This document shows, one piece after another, positions 1 to 32,000 of a stretch of DNA of 32,000 bases. The DNA comes from Thermofilum pendens Hrk 5 (GTDB taxonomy: Archaea; Thermoproteota; Thermoprotei; Thermofilales; Thermofilaceae). The notes beneath the pieces are model-generated. The model had not been told where the DNA came from. It did no database searches and saw nothing but the letters and a program-made list of their open reading frames with translations. Each line of letters starts with the position of its first letter. Position 1 is the first letter of the stretch. The translations under genes were made by a program, and so were the position numbers. The stretch covers positions 1,140,001 to 1,172,000 of the forward strand of contig NC_008698.1 of assembly GCF_000015225.1 (NCBI RefSeq), given 5' to 3'.

Positions 1-387
1 GAACCCCCTTTCCCCGGCGAAGCCCTTAAGCCTCGCGACAGTGTCTCCGTAGGGGGAATCCGCCTTCGCCGCCACCAAGCACTTTCTCTCCGCGTTCTCG
101 ACGACTACGAGCGCCTTTGGTTCGAGGGCCCTCTGGAACGGCTGGCTGGCATCGGCGACTAGGACTCCGACGCTAATCCTCCACCTCCCGGCGATCGTCG
201 AGACCACGTCTAGGGACTCGTGCCTACCTGCAACCTCCCGCACCACGACCCCTCCGCTCAGGGGGTAGTCCCTGTAGTAGGACGGCTCGTCGAACCTTAC
301 GTCGAGCTCCGGGAAGAGAGCCTTTATAAGGGAGGACTTGCCCGAGCCCTTCGCGCCTGCGAAGACTACGAGCTTGTAGAGCGACAT
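1..387 (-). CDS. P-loop NTPase, small-GTPase-like (N-terminal 129 codons; gene runs off the left edge)
   Basis: Absent from the ORF track because there is no stop inside the window. My reverse-complement translation from ATG (387-385) reads MSLYKLVVFAGAKGSGKSSLIKALFPELDV...GVLVADASQPF...LVAAKADSPYG... with no stop to position 1. Walker A is GAKGSGKS; AKAD may be a G4-like xKxD. A TATA-like element (minus sense aaatacataaagg, plus 411-425) lies about 30 nt upstream. Confidence 0.6.
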   Translation of the reverse strand, partial: MSLYKLVVFAGAKGSGKSSLIKALFPELDVRFDEPSYYRDYPLSGGVVVREVAGRHESLDVVSTIAGRWRISVGVLVADASQPFQRALEPKALVVVENAERKCLVAAKADSPYGDTVARLKGFAGERGF

Positions 388-432
388 CTACGCTCAGTGA
401 ACGTAAACCCGTACACCTTTATGTATTTCGCA

Positions 433-446
433 TGCTAATATATTAG
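433..446. promoter_or_regulatory. Palindromic TATA-like element (gctaatatattagg) in a divergent intergenic region
   Basis: A/T-rich box centred about 30 nt upstream of GTG 472 and about 40 nt upstream of ATG 481. The spacer 388-471 separates divergent genes. Confidence 0.35.
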
Positions 447-471
447 GTCCACTTGCGCGTAAGTAGCGCCG

Positions 472-1692
472 GTGAAAAGCATGAAGATAGTTGTTGTCGG
501 TTGCGGGGCTGTCGGCTCCCTCGTGGCTAGGCTCGCGGCCAAGTGGAAGGTTGCGGACGAGGTTCTGTGCTTGGACAAGGACGTGGAGAGGGCTAAGAGG
601 TACCTCGACTACCCGGAGCCGCTAGGCATACCGGTGGAGAGGGCGGACGCCCTCGCCGCCGAGGAGCTAAAGGCGAAGGTAGCGGGCTACGACTTCTTGG
701 TGAACTCTCTCCCGACGTTCGTAAAGGTCGACAAGGCTGAAAGGTTGCTCAACCCGCAGCTAATGAGCGTCGCGCTGAAAGCGGGGCTCAACTACGCGGA
801 CCTCGCCTGCTACGGGGGGAAGAGGAGGAGGGCCGAGCAGCTCTCCTTCTCCAAGGCGTTCAGCGAGGCGGGCCTTCTCGCCCTCATAAACATGGGGGCC
901 TCCCCCGGCCTTTCCAACATACTCGCGAGGGAGGTCTACGAGGATCTCGACTCGGCGGAGTCTCTCTACGTGATGTCCCTCGAGGACCAGAGGGGGAGCT
1001 CGTTCGTGATTCCGTGGTCGAGGGAGGAGATGCTCAACGTTGCTTCGCCTGAGCTGTGTTTCCGCGGCAGGAAGTACTCCCTCAGGGAGCCCTTCTCCGA
1101 GAGCGCGCTCTGCAACTTCCCGGAGCCCATAGGCCCCGTTAGGTGCTACTCCGTCTCTAATGACGAAGCCTACACGATCCCGGCTTTCCTGAGGATCTCG
1201 AACTTCTACTACCTGGCCGGCGGGAGCGACATAGAAGTCCTGAGGGCTCTGTACAGGCTCGGCATACTGAGCGACGTGCCCGTGAAGCTACGCAAGGCGA
1301 CGGTAACCCCCAGGGAGCTACTCTACCACATCCTGCCCCCGACCCCCTCCCCCGAGTACATAGTCAGGGTGGTAAAGGAGGGGGACCTCGAGGACGCCTA
1401 CTTCGCGCTACAGGTGTACGCCGAGGGCGAGGTTAGAGGCGAGAGGGCGGTCTCGAAGAGGTACCTCGTCTTCCCATCGCAGAGAAGGGTAAACGAGCTG
1501 ATGCCGGGGGCTACCTACATCACGTACCCCACGGCTCTGAGCCTCCTAGCCGTGCTCAGCGCGGTTAAGGGGAGAAGGCTTAGGGGGGTCGTACCCGGTG
1601 AAGCCCTACCCGGGCCCATTAGGCGCGCGGTACTGGACTACCTGAGGGTTCAGGGGATAACTGTAGGCGAGGAGTTCAGGACCGTTGCCTAG
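472..1692 (+). CDS. Saccharopine dehydrogenase-family NAD(P)-binding oxidoreductase
   Basis: 406-aa ORF. N-terminal Rossmann motif MKIVVVGCGAVGSLVA, and length and layout typical of the Sacchrp_dh N- and C-terminal domains. The start could be GTG 472 or ATG 481. Confidence 0.72.
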   Translation: MKSMKIVVVGCGAVGSLVARLAAKWKVADEVLCLDKDVERAKRYLDYPEPLGIPVERADALAAEELKAKVAGYDFLVNSLPTFVKVDKAERLLNPQLMSVALKAGLNYADLACYGGKRRRAEQLSFSKAFSEAGLLALINMGASPGLSNILAREVYEDLDSAESLYVMSLEDQRGSSFVIPWSREEMLNVASPELCFRGRKYSLREPFSESALCNFPEPIGPVRCYSVSNDEAYTIPAFLRISNFYYLAGGSDIEVLRALYRLGILSDVPVKLRKATVTPRELLYHILPPTPSPEYIVRVVKEGDLEDAYFALQVYAEGEVRGERAVSKRYLVFPSQRRVNELMPGATYITYPTALSLLAVLSAVKGRRLRGVVPGEALPGPIRRAVLDYLRVQGITVGEEFRTVA

Positions 1693-1700
1693 CGGGGCGC

Positions 1701-3098
1701 CTACGGGATCTGGAGGTAGACAGCCGCGAAGCCCAGGGCGAGGGTTGCCGCCGTAACCGGTAGCCCGACTCTCAGCCACTCCTTGAACCCGGCGGACCTG
1801 CCCAGCCTTTTCTCCAGGACGCTGAGCGCCACTATGTTCGCAGTGCTACCTATCGGTGAAAGGTTCCCGGCGTAGACGGCCGAGAATAGCGTCAGCCACC
1901 AGAACGGCTCTGTGTGGAACCCCTGGGCGCCTAGCTCGTGTACAACCCGGGATAGAATCGCGACGGCGATCACGTTGTCCATGAAGGCGCTCATAAGGGA
2001 GGAAGAAAGCGTGAACGCTCCCATGAAGGCGCCTACCCCCGACGCGGACAGAGAGCCTAGACTCTTCGACAGAACCTCTACGACGCCCGTTTTCTCCAAG
2101 GCTCCGACCGATGCGAAGAGCAACAAGAAGAATACGAGGGTAGGCCACTCCACCTTAGTTTCCAGCGCGTGAAACCCCCTCGAAGGGTCTAGCAACATTA
2201 TGAGCCCAGCCACCATCAGTGGGGCTGCTAGGAGGAGGGAGTTCTTCGGCAAGCCGAGAGCCTCCTCTAAAACGTGGTGCGCGGCTATGAAGAGTATCGT
2301 AGCGGAGAACACGGACGCGTCCCTGTAGAGGGTTCTCCTTTCCAGGGATGCCACGCTCCACCCATCGGTAAACCTCTGCGAGGCGAGGGCGTTTCCCTCC
2401 TCGATGTACCCCCTAAACAAATGCATGAGTATAGCCGCCGCTACCACCAGGGACAGCGCGGAGACGGGCGCGGCCCGCGCCAGGAAGTCCGAGAAGGTCA
2501 GCCCGGACTCGAACGCCACGAGAACGCCCACAGGGTTCCCGAGCGGGGTCATAGCGCTACCTATGTTCGTCGCGAAGATGGAGGCAATGACTAGCGGTAG
2601 GGGGTCGACGCCTATCTTTCCGCTCAGCGGGAGCACTACGGACAGCATAACGAGTATCGAGGTAACCTCGTCGACCAGCGGGGCCAGGAAGCCGGACAGG
2701 AAGACTACCACCAGGAACGTTGCCCTGAAGTTTACACCGACCCTCCTCACGATCTCCTGGGCGATGAACTCGAAGAACCTGTCCTCCTCCAGGTAGCCCA
2801 CGATAGTCATCATCGCTATCAGGAAGGCTATCACGTCCAGGTGCGAGTGCTCGACAAAGTACTCTACATCGAGCACGCCGAGCAGGAAGAGGGCGGAGAC
2901 CCCCAGGAACGCGAAGGGGAGCCTGTAGGTCCAGAGTAGCAGGGTCGCGTATATCGTCATCAGGAAGGCTGTCAGGGCGAGCACTTGCTGGGCCTCCAAC
3001 CCGAGGAGCGAGGACGCGAGAGCGGTGACCAGACCGGCTACCAGCACTAGGAGAACCCTGAAGGCGTACTGCTGGGAGGCCGCGCGCTCCACGACCAT
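1701..3098 (-). CDS. Polytopic anion/cation permease of the ArsB/NhaD/CitMHS (IT) superfamily
   Basis: 465-aa highly hydrophobic ORF with at least 10 predicted TM stretches. Motifs such as ATNIGSAMTPLGNPVGVLVA and GNLSPIGSTANIVAL resemble the repeated hairpin motifs of ArsB/NhaD-type permeases. Confidence 0.72.
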   Translation of the reverse strand: MVVERAASQQYAFRVLLVLVAGLVTALASSLLGLEAQQVLALTAFLMTIYATLLLWTYRLPFAFLGVSALFLLGVLDVEYFVEHSHLDVIAFLIAMMTIVGYLEEDRFFEFIAQEIVRRVGVNFRATFLVVVFLSGFLAPLVDEVTSILVMLSVVLPLSGKIGVDPLPLVIASIFATNIGSAMTPLGNPVGVLVAFESGLTFSDFLARAAPVSALSLVVAAAILMHLFRGYIEEGNALASQRFTDGWSVASLERRTLYRDASVFSATILFIAAHHVLEEALGLPKNSLLLAAPLMVAGLIMLLDPSRGFHALETKVEWPTLVFFLLLFASVGALEKTGVVEVLSKSLGSLSASGVGAFMGAFTLSSSLMSAFMDNVIAVAILSRVVHELGAQGFHTEPFWWLTLFSAVYAGNLSPIGSTANIVALSVLEKRLGRSAGFKEWLRVGLPVTAATLALGFAAVYLQIP

Positions 3099-3576
3099 GA
3101 AGCTTCAACGGCAAAGAACGGAAAAACATAAGAGTTTTCCCACGAAGTACTCCAGAGGTGTACGCCGCGTGTCCAGCGATGCACAAAAATGGGTTCAGAC
3201 GGCGGCGAACTTCGCCCGGGTAGGGGAGCTGTCGGTGAGGATAGGCATCCTCGTAGCCGTGGTCTACGGTATCTTCTGGGCAATCAAGCTGTTCTTCGAG
3301 TACATCCACGGGCTACAGTTCCTGAGCAGGCCCTTCGTCGAGTACATGGCGTTCTCCGCAGTCTCCTTCGCCGTAGCCGCGCTCACGTCCTACGCGAACG
3401 AGCGTTACTCGGAGAAGGGCAACTTCCGCATGGCGGGACTCACCGCGCTGGTAGCGGCGTCAGTGCTACTTATCCCGGCGACCGTGGCAGGCGTGCTACT
3501 GCTCCTAGGCGGCCTGGCGCTCTACATTAGCGCCGAGATAGTCAACGTCGCGAAGATAGAGTTCAAGAAAGCCTAG
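3097..3576 (+). CDS. Small integral membrane protein, unknown function
   Basis: Frame of ORF 3025-3576. The 5' 72 nt overlap the divergent permease, so I start at ATG 3097. In-frame GTGs at 3169 and 3235 lie downstream of a TATA-like aaaaacataagag (about 3121-3133) and are equally plausible. Three or four hydrophobic helices. Confidence 0.5.
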   Translation: MKLQRQRTEKHKSFPTKYSRGVRRVSSDAQKWVQTAANFARVGELSVRIGILVAVVYGIFWAIKLFFEYIHGLQFLSRPFVEYMAFSAVSFAVAALTSYANERYSEKGNFRMAGLTALVAASVLLIPATVAGVLLLLGGLALYISAEIVNVAKIEFKKA

Positions 3577-3664
3577 CGCGAGCCGGGGGCTCAGGCGGAA
3601 ACTTAGCCCCGAATCCCCGCCCTAGCGAGGAATCTCTCCGGGTCACTCGCGCGCGTGCGCGAGC

Positions 3665-3675
3665 AAAGTATAAAT
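3665..3675 (+). promoter_or_regulatory. TATA box of the suf operon (aaagtataaat)
   Basis: A/T-rich box about 30 nt upstream of ATG 3704, immediately preceded by a GC-rich near-palindrome at 3646-3663. Confidence 0.45.
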
Positions 3676-3703
3676 GCCCCCGCTGGGCTTATGACGGCGG
3701 GAT

Positions 3704-4429
3704 ATGATGAGCGGACTGGAGGTACGCGGCTTAAGGGTGTCGGTTAACGGGAAGCTTGTACTCAGGGGAGTCGACCTAGAGGTCCCTCCGGGGGTTATCG
3801 TAGGCCTCATAGGCCCCAATGGTAGCGGTAAAACCTCCCTGGCTTACTCCATAATGGGCCACCCGCTCTACAGGGTCGAGGAAGGAGAGATAACGCTGGA
3901 CGGGGAGGTTATCAACCACTTGAAGACTGAGGAGAGGGCTTCCAGGGGGTTATTCCTCGTCTTCCAGTCTCCCCCGGAGATAGGGGGGTTGCCGGTCTCG
4001 GTATTCCTGAGGGAGGTCCTCGCGCGCAGAGGAGTAGAGGTAGGCGAAGAGGCTCTCTCCATGTACATGCGGGAGGTGGGCCTCGGCGAGGAGTACCTGT
4101 CGCGCTACGTCCACGAGGGCTTCTCCGGAGGCGAGAAGAGGAGGTTCGAGTTCCTGCAAGCACTACTCTTCAAGCCTAAAATACTCATAGTCGACGAGCT
4201 GGACTCGGGGCTAGACCTCGAGGGTGTGAAGAGCCTCACTGGGAAAGTCAGAGAGCTCGCAGAGAGCGGTGCAGGAGTCCTCTACATTTCCCACAACCCC
4301 CTGGCTCTCCGCACCCTGAGGCCCCACAGGATAGTGGTGCTCGTCGACGGCAAGGTGCGCGCCGCCGGAGGGCTAGAGCTCCTGGACGAAGTGGAGGAAA
4401 AGGGCTACCAGGTGGTTCTGGGTGAGTAA
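3704..4429 (+). CDS. sufC: Fe-S cluster assembly ATPase SufC
   Basis: 241 aa. GPNGSGKTSLAYSIMGHPLYRVEEGEITLDGE is the typical SufC N-terminus. ABC signature FSGGEKRRFE, Walker B LIVDELDSGLD. Followed by sufB and sufD. Confidence 0.92.
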   Translation: MMSGLEVRGLRVSVNGKLVLRGVDLEVPPGVIVGLIGPNGSGKTSLAYSIMGHPLYRVEEGEITLDGEVINHLKTEERASRGLFLVFQSPPEIGGLPVSVFLREVLARRGVEVGEEALSMYMREVGLGEEYLSRYVHEGFSGGEKRRFEFLQALLFKPKILIVDELDSGLDLEGVKSLTGKVRELAESGAGVLYISHNPLALRTLRPHRIVVLVDGKVRAAGGLELLDEVEEKGYQVVLGE

Positions 4430-5834
4430 GACCAGCCTGCTGGAGAGCCTCAGCCTCGGCGAGGTAAGCCTGGACGCGTTGAGGCTTAAGCCTAGGATCA
4501 CGCTTAAAGGTAGGATCTCGCGTAGCCTCGTGGAGGAGATCTCGCGCTCGAAAGGAGAGCCCGAGTGGATGCTGAGGCTACGCTTGCGGAGCCTAGAGCT
4601 CTTCGAGAAGCTCCCGGAGCCGAACTGGCTCGTCGGCGTCGACGAGCTAGACCTCGAGGAGCTCGCCCACTACGTGCACCCGGACGTCGAGAGGGTGTCT
4701 CGCTGGGAGGACTTGCCGGAGGACGTCAGGAAGGTGTACGAGAGGCTCGGGTTGCCGGAGATAGAGAGGCGCGTGCTCTCAGGGCTCGCAGCACAGCTGG
4801 AGAGCGAGAACGTATACCTGGCCTTCAAGAAGTTCCTGGAGAAGCAGGGGGTAATACTGATGGATATGAGCGAGGCGGTCCAGAGGTACCCCGACCTCGT
4901 GAAGAAGTACTTCATGAGGGTCTTCCCGCCGAGCGACCACAAGTTTGCCGCGTTGCACGGCGCCCTCTGGAGCGGGGGAGTCTTCCTCTACGTCCCGCCA
5001 AACGTAAGGATAGAGGCACCGATAGAGGCGTTCTTCTTCATAGCCAGCGAGCTGGAGAGCCAGATGGAGCACACGATAGTAGTAGCCGACGAGGGGAGCT
5101 TCGTACACTTCATCGAGGGTTGCGCGGCGCCCATGTTCAAGAAGTACAGCTTCCACAACGGAATGGTAGAGGTCTACGCCCACAAGGGTTCACACGTGAA
5201 GTTCACGACTGCCCAGAACTGGAGCAAGAACCTCGTGAACTTCAACAACAAGAGGGCTCTCGTCGAGGAGGGGGCGGTCGTCGAGTGGGTGGAGGGTAGC
5301 ATTGGGAGCAAGGTGAGCTACGTCTACCCCTCGGCGATCCTCAGAGGCGCGAATGCGCGCGTATCGATAACGAACATAACCCTCGCGAAGGGACCCGTGT
5401 GGAAGGACGGAGGGGCAAAGGTGTACCACTTGGCGCCCTCCACGAGTAGCGAGGTGGTAAGCAAGAGTATAAGCGCGGACGGGGGCACAGCTGTCTACAG
5501 GGGCCTAGTGAAGGTCGCGAGGGGCGCCCGGGGCTCCACGGCGGCGGTCAAGTGCGACAGCCTCATACTCGACAAGAAGTCCAAGGCCCTCACCTACCCG
5601 AGGAACGAGGTCGACGAGGAGGACTCCACCGTGGTCCACGAGGCGACGACCGGGAGGCTAAGCGAGGAGGCTCTCTTCTACCTGAAGACCAGGGGTCTCA
5701 GCGAGTCCGAAGCCAGGAGGCTCGTAGTACTGGGCTACGTCGGGGACGTGCTCGGGAAGCTCCCCTTCGAGTACCAGGTGGTATTCCGGAGAGTACTCGA
5801 GCTAGAATTCGAGGAAATAGGTGGCTACGCGTGA
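4422..5834 (+). CDS. sufB: Fe-S cluster assembly scaffold SufB
   Basis: 470 aa. GTG start overlaps the sufC stop by 8 nt. Conserved SufB blocks include FIEGCAAP, AQNWSKNLVNFNNKRA and LFYLKTRGLSESEARRLVV. Confidence 0.92.
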   Translation: MSKTSLLESLSLGEVSLDALRLKPRITLKGRISRSLVEEISRSKGEPEWMLRLRLRSLELFEKLPEPNWLVGVDELDLEELAHYVHPDVERVSRWEDLPEDVRKVYERLGLPEIERRVLSGLAAQLESENVYLAFKKFLEKQGVILMDMSEAVQRYPDLVKKYFMRVFPPSDHKFAALHGALWSGGVFLYVPPNVRIEAPIEAFFFIASELESQMEHTIVVADEGSFVHFIEGCAAPMFKKYSFHNGMVEVYAHKGSHVKFTTAQNWSKNLVNFNNKRALVEEGAVVEWVEGSIGSKVSYVYPSAILRGANARVSITNITLAKGPVWKDGGAKVYHLAPSTSSEVVSKSISADGGTAVYRGLVKVARGARGSTAAVKCDSLILDKKSKALTYPRNEVDEEDSTVVHEATTGRLSEEALFYLKTRGLSESEARRLVVLGYVGDVLGKLPFEYQVVFRRVLELEFEEIGGYA

Positions 5835-6925
5835 AGGTAGCCTACGAGAACCTCCCGTACCAGCACGTGGCCGACTCGCCCGCGACGAAGCACTACGCTA
5901 ACTGGGAGGTCTTCGAGGAGTACGTGGCCAGGCGGGAAAGGGCGTCCAGGCTCGGCGTCGACGCGGGGCTCCTGGTGCTCCGGCCAGACGTAACCCTGTC
6001 CCCAGGCACCGTGGGCGTGGAGGACGAGCCCTCCTGGCCCCTACCCGTGGACACGAAGCTACCGGCGTTCCACTTCTCGAACCTCGCCTCCTCGCTGAGC
6101 CTAGAACTCTCCGGCGAGAAGCTCGTCGTGGCAGTAGAGAAGCCCCTCGAAGGCTTCTACTCGGCACACCTGAACGTGAGGCTCCGGGGCTCCTCCTCGC
6201 TTATCCTCGTCTCCCTGGCGCCCCCAGAGGCGGCGGGGCTCTCGACGCTATCTCTGAACGTCTCCGTCGAGGAGGGCTCCAGGTCGCGTCTCGAGGTAAT
6301 ACTGTTCGACTCGGGAAGCTCGGCGACCGCGTTGATGGCCGTGGCCCGGCTAGGGGAAGGCTCGGCGCTCCAGGAATCGGTAGTCGCCGTGTCGGGCAGA
6401 GCCCTCTACGCGGACCTAAAGGCCTCGCTTAGAGGAGGAGGCTCGTCGCTGGACAGTTCGATACTCGCCGTGTCCCCGCGGGAGGCTCACGCAAGCCTCA
6501 ACACGGATGTAGCGGTAGAGTCGCCGCGCTCATCCGCCCTCATCAGGCTCGTAGGAGCCTCGGCGGACGGCTTCCTGGCGCACAAGGGGGCAGTGAAGAT
6601 AGTCAGAGGCTCCGTGAACGCCCGGGGAAGGCTCTCATCGAGGCTAATACCCCTCACCCCCTCCTCCAAGGTCTACGCCTCCCCCACCCTCGAGATAGAG
6701 TCTGACGACGCGGAAGAAGCCCAGCACTCGGCGTCCCAAAGCCCGGTAGACCCCCAGAGGATATTCTACCTCAGGAGCAGGGGCTTCACGGAGCAAGAGG
6801 CGCTCCGCCTCGCCCTGAAGGCAGAGGCCTTCAAGGCGTTCGAGGGAAGAAGCCCGAATGGCTACGTGCTGTTCTACATCGAGGAAGCCCTGAAGGCCGC
6901 GTTGCGAAGCGTCTCGGCTGGCTAG
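5831..6925 (+). CDS. sufD: Fe-S cluster assembly protein SufD (short, divergent)
   Basis: The in-frame GTG at 5831 forms a GTGA overlap with the sufB stop. The track ORF 5552-6925 has an R/G-rich N-terminal extension that lies inside sufB, and I discard it. The C-terminal block IFYLRSRGFTEQEALRLAL is typical of SufD. Confidence 0.8.
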   Translation: MKVAYENLPYQHVADSPATKHYANWEVFEEYVARRERASRLGVDAGLLVLRPDVTLSPGTVGVEDEPSWPLPVDTKLPAFHFSNLASSLSLELSGEKLVVAVEKPLEGFYSAHLNVRLRGSSSLILVSLAPPEAAGLSTLSLNVSVEEGSRSRLEVILFDSGSSATALMAVARLGEGSALQESVVAVSGRALYADLKASLRGGGSSLDSSILAVSPREAHASLNTDVAVESPRSSALIRLVGASADGFLAHKGAVKIVRGSVNARGRLSSRLIPLTPSSKVYASPTLEIESDDAEEAQHSASQSPVDPQRIFYLRSRGFTEQEALRLALKAEAFKAFEGRSPNGYVLFYIEEALKAALRSVSAG

Positions 6926-7000
6926 CGAACTAAAAAACTTTGAATCGAAGGGAGGCCGTAAGGGTCTATGCTTTTAAGCATTTTCCGCAAGGTTAATAGG

Positions 7001-7012
7001 AGTTATAATTTC
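7001..7012 (+). promoter_or_regulatory. TATA-like box (agttataatttc) for the sugar ABC operon
   Basis: Centred about 25 nt upstream of ATG 7031, which argues against the longer ORF start at 6968. Confidence 0.4.
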
Positions 7013-7030
7013 CAAGGGTTAACGATAAAA

Positions 7031-8098
7031 ATGTCCCAGCAGAAAACCGGCCCAGCCGGCAAGACCCTGGCTGTAGCGGTCGTGATAGGCCTTCTCATCG
7101 GCGCAGTAATCGGCTACGGGATCGCCGCGGCAACCATGGTTCCCTACTCCAAGTACGCCGAGCTCGAAAAGAAGCTCGAACAGCTACAAGCCGGCGCCGC
7201 CGCCCCGGAGTACACGTTCTACTACGTCTCCCACGGAGGCCCCGCTGACCCGTGGTGGGCCCCAGTAATCAAGGGATCCCAGGACGCGGCGAGGCTCCTC
7301 AACGTGAAGGTCGTGTACAGCGGGCCCGAGAAGTTCAGCATACAGGCCCTGGTCGACCTGCTGAACAGTGCTATCGCGGCTAAGCCTCAGGGCATTATAC
7401 TCACGATCACGGACTACAAGGCGCTCGACGAGCCGGCGAGGAGGGCTATCGCGCAGGGAATACCCATAATTGCCGTCAACGTCCCTGACCCCAGGCCGCC
7501 GAACGAGAGGATACCCTACCTTAGCTACGTCGGGCAGAACGAGTACGACGCTGGCTACTACCTAGCCAAGTACCTTGTAGACAAGGGCTACAAGCCGAAG
7601 CGCGTAGTGATAGGGATACACGAGGTAGGGCACATAGGTCTCGAGACAAGGGCGAAGGGGATAACCGACGCGATCACCCAGGCGTACCCGGGGACACCCG
7701 TCGAGAAGCTCGACATAACGACGGACCCGACGAAGGCCGCGGAGGTCTTTAAGAGCTACCTAACCGCGCACCCGGACACCGACGTCATATTCACGCTCGG
7801 ACCCCTCGGGGCCCACCCGGCGCTCCAGGTTCTCCGCGAGATGAAGCTAACGGGCAAGGTCCACCTCCTAACCGTCGATATCGACAACGTGATACTTAAA
7901 GCCATAGAGGCTGGAGAGCTCGACGCGGCTGTAAGCCAGCAGCCCTACGCGCAGGGCTTCCTGCCCGTAGTCTTCATGTACCTCTACGTGAAGTACGGGA
8001 TAATCCCGCCGCCCCAGGTGCCGACAGGGCCCACCGTTATCGACAAGGCGAAGCTGGAGACCGTGAAGAAGCAGATAGCGACGACAGGGGGAGCCTAA
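7031..8098 (+). CDS. Sugar ABC transporter substrate-binding protein (CUT2 / Peripla_BP_4-like), membrane-anchored
   Basis: N-terminal TM anchor KTLAVAVVIGLLIGAVIGYGIAAA, followed by a periplasmic-binding-protein type I pattern (FYYVSHGGPADPWWAPVIKG...GIILTITD...IPIIAVNVPD). Start moved to ATG 7031 because of the promoter position. Confidence 0.85.
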   Translation: MSQQKTGPAGKTLAVAVVIGLLIGAVIGYGIAAATMVPYSKYAELEKKLEQLQAGAAAPEYTFYYVSHGGPADPWWAPVIKGSQDAARLLNVKVVYSGPEKFSIQALVDLLNSAIAAKPQGIILTITDYKALDEPARRAIAQGIPIIAVNVPDPRPPNERIPYLSYVGQNEYDAGYYLAKYLVDKGYKPKRVVIGIHEVGHIGLETRAKGITDAITQAYPGTPVEKLDITTDPTKAAEVFKSYLTAHPDTDVIFTLGPLGAHPALQVLREMKLTGKVHLLTVDIDNVILKAIEAGELDAAVSQQPYAQGFLPVVFMYLYVKYGIIPPPQVPTGPTVIDKAKLETVKKQIATTGGA

Positions 8099-8101
8099 AA
8101 A

Positions 8102-8116
8102 TTTGTTTTTCTTTTT
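8102..8116 (+). terminator. T-rich tract (tttgtttttcttttt) after the binding-protein gene; possible partial intra-operon terminator
   Basis: An oligo-T run directly follows the stop at 8096-8098. Archaeal termination is oligo-T driven. Such a site would let the binding protein be expressed above the permease and ATPase. Confidence 0.35.
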
Positions 8117-8132
8117 CCCCTGGTGACCGGGT

Positions 8133-9119
8133 ATGGCTACACGGGCAGAGGGTCTGCGTAAAGCCGGTTTCCTGGCGCAACACCCGGAGATAGGGGTTGT
8201 CTCGAGCTTTTTCTCGATAGCCGCTGTTTTCCTCGTGCTCGTCCCGGACAAGTTCCTAACGCTACCTACGTTCTACAGCATACTCACGCTCGCAGGCGAG
8301 CTCGGCGTCGTGAGCCTCGGGGTAGCGTTCCTCATGATCACCGGGGAGTTCAACCTGTCCGTGAGCTCCGTCTACGCCCTCGTGCCCATGGGGGTAGCCA
8401 TCATGGCGAACATGGGTGTAGACATGTTGCTAGCATCCGTGGTTATGCTCGCGCTCGCGTACGGGATAGGGGTACTCGTCGGCTACGTGACCATAAAGAC
8501 AGGGATACCGAGCTTCATAACGTCGCTCGGCATGATGATGTTCCTGCGCGGCATACTGCTAGCAATCACGGGCGGCTTCCCCGTCAGGCTCGAGCACGAC
8601 CACTGGCTCATGTACGCCCTCAACGGCCCAGTCGGGGAGCAGGGGCTCAGGACGAGCGCCGCGTGGCTCGTAGCACTCACCGCGCTGCTAGCGTTCATCC
8701 TCGACTGGACCCCCTACGGCAACTGGACGTACGCCGTGGGGGCGAGCCCGAACACGGCTAGGGAGCTGGGAGTCTCCGTCACGAAGGTCAAGCTCCTGAA
8801 CTTCGGCCTCTCGTCCCTGCTAGCGGGGCTCGCGGGGCTAATGGCGCTGAGCAGGTTCAAGGTCGTAGACCCCACGCTGGGGCAAGGCCTGGAGCTGGAA
8901 GCCATAACGTCCGCGGTACTCGGGGGGTGCCTGCTCACCGGGGGTTACGGCAGCATAACGGGGACCTTCCTCGGAGCCTTCCTCATAGCCATGACGCGCG
9001 TCGGGCTCGTCCTCGCGAAGGCGCCCGCCTACTGGTACAGCGCGTTCATAGGAGTGATACTGATAGTAGCCACCGTGATAAACATATTCGTGGTGAGGAA
9101 GTACGTAGCCGGTGGGTGA
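8133..9119 (+). CDS. Sugar ABC transporter permease (RbsC/BPD_transp_2-like)
   Basis: 328 aa, about 9-10 TM helices. LMITGEFNLSVSSVYAL corresponds to the GGIDLSVG block of CUT2 permeases. Confidence 0.87.
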   Translation: MATRAEGLRKAGFLAQHPEIGVVSSFFSIAAVFLVLVPDKFLTLPTFYSILTLAGELGVVSLGVAFLMITGEFNLSVSSVYALVPMGVAIMANMGVDMLLASVVMLALAYGIGVLVGYVTIKTGIPSFITSLGMMMFLRGILLAITGGFPVRLEHDHWLMYALNGPVGEQGLRTSAAWLVALTALLAFILDWTPYGNWTYAVGASPNTARELGVSVTKVKLLNFGLSSLLAGLAGLMALSRFKVVDPTLGQGLELEAITSAVLGGCLLTGGYGSITGTFLGAFLIAMTRVGLVLAKAPAYWYSAFIGVILIVATVINIFVVRKYVAGG

Positions 9120-9903
9120 GAGCGTGGCGGAGCCGTTGCTGGAGATGAGGGGGATAGTGAAGAGGTTCGGCAGGGTGGAGGCGCTTAGAGGCGTAGACTT
9201 CCACGTCGGCAGAGCCGAGGTGGTCGGGCTAGTCGGCGACAACGGGGCGGGGAAGTCCACCCTCGTGAAGATAATCGCCGGCGTCTACCAGCCGGACGCC
9301 GGGCAGATGTTCTTCGAGGGGCAACCCGTCGTGTTCAGGCACCCGAGCGAGGCTAGGGCTAGGGGCATAGAGATAGTCTACCAGCACCTCGCGCTGATAG
9401 ACTTGCTGAGCATAGACAGGAACATATTCCTCGGAAGGGAGCCCACCAAGAGGATAGGCCCAATAGCGATCCTAGACAAGGCGAGGATGGAGAGGGAGGC
9501 GTGGAGCATACTGCAGGACATCGGGCTTAGGAGGATCCGCTCGCCGTCTGAGAGAGTAGCGAAGCTCAGCGGGGGAGAGAGGCAGAGCGTGGCTATAGGG
9601 AGAGCCATGCACTTCAAGGCAAAGCTACTAATACTCGACGAGCCGACAGCCGCCCTCTCGGTGCGCGAAACGCGGAGAGTGCTCGACCACGTACTAGAGG
9701 TCAAGAAGCAGGGAGTAAGCGTCATAATAATCTCCCACAACATCTACCACGTCTACGAGGTATCCGACAGGATAGTAGCACTGGACCACGGCAGAAAGAT
9801 ACTCGACGTGCCAAGGGAGAAGGTTACCCCCGAGGAAGTAATAGACGTAATCAGGACGGGAGCCCCCGCCACCCCACAGCCAGAAGAAAACCAGCGCGTA
9901 TAA
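9112..9903 (+). CDS. Sugar ABC transporter ATP-binding protein (single nucleotide-binding domain)
   Basis: 263 aa. Walker A GDNGAGKST, signature LSGGERQSVAIGRA, Walker B LLILDEPTAAL. GTG start overlaps the permease stop by 8 nt. Confidence 0.9.
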   Translation: MGESVAEPLLEMRGIVKRFGRVEALRGVDFHVGRAEVVGLVGDNGAGKSTLVKIIAGVYQPDAGQMFFEGQPVVFRHPSEARARGIEIVYQHLALIDLLSIDRNIFLGREPTKRIGPIAILDKARMEREAWSILQDIGLRRIRSPSERVAKLSGGERQSVAIGRAMHFKAKLLILDEPTAALSVRETRRVLDHVLEVKKQGVSVIIISHNIYHVYEVSDRIVALDHGRKILDVPREKVTPEEVIDVIRTGAPATPQPEENQRV

Positions 9904-9924
9904 ACGAATCGCGTATAAACGAAA
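9895..9924 (+). repeat. Tandem 15-bp duplication cgcgtataaacgaaT / cgcgtataaacgaaA spanning the ATPase stop codon
   Basis: Read directly. The copies at 9895-9909 and 9910-9924 differ only at the last base, and each carries an in-frame CGC GTA TAA. Confidence 0.9.
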
Positions 9925-9926
9925 AG

Positions 9927-9953
9927 CATATATTATTCGCCGTTACTAACGGC
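9927..9953 (+). promoter_or_regulatory. TATA-like box (catatattatt, 9927-9937) followed by a perfect 7-bp-arm palindrome gccgtta-c-taacggc (9939-9953)
   Basis: The box is centred about 24 nt upstream of ATG 9956. The palindrome sits over the expected transcription start, the position expected for an operator. Confidence 0.4.
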
Positions 9954-9955
9954 AC

Positions 9956-10156
9956 ATGTCTGCGGAAGGCGAAAAATTCTCGCTAGTAGCTACGTTCGAC
10001 CCGGCAACGCAGAAACTAGTCATCGAGTTCCACCCGGCGACCTCGGAGCCCCCGGACGCCACCCTCTCCTGGGCTGAGGGGAGGCCCTCCCGGCTCGTGA
10101 TACACGACTACAAGAGCTTCCTCTGTAAAATACTCGAAGAAGTGTTGCGCCGCTAA
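9956..10156 (+). CDS. Small hypothetical protein (66 aa)
   Basis: ATG ORF with its own TATA-like box and G/C-biased third codon positions. No recognisable motif. Confidence 0.5.
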   Translation: MSAEGEKFSLVATFDPATQKLVIEFHPATSEPPDATLSWAEGRPSRLVIHDYKSFLCKILEEVLRR

Positions 10157-10162
10157 GGGCGG

Positions 10163-11581
10163 CTAGGCTAGCTCGGCGACCTCTCGGAGGACTTCCCACA
10201 CAGTCTTCTCCCACTCAGCGGAAGGCTTCAGGCTCTTCAAGTCGTAGAGCTCCCAGAACGGCTTCCCGGGGTTCGGGCTGGAAAGCTTGTCGGCGTACTT
10301 CTCGTACAGCTCCAGAGCGGCGGACCACGCCGCGCCCACGCTCACCTTTTTCTCGGCGACGAGGTCCGCCAGGCTCGCGACGAACCACGACTCGAAGCCA
10401 CCGCCGTTCGGCTGGGTCCCGTTCGCCGGTACGGGTCCAAGCACGTTGAGCCCCGACGCTACGGCGACGAACGTGTTGGCGGCCGCCTCGTAGAGGTACT
10501 CTCTCGTGCCGCCCCCGTTGGCAGGCCAGATGTCTGCCACGACCGGGAGTCCCATGTACCTGTTCGCGAGGCCGACGACGGACTCTACCCACATGCATTC
10601 AAGCGTCGAGGTCGCCTTCCTCAGTATGTGAACCGGGTGCACCAGGAAGTAGCCAGCCTCGTAAGCGACCAGCGCGAGGAGAGTCTCGGCGACGCTGACG
10701 ATAGCGGAGCCCGCGGGCCCCCTCGCGTACCCGCCCACCACGGGGTCTACCAGGGCGGCCCCTATGAGCCCCCTCGCTAGCCCGACGTACGCCTTAGTCA
10801 ACTGACCATAGTCCGTTTTAAGCTCGTTAAGCACGGGGAGCAACTGGGCGTCCCCCTCTCCCAGGAGCCCGAGGGAGAGGGCGGAGAGGCTCCCCACCGA
10901 GGACACGCTACTCTCAGCCCCCAGTACGTGCATACCGGGCCTCCCGACAGCCCGCAGAGCCCTCCTAACCCCCTCAGCCTCCTCGATACCCGCCAGCGCC
11001 TCGCTCGGCGCGTAGCCCCGCACAGCCTCCCCCGCTACAGCCTGGATGCTCCCGTGGTCCAAGGCGTCTACCCTCGGCACAGCGGCGTACGAAGCCGCGG
11101 ACGCCTCGAAGAACTCCAGAGGGACGGGCGTCCCCGCAAGGCCCCCGAACACGAAGACCCTGTCCCCCGGGCCCCTCGCTCGGAGCACCCTCTCGTCCTT
11201 GCCGCGCCCGACCCTGAGCTCCCTCGGGGCGTTCCTCAAAGCCTCCCTGACCTCCTCCTCGGTGAACCTCGCAACGCGCGACTCGTCGACCACGTAGAGC
11301 CCCGTCTCGACGGCGAGGGTGAACCCAGCCTCGAAGACGGGTTTAGCCAGGTCCTCGCTGGGAGCCGGGCTCGACGGGTCGAAGCTAACCCCGTACTCCT
11401 TCTCCAGCTCGGCGACCCTCCTGGAAACCCTCTCCAAGTCGAACCTCTTCTGCTCTACGTACTCCCCCTTCCTCGCCCTCAGCTCTACGAGGAGCGGCCC
11501 CCTCACGCTGTGGAAAACGCTCCGCGAGCTTATATACTTGAAGCGCGTGCTCTGCGTAGCTCCTCTACGAGCTTCGCACAC
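10163..11581 (-). CDS. MtmB-family (monomethylamine methyltransferase-like) protein lacking pyrrolysine
   Basis: 472-aa ORF, colinear with my recollection of Methanosarcina barkeri MtmB across its whole length. Matching blocks include GRPGMHVLGAESS versus GRPGMGV-Pyl-GPETS, LNELKTDY versus LNELKIDL, and LYEKY..PGKPFWELYDLKSLKPSAEW versus LYEKNY..AGKTFQECYDVKTVTPTEEY. The start is uncertain: GTG 11581 overlaps the corrinoid gene by 52 nt, while an alternative GTG at 11506 lies 24 nt downstream of that gene's stop. Confidence 0.8.
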   Translation of the reverse strand: MCEARRGATQSTRFKYISSRSVFHSVRGPLLVELRARKGEYVEQKRFDLERVSRRVAELEKEYGVSFDPSSPAPSEDLAKPVFEAGFTLAVETGLYVVDESRVARFTEEEVREALRNAPRELRVGRGKDERVLRARGPGDRVFVFGGLAGTPVPLEFFEASAASYAAVPRVDALDHGSIQAVAGEAVRGYAPSEALAGIEEAEGVRRALRAVGRPGMHVLGAESSVSSVGSLSALSLGLLGEGDAQLLPVLNELKTDYGQLTKAYVGLARGLIGAALVDPVVGGYARGPAGSAIVSVAETLLALVAYEAGYFLVHPVHILRKATSTLECMWVESVVGLANRYMGLPVVADIWPANGGGTREYLYEAAANTFVAVASGLNVLGPVPANGTQPNGGGFESWFVASLADLVAEKKVSVGAAWSAALELYEKYADKLSSPNPGKPFWELYDLKSLKPSAEWEKTVWEVLREVAELA

Positions 11582-12213
11582 TTCTCCACGGCGTCCACCG
11601 CGTCCCTGCCGTAGGCGTCCGCGCCTATCTCCCTCGCGATCTCCTCGGTTACGGGGGCTCCCCCCACTATCACCTTGACCTTGTCCCTGAGGCCCGCCGC
11701 CTTCAACGCGTCTATAACGTTCCTCATCTCCAGCATCGTGGTAGTGAGGAGAGCGCTCATACCGACAACCTCCGCCCCGTACTTCTCGACCGCCTCCACG
11801 AACCTCTCGGGCGGCACGTCCACCCCGAGGTCCACCACCTCGAAGCCGTTAACCCTGAGCATAGTGGCGACGAGGTTCTTGCCGATATCGTGTATATCCC
11901 CGCGCACCGTCCCTATCACCACGCGCCCCCTAACGCCGGCCCGGGAGCCCTTAAGCCTCGGCAACACGTACTTCTCCATCACCGAGTTGAATATGTCCCC
12001 AGCCTCGACGAGCTCCGGGAGGAAGTACTCGCCTCTCTCAAACCTAACGCCGACCTCCACCATCCCCTTTCTCAACCCCTCCTCGACGACCTCCACGACG
12101 TCGCAGCCAGCCTCGAGAGCCTCGGAGACCAGGCGCTCGACAGTCCCGGCGTCCAGGTCGGCGAGCCTCCTCGAGATCTCCGCGTAGACACCCCTGCAGT
12201 CCACGGGGATCAC
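11530..12213 (-). CDS. Cobalamin-binding corrinoid protein (MtmC/MtbC/MttC-like)
   Basis: 227 aa. N-terminal helical cap domain plus a B12-binding Rossmann domain with GDIHDIGKNLV (DxHxxG), MSALLTTT (SxL) and VIVGGAP (GG). The GTG start forms a GTGA overlap with the upstream small ORF. Confidence 0.88.
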   Translation of the reverse strand: MIPVDCRGVYAEISRRLADLDAGTVERLVSEALEAGCDVVEVVEEGLRKGMVEVGVRFERGEYFLPELVEAGDIFNSVMEKYVLPRLKGSRAGVRGRVVIGTVRGDIHDIGKNLVATMLRVNGFEVVDLGVDVPPERFVEAVEKYGAEVVGMSALLTTTMLEMRNVIDALKAAGLRDKVKVIVGGAPVTEEIAREIGADAYGRDAVDAVEKCAKLVEELRRARASSI

Positions 12214-12524
12214 TCCAGTATCAAGACAACCCTCTCGGGCACGAACCTCAGCTCCTCCCCCTCCCTGAGGAAGCGGTAGGCAACCCTAGCCCCTCCCTCG
12301 AACTCCTCCACGTCTACCACGCCGACGCGTACACCCCTTTCCGCGACCATCAACGCGAAGTCCTCGAAGTAGTCGTAGAAGCCGCAAGTCACGCAGAAGC
12401 TACCCACGAACTCGGCGACAAAGCCGTCCCCACGCCACTCCACGACCCTCACCTGCCCCTCGCTACCGTGAAGCCTGTTAAACTCCTCCACAGCCTCCTC
12501 AACGGCTACGCGAGCCTCAACCAC
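12210..12524 (-). CDS. Small CxxC protein (about 105 aa), possibly an Nfu/NifU-C-like fold
   Basis: Frame of track ORF 12210-12614. That ORF begins with TTG and overlaps the pilin-like gene, so I prefer the in-frame GTG at 12524. Contains GSFCVTCG. Its stop overlaps the corrinoid gene start (GTGA at 12210-12213). Confidence 0.5.
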   Translation of the reverse strand: MVEARVAVEEAVEEFNRLHGSEGQVRVVEWRGDGFVAEFVGSFCVTCGFYDYFEDFALMVAERGVRVGVVDVEEFEGGARVAYRFLREGEELRFVPERVVLILE

Positions 12525-12540
12525 GCCGCAAGAAACGAGC

Positions 12541-12553
12541 AGAAAAAGAAAAA
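12541..12553 (-). terminator. Oligo-T tract (minus sense tttttctttttct) just downstream of the pilin-like gene
   Basis: Plus strand reads agaaaaagaaaaa at 12541-12553, 8 nt after the stop at 12562-12564. Confidence 0.35.
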
Positions 12554-12561
12554 CCTTACTC

Positions 12562-13005
12562 TTACCCTCTGTACGTGAATACGTAGGAAGCCTTAGTGCC
12601 GTACTTCGTGACAACCTCGACAGTATAGGTATTACCGGCTGTTAGAGTGACAGAAGTAGTCACCGTACTGACTTGTCCAGGACTAATTACTACGGGAGTT
12701 GCAAGTTGATAATTATTATTATTACTGTTTATTATTGTTCCTGAACCGTTAAAGACGTAGATCGTGGTGATGTTAACCTTTACATCTCCAACGTTTCTCA
12801 CGTATGCGGTTAACGTAGTGCCATTGTAGCTTACTGCTTCTATTGCGATTCTCTCTTGTAGCTGGGTTGTGCTTGCTTGCTGTGTGAGGGTTCCTTGGTA
12901 CCCGGTGATCCAGATGTACGCTAGGACTGCCGCGGCTACTGCTATGACTATTAGGAGTAGTGTTGCTATTACGGGGCTTACGCCCCTCTTTTTCATCGTT
13001 TTCAC
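12562..13005 (-). CDS. Archaeal type IV pilin-like protein with class III signal peptide (DUF361 / archaellin-N-terminal-like)
   Basis: MKTMKKRG|VSPVIATLLLIVIAVAAAVLAYIW is the canonical prepilin-peptidase (PibD/FlaK) substrate N-terminus. The rest is a T/N/V-rich beta-type domain. GTG at 13005 or ATG at 12996. The TATA-like box (minus sense cgtatataaag, plus 13029-13039) sits about 29 nt upstream of GTG 13005 and about 38 nt upstream of ATG 12996. Confidence 0.8.
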   Translation of the reverse strand: MKTMKKRGVSPVIATLLLIVIAVAAAVLAYIWITGYQGTLTQQASTTQLQERIAIEAVSYNGTTLTAYVRNVGDVKVNITTIYVFNGSGTIINSNNNNYQLATPVVISPGQVSTVTTSVTLTAGNTYTVEVVTKYGTKASYVFTYRG

Positions 13006-13054
13006 CGGTAATACCTTTGTATTTTTAGCTTTATATACGTAGCGATAAAAATGG

Positions 13055-13882
13055 CTATATGTTGCCGCCGTAGTAGTCTGCCCGGGTTAGCTTGAGGAAG
13101 AGTTTCTTCGTGTCCTCTATTTCCCGCTTGACGCGCGGGTCCTCCACCTCCTTTCTGCGCTTCTCGTTGGACTCCAGGACGAACTCGAATAGCTTCGAGG
13201 GGTAGGCTTTGTTCAGTATCTCGGTGTTGGGTATCAGGCAGTGACCACCTATGTAGTCGGGGAAGTAGACGGGCCTGTCTCCCAGCACCTCGTGTACCTC
13301 CGCTATGAATTCGGCTACGACCCTTATGTCGGCGCCGTACCTCGCCGCGACCCTGTGTAGCTCCTGCCACGAGGCTATCATCACGGCTCTATACACGGTC
13401 TCCCAGAGCTTCGCTATCTCGAGCGACTCGGGGCTACTGGCGAGCTTCACCTTGAAGCCTGCCGCCTCCAAGTGCCTCTTCGCCTCTTCGGTGAAGCCCT
13501 CGGGGACCGCACTGACCCACTTCGGCCAGAAGAGCAGGTGCTTCTTCAGGTTTGGGTGCTTCCCCCTGACGGGGGTGTAGGCGACGGGTAGCCTTGCCTC
13601 GCCGTGTAGGAGCCTCGTCGTGCCCGGCGCGACCGTGGAGTGCACGAAGACAGCCCTCGGCTTCAGCTTCTCCGCGTAGGACTTGACGGCGTCGACGAAG
13701 CGCGGAGTGAACGGTATGGCTACGTGCAGGTAGTCCAGCGGCGCCGGCACGTCTTCCAGCCTGTGCACGGTCTTCGACGGGTCCAGGTCGTAGCCGTAGA
13801 CCTCCATCCTCCCGGAGTCCCTGAGAACCTCGTAGACAGCGGAGCCAACCTCTCCTAGACCTACGACGAGCACTCTCTCCAT
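13055..13882 (-). CDS. NAD(P)-binding dehydrogenase of the UDP-glucose/GDP-mannose dehydrogenase family, short form
   Basis: 275 aa. Rossmann N-terminus MERVLVVGLGEVGSAV. The central-domain pattern SLEIAKLWETVYRAVMIASWQELHRVAARYGADIRVV and YIGGHCLIPN resembles the aE..K...N / GGxCxxKD catalytic-Cys block. The protein ends about 50 aa after the Cys, so no C-terminal UDP-binding domain is present. Confidence 0.6.
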   Translation of the reverse strand: MERVLVVGLGEVGSAVYEVLRDSGRMEVYGYDLDPSKTVHRLEDVPAPLDYLHVAIPFTPRFVDAVKSYAEKLKPRAVFVHSTVAPGTTRLLHGEARLPVAYTPVRGKHPNLKKHLLFWPKWVSAVPEGFTEEAKRHLEAAGFKVKLASSPESLEIAKLWETVYRAVMIASWQELHRVAARYGADIRVVAEFIAEVHEVLGDRPVYFPDYIGGHCLIPNTEILNKAYPSKLFEFVLESNEKRRKEVEDPRVKREIEDTKKLFLKLTRADYYGGNI

Positions 13883-13922
13883 ACCCTTCGAGCTTCACGG
13901 CGAATCAAAAATACTTTGTGGT

Positions 13923-14189
13923 TTACGGTTGCATGAAGCCCTCGGACTTCAGTAGCTCTACGCCGTTCTTCAAGAGGTGCGACGCTGCGAGTATGGCGAC
14001 GAACAGGAAGACCGCCTTTCCGAACAGGTAGAGCACCTCGCTGAGCATGGAGCTGAACGCGGCCCCCGCGTCCCCGCCTATCTGCGGCTTCTGGTACGAG
14101 AGGGCTGCCTGCACTGCCAGCACGAAGACGAGGACTATGAGCGCGGCGCCTGAGGCCAGTAGGAGGGCGGCGATCTTCCTGTTGCTCAT
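13923..14189 (-). CDS. Small membrane protein (88 aa, 2 TM)
   Basis: ATG start. A TATA-like element (minus sense aataaatagagg) lies about 33 nt upstream. Two clear hydrophobic helices. Confidence 0.55.
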   Translation of the reverse strand: MSNRKIAALLLASGAALIVLVFVLAVQAALSYQKPQIGGDAGAAFSSMLSEVLYLFGKAVFLFVAILAASHLLKNGVELLKSEGFMQP

Positions 14190-14217
14190 ACCCGACGTAG
14201 AGATTCTCCGCGCGCCT

Positions 14218-14973
14218 CTATTTATTGCTTGCCGGGCACTTTTCCTTGAACCTCGAGGCGTCCTGAGCCATGTAGACGTTGTTGAACATCACGTAGACCT
14301 CCTCGGCGCCCAGCCCGCTCACAATCGAGCAGAGCGTCGATAAGTCCTCGTCGGTGTACCGGTACCTGTAGTTCACCTCGCCCGGGCCTATCCCGTGGAG
14401 CCTGAAGTAGGCCGTGGGCCTCTCGACGACGGGCTTCGACCTGAACGGGTCTACGACGTGGACCACGCGGCTAAACCTCCCCACAACCTCGGCTATCCTC
14501 TCGGGCTTCCTGAGCCAGTCGCCTCTAGGCTCCCAGCCCAGCAGGAAGTCCCCCGTCTCCACCGAGGAGAAGAACTCGACGGCGTTCCTCAGGTTCTCGT
14601 CGCTCGCGTCGAAGCTGGGCGGAGTCTGCAGGACTACGAGCCTCGCCCCCAGGGCTTTCGCGGCCCTAGCGGTCAGCTCCCACGCCTCGAAGACCTCCTT
14701 CGTCGGCCTGAGGAAGCCGTACCTGTCGGCGAGCTCCTTCCCGGGCTTAACCCTCGCCCTCTTCCACGTCGGGCTGTCGAGAGGGTGCGTAACGGCCTGC
14801 CAGGCTTTCATCGTGAAGACAAAGCCCTCCGGCGCCTCCCTCCTCAGCTTCGCGAGCTTCTCGGGGTCGGGCGGGTTGTAGAAAGTCTCCTGGAGCTCCA
14901 CGGCGCTGAACATCGAGTAGTACTTGGAGCGCCCCACGGGGAAGCCGCAACACCCGACGAGCAGCCTCGCCAT
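14218..14973 (-). CDS. DUF72 (UPF0759) family protein
   Basis: MARLLVGCCGFPVGRSKYYSMFSAVELQETFYNPP...EGFVFTMKAWQAVTH matches the DUF72 N-terminal pattern. ATG 14973 is preferred over the upstream TTG at 15015. Confidence 0.8.
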   Translation of the reverse strand: MARLLVGCCGFPVGRSKYYSMFSAVELQETFYNPPDPEKLAKLRREAPEGFVFTMKAWQAVTHPLDSPTWKRARVKPGKELADRYGFLRPTKEVFEAWELTARAAKALGARLVVLQTPPSFDASDENLRNAVEFFSSVETGDFLLGWEPRGDWLRKPERIAEVVGRFSRVVHVVDPFRSKPVVERPTAYFRLHGIGPGEVNYRYRYTDEDLSTLCSIVSGLGAEEVYVMFNNVYMAQDASRFKEKCPASNK

Positions 14974-15104
14974 CGTTAAAAGAGCCGAGTAGCGAGCGAT
15001 AAGCCTAACGTTCAAGCCCTCCGCTCGTGGGCGAAGCCTAAGCCTCGCTCAAGCTCTCGGGCGTAAAGCTTTAAGCTTTGTTGAACAGTTTACCTTGACC
15101 GGGT

Positions 15105-16223
15105 ATGAAGGAGAAGTTGTTGCTGGTCTTGAGCCTCGCCAGCGTTGCTCTCATCTTCTCGTTGCTACTGCAGGCACTGGTCCCCGTTTCCGGCTTCTAC
15201 GGCCCCGTGGGTGCTTGGTGGGCGCTGGACTTCATCGGCTACGCGCTTGCGATGGCTGTGCTCGTAACGGCTCCGTCCCTCTTCGGCAAGTACCTCACCC
15301 CGACACCCTCAAACCTAGGGGTGTTGAGGTCCTCGATGATCGCCACGATGGCCGGCGTGCTGGGCGGGTTTGGGCTCGTAGCTTTGGGGGTTTCGAGCCT
15401 GCTTGGCGCGGAGCTCACAGGCCAGCTTCTCTCCCTGGCTATAGTCTTCGCTCTCGTGCCCTCGCTCTTCTCCTGGCTCTTCTCCCCCCTACTCATAAAC
15501 GTCATGTACGGGTGCAAGCCGGACCCAGTGCTCCAGGACATAGTCAACAGGGTCGCGCAGAGGGCCGGGATGAAGCCGCCGAAAGCTGTTATCGCCACCC
15601 GTATGCGCGAGCCTAACGCCTTCGCCTATTCCTCCCCGCTGTTCGGGAGCTACGTCGCCGTCACGGAGGGCATGATGCGGCTCGCCAAGGGCGAGGAGCT
15701 GGAGGCGGTCATAGGGCACGAGCTGGGCCACCACAAGCACAAGGACAACACCGTGATGCTGATCTTCGGGCTAATACCCTCCGTCGTGTACTTCCTAGGG
15801 CGCTTCCTGGCGTACATGGGCTTCTTCTCGTCCGGGGCCAGGTACGACGGCGACGGGGAGAGGAGAGGGGGAGGCGGGGGCTTCCTCCTGGTGCTCGTCG
15901 GGATAGCCCTCATGGCTGTAAGCGTGATCATACAGCTGGCCGTGCTTGCCCTCTCGAGACTGAGGGAGCACTACGCCGACGTCCACGGCGCCATGGTGAC
16001 ATCCCCCGACGCCATGATATCGGCGCTAGCGTCCCTCGACTCATACTACGGTAGCCGAGAGGTGGCGAAGAGGAGGGTCGAGGACAGCAAGCTCAAGATG
16101 TTCTTCATCTACGCGCTCGCAGAGCCGCTGGTAAGCCTCGAAGAGCTGCTCGCAACTCATCCGCCGATAGAGAAGAGGATAGCCTTCCTCGAGGCGCTCA
16201 AGCGCACCTCTCTCCGCGCTTAA
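15105..16223 (+). CDS. htpX: Membrane Zn-metalloprotease, peptidase M48 / HtpX-like
   Basis: 372 aa, multiple TM helices, HExxH as VIGHELGHHKH, C-terminal ATHPPIEKRI block. A TATA-like aaagctttaagcttt lies about 33 nt upstream. Confidence 0.87.
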   Translation: MKEKLLLVLSLASVALIFSLLLQALVPVSGFYGPVGAWWALDFIGYALAMAVLVTAPSLFGKYLTPTPSNLGVLRSSMIATMAGVLGGFGLVALGVSSLLGAELTGQLLSLAIVFALVPSLFSWLFSPLLINVMYGCKPDPVLQDIVNRVAQRAGMKPPKAVIATRMREPNAFAYSSPLFGSYVAVTEGMMRLAKGEELEAVIGHELGHHKHKDNTVMLIFGLIPSVVYFLGRFLAYMGFFSSGARYDGDGERRGGGGGFLLVLVGIALMAVSVIIQLAVLALSRLREHYADVHGAMVTSPDAMISALASLDSYYGSREVAKRRVEDSKLKMFFIYALAEPLVSLEELLATHPPIEKRIAFLEALKRTSLRA

Positions 16224-16255
16224 ACACGAAATAAGAATAAATACTATTTTCCGCA

Positions 16256-16261
16256 TTTTTT
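16256..16261 (+). terminator. Oligo-T run after htpX
   Basis: tttttt at 16256-16261, preceded by ctatttt, about 30 nt after the stop at 16221-16223. Confidence 0.35.
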
Positions 16262-16314
16262 ATCGCGCGGAGAAAGCTGAAACCGCGGGCCTCCCGCGTT
16301 TACAAACCAGGGGG

Positions 16315-16330
16315 AAAAGAAAAAAGGAAA
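16315..16330 (-). terminator. Oligo-T tract (minus sense tttccttttttctttt) after the 68-aa gene
   Basis: Plus strand reads aaaagaaaaaaggaaa, directly downstream (minus sense) of the stop at 16335-16337. Confidence 0.35.
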
Positions 16331-16334
16331 GTTT

Positions 16335-16541
16335 TTACGCTAGCCCGTGCTCCCTAAGCACTTCGACGCCTTCTCTCAGCTTGCGCGCCAACTTCTCGTC
16401 TTCCTTGACCTGTGGGGCGCCCCTCACGGAGGCTAGGAATTCCTCTATTGCGTCCAAAGCATCTATAAGCCTAGCCTCGTAGAGCCCGTCGCGCCTAAGA
16501 GTACTTGCCAGGAGCCGCGAAAGCGCGCCGATAGCCCGCAC
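16335..16541 (-). CDS. Small helical hypothetical protein (68 aa)
   Basis: GTG-start ORF with host-like GC (37/60 in one sample) and its own oligo-T terminator. Divergent from the 458-aa gene. No motif recognised. Confidence 0.45.
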   Translation of the reverse strand: MRAIGALSRLLASTLRRDGLYEARLIDALDAIEEFLASVRGAPQVKEDEKLARKLREGVEVLREHGLA

Positions 16542-16617
16542 GGTAACCCCTCGAGCACGCCCTCGCGAGGCGCCCCGTCCACCATTTAAGGAAAGGTTAA
16601 GTATTGTTGGAGAAAAA

Positions 16618-17994
16618 ATGAAGGAGGATGAGGCTGTGGCGGCTGGGGAGGCAGGAGCCGAGTTCGACGAGGAGTTCGTCCGCGGGAAGCTCAGAGAGCT
16701 CCTGAGGAAGGCGCTTTTCCACCGATATAACTACAGGGGTCTCGAGGCTACACATAACAAGGTTATGTGGGAGCTAATTAACATCAAAGCTAATTATGCG
16801 CGATACGGCGAAGCCTACGTAGAGCTTGTCAACAAGTTTGAGGTTGGCAAGGAGAAAGCCTTCAGGATCGCGCGGAAGGTGGCGAAGGAGGCTTTAGAAC
16901 GCATAGACGAGCTCGAAATCAAGAGGACGGGGAAGACAACGTGGCAGGTGAAACTTCCAGGAGAGAGATGGAGGGTCTACATATACTTAAAGCCGAGTGG
17001 CAAGTGGTGCGTGGAGATTCGCTTGTACATCAAGGTCGCCAAGCTCAGACTTCCCGATATTCTGAAGCTTCCTCCCGAGTGGTTGCGCATAGCGCAGGAA
17101 GGCTGGGTTTTCGGAGACGCAACGTACCGCGCGCGTTACAGAGAAATCGCGATGACCACTTCGCAGGCGTGGCAGGTAGCCTCTTTCCCCGGTTTCTGGC
17201 CGGGGAAGGAGGTCGAAGTGCATATTAAAAGCATAGCGATCCATGAGAAGAGACATGTCAGCATTATGTGGACCGTCAAAGTAAAGGGTGTCTGCAACGT
17301 TCCTAGGGTGTGGAGCTTTCCCAAAGTGGTGAAACAGAGGATAATCGTGGACGAAATAGAGAAGGCGAACGAAGGAGAAATAGATGAGCAAAGGGCGCTA
17401 AAGCTTGCACTGCTATACGCGGCCGATGGTGAGTATCCAGGATCAAACTCGGCTAGACGTGTACTGGAATTCGCGGTTGGCCGAAGATCCCGCTGGATTA
17501 GAACAGAGCAGTCCGTCAGGCTGGCAAAGTTGCTCCTCGAAAAGGCTCCACAGGTAGTAGCCTTCCTGTGCGCTTCAGGGTGTAGGAAGGCACAATACCT
17601 GGCGCGCCTCGCACTCGTTGAATCGCGAAAGCCACGCGCGGCGCGCCAGCAACACGGCTTCTATGCGCCCATTGCAGGAGCAATGCTGAACCTCGTGATA
17701 GTGACCACCGGAGACGAGTACGCCTACATCTACGCCAGGATGCCCGTTAGTAACGCGCCTCAAGGCTGGTACGAGAGAGCAGTAGAAGAGGGGTGGACTG
17801 TGAATGTTGTCAGGAACGCCGGTACGCTCTACTACGAGGTTCCCCAGGACTCTCTTTTCGAGCACGCGAGCGAGGATCCGGAGCTCTGGGAGGCGCTATA
17901 CAGCTTCGCCCTTGCAAAGGCACAGGCTAAGCCAGCCGCGAAGAAGCTAGTCGAAAAACTGCTAAGAATTAAACCAGCCAGGGCACAAGAATAA
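16618..17994 (+). CDS. Hypothetical protein (458 aa), no family assignable from sequence alone
   Basis: Long uninterrupted ATG ORF with TATA-like boxes at 16583-16592 and 16594-16606. K/W/Y/I-rich composition and patchy low GC, unlike its neighbours. Confidence 0.75.
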   Translation: MKEDEAVAAGEAGAEFDEEFVRGKLRELLRKALFHRYNYRGLEATHNKVMWELINIKANYARYGEAYVELVNKFEVGKEKAFRIARKVAKEALERIDELEIKRTGKTTWQVKLPGERWRVYIYLKPSGKWCVEIRLYIKVAKLRLPDILKLPPEWLRIAQEGWVFGDATYRARYREIAMTTSQAWQVASFPGFWPGKEVEVHIKSIAIHEKRHVSIMWTVKVKGVCNVPRVWSFPKVVKQRIIVDEIEKANEGEIDEQRALKLALLYAADGEYPGSNSARRVLEFAVGRRSRWIRTEQSVRLAKLLLEKAPQVVAFLCASGCRKAQYLARLALVESRKPRAARQQHGFYAPIAGAMLNLVIVTTGDEYAYIYARMPVSNAPQGWYERAVEEGWTVNVVRNAGTLYYEVPQDSLFEHASEDPELWEALYSFALAKAQAKPAAKKLVEKLLRIKPARAQE

Positions 17995-18122
17995 AGGGTA
18001 AAACCACCAGGGAAAGGTGCCTCGGCTCTCTCCTCCGTTACGAGCATAACTAGTTGTAGTATCGCACGAAATATACATATAAAAGGAAGGCCCACATCTT
18101 TTACTACGTTGGTGCAGAGCGC

Positions 18123-19310
18123 GTGCGGGAAGTTAGGCTCTACCTCTCCAGGGACAAGCTCTCCTGGCTTATGTACTCCTCGTTCTTCTTATCGTTGCTT
18201 CTCGTCAAGCCCTCCAGGAGACCCCTACTCGCGGTCCACTACGTCCACGTAGACTCCCCGTCTCTCTACGGGCTCTACTACAGGTTCCTGAGGGAGGAGG
18301 GTCTCCGGGACGCGGACGAGGCTGTGTTCAGGGGCGTCAAAGCCTTGCCCTGCGTCGTGGTCGACGACCAGGTAGTCATCGAGGGGAGGTACGTCTTCGC
18401 GAGAGGAGCTCTAAGGTTGCTCAAGTGGTACCCCTTTATAGACGTTCTCGCGTTCGCCGCGTCCTCCGCCCTCCTCGTGGCAACGGTGCTTGGCTCAACG
18501 TACGCGGCGGTCCGCCTCTTCCCCGGGGCTCCGGGAGGGCTCTTGGCGGTCCTCGCGCTCCTAGCGGCTTCCGTAGCGTTCGCCGTGGCTTTCTACAACG
18601 TGTACGTAGCGGCTCTGAGGGGGCTTGTAAGGGTATTCCTGGGAGCTCTCAGCGTGGACCCCGGAAGGGTAGGCGTGCCCCTAGACTTCGAGAAGCCGCG
18701 GGGGTGCGGAGACGTGCTCGCAGTAGAGGCGAGGGCGCTCGGACTTTCGGCTAACGCTTTCGACGCGGTCGACAAGGCTAGGACTAGCATACTGCTGGGT
18801 AGGCACGACTGGCTCAGGTGCTTCCTCGCCGCGGTCGACATCGCGCTGGGACGGGTTAAAGGCCCCGAGGAGCTCCGGAGGGAGCTCGAGCACTCCCATG
18901 AGCTTGCACGCTCCCTCAAGGCCTCCTTAGAGAAGAAGGTCTCGAGCATCGGCGGGTGGGTCTGCCCGTCCTGCGGCGCGCTGAACCCTCCTGGCAACGC
19001 TACTTGCAGGGCCTGCGGGTCGACGAGGCCTATCGCTGGGCTCGAGGGGCTGGGGCCCGTGCACGTGGATATCCTGAGGATCCTCTACTCCATGGGCGGA
19101 GAGGCGACGCACGGCGCGCTACTGTCTCGCCTGGGCTACGAGAAGCCCCAGGTCGTAGACGCTTTGAGGGCTCTCTTCGCCCGCAAGCTCATATCGCCCG
19201 CGCTTATGCAGTACGAGGGGAGGCCCGTGCTGGGCTACCGCCTGACAGGCGAGGGGGCGAAGGTGGCCTCCGTGCTGGCGCGGGAGGCTTCCGCTCGCAG
19301 AGCGCTCTAA
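18123..19310 (+). CDS. Membrane-associated protein with a RanBP2-type zinc-finger pattern and a C-terminal winged helix-turn-helix
   Basis: 395 aa. Hydrophobic helices around residues 105-175. WVCPSCGALNPPGNATCRACG (18957-19016) fits W-x-C-x2-C-x3-N-x6-C-x2-C. C-terminal VDILRILYSMGGEATHGALLSRLGYEKPQVVDALRALFARKLI...GRPVLGYRLTGEG looks like a MarR/ArsR-type wHTH. GTG start; strong TATA-like aaatatacatataaaagg at 18069-18086. Confidence 0.75.
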   Translation: MREVRLYLSRDKLSWLMYSSFFLSLLLVKPSRRPLLAVHYVHVDSPSLYGLYYRFLREEGLRDADEAVFRGVKALPCVVVDDQVVIEGRYVFARGALRLLKWYPFIDVLAFAASSALLVATVLGSTYAAVRLFPGAPGGLLAVLALLAASVAFAVAFYNVYVAALRGLVRVFLGALSVDPGRVGVPLDFEKPRGCGDVLAVEARALGLSANAFDAVDKARTSILLGRHDWLRCFLAAVDIALGRVKGPEELRRELEHSHELARSLKASLEKKVSSIGGWVCPSCGALNPPGNATCRACGSTRPIAGLEGLGPVHVDILRILYSMGGEATHGALLSRLGYEKPQVVDALRALFARKLISPALMQYEGRPVLGYRLTGEGAKVASVLAREASARRAL

Positions 19311-19374
19311 CGAAACGTCTTAAGACTCCTTCTAACGTAAGCTTAAAATTCTTCCAGAGGGTATTCCTGAGGCT

Positions 19375-20334
19375 ATGAGTAGAGGGGTAGCGGTAAAGAT
19401 ATCCAACTTCGTCAAGAAGTTCGGGGATACCGTAGCAGTAGACGGGCTGAACCTCGACATATACGAGGGGGAGATATTCGGGCTTCTAGGCCCCAACGGC
19501 TCCGGGAAGACCACGACCCTCCTAACCATAGCCACCGTGTACAAGCCTACCTCCGGCGACATCTACGTCCACGGATACTCCGTGTCGAGGCAGGGGGACA
19601 TCGTGAGGAAGTACGTGGGGATAGCCTTCCAGGAGCCTAAGGCTCTCTGGGTGGACACGCCGTACGAGCTCCTGCTGTGGCACGCAAGGGTCGTCGGGTA
19701 CTCTTCCTCGGAGGCGCGGGCAGTCGTGAAGGAGGTTATGGAGCAGCTTAACCTGTGGGAGCACAGGAAGAAGCAGTTCTACCAGCTGAGCGGGGGTACG
19801 AGGAAGAAGCTCGAGATAGCGAAGGTGTTGATACAGAGGCCGAAGGTGGCGATATTCGACGAGCCGACCGCGCAGGTAGACGTCCTCACGAAGCACGCGC
19901 TTTGGGACATTATAAGGGGTCTCCGCGATGAGGGAACCACGGTTATCGTAGCTACGAACGATATGTTCGAGGCGGAGAGGATCTGCGAGAGGCTGGGCAT
20001 AATATACAAGGGGAAGCTACGCGCGCTGGGCACCGTGAGCGAGCTCAAGGACATGGTCCCGGCCGGCGACGTCATTGAGATTTCCTTCGAGGGGCCCGAG
20101 GAAAACGTGAGGAAGCTCCTCTCGGAGCTGGAGGGCGTGAGCAACTACACGGTGACTGACCACAGCCTGAGGATCCACCTGAACAGGGGGGAGGAGAGGG
20201 CGGCCGAAATCGTGGAGCTCCTGGCGTCCTCCGGCGTGAAGGTTAGGAAGCTGATGGTTCACGAGCCTACGCTCGACGACGTATTCTTCTACTTCACCGG
20301 GGCGAGGCTGAGGGAGGAGCATGGAGCTACTTAA
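19375..20334 (+). CDS. ABC-2-type exporter ATP-binding protein (DrrA/CcmA-like)
   Basis: 319 aa. Walker A GPNGSGKTTT, signature LSGGTRKKLEIAK, Walker B AIFDEPTAQVD, plus a C-terminal accessory domain. TATA-like gcttaaaattc lies about 29 nt upstream. Confidence 0.9.
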   Translation: MSRGVAVKISNFVKKFGDTVAVDGLNLDIYEGEIFGLLGPNGSGKTTTLLTIATVYKPTSGDIYVHGYSVSRQGDIVRKYVGIAFQEPKALWVDTPYELLLWHARVVGYSSSEARAVVKEVMEQLNLWEHRKKQFYQLSGGTRKKLEIAKVLIQRPKVAIFDEPTAQVDVLTKHALWDIIRGLRDEGTTVIVATNDMFEAERICERLGIIYKGKLRALGTVSELKDMVPAGDVIEISFEGPEENVRKLLSELEGVSNYTVTDHSLRIHLNRGEERAAEIVELLASSGVKVRKLMVHEPTLDDVFFYFTGARLREEHGAT

Positions 20335-21130
20335 AGACCTCCGGGCAATGTACATGCTCGTCCTCTGGGACTTGTCGCAGATGAAGCGGAGGACGGTATT
20401 CGTGGTCATGCGCGTAGCCTGGTTCGCCCTGCAGGTAACGGTCTTCGGGCTGGCGATGAACGCGATCGTGAGGTTCAGGGGCGTGGTGGCGCAGGGGATC
20501 GACTACTACCACTTCTACCTCTTCGGGGTCTACGCCTCCATGCTCTTCTCGATAAGCGTCTCCAAGGCGTACGACGTGGCGGAGGAGTTCGAGGAGGGCA
20601 TGATCGAGTACCTGCTGAGCCTGCCGATGAAGAGGAAGATCCTATCCCTCGGGAGGTCCATAGGCGGGGGCCTCTCGGCGTTCCTGTTCACCCTGCCGAT
20701 GTACGCCGTGGTGGTGCTACTCCTCGGCGTGTACGACCCGGTAGCCGTGCTACTATCGTTGCTCTCGGCGCTAGTTTTCGCTGTCGGAGTGACGGGCTTC
20801 GTTATAAGCGTGGTGCTCAGCTTGAAGTCGAGCGACTACACGGACATATTCTTCGGGGTGCTGGACGCCCTGATAATACGTCTAAGCACGGTCTTCTACC
20901 CAGCGGTCGTCGTGGCGAAGATAGCGCCGTACTACTACGCGGCGCTGGTGAACCCCGTCTCCCACTTCGTAGACCTGCTGAGGACTTTCTTCTTCTTCGA
21001 GGAGTTCAAGCACCTCTCGGTGTCGTCCCCCTACCTGATGGCTTCCTACATACTCGGCTTCGCCGCGGGGGTTTCGAGCGCCGCGATATACATCGTCGAG
21101 AAGAGGGTCGAGGGGGGTGGGTGGAAGTGA
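20321..21130 (+). CDS. ABC-2 family permease, subunit 1
   Basis: 269 aa, about 6 TM helices. ATG overlaps the ATPase gene by 14 nt. Confidence 0.8.
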   Translation: MELLKDLRAMYMLVLWDLSQMKRRTVFVVMRVAWFALQVTVFGLAMNAIVRFRGVVAQGIDYYHFYLFGVYASMLFSISVSKAYDVAEEFEEGMIEYLLSLPMKRKILSLGRSIGGGLSAFLFTLPMYAVVVLLLGVYDPVAVLLSLLSALVFAVGVTGFVISVVLSLKSSDYTDIFFGVLDALIIRLSTVFYPAVVVAKIAPYYYAALVNPVSHFVDLLRTFFFFEEFKHLSVSSPYLMASYILGFAAGVSSAAIYIVEKRVEGGGWK

Positions 21131-21903
21131 GGCTCGACGGGATCCGGGGAGGGTTGCTGATAGCGCTCCGCGACCTCGACCGCTTCTGGAAGTACAAGTT
21201 CTGGCTGGGGGCGCAGGTAGCTATGAACCTGGCGGACATACTGATCTTCGCCGTGATATTCAACAACATAGTGAACAGGCAGTACATACCCGACTACGTG
21301 AAGTTCCTCGCTACGGGCGTCCTCGCGCTCTCGACGTTCGCCTCCGCGTTCTCGATAGGGAGAGAGGTCGGGATCGAGATAAGGAGGGAGTTCACCCACT
21401 ACCTCCTCTCCATCCCGGTCTCCAGGGAGGCGCTAGTCTTCGGGCGGATACTCAGCGGGACTCTCAGGGGGCTGATATACCAGGCTTCCTTCATAGTCCT
21501 CGCGGCGCTAATCGTCGGGACCCCCACGGCGCTCGGGGCGGTCCTCGTCCTGTCAACCTCGGCTATGCTCTCGGCGTCTATGTCTAGCCTCGCGATAGCG
21601 ATATCCACCTCTACGCGTGACTTCAACCTCCAGGCGACGTTCAGGTCCCTCACCTACTACGTGCTCTTCTTCTTCTCGAACGTCTTCTACCCGGAGGAGA
21701 TCCTCAAGCAACGCTTCCCCGGCGCTGTCGTATTCCTCATAAAGCTGTCGCCCGTCTCCCTAGCCGCGGACGTGTACAGGTGGGCGTTCGGGTACAACAC
21801 GTCTATAAACGTGTTCCACGAGTACGCCTTGCTCCTCGCCTGGACGCTGGTAACGCTCGTGCTGGCGTCGGCGCTCTACCTGAGAAACCTTACGAGGATG
21901 TAG
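21121..21903 (+). CDS. ABC-2 family permease, subunit 2
   Basis: 260 aa, about 6 TM helices. In-frame GTG starts at 21121 or 21127; the latter gives a GTGA overlap with the upstream stop. Confidence 0.8.
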   Translation: MEVRLDGIRGGLLIALRDLDRFWKYKFWLGAQVAMNLADILIFAVIFNNIVNRQYIPDYVKFLATGVLALSTFASAFSIGREVGIEIRREFTHYLLSIPVSREALVFGRILSGTLRGLIYQASFIVLAALIVGTPTALGAVLVLSTSAMLSASMSSLAIAISTSTRDFNLQATFRSLTYYVLFFFSNVFYPEEILKQRFPGAVVFLIKLSPVSLAADVYRWAFGYNTSINVFHEYALLLAWTLVTLVLASALYLRNLTRM

Positions 21904-21957
21904 CGCCCTGGCGCGTTACCGATAAATATAATTCACGAAGTGTGAGGGGTGGTCTGC

Positions 21958-24429
21958 ATGGTTACCGTTAAGACTGGGAGGGGGTTCGCCTACCCCGAGT
22001 ACGAGCCGGTGTGGCCCCCCGAGCCACCCTTCGAGCTTCTCGAGGTGAGGGCGGAGGTCGACGTCGACTTCGAGTCGAGGACTCTGAGAGGGGTCTGCGT
22101 TAACAGGCTAAAGGTTACCGCGCCTGCAGAGAGGGTAGTGTTCCACGCGGTGGACATGAAGATTGAAGAGGTCCTGGTGAACGGCCGGAAGGCCGCCTAC
22201 ACCTACGACGGCAGGGAGCTATCCGTCGGCGTTGAGGGAGTCGGCGCGGGCGGAGAGGTAGAAGTCTACGTGAGGTACGCGACCGTGGAGCCCAAGGCTG
22301 GAGCATGGTTCGTGCCTGTCGACGGGGGCAAGCCTTACATGGTGTACACGCAGGGGCAACCCGAGGACACGAGGTACTGGCTCCCCACGTACGACTACCC
22401 TAACAGGAAGGCCAAGGTTTCCCTGGCGGTCACCGTGCCCAAGGGGATAGTCGTCGTCGCCAACGGGGTCCTGGTGGGCCGAGAGGAGCTCGGGGACAAG
22501 GAGAGGTGGAGCTTCAGGCTGGACTCGAGGATCCCGACCTACCTCATCGCGTTCGCGGCTGGAGACTTTTCGGTGGTAGAGGAGGAGTACGGCGGGGTGA
22601 AGCTTCAGTACGTCGTGCCGAGGGGGAGGGAGGGGGATATCCCGAGGAGCTTCTCGCAGACGAAGGAGATGGTAAGGTTCTTCGAGGAGTTCACGGGGGT
22701 GAAGTACCCCTACCCCAAGTACGCGCAGGTGTGCGTCGACGAGTTCGTCGCGGGAGGGATGGAGAACGCCTCCGTGACAATACTGACTAGCGCGACCCTG
22801 CACGACGAGAAGGCCCACGCCGACTTCAGGAGCGAGCCCCTGGTATCGCACGAGCTCGCCCACCAGTGGTTCGGGGATCTGGTGACGTGCAGGGACTGGT
22901 CCCACCTCTGGCTCAACGAGAGCTTCGCGACGCTTATGGAGGCGCTGTGGAGGAGGCGGGAGCTCGGCGAGGAGGAGTTCGTGTACGACCTCATAGGGAT
23001 GCTGGACTCTTACCTCTCGGAGTACGGGAAGTACGCGAGGCCCATAGTGACGCGGCTCTACAAGTACCCCGACGAGGTCTTCGACGCACACAGCTACCCG
23101 AAGGGGGCGCTCGTCCTCTGGACGCTCATGAACATAGTCGGAGAGGAGGCGTTCCGGAGGGGGGTTAAGAAGTACCTCGAGTCGAGGAGGGAGGACAACG
23201 CAGTCACGGACGACCTGAGGAGGGCTCTCGAGGAAGCCTCGGGGGCTAGGCTGGACTGGTTCTTCGAGCAGTACGTGTTCAACGCCGGGCACCCGGCACT
23301 TTCCGTGTCCTACAAGTGGGTCGAGAAGGAGGGAGTCCTGGAGCTGAGGGTCTCCCAGACCCAGGGGGACGACTCGCTCCCGAGGTACAGGGTTCCCTTG
23401 GAGGTCGAGTTCCTGGGCGAGGGGTTCCGCGAGAGGCGCACAGTGTGGGTCGAGGAGAGGCAGTCCGTCTTCTCGTTCAGGTTGCCTTCCAAGCCCACCG
23501 CCGTCTGCGTAGACCCCTCCTTCAAGGCCTTCAAGGCCCTTAGCCTCGACCTCGGCGTGGAGGAGCTACTATCGATAGTGAAGCACTGCCCCTACCTCTA
23601 CCCGAGGGTCGCCGCCGTCAGGGAGCTAGCCAAGAAGGCCTCGCCCACGGCTGTAGAGGAGCTGAAGGGCCTGTTGCTGTCCGAGGACGAGTTCTGGGGG
23701 CTTAGGAGCGAGGTCGCCTCGGCAATCGGGAGCATAGGCGGGCAGGCGGCGCTCAACGCCCTACTCGAAGCGCTCGACAAGGTCAGGCACCCGAAGGTTA
23801 GGAGGGCTATCGTCAGGGCCCTGGGAGGCTACAGGGAGAAGGCCGTCGCGGAGAGGCTATCGAAGGTGCTGAAAGACGAGTCCGAGAGCTACTACGTAAG
23901 GGCGGAGGCCGCCCTCTCAATAGCGAAGACGGGCTTCCGCGAGTACTCCGACGCCTTGAAGGAGGCCTTGAACGTTCCCTCCCACAACCACGTGATAGCT
24001 GCCTCCGCGCTGGAGGCGCTCGCAATGCTCCTAGGCGACGAAGTTCTCGACCTGCTGGAGAAGTACGCGTCCCCCTCGACGCCTATGCCCCTCAGGAGGG
24101 CGGCTATAGCGTCCCTGGGCTACCTCCCGCCCAGCCAGAGGGTCCTCTCGCTACTGGAGTACTCCTCCAGGAGCAGGCACCCGCACGTGAAGCTCTCAGT
24201 GATATCCGCCTGTACGCGGCTACTCTCCCCGAGGGTGCTCCCGATACTCGAGCGGCTACAGGGGGACACCTCCGGGAGGGTCGCGAGGAGCGCGAGGGAC
24301 GCGGCGGAGCAAATAAAGAAGCACATGGAGAGGGGCGAGGAGTACAGGAAGCTCAAGGAGGAGCTCGACAAGCTGAGGGAAGAGGAGAGAAGGCTGAGCG
24401 AGCGGGTCGAGAGGCTCGAGAAGAGGTAG
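21958..24429 (+). CDS. M1-family zinc aminopeptidase with C-terminal HEAT-like repeats and a terminal coiled coil
   Basis: GGMEN exopeptidase motif (VAGGMENASV), HELAHQWFGDLVT plus WLNESFA (HExxH-18-E). The C-terminal third has repeated alpha-helical units (VRRAIVRALGG, YVRAEAALSIAK, LRRAAIASLG, VKLSVISACT). Ends with EEYRKLKEELDKLREEERRLSERVERLEKR. ATG 21958 is preferred to GTG 21949 because the TATA box gataaatataattc lies at 21921-21934. Confidence 0.88.
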   Translation: MVTVKTGRGFAYPEYEPVWPPEPPFELLEVRAEVDVDFESRTLRGVCVNRLKVTAPAERVVFHAVDMKIEEVLVNGRKAAYTYDGRELSVGVEGVGAGGEVEVYVRYATVEPKAGAWFVPVDGGKPYMVYTQGQPEDTRYWLPTYDYPNRKAKVSLAVTVPKGIVVVANGVLVGREELGDKERWSFRLDSRIPTYLIAFAAGDFSVVEEEYGGVKLQYVVPRGREGDIPRSFSQTKEMVRFFEEFTGVKYPYPKYAQVCVDEFVAGGMENASVTILTSATLHDEKAHADFRSEPLVSHELAHQWFGDLVTCRDWSHLWLNESFATLMEALWRRRELGEEEFVYDLIGMLDSYLSEYGKYARPIVTRLYKYPDEVFDAHSYPKGALVLWTLMNIVGEEAFRRGVKKYLESRREDNAVTDDLRRALEEASGARLDWFFEQYVFNAGHPALSVSYKWVEKEGVLELRVSQTQGDDSLPRYRVPLEVEFLGEGFRERRTVWVEERQSVFSFRLPSKPTAVCVDPSFKAFKALSLDLGVEELLSIVKHCPYLYPRVAAVRELAKKASPTAVEELKGLLLSEDEFWGLRSEVASAIGSIGGQAALNALLEALDKVRHPKVRRAIVRALGGYREKAVAERLSKVLKDESESYYVRAEAALSIAKTGFREYSDALKEALNVPSHNHVIAASALEALAMLLGDEVLDLLEKYASPSTPMPLRRAAIASLGYLPPSQRVLSLLEYSSRSRHPHVKLSVISACTRLLSPRVLPILERLQGDTSGRVARSARDAAEQIKKHMERGEEYRKLKEELDKLREEERRLSERVERLEKR

Positions 24430-24489
24430 AAGATGATGACATTTATTAAGCAGAGGGCGGCTTTATGCAATGCGTAGGGGGTTAACGCT

Positions 24490-24771
24490 ATGAGCAAGGA
24501 CCAGCTGGTCGGGTGGGCTTTAGCGCTCATCTCGGTGGTCGTGATCCTGCTGTACGGGTGGCTCGTCTTCTTCACTTCCTGGGACGTCCTCGTACTAAAG
24601 CTCACGGGCTTCGCCGCGGTGGCCGGGGTATTCGGGATACTCGCCTGGATAGGCTATACCCTTGCCACTACTCCTCCTCCTAAGCCGATAGAGGAGATAG
24701 AGAAGGAGATAGAGGAGGAGCTGAAGAGGCTCGAACAAGAGTCGCAACAGGCACAGCAAGGGGCGCAGTAG
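24490..24771 (+). CDS. Small membrane protein (93 aa, 2 TM) with an acidic/Gln-rich helical tail
   Basis: ATG ORF. A TATA-like gctttatgcaatg is centred about 24 nt upstream. Two hydrophobic helices, then PPPKPIEEIEKEIEEELKRLEQESQQAQQGAQ. Confidence 0.55.
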   Translation: MSKDQLVGWALALISVVVILLYGWLVFFTSWDVLVLKLTGFAAVAGVFGILAWIGYTLATTPPPKPIEEIEKEIEEELKRLEQESQQAQQGAQ

Positions 24772-24845
24772 CCGCACGTACAATTTCCTCTTAAAAATAC
24801 TTATATCTCGGCGCCTAGACATTTATCGTTGCAGGCGACGAAGGT

Positions 24846-26177
24846 ATGCCGGAAGAGTTTGAACCTTACGGCGAATTTGTGGTCAAGAGCTACCTGCCGG
24901 ATCCCGATAAAGACGTCATTGTCACATTTAGGGTTACTCCGAGCGAGGGCTTCACAATAGAGGACGCAGCGGGAGGCGTAGCCGCGGAGAGCAGCGTCGG
25001 CACGTGGACTACCCTGTACCAGTGGTACGATAAGAGCAGGATCGACAGGCTCAAGGGGAAGGCTTACTACATGGAGAGCCTGGGCGACGGGTCATACATC
25101 CTCCGGGTCGCGTACCCCGTCGAGCTGTTCGAAGAGGGGAACATGCCGGCCTTCCTGGCGTCCGTTGCCGGCAACATTTTCGGCATGAGGAGGGTCCGCT
25201 CCCTGAGGGTTGAGGACATATACTTGCCCGAAGCCTTCCTGAAGCACTTCAAGGGCCCCTCGCAGGGCGTCGAGGGTGTACGCGGGAAGCTGAAGATCTG
25301 GGGGAGGCCCATAATAGGCACCGTGCCGAAGCCGAAGGTCGGGTACTCCCCCGAGGAGGTCGAGAAGCTGGCCTACGAGATACTGGTCGGGGGCATGGAC
25401 TTCGTGAAGGACGACGAGAACCTGGCGGGCCCGAGCTACTGCAGGTTCGAGGAGAGGGCTAAGGCGATAATGAAGGCGATAGACAGGGCCGAAAAGGAGA
25501 CGGGCGAGAGGAAGGCCTGGCTCGCCAACATAACGGCGGACGTCAGGGAGATGGAGCGCAGGCTTAAGCTTGTAGCGGAGCTCGGCAACACGCACGTCAT
25601 GGTCGACGTGGTGATAGCGGGCTGGTCCTCCCTGACGTACGTAAGGGATCTAGCCGCGGACTACAAGCTGGCGATACACGGGCACAGGGCTTTCCACGCC
25701 GCCTTCACCCGGAACCCCTACCACGGTGTATCGATGTTCACCCTCGCGAAGCTGTACAGGATAATCGGCGTCGACCAGCTACACGTAGGGACACCGGAGG
25801 TCGGCAAGCTGGAGGCGAAAGCCGTAGACGTGATCAGGATGGCGCGCCTACTCAGGGAGCAGACGTACAAGCCAGACATTGAGGACGGGCTCCACATGCA
25901 GCAACCATTCCCCGGGATAAAGCCGGCTTTCCCCGTCTCCAGCGGAGGCCTCCACCCGGGCACGCTACCCGCTGTCATCAAGGCTATGGGCGTAGACACC
26001 GTCATCCAGGTTGGAGGGGGCGTTGTAGGGCACCCCGACGGACCGAGGGCGGGCGCCGCCGCGGCTAGGCAGGCTGTAGAAGCGTACCTCGAGGGAGTCC
26101 CGCTACAGGAGTACGCGAAGACGCACAGAGAGCTTGCAAGAGCCCTCGAGAAATGGGGGCAAGTGATACCCGTCTAG
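24846..26177 (+). CDS. rbcL: Ribulose-1,5-bisphosphate carboxylase/oxygenase large subunit, form III
   Basis: 443 aa, near-colinear with my recollection of Thermococcus form III RbcL. Blocks: AAESSVGTWTT, GTVPKPKVGYSP, FVKDDENL (carbamylated Lys), AIHGHRAFHAAFTRNPYHG, PVSSGGLHPG, VGGGVVGHPDG, ELARALEKWG. Confidence 0.95.
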   Translation: MPEEFEPYGEFVVKSYLPDPDKDVIVTFRVTPSEGFTIEDAAGGVAAESSVGTWTTLYQWYDKSRIDRLKGKAYYMESLGDGSYILRVAYPVELFEEGNMPAFLASVAGNIFGMRRVRSLRVEDIYLPEAFLKHFKGPSQGVEGVRGKLKIWGRPIIGTVPKPKVGYSPEEVEKLAYEILVGGMDFVKDDENLAGPSYCRFEERAKAIMKAIDRAEKETGERKAWLANITADVREMERRLKLVAELGNTHVMVDVVIAGWSSLTYVRDLAADYKLAIHGHRAFHAAFTRNPYHGVSMFTLAKLYRIIGVDQLHVGTPEVGKLEAKAVDVIRMARLLREQTYKPDIEDGLHMQQPFPGIKPAFPVSSGGLHPGTLPAVIKAMGVDTVIQVGGGVVGHPDGPRAGAAAARQAVEAYLEGVPLQEYAKTHRELARALEKWGQVIPV

Positions 26178-27730
26178 GCGCGGACGACGCTTTCCCGCCG
26201 CCTCTCTAGGGCTTGCTTTTCTTCGAAGAGTTGCTTGATCTCCTCGTCAATCCTCGACGCTCTACGCTCAACGTAGGATATGAAGGCCTCGAGGAAGAAC
26301 CTTAAAGGCGCCATGTGCGCCCCCTTGAGGTAGAACTTGCCCATTATCTCCCGGGCCCAGTAGAGGTCGTGCCTCAAGCAAGCCTTCATGACCTCTACGT
26401 GCTCCCTGGTTATCATCTCCCTCCTGAACTTCTCCATGTTCTTCAGCTTCCCCATGGGGACGAAGAGCATGGGCACTATGAGGCTCCTGTAGGGCTTCAA
26501 GTCGTCGACGAGCTCCGCGGTCTTGACGACGTCGTCCGGGGTCTCGCCGGGTAGCCCGAGTATAAGCGTAGCCGCTGGGACAACCCTGTTGTCGTGCATT
26601 ATCGCGAAGGCGTCCTTCACGACCTCCACCCACTCCTCCGCCCTGTAGGGTAGCGCCTTCGCCGGCATGACCTCCCTCGCCAATCTCGCGCTACCCGTCT
26701 CTATCCCGACCTCCACCCCAAGTATCTCCTGCCTCTCGCTCAGCATCTCCATTAATCGCGATACCAGCCTGTAGTTATCCTCGGCGTACTTCACGGCGGA
26801 TAGGCTTGCGTGGGACCACGCGACGCTGCCGGGTGCCTCTTTGAGCACCTCGGCGTGGAGCTTTAGGACGGGCTCGGGCCTCGGCTTTACGCCGTCGGCG
26901 CCGTAGAGCAGGACGTCCTCGCTGTGTAGCAGGACGTTCCTCAGCCCAGCCCTCACGTTGACCCTGACCTCCGCCACAACCTTCTCTATGGGCATGAACC
27001 TCAGGGGTCTCAGCGTCACGGAGCAGAACCTGCAGCCCCTGGGGCAACCCCTCATTATCTCTACCAGCCCGTTGACGCTGGCGCCCCTGATCACCGGTAT
27101 CTCCTCTATGCTTGGAGCGTCGCGGGGGCTCACGTAGACGTACTCTGGGAGCGGCTCCCCCCTGTAAACCTTCTCGACTAGGTCCACGACGACCCCCTCA
27201 CCCTCCCCGTCGACGACGGTGTCCACGCCCCACTTCTTCCAGCTCTCCAGCTCCCAGAGCCACTGCCACGCCGCGGGCCCCCCGGCGATTATCTTCACGC
27301 CTTTCTCCTTCGCCTTGCGCACAGCGGGGGACTCCATGAGCCTCCTGAAGCTCCTCCTGTTAACAGGCTCCCTGCCCGTGATAACCCACCACTCGCTGCT
27401 CGGCGGGCCGTAAGCAAAGTAGTCGTGGTGCCCCACTAGGAGCACCTTCATAGTGTCCAAGTGCTTGTCCAAGTGGTCTGGGTCGACGATGGCGGCGTTG
27501 AAGCCAGCCTCCTGGAGCTTCGCCTCTATCTTCCTGAGCCCGTAGGGCGCTACGCGCGGCCTGCCGAGCCTGTCGACCTTGGGCTTCGGGCAGCACGCCC
27601 ACATCCAGAGCCTCTCCGGGACCCCTATAGCGGGCCCAGTGGCCATGAAGCCTATGAACTCCTTGCCGTGGTGGTCCGTTATCATTGTCCTATCGGACGT
27701 TATAACTACCTCGAAAACCACCGACGTCAC
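26174..27730 (-). CDS. Radical SAM enzyme with an N-terminal B12-binding-like domain (COG1032 / class B-like)
   Basis: 518 aa. CxxxCxxC as RGCPRGCRFCS (codons at 27023-27046, checked on the DNA), preceded by an alpha/beta domain of about 220 aa, the usual position of the cobalamin-binding domain. GTG start forms a GTGA overlap with the upstream 95-aa gene. Its 3' end overlaps the rbcL stop by 4 nt (convergent). Confidence 0.87.
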   Translation of the reverse strand: MTSVVFEVVITSDRTMITDHHGKEFIGFMATGPAIGVPERLWMWACCPKPKVDRLGRPRVAPYGLRKIEAKLQEAGFNAAIVDPDHLDKHLDTMKVLLVGHHDYFAYGPPSSEWWVITGREPVNRRSFRRLMESPAVRKAKEKGVKIIAGGPAAWQWLWELESWKKWGVDTVVDGEGEGVVVDLVEKVYRGEPLPEYVYVSPRDAPSIEEIPVIRGASVNGLVEIMRGCPRGCRFCSVTLRPLRFMPIEKVVAEVRVNVRAGLRNVLLHSEDVLLYGADGVKPRPEPVLKLHAEVLKEAPGSVAWSHASLSAVKYAEDNYRLVSRLMEMLSERQEILGVEVGIETGSARLAREVMPAKALPYRAEEWVEVVKDAFAIMHDNRVVPAATLILGLPGETPDDVVKTAELVDDLKPYRSLIVPMLFVPMGKLKNMEKFRREMITREHVEVMKACLRHDLYWAREIMGKFYLKGAHMAPLRFFLEAFISYVERRASRIDEEIKQLFEEKQALERRRESVVRA

Positions 27731-28014
27731 CCCTCAACGCACGGCGAACTCTCCACGCCGCCCGCCCCGACTTTCAGCTCTACGCAGTCCCCGAGAGGCC
27801 CCCTCCACTCCTCCGCAGGGTAAACCTCGACGCCCACGGCTATGTTGTTGCTCAGAAAGTCCTTGAGAACCTCCATGTGGAGCGGCGCCTCTCCTCCCTT
27901 CACGAGGATCCTCACCCTCCCCGCCCTCTTCCCGCGTATAGCGCGGAAAAGCGCGCTCGAAAGGCTCTTGGCATCCACGCCGTTCGACGCGTCTACCACA
28001 ACTGTGAGGTCCAC
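27727..28014 (-). CDS. Small protein (95 aa) translationally coupled to the radical SAM gene; possible TusA/SirA-like fold without the CP motif
   Basis: GTG start with a TATA-like element (minus sense agaatttacgaaaagg) about 22 nt upstream. Its stop overlaps the radical SAM start. The pattern VVVDASNGVDAKSL...GRVRILVKGGEAPLHMEVLKDFLSNNIAVGVEV loosely parallels TusA (LDxRGxxCPxP...G..l.vl..d......i..f....G..v), but the Cys-Pro is absent. Confidence 0.6.
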   Translation of the reverse strand: MDLTVVVDASNGVDAKSLSSALFRAIRGKRAGRVRILVKGGEAPLHMEVLKDFLSNNIAVGVEVYPAEEWRGPLGDCVELKVGAGGVESSPCVEG

Positions 28015-28101
28015 GCGCCACCACCTTTTCGTAAATTCTGGAAATCAACGCCTTTAAGAAAAGAAACACTTATATAGATTCCTTCCCTGCGTGAAAGTAA
28101 A

Positions 28102-28116
28102 CGCTTATATACTTTT
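28102..28116 (+). promoter_or_regulatory. TATA box (cgcttatatactttt) for the flavin reductase-like gene
   Basis: Centred about 26 nt upstream of GTG 28135. Confidence 0.45.
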
Positions 28117-28134
28117 CCTCGGGTAGAGGGGGTC

Positions 28135-28674
28135 GTGGGTATGAAGGAGGTGGAAAGGTTCTACCTGGTGTTGCACCCGAGGCCTGCGTACATAATCGGG
28201 AGCGGGAGGGTGGGCGAGAAGGCGAACTTCATGGCGGCTTCCTGGGTGACCCCCGTAGCCGAGGAGCCGCCCCTCGTCGGAGTTGCGATCGACGTGGAGA
28301 GCTTGACGCACGAGCTGATAGAGAGGTACGGGGAGTTCACCGTGAACGTGGTTCCTACGAGCATGCTGGACAAGCTCTACTACGCCGGTAGCAGGAGCGG
28401 TAGGGACGAGGACAAGGCTTCCTCCATTCCGCACAGGAAGGGGGAGAAGGTGTCGGCGCCCGTAGTCGAAGGCGCCGTGGGGGTCGTCGAGTGCGTGGTT
28501 CACGGGAAGCTTAGAGCGGAGGACGTGACGTTCTTCGCGGGGAGGGTCGTGTACGCGGCTGTCGACGAGCGCTTCTTCAACGAGAGGAGCGGCTGGCTCT
28601 TCAAGGAGATAGACCTCCCACTGCACAACTGGGGTAGGGGCTTCTACGGGGTGGGGCGCTTCTACAAGGCTTAG
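28135..28674 (+). CDS. Flavin reductase-like FMN-binding split-barrel protein (flavoredoxin-like)
   Basis: 179 aa. The LHPRPAYIIGSG..GEKANFMAASWVTPVAEEPPLVGVAI pattern is typical of the Flavin_Reduct domain. Start at GTG 28135 or ATG 28141. Confidence 0.85.
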   Translation: MGMKEVERFYLVLHPRPAYIIGSGRVGEKANFMAASWVTPVAEEPPLVGVAIDVESLTHELIERYGEFTVNVVPTSMLDKLYYAGSRSGRDEDKASSIPHRKGEKVSAPVVEGAVGVVECVVHGKLRAEDVTFFAGRVVYAAVDERFFNERSGWLFKEIDLPLHNWGRGFYGVGRFYKA

Positions 28675-29738
28675 GCCGTGGGCGCTACCCCGGTTTCCCT
28701 GAGCACCTTCCAGGCGAGCCCCTCGTTGAGCTCGACTACGTCGAGGATCGTGAACCTCTTTCTCAGCTCCCTGGCCTTGAGGAGGGCGCGGACCGCGTCC
28801 TCCCCGGTTACCCCGAGCCCCTCCACGGTCGTCGGCGCCCCGACCTTCGCGAGGGCGTCCCGGATAACCCTCCAGTTGAACCCGTGGAGGTACGACGCTA
28901 TGATCGCGCCCACGCCTACCTGCTCCCCGTGGAGGCTCTTCTTCCACGGCACATACTTGTCCAGGGAGTGGCTGAAGAGGTGCTCCGAGCCGCTACAGGG
29001 CCTCGAGCTACCGGCCACCGCCATGGCCATGCCTGCGAGTAGCCCGGCCTGCGCCAGGACGCCTACACCCCTCTCAGTCCACGAAGCTATCTCGTCCACC
29101 TCGTCCAGGACCATCCTGGCCGCCGTCTCCGCCATCCTGAGGGCTACCTCCGGGACCTCCTCACCTGTAAGCCTCTGGGCAAGCCTGGCGTCCGCGACGC
29201 TGGTAACCTTTCCGACTATGTCCCCGACCCCGCTCGCGAGGAGCCTCCTCGGAGCCCTCGACACGACCGCCAGGTCCACGAGCACGGCGGCGGGCGGCCT
29301 CGTGAATATAGACAGGGGGTTCCCCTCCGGGTCCTTGAGCGCCACTATGGGCGAGGCGAAGCCGTCGTGGCTTATCGCCGTGGGCACGCTCACGAAGGGG
29401 AGCCCCTCCATGAACGCCGCGTACTTCGCGACGTCGACGGGCCGCCCGCCCCCCAGCCCAGCCACGGCGCAAGCCTCCACCCTCCTAGCCGCCGAGCGCG
29501 CTCTCTCAACGTTCGAGTTATCCGCCGCCTCGATATATACGACCTCGTAGGCCAGCCCCCTTAAAGCACCCTCGACGACGCTCCCCACAACGCTCCAAAC
29601 ACCACTATCCGTTACGACTACGGTCTTCGAGCATCCAAGCTCGCGTAGAACCTCGGGTAGAAACTGCAAGGCTCCCCTCTCGACTACAACCCTCTTCGGG
29701 AGCTCAGCCCTCAAAGCCCATCGAACCCTTCTCTCCAC
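28671..29738 (-). CDS. egsA: sn-Glycerol-1-phosphate dehydrogenase [NAD(P)+]
   Basis: 355 aa, iron-ADH/DHQS-like fold. GLGGGRPVDVAKY (NAD binding), GVGDIVGK, GSEHLFSHSLD and HGEQVGVGAI (Zn ligands) match the archaeal G1PDH pattern. The GTG start at 29738 lies very close to a TATA-like box, so the in-frame TTG at 29714 is an alternative. Confidence 0.87.
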   Translation of the reverse strand: MERRVRWALRAELPKRVVVERGALQFLPEVLRELGCSKTVVVTDSGVWSVVGSVVEGALRGLAYEVVYIEAADNSNVERARSAARRVEACAVAGLGGGRPVDVAKYAAFMEGLPFVSVPTAISHDGFASPIVALKDPEGNPLSIFTRPPAAVLVDLAVVSRAPRRLLASGVGDIVGKVTSVADARLAQRLTGEEVPEVALRMAETAARMVLDEVDEIASWTERGVGVLAQAGLLAGMAMAVAGSSRPCSGSEHLFSHSLDKYVPWKKSLHGEQVGVGAIIASYLHGFNWRVIRDALAKVGAPTTVEGLGVTGEDAVRALLKARELRKRFTILDVVELNEGLAWKVLRETGVAPTA

Positions 29739-29828
29739 ACCTGATAAAAAGCCTTTTCGCAGGCTCGGGAAGCATGTTCAGAGCGGGTGAGTAGCAGTTT
29801 TAATAATCCGTCGCGCGTACTCGGCGAC

Positions 29829-30647
29829 GTGGTTAGAGTAGCCTTACACCAGCTCGCGGTTTCCGGGGAGAAGAGGGAGAACCTGGAGAAAGCGCTCAGG
29901 CTACTAGAGTTGGGCGACGCCTACTTGCACGTCTTCCCGGAGTACCTCATGGGCGTCGACCCGGGTGGGCCGACGAGGGACTACGTCTGGAGGGTCGCGG
30001 AGCCCATCGATGGCGAGTTCGCATCGAGGATAGTCGAGAAGACCGGGGAGCTCGGAGTAGCGGCTGTCTTCACCATGTTCCTGAGGGAGGGTCCCGGCGT
30101 GTACAACGCGGCGGTGCTAGCCGAGGAGGGCAAGGTTAAGGCGGTGTACAGGAAGATCCACCTTTTCGACGCCTACGGCTACAGGGAGTCCAGCGTCTTC
30201 TCCCCGGGCAGGGAGCCCGTAGTGGCGGACCTTAAGGGGCTCCGGCTCGGCATCGCGGTGTGCTTCGACCTCAGGTTCCCGGAGCTCTTCCGGTCGATGT
30301 TCCTCAGGGGGGCCGAAGTCTTCGTAGTGCCCTCCGCCTGGTACAGGGGCCCCTACAAGGTTGAGCAGTGGAAAGCCCTCACGGCCGCCAGGGCCCACGA
30401 GAACACCTCCTACCTCGTCGCGGTGAACCAGGTGGGCGAGAGCTTCACGGGGCACAGCCTAGTCGCTACGCCGCTCGGCCACCTGCTCGTAGACCTCGGC
30501 GAGGGGGAGAGGAGCATCGCCGTAGACCTGGACGAAGGGGAGCTCGCCTCGGCCAGGGAGAGGATACCGGTCAGGGACCTACTGAGGCTGGAGCTGTACA
30601 GGGAGTGGTACGCCGGCTTCAAGCGACCCGGAGAAGCCTCGGGATAA
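29829..30647 (+). CDS. Carbon-nitrogen hydrolase (nitrilase superfamily)
   Basis: Glu-Lys-Cys triad contexts HVFPEY, YRKIHLFD and IAVCFDLRFPE. I prefer GTG 29829 (VVRVALHQL...) because the TATA-like ttttaataat at 29797-29806 lies inside the longer track ORF (29787) and about 27 nt upstream of 29829. Confidence 0.85.
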   Translation: MVRVALHQLAVSGEKRENLEKALRLLELGDAYLHVFPEYLMGVDPGGPTRDYVWRVAEPIDGEFASRIVEKTGELGVAAVFTMFLREGPGVYNAAVLAEEGKVKAVYRKIHLFDAYGYRESSVFSPGREPVVADLKGLRLGIAVCFDLRFPELFRSMFLRGAEVFVVPSAWYRGPYKVEQWKALTAARAHENTSYLVAVNQVGESFTGHSLVATPLGHLLVDLGEGERSIAVDLDEGELASARERIPVRDLLRLELYREWYAGFKRPGEASG

Positions 30648-31332
30648 CCCCGGGCACCTCCTCTAGCCTCCTGACAACCGCGATTCTCAGCGACTCGTCT
30701 ACGAAGGCCTCGCCCCGCCCCCCGTCTACGAGCACGCCGGCAACCCCGGCCGCCAAGGCTCCCGCGAGGTCCTCCTGGGGGCTATCGCCCACGTGCACCA
30801 CCCCCTCCCGCGGGGCCCCCGTGAGCCTGAGGAGCTCCGCGAAGAAGCCTGGGTCAGGCTTGAGCCGCCCCACCTCGTCGGCGTAGACCTGGACCCTGAA
30901 GAACCTGGAGAAGCCGGCCCTGTCGAGGAGAACCCTGGTCACGTAGCCCGGCCAGTAGATAACGTTGCTCGCAACAGCCAGCGAGTAGCCCTCCTCGTGT
31001 AACCGCTCAACGGTCTCCAGGCTCCCGGGGATGAGGAGATCCGAGACGGAGACCCTGTTCGCAGCCCTAGCGAATGCCAGGAAGACGTCGCCCTTCGTCA
31101 ACCCGGCCCCGGAGGAGCCCAGCGCTACGGCGACAGAGCTTCCGATGACGTCGCCCGGGTCTATCGCTCCAAGCCTGCGAGCGCCCTTAACCTCCCTGTA
31201 GCCCTTCACAAGGAGATCGAGGGCCTCCCGAAAGCCGAGTATCCCGAGCTCCTCCATGGCCCGCGCCGCCGCCTCGTAGAACGGCTCTATCCTGAGCAAA
31301 GTCCCCCAAACGTCGAAAGAGACTAGGCGCAT
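30619..31332 (-). CDS. HAD-superfamily hydrolase (subfamily IA, haloacid-dehalogenase-like motif I)
   Basis: MRLVSFDVWGTLL (motif I with DxW rather than DxD), AVASNV (motif II), GRLKPDP (Lys), HVGDSPQEDLAGA (motif IV). ATG 31332 is preferred to GTG 31338. Its 3' end overlaps the nitrilase-family gene by 29 nt (convergent). Confidence 0.85.
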   Translation of the reverse strand: MRLVSFDVWGTLLRIEPFYEAAARAMEELGILGFREALDLLVKGYREVKGARRLGAIDPGDVIGSSVAVALGSSGAGLTKGDVFLAFARAANRVSVSDLLIPGSLETVERLHEEGYSLAVASNVIYWPGYVTRVLLDRAGFSRFFRVQVYADEVGRLKPDPGFFAELLRLTGAPREGVVHVGDSPQEDLAGALAAGVAGVLVDGGRGEAFVDESLRIAVVRRLEEVPGVIPRLLRVA

Positions 31333-31364
31333 CGCCACCCCTAACGACGAGAGTACTTAAGTCT

Positions 31365-31865
31365 TTAACGTCGCATACACCTGCAGGAGGCTACGAAGTA
31401 GTCTTTGGAGACCCTGAGGTCCATGCAGGAGAGGTGCTTCGCCGCGACCTTGGCGAAGAGCCCGGGAGGCCAGCCCTCCCCCGAGCCGGGTATCATCAAC
31501 CTGCTCGAAGGAGTAAGCCCCCCGATAACCAGGCGCCCCCCGGCCCCCAGAACCCTGCAGGCCTCCTTCAGGAAGCCCTCCAGCTCGTCCGCCCTCTCGA
31601 TGCACGCGAAGCACAGCAAGAGCCCCACGGACCCCTCCCTGAACGGCAGGCGCAATGCCTCCGCGTAGACGGCCGCGGCGCCCTCTGGGAGGCCGCGCGG
31701 CGACCCGGAGGGCTCGATTACCACGTAGGCGTCGAGGCCTTCCGGGAGGCTTTCCAACGGGAGGACGCGGTACGCGGGGGGCGCCGGAAGAACTAGGGCT
31801 ACGCGCGGCGTCGCGTCCCGGGCGGCTATCGAGGCGACGTCTGCGAGCACGTCTTTCAGTAGCAT
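31365..31865 (-). CDS. Class I methyltransferase-fold-like protein with a degenerate SAM-binding motif
   Basis: 166 aa. ALRLPFREGSVGLLLCFACIERADELEGFLKEACRVLGAGGRLVI matches the post-I to motif III region of Methyltransf_11-like proteins. The expected VLDxGxGxG position reads ALVLPAPPA. A TATA-like element (minus sense cgctttaaagcc) lies about 30 nt upstream. Confidence 0.55.
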   Translation of the reverse strand: MLLKDVLADVASIAARDATPRVALVLPAPPAYRVLPLESLPEGLDAYVVIEPSGSPRGLPEGAAAVYAEALRLPFREGSVGLLLCFACIERADELEGFLKEACRVLGAGGRLVIGGLTPSSRLMIPGSGEGWPPGLFAKVAAKHLSCMDLRVSKDYFVASCRCMRR

Positions 31866-31950
31866 CAGCGTCTCTCTCCGAGCGCCGCCCAGGCTTTAAA
31901 GCGTTTCGCATGAGAAGGCTTAAATGGGGCGCCGTCTTACAGTGGTTCTC

Positions 31951-32000
31951 ATGGGGTACCCGGAGGGGCTGCAGGTAGAGCCTACCAACGAGTGCAACCT
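31951..32000 (+). CDS. Probable radical SAM protein, first 16 codons only (runs off the right edge)
   Basis: ATG 31951 is preceded by TATA-like ggcttaaatgggg about 28 nt upstream. The translation MGYPEGLQVEPTNECN is the typical lead-in to a CxxxCxxC cluster (ExTNxCN); the first Cys codon is at 31993-31995. Too short to be sure. Confidence 0.4.
   Translation, partial: MGYPEGLQVEPTNECN

Follow-up and report, generated by a model that had tools for sequence, protein, structure and literature searches.

A pyrrolysine-free MtmB homologue and its putative corrinoid partner in Thermofilum pendens Hrk 5, a candidate pair for methyl salvage

In the monomethylamine (MMA) methyltransferase MtmB, pyrrolysine (Pyl) forms an adduct with methylamine, of which leucine is incapable, and the substrates of Pyl-free enzymes are presumed to mimic this Pyl-methylamine adduct. 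Pyl-free MttB enzymes of the MtgB/MtgC type demethylate larger (quaternary-amine) N-methyl compounds. Amber-less homologues of the MMA methyltransferase were noted in non-methanogens by Rother & Krzycki in 2010 (PMC2933860), the sole relevant match in the literature on Thermofilum with methylamine, MtmB or corrinoid. More recently, Kashyap et al. 2026 (PMC13044021) described MtqB/MtqC of Methanococcoides methylutens Q3c as a tetramethylammonium/choline:corrinoid methyltransferase. MtqB demethylates quaternary amines to its cognate corrinoid protein with only trace activity on MMA, and it acts as the MT1 of a three-component system in a methanogen that has MtbA/MtqA and RamA (PMC13044021). On the acceptor side, core-MetE takes its methyl group from methylcobalamin (Deobald et al. 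2020; PMC7005905). A sequence-only reading of the locus described here had held that no Pyl-free member of the MtmB family was known to be characterised, a statement overtaken in 2026 by the tetramethylammonium/choline activity assigned to MtqB (PMC13044021).

The window analysed was a stretch of 32 kb (32,000 nt) of Thermofilum pendens Hrk 5 (NC_008698.1), and all coordinates are positions in it. Reading of the minus strand bore out the tight packing of three genes that had been proposed. They encoded a small CxxC protein of 104 aa (12210..12524, with the GTG start at 12524 taken from sequence reading), a corrinoid protein of 227 aa of the base-off/His-on type (11530..12213; PF02607, PF02310 and motifs), and an MtmB-superfamily methyltransferase of 447 aa as the MT1 candidate (10163..11506; PF05369 and a database match). 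The GTGA overlap said to join the first two genes was present at 12213-12210, where the TGA stop of the CxxC gene overlapped the GTG start of the corrinoid gene, and indicates that the two are translationally coupled. The maximal minus-strand frames in the ORF list were 12210-12614 for the CxxC gene and 10163-11581 (472 aa) for the methyltransferase gene. The corrinoid gene ended with TAA at 11532-11530, and a GTG preceded by GGAG was located at 11506, 23 nt downstream of this stop. This GTG is probably the true start of the methyltransferase gene, giving 447 aa, and agreed with the database homologues of 447-457 aa, which aligned from residues 1-4. The upstream GTG at 11581 was rejected because the 25-aa extension that it adds was not conserved and was unsupported by homologues. 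Of the two arrangements left open by the sequence-only reading, the corrinoid stop upstream of the methyltransferase start was thus retained, and the stop inside the gene was not. A T-rich spacer of 37 nt with GGTTTTTCTTTTTCTGC (12525..12561, minus strand) separated a pilin-like gene from the CxxC start and is possibly a transcript boundary or the promoter region of the three-gene unit; the promoter/terminator scan used a bacterial-type model, which was uninformative for this archaeal spacer. The gene order pilin-CxxC-corrinoid-MtmB was kept in locus L017 and about 12 metagenome contigs, and in many T. pendens-like contigs, whose amino-acid identity was 72-78% and whose synonymous sites were saturated, the three ORFs were intact. 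The dN/dS values against orthologues were <0.08 for the MtmB gene, 0.10-0.22 for the corrinoid gene and 0.05-0.16 for the CxxC gene. Each of the three genes is intact, and each is held under purifying selection.

The Pfam MtmB model (PF05369) gave the methyltransferase a score of 234.8 bits, where 25 bits is the cut-off, at E 2.3e-69, and the match spanned positions 9-444 of the 450 in the profile. In a phmmer comparison, residues 35-459 of the 472-aa ORF were aligned with M. barkeri MtmB (PDB 1L2Q/1NTH; E 3.6e-51) in a single stretch over chain residues 15-442 of 458, with an identity of about 30%. All of the peptide pairs quoted earlier as signs of colinearity with M. barkeri MtmB were found in this alignment. 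By these matches, the protein is assigned to the MtmB superfamily as a Pyl-free member with a predicted MtmB fold. The position of Pyl202 of M. barkeri was occupied by Leu195 (447-aa numbering; codon CTG at 10922..10924, minus strand) within the motif GRPGMHVLGAESS in the HMMER alignment to 1L2Q, and codon reading of the gene revealed no in-frame TAG. The in-frame UAG at the residue 202 equivalent, which marks the Pyl-dependent MtmB (EC 2.1.1.248), was therefore absent, as the description of a Pyl-independent homologue had implied. Hydrophobic residues prevailed in the Pyl202-equivalent column of 151 MtmB-family sequences. Two further residues of M. barkeri MtmB that lie near Pyl, E229 and E259, were likewise replaced by hydrophobic residues in the alignment.

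The protein was 100% identical to T. pendens WP_011752874.1 (public entries ABL78609.1 / WP_011752874.1 / A1RZH9). The 2008 genome paper of T. pendens reportedly highlighted this enzyme in its abstract. The existence of the gene is thus not a new discovery, since it was already annotated and noted in the literature, and the premise of novelty in the sequence-only reading is out of date, the family being long known and large: about 1,240 representative clusters of Pyl-free homologues at 50% identity matched the PF05369 profile. Among these numerous homologues, the substrate is known for one clade only, that of MtqB. The T. pendens protein belonged to a subgroup with the signature H-x-[L/I]-x-x-E-S-S, which also held sequences of Thermofilaceae, Odin, Baldr and Ignisphaera. 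The similarity of its clade to Pyl-MtmB (about 30%) did not exceed that of most of the family. The database name of the protein, “monomethylamine:corrinoid methyltransferase”, would make it a genuine MMA enzyme that works without Pyl, to which the full-length homology to MtmB and the slight residual MMA activity of MtqB (PMC13044021) could be added. Such an activity is nevertheless very improbable, because the leucine in place of Pyl202 permits no methylamine adduct, the equivalents of E229 and E259 are hydrophobic, the window holds neither pyl genes nor a tRNA, and amber-less homologues that are hydrophobic at the Pyl site “will not have similar chemistry” (PMC2933860).

The corrinoid protein contained the B12-binding_2 cap (PF02607; E 1.4e-17) and the Rossmann B12-binding domain (PF02310; E 4.6e-31). 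Each of the three Pfam models that had been named in advance for a search (MtmB, B12-binding and B12-binding_2) thus found its match at this locus, as did the proposed sequence alignment to the MtmB crystal structure. The motifs DIHDIG at residue 106 and SAL...VGG from residue 153, together with PF02607, confirmed the complete base-off/His-on signature and the helical cap that had been read in the 227-aa protein. The score against TIGR02370 was 203.3 bits, marginally below the cut-off of 215.3, and the MtgC and MtbC models scored the protein similarly; none of the substrate-specific equivalog models of NCBIfam was reached. The best PDB matches were 1Y80, MttC (7XCN) and MtmC (3EZX), with mutases far lower. 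A B12 protein of an unrelated mutase-type family, which the sequence-only reading had named as evidence that would speak against it, was ruled out by these family-model scores and PDB matches. The protein is classed by these comparisons as a corrinoid protein of the methylotrophic methyltransferase type and the predicted cognate partner of the MtmB homologue. As judged from the two sequences, the locus encodes the first half of a methyl-transfer system that relies on a corrinoid, with a predicted MT1 and its cognate His-on corrinoid carrier, and it is highly probable that this Pyl-free pair is functional.

The third gene was less tightly bound to the system. The CxxC protein had no Pfam match; an alignment of four sequences showed the invariant motif FCxTCGFYDYF, and about 20 loci had the gene conserved ahead of that for the corrinoid protein. 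Its AF2 single-sequence model (pLDDT 80) folded as alpha-beta-beta-alpha-beta-beta and found no counterpart in the PDB at E<1e-3. This result and the weakness of the ResA match (E 0.007) led to the rejection of a thioredoxin-like assignment. Among 241 metagenomic homologues, most had neither a corrinoid nor an MtmB gene within 6 kb, which led us to reject the idea that the CxxC protein is obligatory in corrinoid systems; since most family members are not beside corrinoid genes, it is not a defining component. Its earlier description as part of the operon stands for the co-packing here and in close relatives, and does not extend to a general linkage with corrinoid genes.

Pfam searches of the 28 further ORFs of the 32-kb window revealed no URO-D/MT2, RACo/RamA, pyl or MttB-family genes, and none of the C1 pathway genes was found among the window ORFs near the locus. 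No RACo or MetE-like match was found in the window by tblastn, and the window contained no tRNA and no Rfam family. The 10 kb beyond the window start held no relevant genes and no URO-D or MetE family member. Pfam, tblastn and the tRNA scan therefore agreed with the earlier remark that MT2, a RamA-type activase and pyl genes are missing from the window, and its non-methanogen context proved right in that the host, T. pendens, is a non-methanogenic crenarchaeon (Thermoproteota). Of a complete MT1-corrinoid-MT2-activase system, both the MT2 and the activase were lacking within the 32-kb window. No protein named as T. pendens was among the 44 MetE-like matches or the 41 RACo matches of word-filtered, non-exhaustive family searches, and Infirmifilum lucidum did carry a MetE-like protein. 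The syntenic position of the relatives' RACo/MetE-like genes was occupied by an ABC transporter in T. pendens.

These absences would be expected of an orphan remnant, in which MT1, the corrinoid protein and the CxxC protein were retained from a larger ancestral cluster and the activase and acceptor were lost, so that the pair is either non-functional or uses unrelated or unknown partners. The ABC transporter at the syntenic position and the lack of T. pendens matches in both family searches agree with such a loss. Two T. pendens-like contigs (L035 and L038) had lost the corrinoid gene by deletion, along with the greater part of MtmB, which shows loss in progress and implies that the corrinoid-MtmB system is dispensable; in a further locus, L016, the MtmB gene was split. 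The orphan reading is quite unlikely, however, in view of the low dN/dS of all three genes and of ORFs that remain intact at 72-78% identity, where synonymous sites are saturated. In addition, the family searches were word-filtered, and the DNA covered for partner genes amounted to about 42 kb of the 1.8-Mb genome.

What is new here is a convergent arrangement, in related Thermofilaceae loci, of the corrinoid-MtmB genes and a RACo and MetE-like pair. In four of them (L003, L019, L023 and L024), with MtmB homologues 60-61% identical to that of T. pendens, both genes were convergent with a MetE-like -> RACo pair. In a fifth, L025 (64% identical), this pair was located about 1.4 kb from the MtmB homologue, which had no adjacent corrinoid gene. 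The MetE-like and RACo genes are probably co-transcribed, because they overlap or abut. The linked RACo contained Fer2, Raco_middle and RACo_C_ter domains and scored 163 bits against AcsV. The MetE-like protein was a single barrel of roughly 310 aa with an invariant HxC...E...PDCGF (zinc-type HxC/E/C). Its AF2 model (pLDDT 95) matched MetE catalytic barrels best in the PDB (E 4e-12, TM about 0.7), and its scores against the NCBIfam methionine-synthase models were 59-62 bits, far under the cut-off of 258. The model suggests a putative core-MetE-like Zn thiol methyltransferase. MetE-like genes also occurred away from MtmB genes (L020-L022), and most Thermofilaceae MtmB homologues had no corrinoid gene within 10 kb. 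In L003 and L024, an aKMT-like lysine-methyltransferase homologue separated the corrinoid gene from the MtmB gene.

The best explanation, to which we assign a probability of roughly 55%, is an MT1-corrinoid pair that salvages methyl groups to a thiol acceptor, with repair of the RACo type. The substrate bound by the MT1 would be methylated but would not be free monomethylamine; an N-methyl compound is most likely, and its methyl group would be transferred to Co(I) of the corrinoid protein to give CH3-Co(III). From the methylated corrinoid, the group would pass to a thiol, most likely homocysteine to form methionine, via the core-MetE-like zinc methyltransferase, and oxidised Co(II) would be repaired by the ATP-dependent RACo-type activase. 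The last two steps are proposed because of the gene clusters in related Thermofilaceae, the two partner genes being absent from the T. pendens window, and for T. pendens itself the coupling to such a MetE-like acceptor is tentative, with somewhat less than an even chance. The MetE-like/RACo linkage in the five loci suggests methyl salvage to methionine over energy metabolism, and in this heterotroph of poor biosynthetic capacity the genes would likely serve the anabolic salvage of methyl groups rather than methanogenesis or energy conservation.

A catabolic role was also weighed, in which the pair would demethylate quaternary amines (choline/tetramethylammonium) as MtqB/MtqC does, for carbon, nitrogen or energy and not for methionine regeneration. 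The genes next to MtmB homologues include transporters in several lineages, which favours such a role; these neighbours differed between lineages (a sugar-type ABC transporter, an ABC exporter with a GD_AH dehydratase, an ECF transporter, or a Bmp-type ABC transporter) and were rejected as a substrate clue, as they gave no consistent hint. The hydrophobic residues at the Pyl202, E229 and E259 equivalents would suit quaternary amines, and MtqB, the sole characterised Pyl-free MtmB homologue, shares the two-gene layout, its corrinoid gene lying next to it (PMC13044021). However, MtqB was placed close to the Pyl-MtmBs (PMC13044021), whereas the T. pendens protein shares only about 30% of its residues with M. 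barkeri MtmB and belongs to the separate H-x-[L/I]-x-x-E-S-S subgroup. With no MtbA/MtaA-type MT2 or C1 pathway genes nearby and a MetE-like protein as the acceptor linked in the relatives, the catabolic role is unlikely.

In its fullest form, the salvage reading becomes a Thermofilaceae four-component methionine synthase, made up of the Pyl-free MtmB homologue, the corrinoid protein, the core-MetE-like protein and RACo, in which a scavenged N-methyl donor would replace methyl-pterin for the regeneration of methionine and SAM. This extension is doubtful; if true, a methylated corrinoid would be the physiological donor of archaeal core-MetE in a non-methanogen. Crenarchaeal proteins are heavily lysine-methylated, and we speculate that the methyl donor is a lysine-derived N-methyl amine, such as N-epsilon-methyl-lysine from methylated proteins, because of the aKMT-like gene in two of the loci and the fit of substrates that mimic Pyl-methylamine. 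Should the MetE-like coupling hold, it would reveal how an archaeon with few biosynthetic abilities sustains its methionine/SAM cycle, and core-MetE enzymes would gain an identified natural methyl-corrinoid donor. T. pendens is a cultured, sequenced, non-methanogenic hyperthermophile with a compact MT1-corrinoid operon, which makes it tractable for assigning a second function in the family, and its relatives carry a candidate acceptor and activase beside the MtmB homologue.

Compared with M. barkeri MtmB1/MtmC, the T. pendens protein shares PF05369 and is colinear over about 430 residues, with GRPGM, LNELK, GGY and the C-terminal LYEK...GK.F.E.YD conserved, and its His-on corrinoid gene is immediately upstream. 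It differs in having Leu (CTG) instead of the UAG-encoded Pyl202, and in a non-methanogenic host with no MtbA, RamA or pyl nearby. MtqB/MtqC likewise consists of a Pyl-free MtmB-superfamily gene beside a corrinoid gene, but MtqB was placed near the Pyl-MtmBs (PMC13044021), and the clade of the T. pendens protein falls with Thermofilaceae, Odin, Baldr and Ignisphaera. MtgB/MtgC and Pyl-free MttB (COG5598) also pair a Pyl-free methylamine-methyltransferase homologue with a corrinoid protein, and the T. pendens corrinoid protein scores equally on the MtgC and MtbC models; however, MtgB belongs to the MttB superfamily, whereas the window carries an MtmB gene and no MttB-family gene. The core-MetE and RACo/RamA/AcsV systems are resembled by the MetE-like and RACo genes beside the MtmB homologue in the five Thermofilaceae loci, although both genes are absent from the T. 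pendens window and the relatives' MetE-like protein scores below the methionine-synthase cut-offs.

All three minus-strand genes proposed by the sequence-only reading were recovered by ORF calling in the window. The CxxC gene (104 aa) started with GTG at 12524, its TGA stop overlapped the GTG start of the corrinoid gene (227 aa) in the predicted GTGA at 12213-12210, and the corrinoid gene ended with TAA at 11532-11530. Two starts were possible for the MtmB homologue, one at 11581, overlapping the corrinoid gene, and one at 11506, 23 nt downstream of the corrinoid stop and preceded by GGAG. Of these two previously proposed alternatives, the start at 11506 was favoured because the database protein had 447 aa and all homologues had 447-457 aa and aligned from residues 1-4. 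The start at 11581 was rejected, as the additional 25 residues of the 472-aa product had no conservation among homologues. The stop codon of the MtmB homologue at 10163-10165 was an amber TAG, the sole TAG in frame, which had no bearing on Pyl here.

The MtmB homologue matched the Pfam MtmB model (PF05369) with 234.8 bits (E 2.3e-69, profile positions 9-444 of 450), which confirmed its family membership. The match to M. barkeri MtmB1 (PDB 1L2Q/1NTH) was one colinear stretch with an E-value of 3.6e-51, in agreement with the colinearity proposed before, and every peptide pairing quoted for it was reproduced in this alignment. Pyl 202 of M. barkeri (GRPGMGV-X-GPETS) paired with the Leu in GRPGMHVLGAESS of the T. 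pendens protein. This Leu was encoded by CTG at 10924-10922 on the minus strand, and no in-frame TAG was found within the coding sequence, which upheld the proposed Pyl independence. The protein was 100% identical to T. pendens WP_011752874.1 / ABL78609.1 / UniProt A1RZH9, named “monomethylamine:corrinoid methyltransferase” in the databases. A monomethylamine:corrinoid methyltransferase is reportedly among the novel features named in the abstract that described the T. pendens genome in 2008.

A family profile of 15 Thermofilaceae-type sequences, searched against 1.84 billion representative proteins, matched 1,240 representatives at E<=1e-3, of which 314 reached E<=1e-30. Among the best 150, uninterrupted and therefore Pyl-free proteins of ~455 aa predominated. 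In a 151-sequence alignment including M. barkeri MtmB, the Pyl column was mostly L, I, V or G, and residues R196, G198, D226, E235, K237, and G265-G266 were near-universal. The nearest relatives of the T. pendens protein (50-74% identity) were from Thermofilaceae, and the next (37-44%) were from Odinarchaeota, Baldrarchaeota, Ignisphaera, and other representatives; these shared the signature RPG[MLI]H[VLI][LI][GA][GA]ESS. An Ignisphaera MAG locus (L014, 6531-9057 and 9253-11332) contained two MtmB homologues, one following a corrinoid gene and the other with Lys at the Pyl column (RPGMPIKAGESS), whose operon also encoded a Bmp/PnrA-type binding protein plus an ABC ATPase. In a Baldrarchaeota MAG (L015:6399-11338) and in Odinarchaeota (L013), the MtmB homologue lay immediately downstream of a complete ECF transporter (fused A-A' ATPase, QueT/MASE1-like S component, and CbiQ T component), with a DUF523/2-thiouracil-desulfurase-like gene next; the downstream proteins of the two were 97% identical.

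The corrinoid protein contained a B12-binding_2 cap and a B12-binding domain by Pfam, and the motifs DIHDIG, SAL, and GG were read in its sequence, in agreement with the cobalamin signature and helical cap described before. It scored 203 bits against TIGR02370, “methyltransferase cognate corrinoid protein”, slightly below the 215 cut-off, and the MtgC and MtbC models gave similar scores. The closest solved structures were 1Y80, MttC (7XCN), and MtmC (3EZX). The possibility of a mutase subunit, raised beforehand as one of the findings that would speak against the proposal, was ruled out by the far lower scores of the mutase models and by these structural relatives. By its profile scores, the protein is a methylotrophic-type carrier.

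The CxxC protein matched no Pfam family. Its motif FCxTCGFYDYF was invariant among orthologues in the alignment, and a single-sequence model (pLDDT 80) predicted an alpha-beta-beta-(CxxC loop)-alpha-beta-beta domain, which is not thioredoxin-like; comparison of the model with the PDB gave no significant match. A metagenome scan found homologues at 241 loci, and a corrinoid gene was nearby only at loci with at least ~70% identity and at L055, L072, L003, and L024. The remaining loci had unrelated contexts, including an apparent fusion with a desulfoferrodoxin-like domain. Since most homologues were not near corrinoid genes, the protein was taken as a lineage-specific accessory of this operon; it is plausibly a metal or redox protein. 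In five loci (L069, L070, L073, L077, and L081, ~5600-6280), a ~220-aa ORF ended in the CxxC domain and matched desulfoferrodoxin domains in its N-terminal half. This ORF belonged to a conserved block adjoining genes for QueT, an Ogg glycosylase, and subunits of succinate dehydrogenase/fumarate reductase. The arrangement hints that the family may have a redox or metal function.

The window itself was stated earlier to be without MT2, RamA-type activase, or pyl genes, and this held: a Pfam scan of 28 further ORFs found no URO-D/MT2, RACo/RamA, MttB, or pyl genes, tblastn of the window with RACo and MetE-like queries gave no match, and no tRNA or Rfam family was found in it. An additional 10 kb beyond the window start contained no relevant genes. 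Downstream of the MtmB homologue was a convergent sugar-type ABC transporter, and the upstream same-strand neighbours were a UDP-glucose-dehydrogenase-like gene and a pilin/archaellin-like gene (147 aa, 12562-13005, minus strand; Arch_flagellin E 3.7e-8) with an N-terminal class-III-signal-like hydrophobic segment. The latter was directly upstream of the CxxC gene across a T-rich spacer of 37 nt, a placement that is probably synteny only. The interval that separates the ABC transporter from the MtmB stop contained a 66-aa ORF (9956-10156, plus strand), preceded by an AT-rich TATA-like stretch; by eye it weakly resembled the 74-aa gene found in this position in the T. pendens-like locus L017 (common KLV.E and DYKS motifs), apparently on the opposite relative strand. 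Farther along, a form-III-type RuBisCO large subunit gene (24846-26177, plus strand) was convergent with a gene for a B12-binding-domain radical SAM protein (26174-27730, minus strand), a further cobalamin-associated gene of the window. T. pendens is reported to lack most cofactor biosynthesis.

The comparative context, a linkage to RACo and MetE-like genes, is the main new result of the analysis. The order pilin-CxxC-corrinoid-MtmB was kept in L017 (74% identity) and ~12 T. pendens-like hot-spring metagenome contigs, and L055 had the order CxxC-corrinoid-MtmB. In four loci with MtmB homologues at 60-61% identity (L003, L019, L023, and L024), a MetE-like gene (286-324 aa) followed by a RACo gene (~500 aa) formed a unit convergent with the corrinoid and MtmB genes; the two genes of the unit overlapped or abutted. 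The same pair was ~1.4 kb from an MtmB homologue without an adjoining corrinoid gene in L025 (64% identical). The RACo proteins contained Fer2, Raco_middle, and RACo_C_ter domains and best matched the corrinoid activation protein AcsV in NCBIfam. The H-x-C, E, and PDCGF residues were invariant in the MetE-like family, and its AlphaFold model (pLDDT 95) best matched MetE catalytic barrels (1XPG, E 4e-12, TM ~0.7) and also single-domain MetE-like proteins, with URO-D much weaker. The methyl donor of core-MetE enzymes is methylcobalamin, not methylfolate (PMC7005905). Taken together, these Thermofilaceae clusters hold all four parts: MT1, carrier, thiol-methylating MT2 candidate, and activase. 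With this linkage, the question of which substrate and acceptor the Thermofilaceae clade uses can be addressed by a specific, testable hypothesis.

Other arrangements were also found. In some Thermofilaceae (L004 and L018) the MtmB homologue stood alone, and a Thermofilaceae subclade with 50-55% identity (L007, L008, L009, L011, L012, and L001/L002/L010) had a conserved block of a fused ABC exporter (~760 aa), the MtmB homologue, a 197-aa protein without a Pfam match, and a dehydratase of the GD_AH (UxaA-type) family. Within 10 kb of these MtmB homologues, no corrinoid gene was found. The MetE-like gene was also present in L020-L022 (7237-8954), where it was not near an MtmB gene. There, a gene for a 240-aa protein with MobB and “FeS” (PF04060) domains preceded the MetE-like gene, with SfsA after it; PF04060 also occurs in corrinoid Fe-S proteins, and the protein may act as an alternative partner or activator. 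Infirmifilum lucidum had a MetE-like protein. No T. pendens-named protein was among the 44 MetE-like or 41 RACo matches, which, the searches being word-filtered, is suggestive but not proof of absence from T. pendens.

The T. pendens-like contigs L035 and L038 had no corrinoid gene, and their MtmB homologue lacked its first 310-340 codons. What was left of it, a degenerate C-terminal remnant (39-43% identity; L035:6300-6890, L038:2118-2860), was flanked by the ABC transporter and by a CxxC gene that was intact. This is a natural loss of the methyl-transfer system in which the CxxC gene was kept. The MtmB homologue of Thermofilum sp. KUA_Bin21 (L016:4924-6218) was split into ORFs of 161 and 258 aa by a frameshift, pseudogene formation, or an assembly error. 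Against orthologues in L040, L027, and L055, with synonymous sites saturated, dN/dS was <0.08 (MtmB), 0.10-0.22 (corrinoid protein), and 0.05-0.16 (CxxC protein); these sequence comparisons indicate purifying selection on all three genes.

The tightly packed, selectively maintained operon encodes a Pyl-free MT1 of the MtmB fold and its cognate His-on corrinoid carrier. Because Leu cannot supply the Pyl chemistry, the methylated compound that the MT1 would use to methylate the carrier at Co(I) should be something other than free MMA, and MtqB sets a precedent for this. A core-MetE-like enzyme may then hand the methyl group on to a thiol, probably homocysteine, and RACo would reactivate Co(II); we infer these two steps from neighbour genes of relatives, not of T. 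pendens itself. The neighbourhoods of the MtmB homologues gave no consistent pointer to the substrate. In L003:6509-8133 and L024:3799-5419, two extra genes lay between the corrinoid and MtmB genes, one for a 162-aa SAM methyltransferase closest to archaeal protein-lysine N-methyltransferase (aKMT-like, E 5e-26, below cut-off) and one for a 355-aa HisC/CobD-like PLP enzyme. Because of these genes, N-methyl-lysine-type donors or cobamide remodelling would be worth testing as a speculative lead.

Amber-less methylamine methyltransferase homologues have been described from bacteria and from a few archaea that are not methanogens; their Pyl site was noted to hold a hydrophobic residue, and a different chemistry was predicted for them. 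T. pendens was named for a TMA-type homologue, and MMA-type examples were called rarer (Rother & Krzycki 2010, PMC2933860). The identification as a Pyl-free MtmB operon stood, but its claimed novelty did not, as the gene already has an annotation, Pyl-free MtmBs form a large family that was known before, and a function has been assigned to one clade. The T. pendens protein was ~30% identical to M. barkeri MtmB. The earlier view that no non-Pyl MtmB had been characterised is outdated, since the Pyl-free MtmB homologue MtqB of Methanococcoides methylutens was shown to use tetramethylammonium and choline as methyl donors for its corrinoid partner, its activity on MMA being no more than trace (Kashyap et al. 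2026, PMC13044021).

Follow-up and report, generated by a model that had tools for sequence, protein, structure and literature searches.

Background

In the monomethylamine methyltransferase MtmB1 of M. barkeri, residue 202 is a pyrrolysine (Pyl) encoded by an in-frame UAG, and the literature locates this residue in "an anionic cleft". According to a 2010 review, the Pyl site of the amber-less homologues of MtmB, MtbB and MttB is taken by hydrophobic residues, either small or bulky; the review argues that these homologues will not have the Pyl chemistry, and states that genomes in which all homologues are amber-less always lack a complete pyl set. The sole characterised non-Pyl member of the MtmB family is MtqB (ACT9XH_RS04775, Methanococcoides methylutens Q3c), described in 2026, which demethylates tetramethylammonium and choline and, without Pyl, retains trace activity on monomethylamine (PMC13044021). 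It represents a precedent for methyl transfer by a non-Pyl MtmB. As for the downstream enzymes, the MesA core methionine synthases have been reported in methanogens only (PMC7857596). MtmB is not treated in the paper on the mlp cluster (PMC10418091), and a literature search on Thermofilum and monomethylamine, MtmB or corrinoid methyltransferases retrieved nothing relevant beyond the 2010 review.

The T. pendens gene studied here has long been annotated as a monomethylamine methyltransferase in RefSeq and UniRef. It was reportedly highlighted in the 2008 T. pendens genome paper by Anderson et al. The replacement of Pyl by leucine in its product adds nothing new in itself, since the general rule was published in 2010.

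Results and discussion

The MtmB-like gene and its neighbours

The window, that is, the whole stretch of 32,000 nucleotides of T. pendens Hrk 5 that was analysed, carries the following features:

10163..11506, minus strand: gene for a Pyl-free methyltransferase of the MtmB family, 447 aa, start codon GTG 11506, stop 10163-10165 (Pfam, PDB match, AF2 model)
10922..10924, minus strand: Leu195 codon CTG, at the column of MtmB1 Pyl202 (UAG) (sequence read and alignments)
11530..11536, minus strand: TATATAA, a candidate archaeal TATA box that might serve an internal or leaderless start (direct read, inference)
11530..12213, minus strand: gene of the cognate B12-binding (corrinoid) protein, 227 aa, DxHxxG motif GDIHDIG (Pfam B12-binding and B12-binding_2)
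12210..12614, minus strand: small ORF, candidate first gene of an operon (tblastn conservation)

The frame 10163-11581 (minus strand) has no internal stop, in agreement with the uninterrupted ORF described by an earlier, sequence-only reading of this DNA. That reading counted the leucine as residue 220 from GTG 11581; it is instead Leu195, 25 codons off, because GTG 11581 falls 52 nt within the upstream corrinoid protein gene (stop 11530-11532) and the database protein begins at GTG 11506. The latter (P0001, 447 aa, "monomethylamine:corrinoid methyltransferase") is 100% identical to the translation from GTG 11506, which is the likely start of the gene. The candidate TATA box overlaps the stop codon of the corrinoid gene and precedes GTG 11506 by about 27 nt, a position that would also support this start. 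A scan for sigma-70 promoters and terminators was set aside as inapplicable to an archaeal host.

The corrinoid protein gene ends 23 nt before the MtmB-like gene. Its product scores 203 bits against the NCBIfam model for methyltransferase cognate corrinoid proteins (TIGR02370), below the cutoff of 215.3, and is MtgC/MtbC-like. A first methyltransferase (MT1) adjoining a cognate corrinoid protein with a DxHxxG motif is the arrangement of the three-component corrinoid methyltransferase systems. Some 15 loci of relatives retain the pair, among them that of the isolate Infirmifilum lucidum; the corrinoid gene lies directly upstream in L083-L085, L087-L090, L092, L098, L099, L134, L003 and L007. 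The small ORF overlaps the start of the corrinoid gene by 4 bp and is possibly the first gene of the operon. It has no Pfam match and contains FCVTCG; its conserved part is the C-terminal ~90 aa (12210-12482). By tblastn it was found directly upstream of the corrinoid gene at 83-89% amino acid identity in L085 and L087-L089; in L083 the identity is 72% over 132 aa, and it falls to 60% in L092 and to 41% in L093. The pair and this upstream ORF are kept across the Thermofilum and Infirmifilum lineages, at 65-78% identity.

The ABC transporter at 6968-9903 is of the CUT2 monosaccharide type, is convergent to the MtmB-like gene and is syntenic only with orthologues at 72-74% MtmB identity or closer; on these three grounds it was rejected as a weak candidate for the substrate importer.

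Family, fold and the pyrrolysine column

The protein belongs to the MtmB family (Pfam PF05369, E = 2.3e-69); the match scores 234.8 bits and spans positions 9-444 of the 450-position profile. No NCBIfam model matches the protein at E <= 0.01. The AlphaFold2 (AF2) model (pLDDT 90.4, pTM 0.92) has the MtmB TIM-barrel fold: Foldseek aligned it with the crystal structures 1nth, 1l2q and 1tv2 at TM 0.93 and an rmsd of 2.1-2.2 A over 450 columns. The leucine lies in strand 193-196.

The sense codon CTG at 10924-10922 was read directly from the minus strand of the window (...GGG AGG CCC GGT ATG CAC GTA CTG GGG GCT GAG AGT AGC...) and lies inside GRPGMHVLGAESS. A phmmer search of the PDB matched M. 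barkeri MtmB1 (1l2q/1nth, E = 3.6e-51), and in this alignment, as with MAFFT L-INS-i, the MtmB1 segment GRPGMGVXGPETS (X = residue 202) pairs without gaps with GRPGMHVLGAESS. Leu195 likewise stands opposite Pyl202 in MAFFT-auto (181 sequences) and MAFFT L-INS-i (28 sequences), so that three independent alignments place the leucine at this column. Since the alignments and the structural superposition agree, the motif GRPGMGV-O-GPETS, on which the sequence-only reading had relied, was correct. The ORF contains no in-frame UAG, and thus lacks the Pyl codon of a bona fide MtmB; no tRNA gene was found in the 32-kb window. A survey of the MtmB family yielded 629 clusters at the 50% identity level. 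Among the 150 best matches, the residue at the Pyl column is hypervariable; leucine is fixed in the Thermofilaceae clade (30/30 sequences).

The surroundings of this column differ as well. Glu229, Glu259, Gln333 and Gly200 of MtmB1 are aligned with Leu222, Leu252, Asp325 and His193, all four invariant in the clade. Glu229 and Glu259 are reportedly the acidic residues around Pyl (Hao et al. 2002/2004); a literature search for Glu259 of MtmB1 gave no match. At these two positions of the anionic cleft the clade has the invariant Leu222 and Leu252, while Glu205 is retained as Glu198. An invariant polar set (His151, His193, Glu198, Asp254, His290, His293, Asp325 and Trp327) is located in or just past the barrel strands of the AF2 model. 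The T. pendens-type proteins also have clade-specific motifs (H-x-L, DAQLLP, L-x-DP, HP-x-H and GD-x-WP) and, judging from these sequences, the clade is a distinct hot-spring archaeal group. Across 28 sequences of 51-100% identity, 121 columns are invariant. Against the closest orthologues, pN is 0.19-0.20 and pS ~0.75 (pN/pS ~0.27); given that synonymous sites are saturated in this comparison, the dN/dS reading was discarded and only pN << pS can be stated.

The sequence-only reading concluded that the enzyme must use a different substrate or a different activation mechanism. The reasoning holds: without Pyl there is no Pyl-imine chemistry, so one of the two has to differ, and Leu222, Leu252 and the MtqB precedent point the same way. 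Nevertheless, the word "must" is slightly too strong, because MtqB shows trace monomethylamine activity without Pyl.

Gene clusters in relatives

Three Thermofilaceae contigs whose MtmB-like proteins are 60-61% identical to that of T. pendens (L003/L004; L007, the same contig as L100; and L008, with the same signature as L093) encode the pair next to a RACo/RamA-type activator and a homologue of the MesA core methionine synthases. These MesA-like proteins of 309-322 aa retain the zinc ligands H199, C201, E224 and C287 as well as S11, Q40 and D157, with a spacing that resembles the MesA table of PMC7857596. Their PDB matches are MetE enzymes only, and they score 56 bits against NCBIfam PRK00957, whose cutoff is 258.

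The clusters of a sister clade (38-44% identity) additionally encode an ABC importer of the purine type and a second methyltransferase (MT2) of the URO-D family; they comprise genes for a binding protein of the Bmp type, the ABC transporter, the URO-D MT2, the corrinoid protein, the MtmB-like protein and RACo. The Bmp protein is encoded in five contigs, four of which (L113, L115, L119 and L121) have the full set of an ABC ATPase, two permeases, URO-D MT2, corrinoid protein, MtmB-like protein and usually RACo; the sister-clade contig L112 has no URO-D gene. The nearest solved structure to this Bmp protein is that of AtzT (6pi5, E = 1.8e-35), followed by that of a basic membrane lipoprotein (3s99, E = 1.9e-29). 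Both AtzT (atrazine/purine-binding) and the 3s99 lipoprotein bind purines. The gene context is not uniform in the family: some orthologues at 65% identity lack partner genes, and in a group at 50-56% identity the MtmB-like gene adjoins a UxaA-like dehydratase gene with no corrinoid gene nearby.

In T. pendens itself, no RACo activator, MesA-like or URO-D gene was found within the 32-kb window, and in I. lucidum no RACo or MesA-like gene lies within 10 kb of the pair. A pattern scan of GTDB genomes for MesA-like genes returned 75 loci, none from T. pendens or cultured Thermofilaceae, and none of the 105 matches of a RACo profile search was named T. pendens; as these searches were limited by patterns or words and were not exhaustive, they do not prove that the T. 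pendens genome lacks an activator or MesA-like gene. If the absence is real, its pair is left without a known activator or acceptor.

Proposed function and alternatives

The T. pendens protein is most likely the Pyl-independent substrate:corrinoid methyltransferase of a first transfer step, and the methyl group is probably passed on to a thiol acceptor. The complete interpretation, a Pyl-independent MtmB-family MT1 with an adjacent corrinoid carrier, a methyl donor that is not activated by Pyl, and a thiol or methionine sink in the relatives, is held with moderate confidence. The enzyme would demethylate a small compound other than monomethylamine activated via a Pyl adduct, and would place the methyl on the Co(I) corrinoid of the adjoining protein. 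Leu195 may form a hydrophobic floor in the Pyl slot, and His151, His193, Glu198, Asp254, His290, His293, Asp325 and Trp327 presumably bind and activate the substrate. In the related Thermofilaceae, the MesA-like zinc methyltransferase probably passes the methyl to homocysteine or another thiol, and the RACo/RamA-type reductive activator probably keeps the carrier active.

Several scenarios may specify or replace this interpretation. One, which we consider possible but on the unlikely side, is that hyperthermophiles which are not methanogens have a route to methionine, or for methyl salvage, that does not depend on folate, and that the Thermofilaceae pair forms its front end. In that case, the cell would import a methylated compound, for instance an onium compound or a heterocycle with an N-methyl group, and remove the methyl at a Pyl-free active site lined by His, Asp and Trp and possibly metal-assisted; the methyl would then pass from the corrinoid protein to homocysteine by the MesA-like enzyme. 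If this were true, the MesA-like enzyme would stand for a branch of the core methionine synthases that is as yet undescribed but widespread in Bathyarchaeia, Nezhaarchaeales and Asgard archaea.

Alternatively, the protein could be a quaternary-amine methyltransferase of the MtqB type, acting on tetramethylammonium, choline or another cation of this kind. Trp327, Asp325 and Glu198, rather than a Pyl adduct, would then hold the cation. The only characterised non-Pyl MtmB is such an enzyme, and at the mouth of the barrel the clade has an invariant set of aromatic and acidic residues. Yet, MtqB belongs to a clade, marked by a conserved Met/Cys and aromatic pocket, that is placed near the Pyl-MtmBs (PMC13044021), and the T. 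pendens protein shares only 27-28% identity with P0200, P0206 and P0157, the non-Pyl representatives closest to MtmB1, used as stand-ins for MtqB, and lacks the E259 and DGP-x-H motif that these retain. Nor does the context correspond to that of MtqB, a methanogen protein accompanied by an MtbA-type coenzyme M methylase and RamA: the window contains no MtbA-type partner, URO-D or RACo gene, and T. pendens is not a methanogen. We regard this alternative as unlikely.

Two further alternatives are quite improbable, to a similar degree. The first is that the T. pendens pair is a functionless remnant, or was re-used non-catalytically for corrinoid binding or sensing, after loss of the activator and the second methyltransferase. 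T. pendens is known for a massive loss of biosynthetic pathways, and neither a RACo nor a MesA-like gene turned up in the searches for T. pendens or in the 10-kb surroundings of the I. lucidum pair. Against this, both ORFs are intact, pN is well below pS (~0.27, with synonymous saturation), the pair and the small ORF persist in both lineages at 65-78% identity, and the residues of the catalytic face are invariant. The second is that the substrate is an N-methylated purine or another heterocycle taken up by an ABC importer, as the Bmp/PnrA-type proteins of the five sister-clade contigs (four with the full set) and their closeness to AtzT and 3s99 might suggest. Nevertheless, the sister clade is only 38-44% identical, and no Bmp transporter adjoins the T. 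pendens gene, whose neighbouring transporter is the convergent CUT2-type one shared with close relatives only. Finally, it is very improbable that the protein is still the monomethylamine methyltransferase of its RefSeq and UniRef names, in spite of the small residual activity of MtqB, since the annotation rests on homology alone, the Pyl codon is absent, the Glu229 and Glu259 positions are Leu, and the 2010 review argues that amber-less homologues do not share the chemistry.

The non-Pyl MtmB family is large, with 629 clusters and MtqB as its one characterised member. For its hot-spring archaeal branch, the gene clusters offer a testable idea, the harvesting of methyl groups for methionine synthesis or thiol methylation outside methanogenesis; it is based on the MT1, corrinoid, RACo and MesA-like set of the Thermofilaceae and on the purine-type importer and URO-D MT2 of the sister clade.

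Comparison with known systems

MtmB1 of M. barkeri (1NTH, 1L2Q, 1TV2) shares with the T. pendens protein the PF05369 domain, ~31% full-length identity, the TIM barrel (TM 0.93), the GRPGM, LNELK, GGY and P-x-H motifs, Glu205 (Glu198) and an adjoining cognate corrinoid protein. The T. pendens protein differs in having Leu (CTG) for Pyl202 (UAG), and Leu, Leu, Asp and His for Glu229, Glu259, Gln333 and Gly200. Moreover, its host is a non-methanogenic crenarchaeon, with MtbA and RamA not nearby.

The MesA-like partner in L003, L007 and L008 resembles the folate-independent MesA enzymes (Price et al. 2021, PMC7857596) in its zinc ligands, homocysteine-binding residues and their spacing, and is expected to take the methyl from the corrinoid protein. 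Contrary to MesA, it occurs in non-methanogens and is clustered with an MtmB-like MT1, not with MtrA or CoFeSP; neither the GTDB pattern scan nor the window yielded such a gene for T. pendens.

The non-Pyl MttB superfamily (MtgB for glycine betaine, MtcB for carnitine, MtyB for gamma-butyrobetaine and MtpB for proline betaine) is a parallel case of evolution: here, too, a family of Pyl-dependent methylamine methyltransferases has amber-less members that use other methyl donors and a cognate corrinoid protein. It belongs to COG5598/PF06253, which is not homologous at the sequence level, and Foldseek gives a TM of only ~0.5 to the MttB and MtgB structures.

MtqB serves methanogenesis by way of coenzyme M and MtbA; the clade to which it belongs branches close to the Pyl-MtmBs, whereas the T. 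pendens clade has its own motifs; here MtqB is set apart by its description, not by its sequence. Both are non-Pyl members of the MtmB family with a dedicated corrinoid protein, and MtqB indicates that the MtmB fold supports Pyl-free methyl transfer.

A leucine codon at the pyrrolysine column

The MtmB-like gene of T. pendens (10163-11506, minus strand, 447 aa) reads GGG AGG CCC GGT ATG CAC GTA CTG GGG GCT GAG AGT AGC, where the CTG at 10924-10922 lies within GRPGMHVLGAESS. The protein matches Pfam MtmB (PF05369; E = 2.3e-69, profile positions 9-444 of 450) and, in a phmmer search against all PDB sequences, M. barkeri MtmB1 (1l2q/1nth, E = 3.6e-51). The sequence-only reading had placed this leucine opposite the pyrrolysine (Pyl, UAG) of MtmB from a remembered motif. 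Both the motif and the column proved correct: MtmB1 has GRPGMGVXGPETS, in which X is residue 202, this block pairs without gaps with GRPGMHVLGAESS, and the leucine shares the Pyl202 column in both MAFFT alignments (181 and 28 sequences). The frame 10163-11581 on the minus strand is indeed uninterrupted, with zero internal stops, but the proposed numbering of the leucine as residue 220 from GTG 11581 has to be abandoned, as that start falls inside the upstream corrinoid protein gene (stop codon 11530-11532). The residue is Leu195, because translation from GTG 11506 reproduces the 447-aa database protein exactly (100% identity). A TATATAA read from the sequence (11530-11536, minus strand) lies some 27 nt ahead of GTG 11506 and shares bases with the stop codon of the corrinoid gene; this element fits an archaeal promoter and may be an internal one, giving a leaderless MtmB-like transcript.

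An AlphaFold2 model, for which the input alignment consisted of 28 clade members (mean pLDDT 90.4, pTM 0.92), has the MtmB fold (TM 0.93, rmsd 2.1-2.2 Å to 1nth/1l2q/1tv2) and puts Leu195 in the β-strand 193-196. In MtmB1, Glu229, Glu259 and Gln333 reportedly contact Pyl (Hao et al.). The Pyl of MtmB1 sits in an anionic cleft.

Table. Residues of MtmB1 and their counterparts in the T. pendens clade
Asn158: His151
Gly200: His193
Glu205: Glu198 (kept)
Glu229: Leu222
Glu259: Leu252
Gly297: His290
His300: His293 (kept)
Gln333: Asp325
Tyr335: Trp327

All nine T. pendens residues are invariant within the clade and lie in, or directly following, barrel strands of the model. The non-Pyl family representatives nearest to MtmB1 (P0200, P0206 and P0157; 38-43%) retain its Glu259 and DGP-x-H motif and share just 27-28% identity with that of T. 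pendens. A distinct motif set unites the T. pendens clade with its sister clade and the representatives P0077-P0081: H-x-[LI], DA[QH]L-x-P, L-x-DP, HP-x-H and GD-x-W.

Non-pyrrolysine residues in the MtmB family

In a full HMMER scan covering 1.84 billion representative proteins, 629 clusters (50% identity) pass E <= 1e-3, and 126 reach E <= 1e-30; among the best 150 of the 629, nearly all are uninterrupted proteins of ~455 aa. Across the 181 aligned sequences GRPG[ML] is conserved, yet the Pyl column is hypervariable: L is most frequent (58, of which the T. pendens clade makes up 30), then I and G (16 each), V (15), F and T (8 each), M, N, C and S (7 each), A (6) and others with fewer. Leucine is invariant across the Thermofilaceae clade (51-100% identity), but its presence at the Pyl slot is not special.

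T. pendens is a non-methanogenic crenarchaeon, and its MtmB-like gene was reportedly highlighted in the 2008 genome paper. Amber-less homologues of the three methylamine methyltransferases have been described in bacteria and a few non-methanogenic archaea, T. pendens being cited by name for an MttB homologue (Rother & Krzycki 2010, PMC2933860). The first function reported is that of MtqB, a methyltransferase for tetramethylammonium and choline that shows trace activity with monomethylamine (Kashyap et al., PMC13044021). The earlier claim that leucine in place of Pyl implies another substrate or activation is supported and already in print in general form. The gene itself has long carried its annotation, and the family it belongs to is large and known.

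Gene neighbourhood in T. pendens

6968-9903, plus strand: CUT2 monosaccharide-type ABC transporter (binding protein, permease, ATPase), downstream of and convergent with the MtmB-like gene
23 nt upstream of the MtmB-like gene, minus strand: corrinoid protein, 227 aa, with B12-binding and B12-binding_2 domains and DxHxxG as GDIHDIG
12210-12614, minus strand: small ORF sharing 4 bp with the start of the corrinoid gene
12562-13005 and 13002-13370, both minus strand: UpsA-like type IV pilin gene and small neighbouring ORF, just upstream of the small ORF, the corrinoid gene and the MtmB-like gene
24846-26177, plus strand: RuBisCO large-subunit homologue, presumably of the archaeal type III form
26174-27730, minus strand: B12-binding radical SAM protein (TIGR04013-like), tail-to-tail with the RuBisCO gene (4-bp overlap)

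The corrinoid protein scores 203 bits against NCBIfam TIGR02370 (methyltransferase cognate corrinoid protein). The small ORF has no family match and may be an unrecognised operon member: its C-terminal ~90 aa, containing FCVTCG, are conserved immediately ahead of the corrinoid gene in related contigs (83-89% in L085 and L087-L089, 72% in L083, 60% in L092), and L093 has a 41% match at another place. The CUT2 transporter is probably unrelated to the methyltransferase, its synteny not extending to more distant orthologues; the pilin region is also syntenic in Thermofilum-like contigs. Elsewhere the window encodes SufBD, peptidases and other transporters. The radical SAM protein is another cobamide-dependent enzyme in T. 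pendens, an organism thought incapable of making most cofactors. The 32-kb window holds no tRNA genes, no RACo/RamA-type activator, and no URO-D-family or MetE-like methyltransferase.

Gene context in relatives

Table. Loci of related genomes, by identity to the T. pendens protein
72-78% (L083-L085, L087-L090, L098): corrinoid gene directly upstream; convergent CUT2 transporter in the Thermofilum-like L087 and L090
65-67% (L092, L099, I. lucidum L134): corrinoid gene upstream
65% (L006, L094-L097): MtmB-like gene alone
60-61% (L003/L004; L007, the contig of L100; L008, signature as L093): corrinoid protein, MtmB-like gene, then convergent RACo and a 309-322 aa MetE-core-like protein
50-56% (L001, L002, L005, L101-L110, L126): MtmB-like gene without a corrinoid gene nearby
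38-44%, sister clade (L112, L113, L115, L119, L121): Bmp/PnrA-type binding protein, double ABC ATPase, two permeases, corrinoid protein

At 60-61% identity the gene clusters with an activator (RACo, with Fer2, Raco_middle and RACo_C_ter domains) and a predicted thiol-methylating second methyltransferase (MT2). In L093, a small SAM-methyltransferase-like ORF and a class I/II aminotransferase (6333-7957, plus strand) separate the corrinoid and MtmB-like genes, and a V4R-domain protein (12015-12785, minus strand) follows the MT2 gene; these extra genes may tie the cluster to methionine or 2-oxo-acid metabolism. In L001 (2175-4055), L002 and L005 two genes come after the MtmB-like gene, coding for a 196-198 aa protein and for a dehydratase homologue of UxaA-like (GD_AH) type, an order probably shared by L101-L110.

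The sister-clade clusters look like a complete methyltransferase system with its own importer. They include a URO-D-family MT2 in all but L112, RACo in all but L121, and one or two (tandem) MtmB paralogues, the second carrying Asn or Lys in the Pyl column. Among solved structures, their Bmp protein is closest to AtzT (6pi5, E = 1.8e-35), which binds atrazine and purines, and to a basic membrane lipoprotein (3s99, E = 1.9e-29).

A pattern scan over one genome per GTDB species found the MetE-core-like (MesA-like) protein at 75 loci (L008-L082), all in MAGs of Thermofilaceae, Bathyarchaeia, Nezhaarchaeales, Nitrososphaerota and Asgard archaea, and none from T. pendens or an Infirmifilum isolate. 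The gene sometimes adjoins a corrinoid protein or RACo (L013, L014, L016, L017, L044, L053). A word-indexed search for it gave no T. pendens match, and none of the 105 matches of a RACo profile search is named T. pendens. Both proteins are likely absent from this organism, as far as searches dependent on peptide patterns or shared words can tell. The T. pendens MtmB-like gene is intact and under constraint (pN 0.19-0.20 against the nearest orthologues, with pS of about 0.75, saturated), and its pairing with the corrinoid gene and small ORF is conserved.

Proposed function and known systems

The T. pendens protein would be a substrate-specific MT1 (substrate:corrinoid methyltransferase) methylating the Co(I) corrinoid protein, with the clade-specific His/Asp/Glu/Trp set binding and activating the substrate. 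We consider this general reading, with a methyl donor other than Pyl-activated monomethylamine, somewhat better than an even bet. Candidate donors are onium compounds, by analogy with MtqB, and N-methylated heterocycles, suggested by the sister-clade importer. The gene clusters described here add evidence that opens the function of this archaeal branch to testing.

In relatives, the methyl group would pass to homocysteine or another thiol; we hold a methionine link for T. pendens itself with less confidence. The MetE-core-like protein (L003 12858-13787, minus strand; L007 12867-13835, minus strand; L008 6604-7560, plus strand) has as invariant residues S11, Q40, D157/E158/P159, H199/C201, H223/E224 and D286/C287. 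Its profile matches only MetE enzymes in the PDB, and it matches the NCBIfam methionine synthase PRK00957 at E = 3e-15, far under the model cutoff. Outside methanogens, this family may form a so far undescribed branch of the core methionine synthases. The invariant residues correspond to those that in MetE bind zinc and homocysteine, and their spacing resembles that of MesA, the folate-independent core methionine synthase, as tabulated by Price et al. 2021 (PMC7857596).
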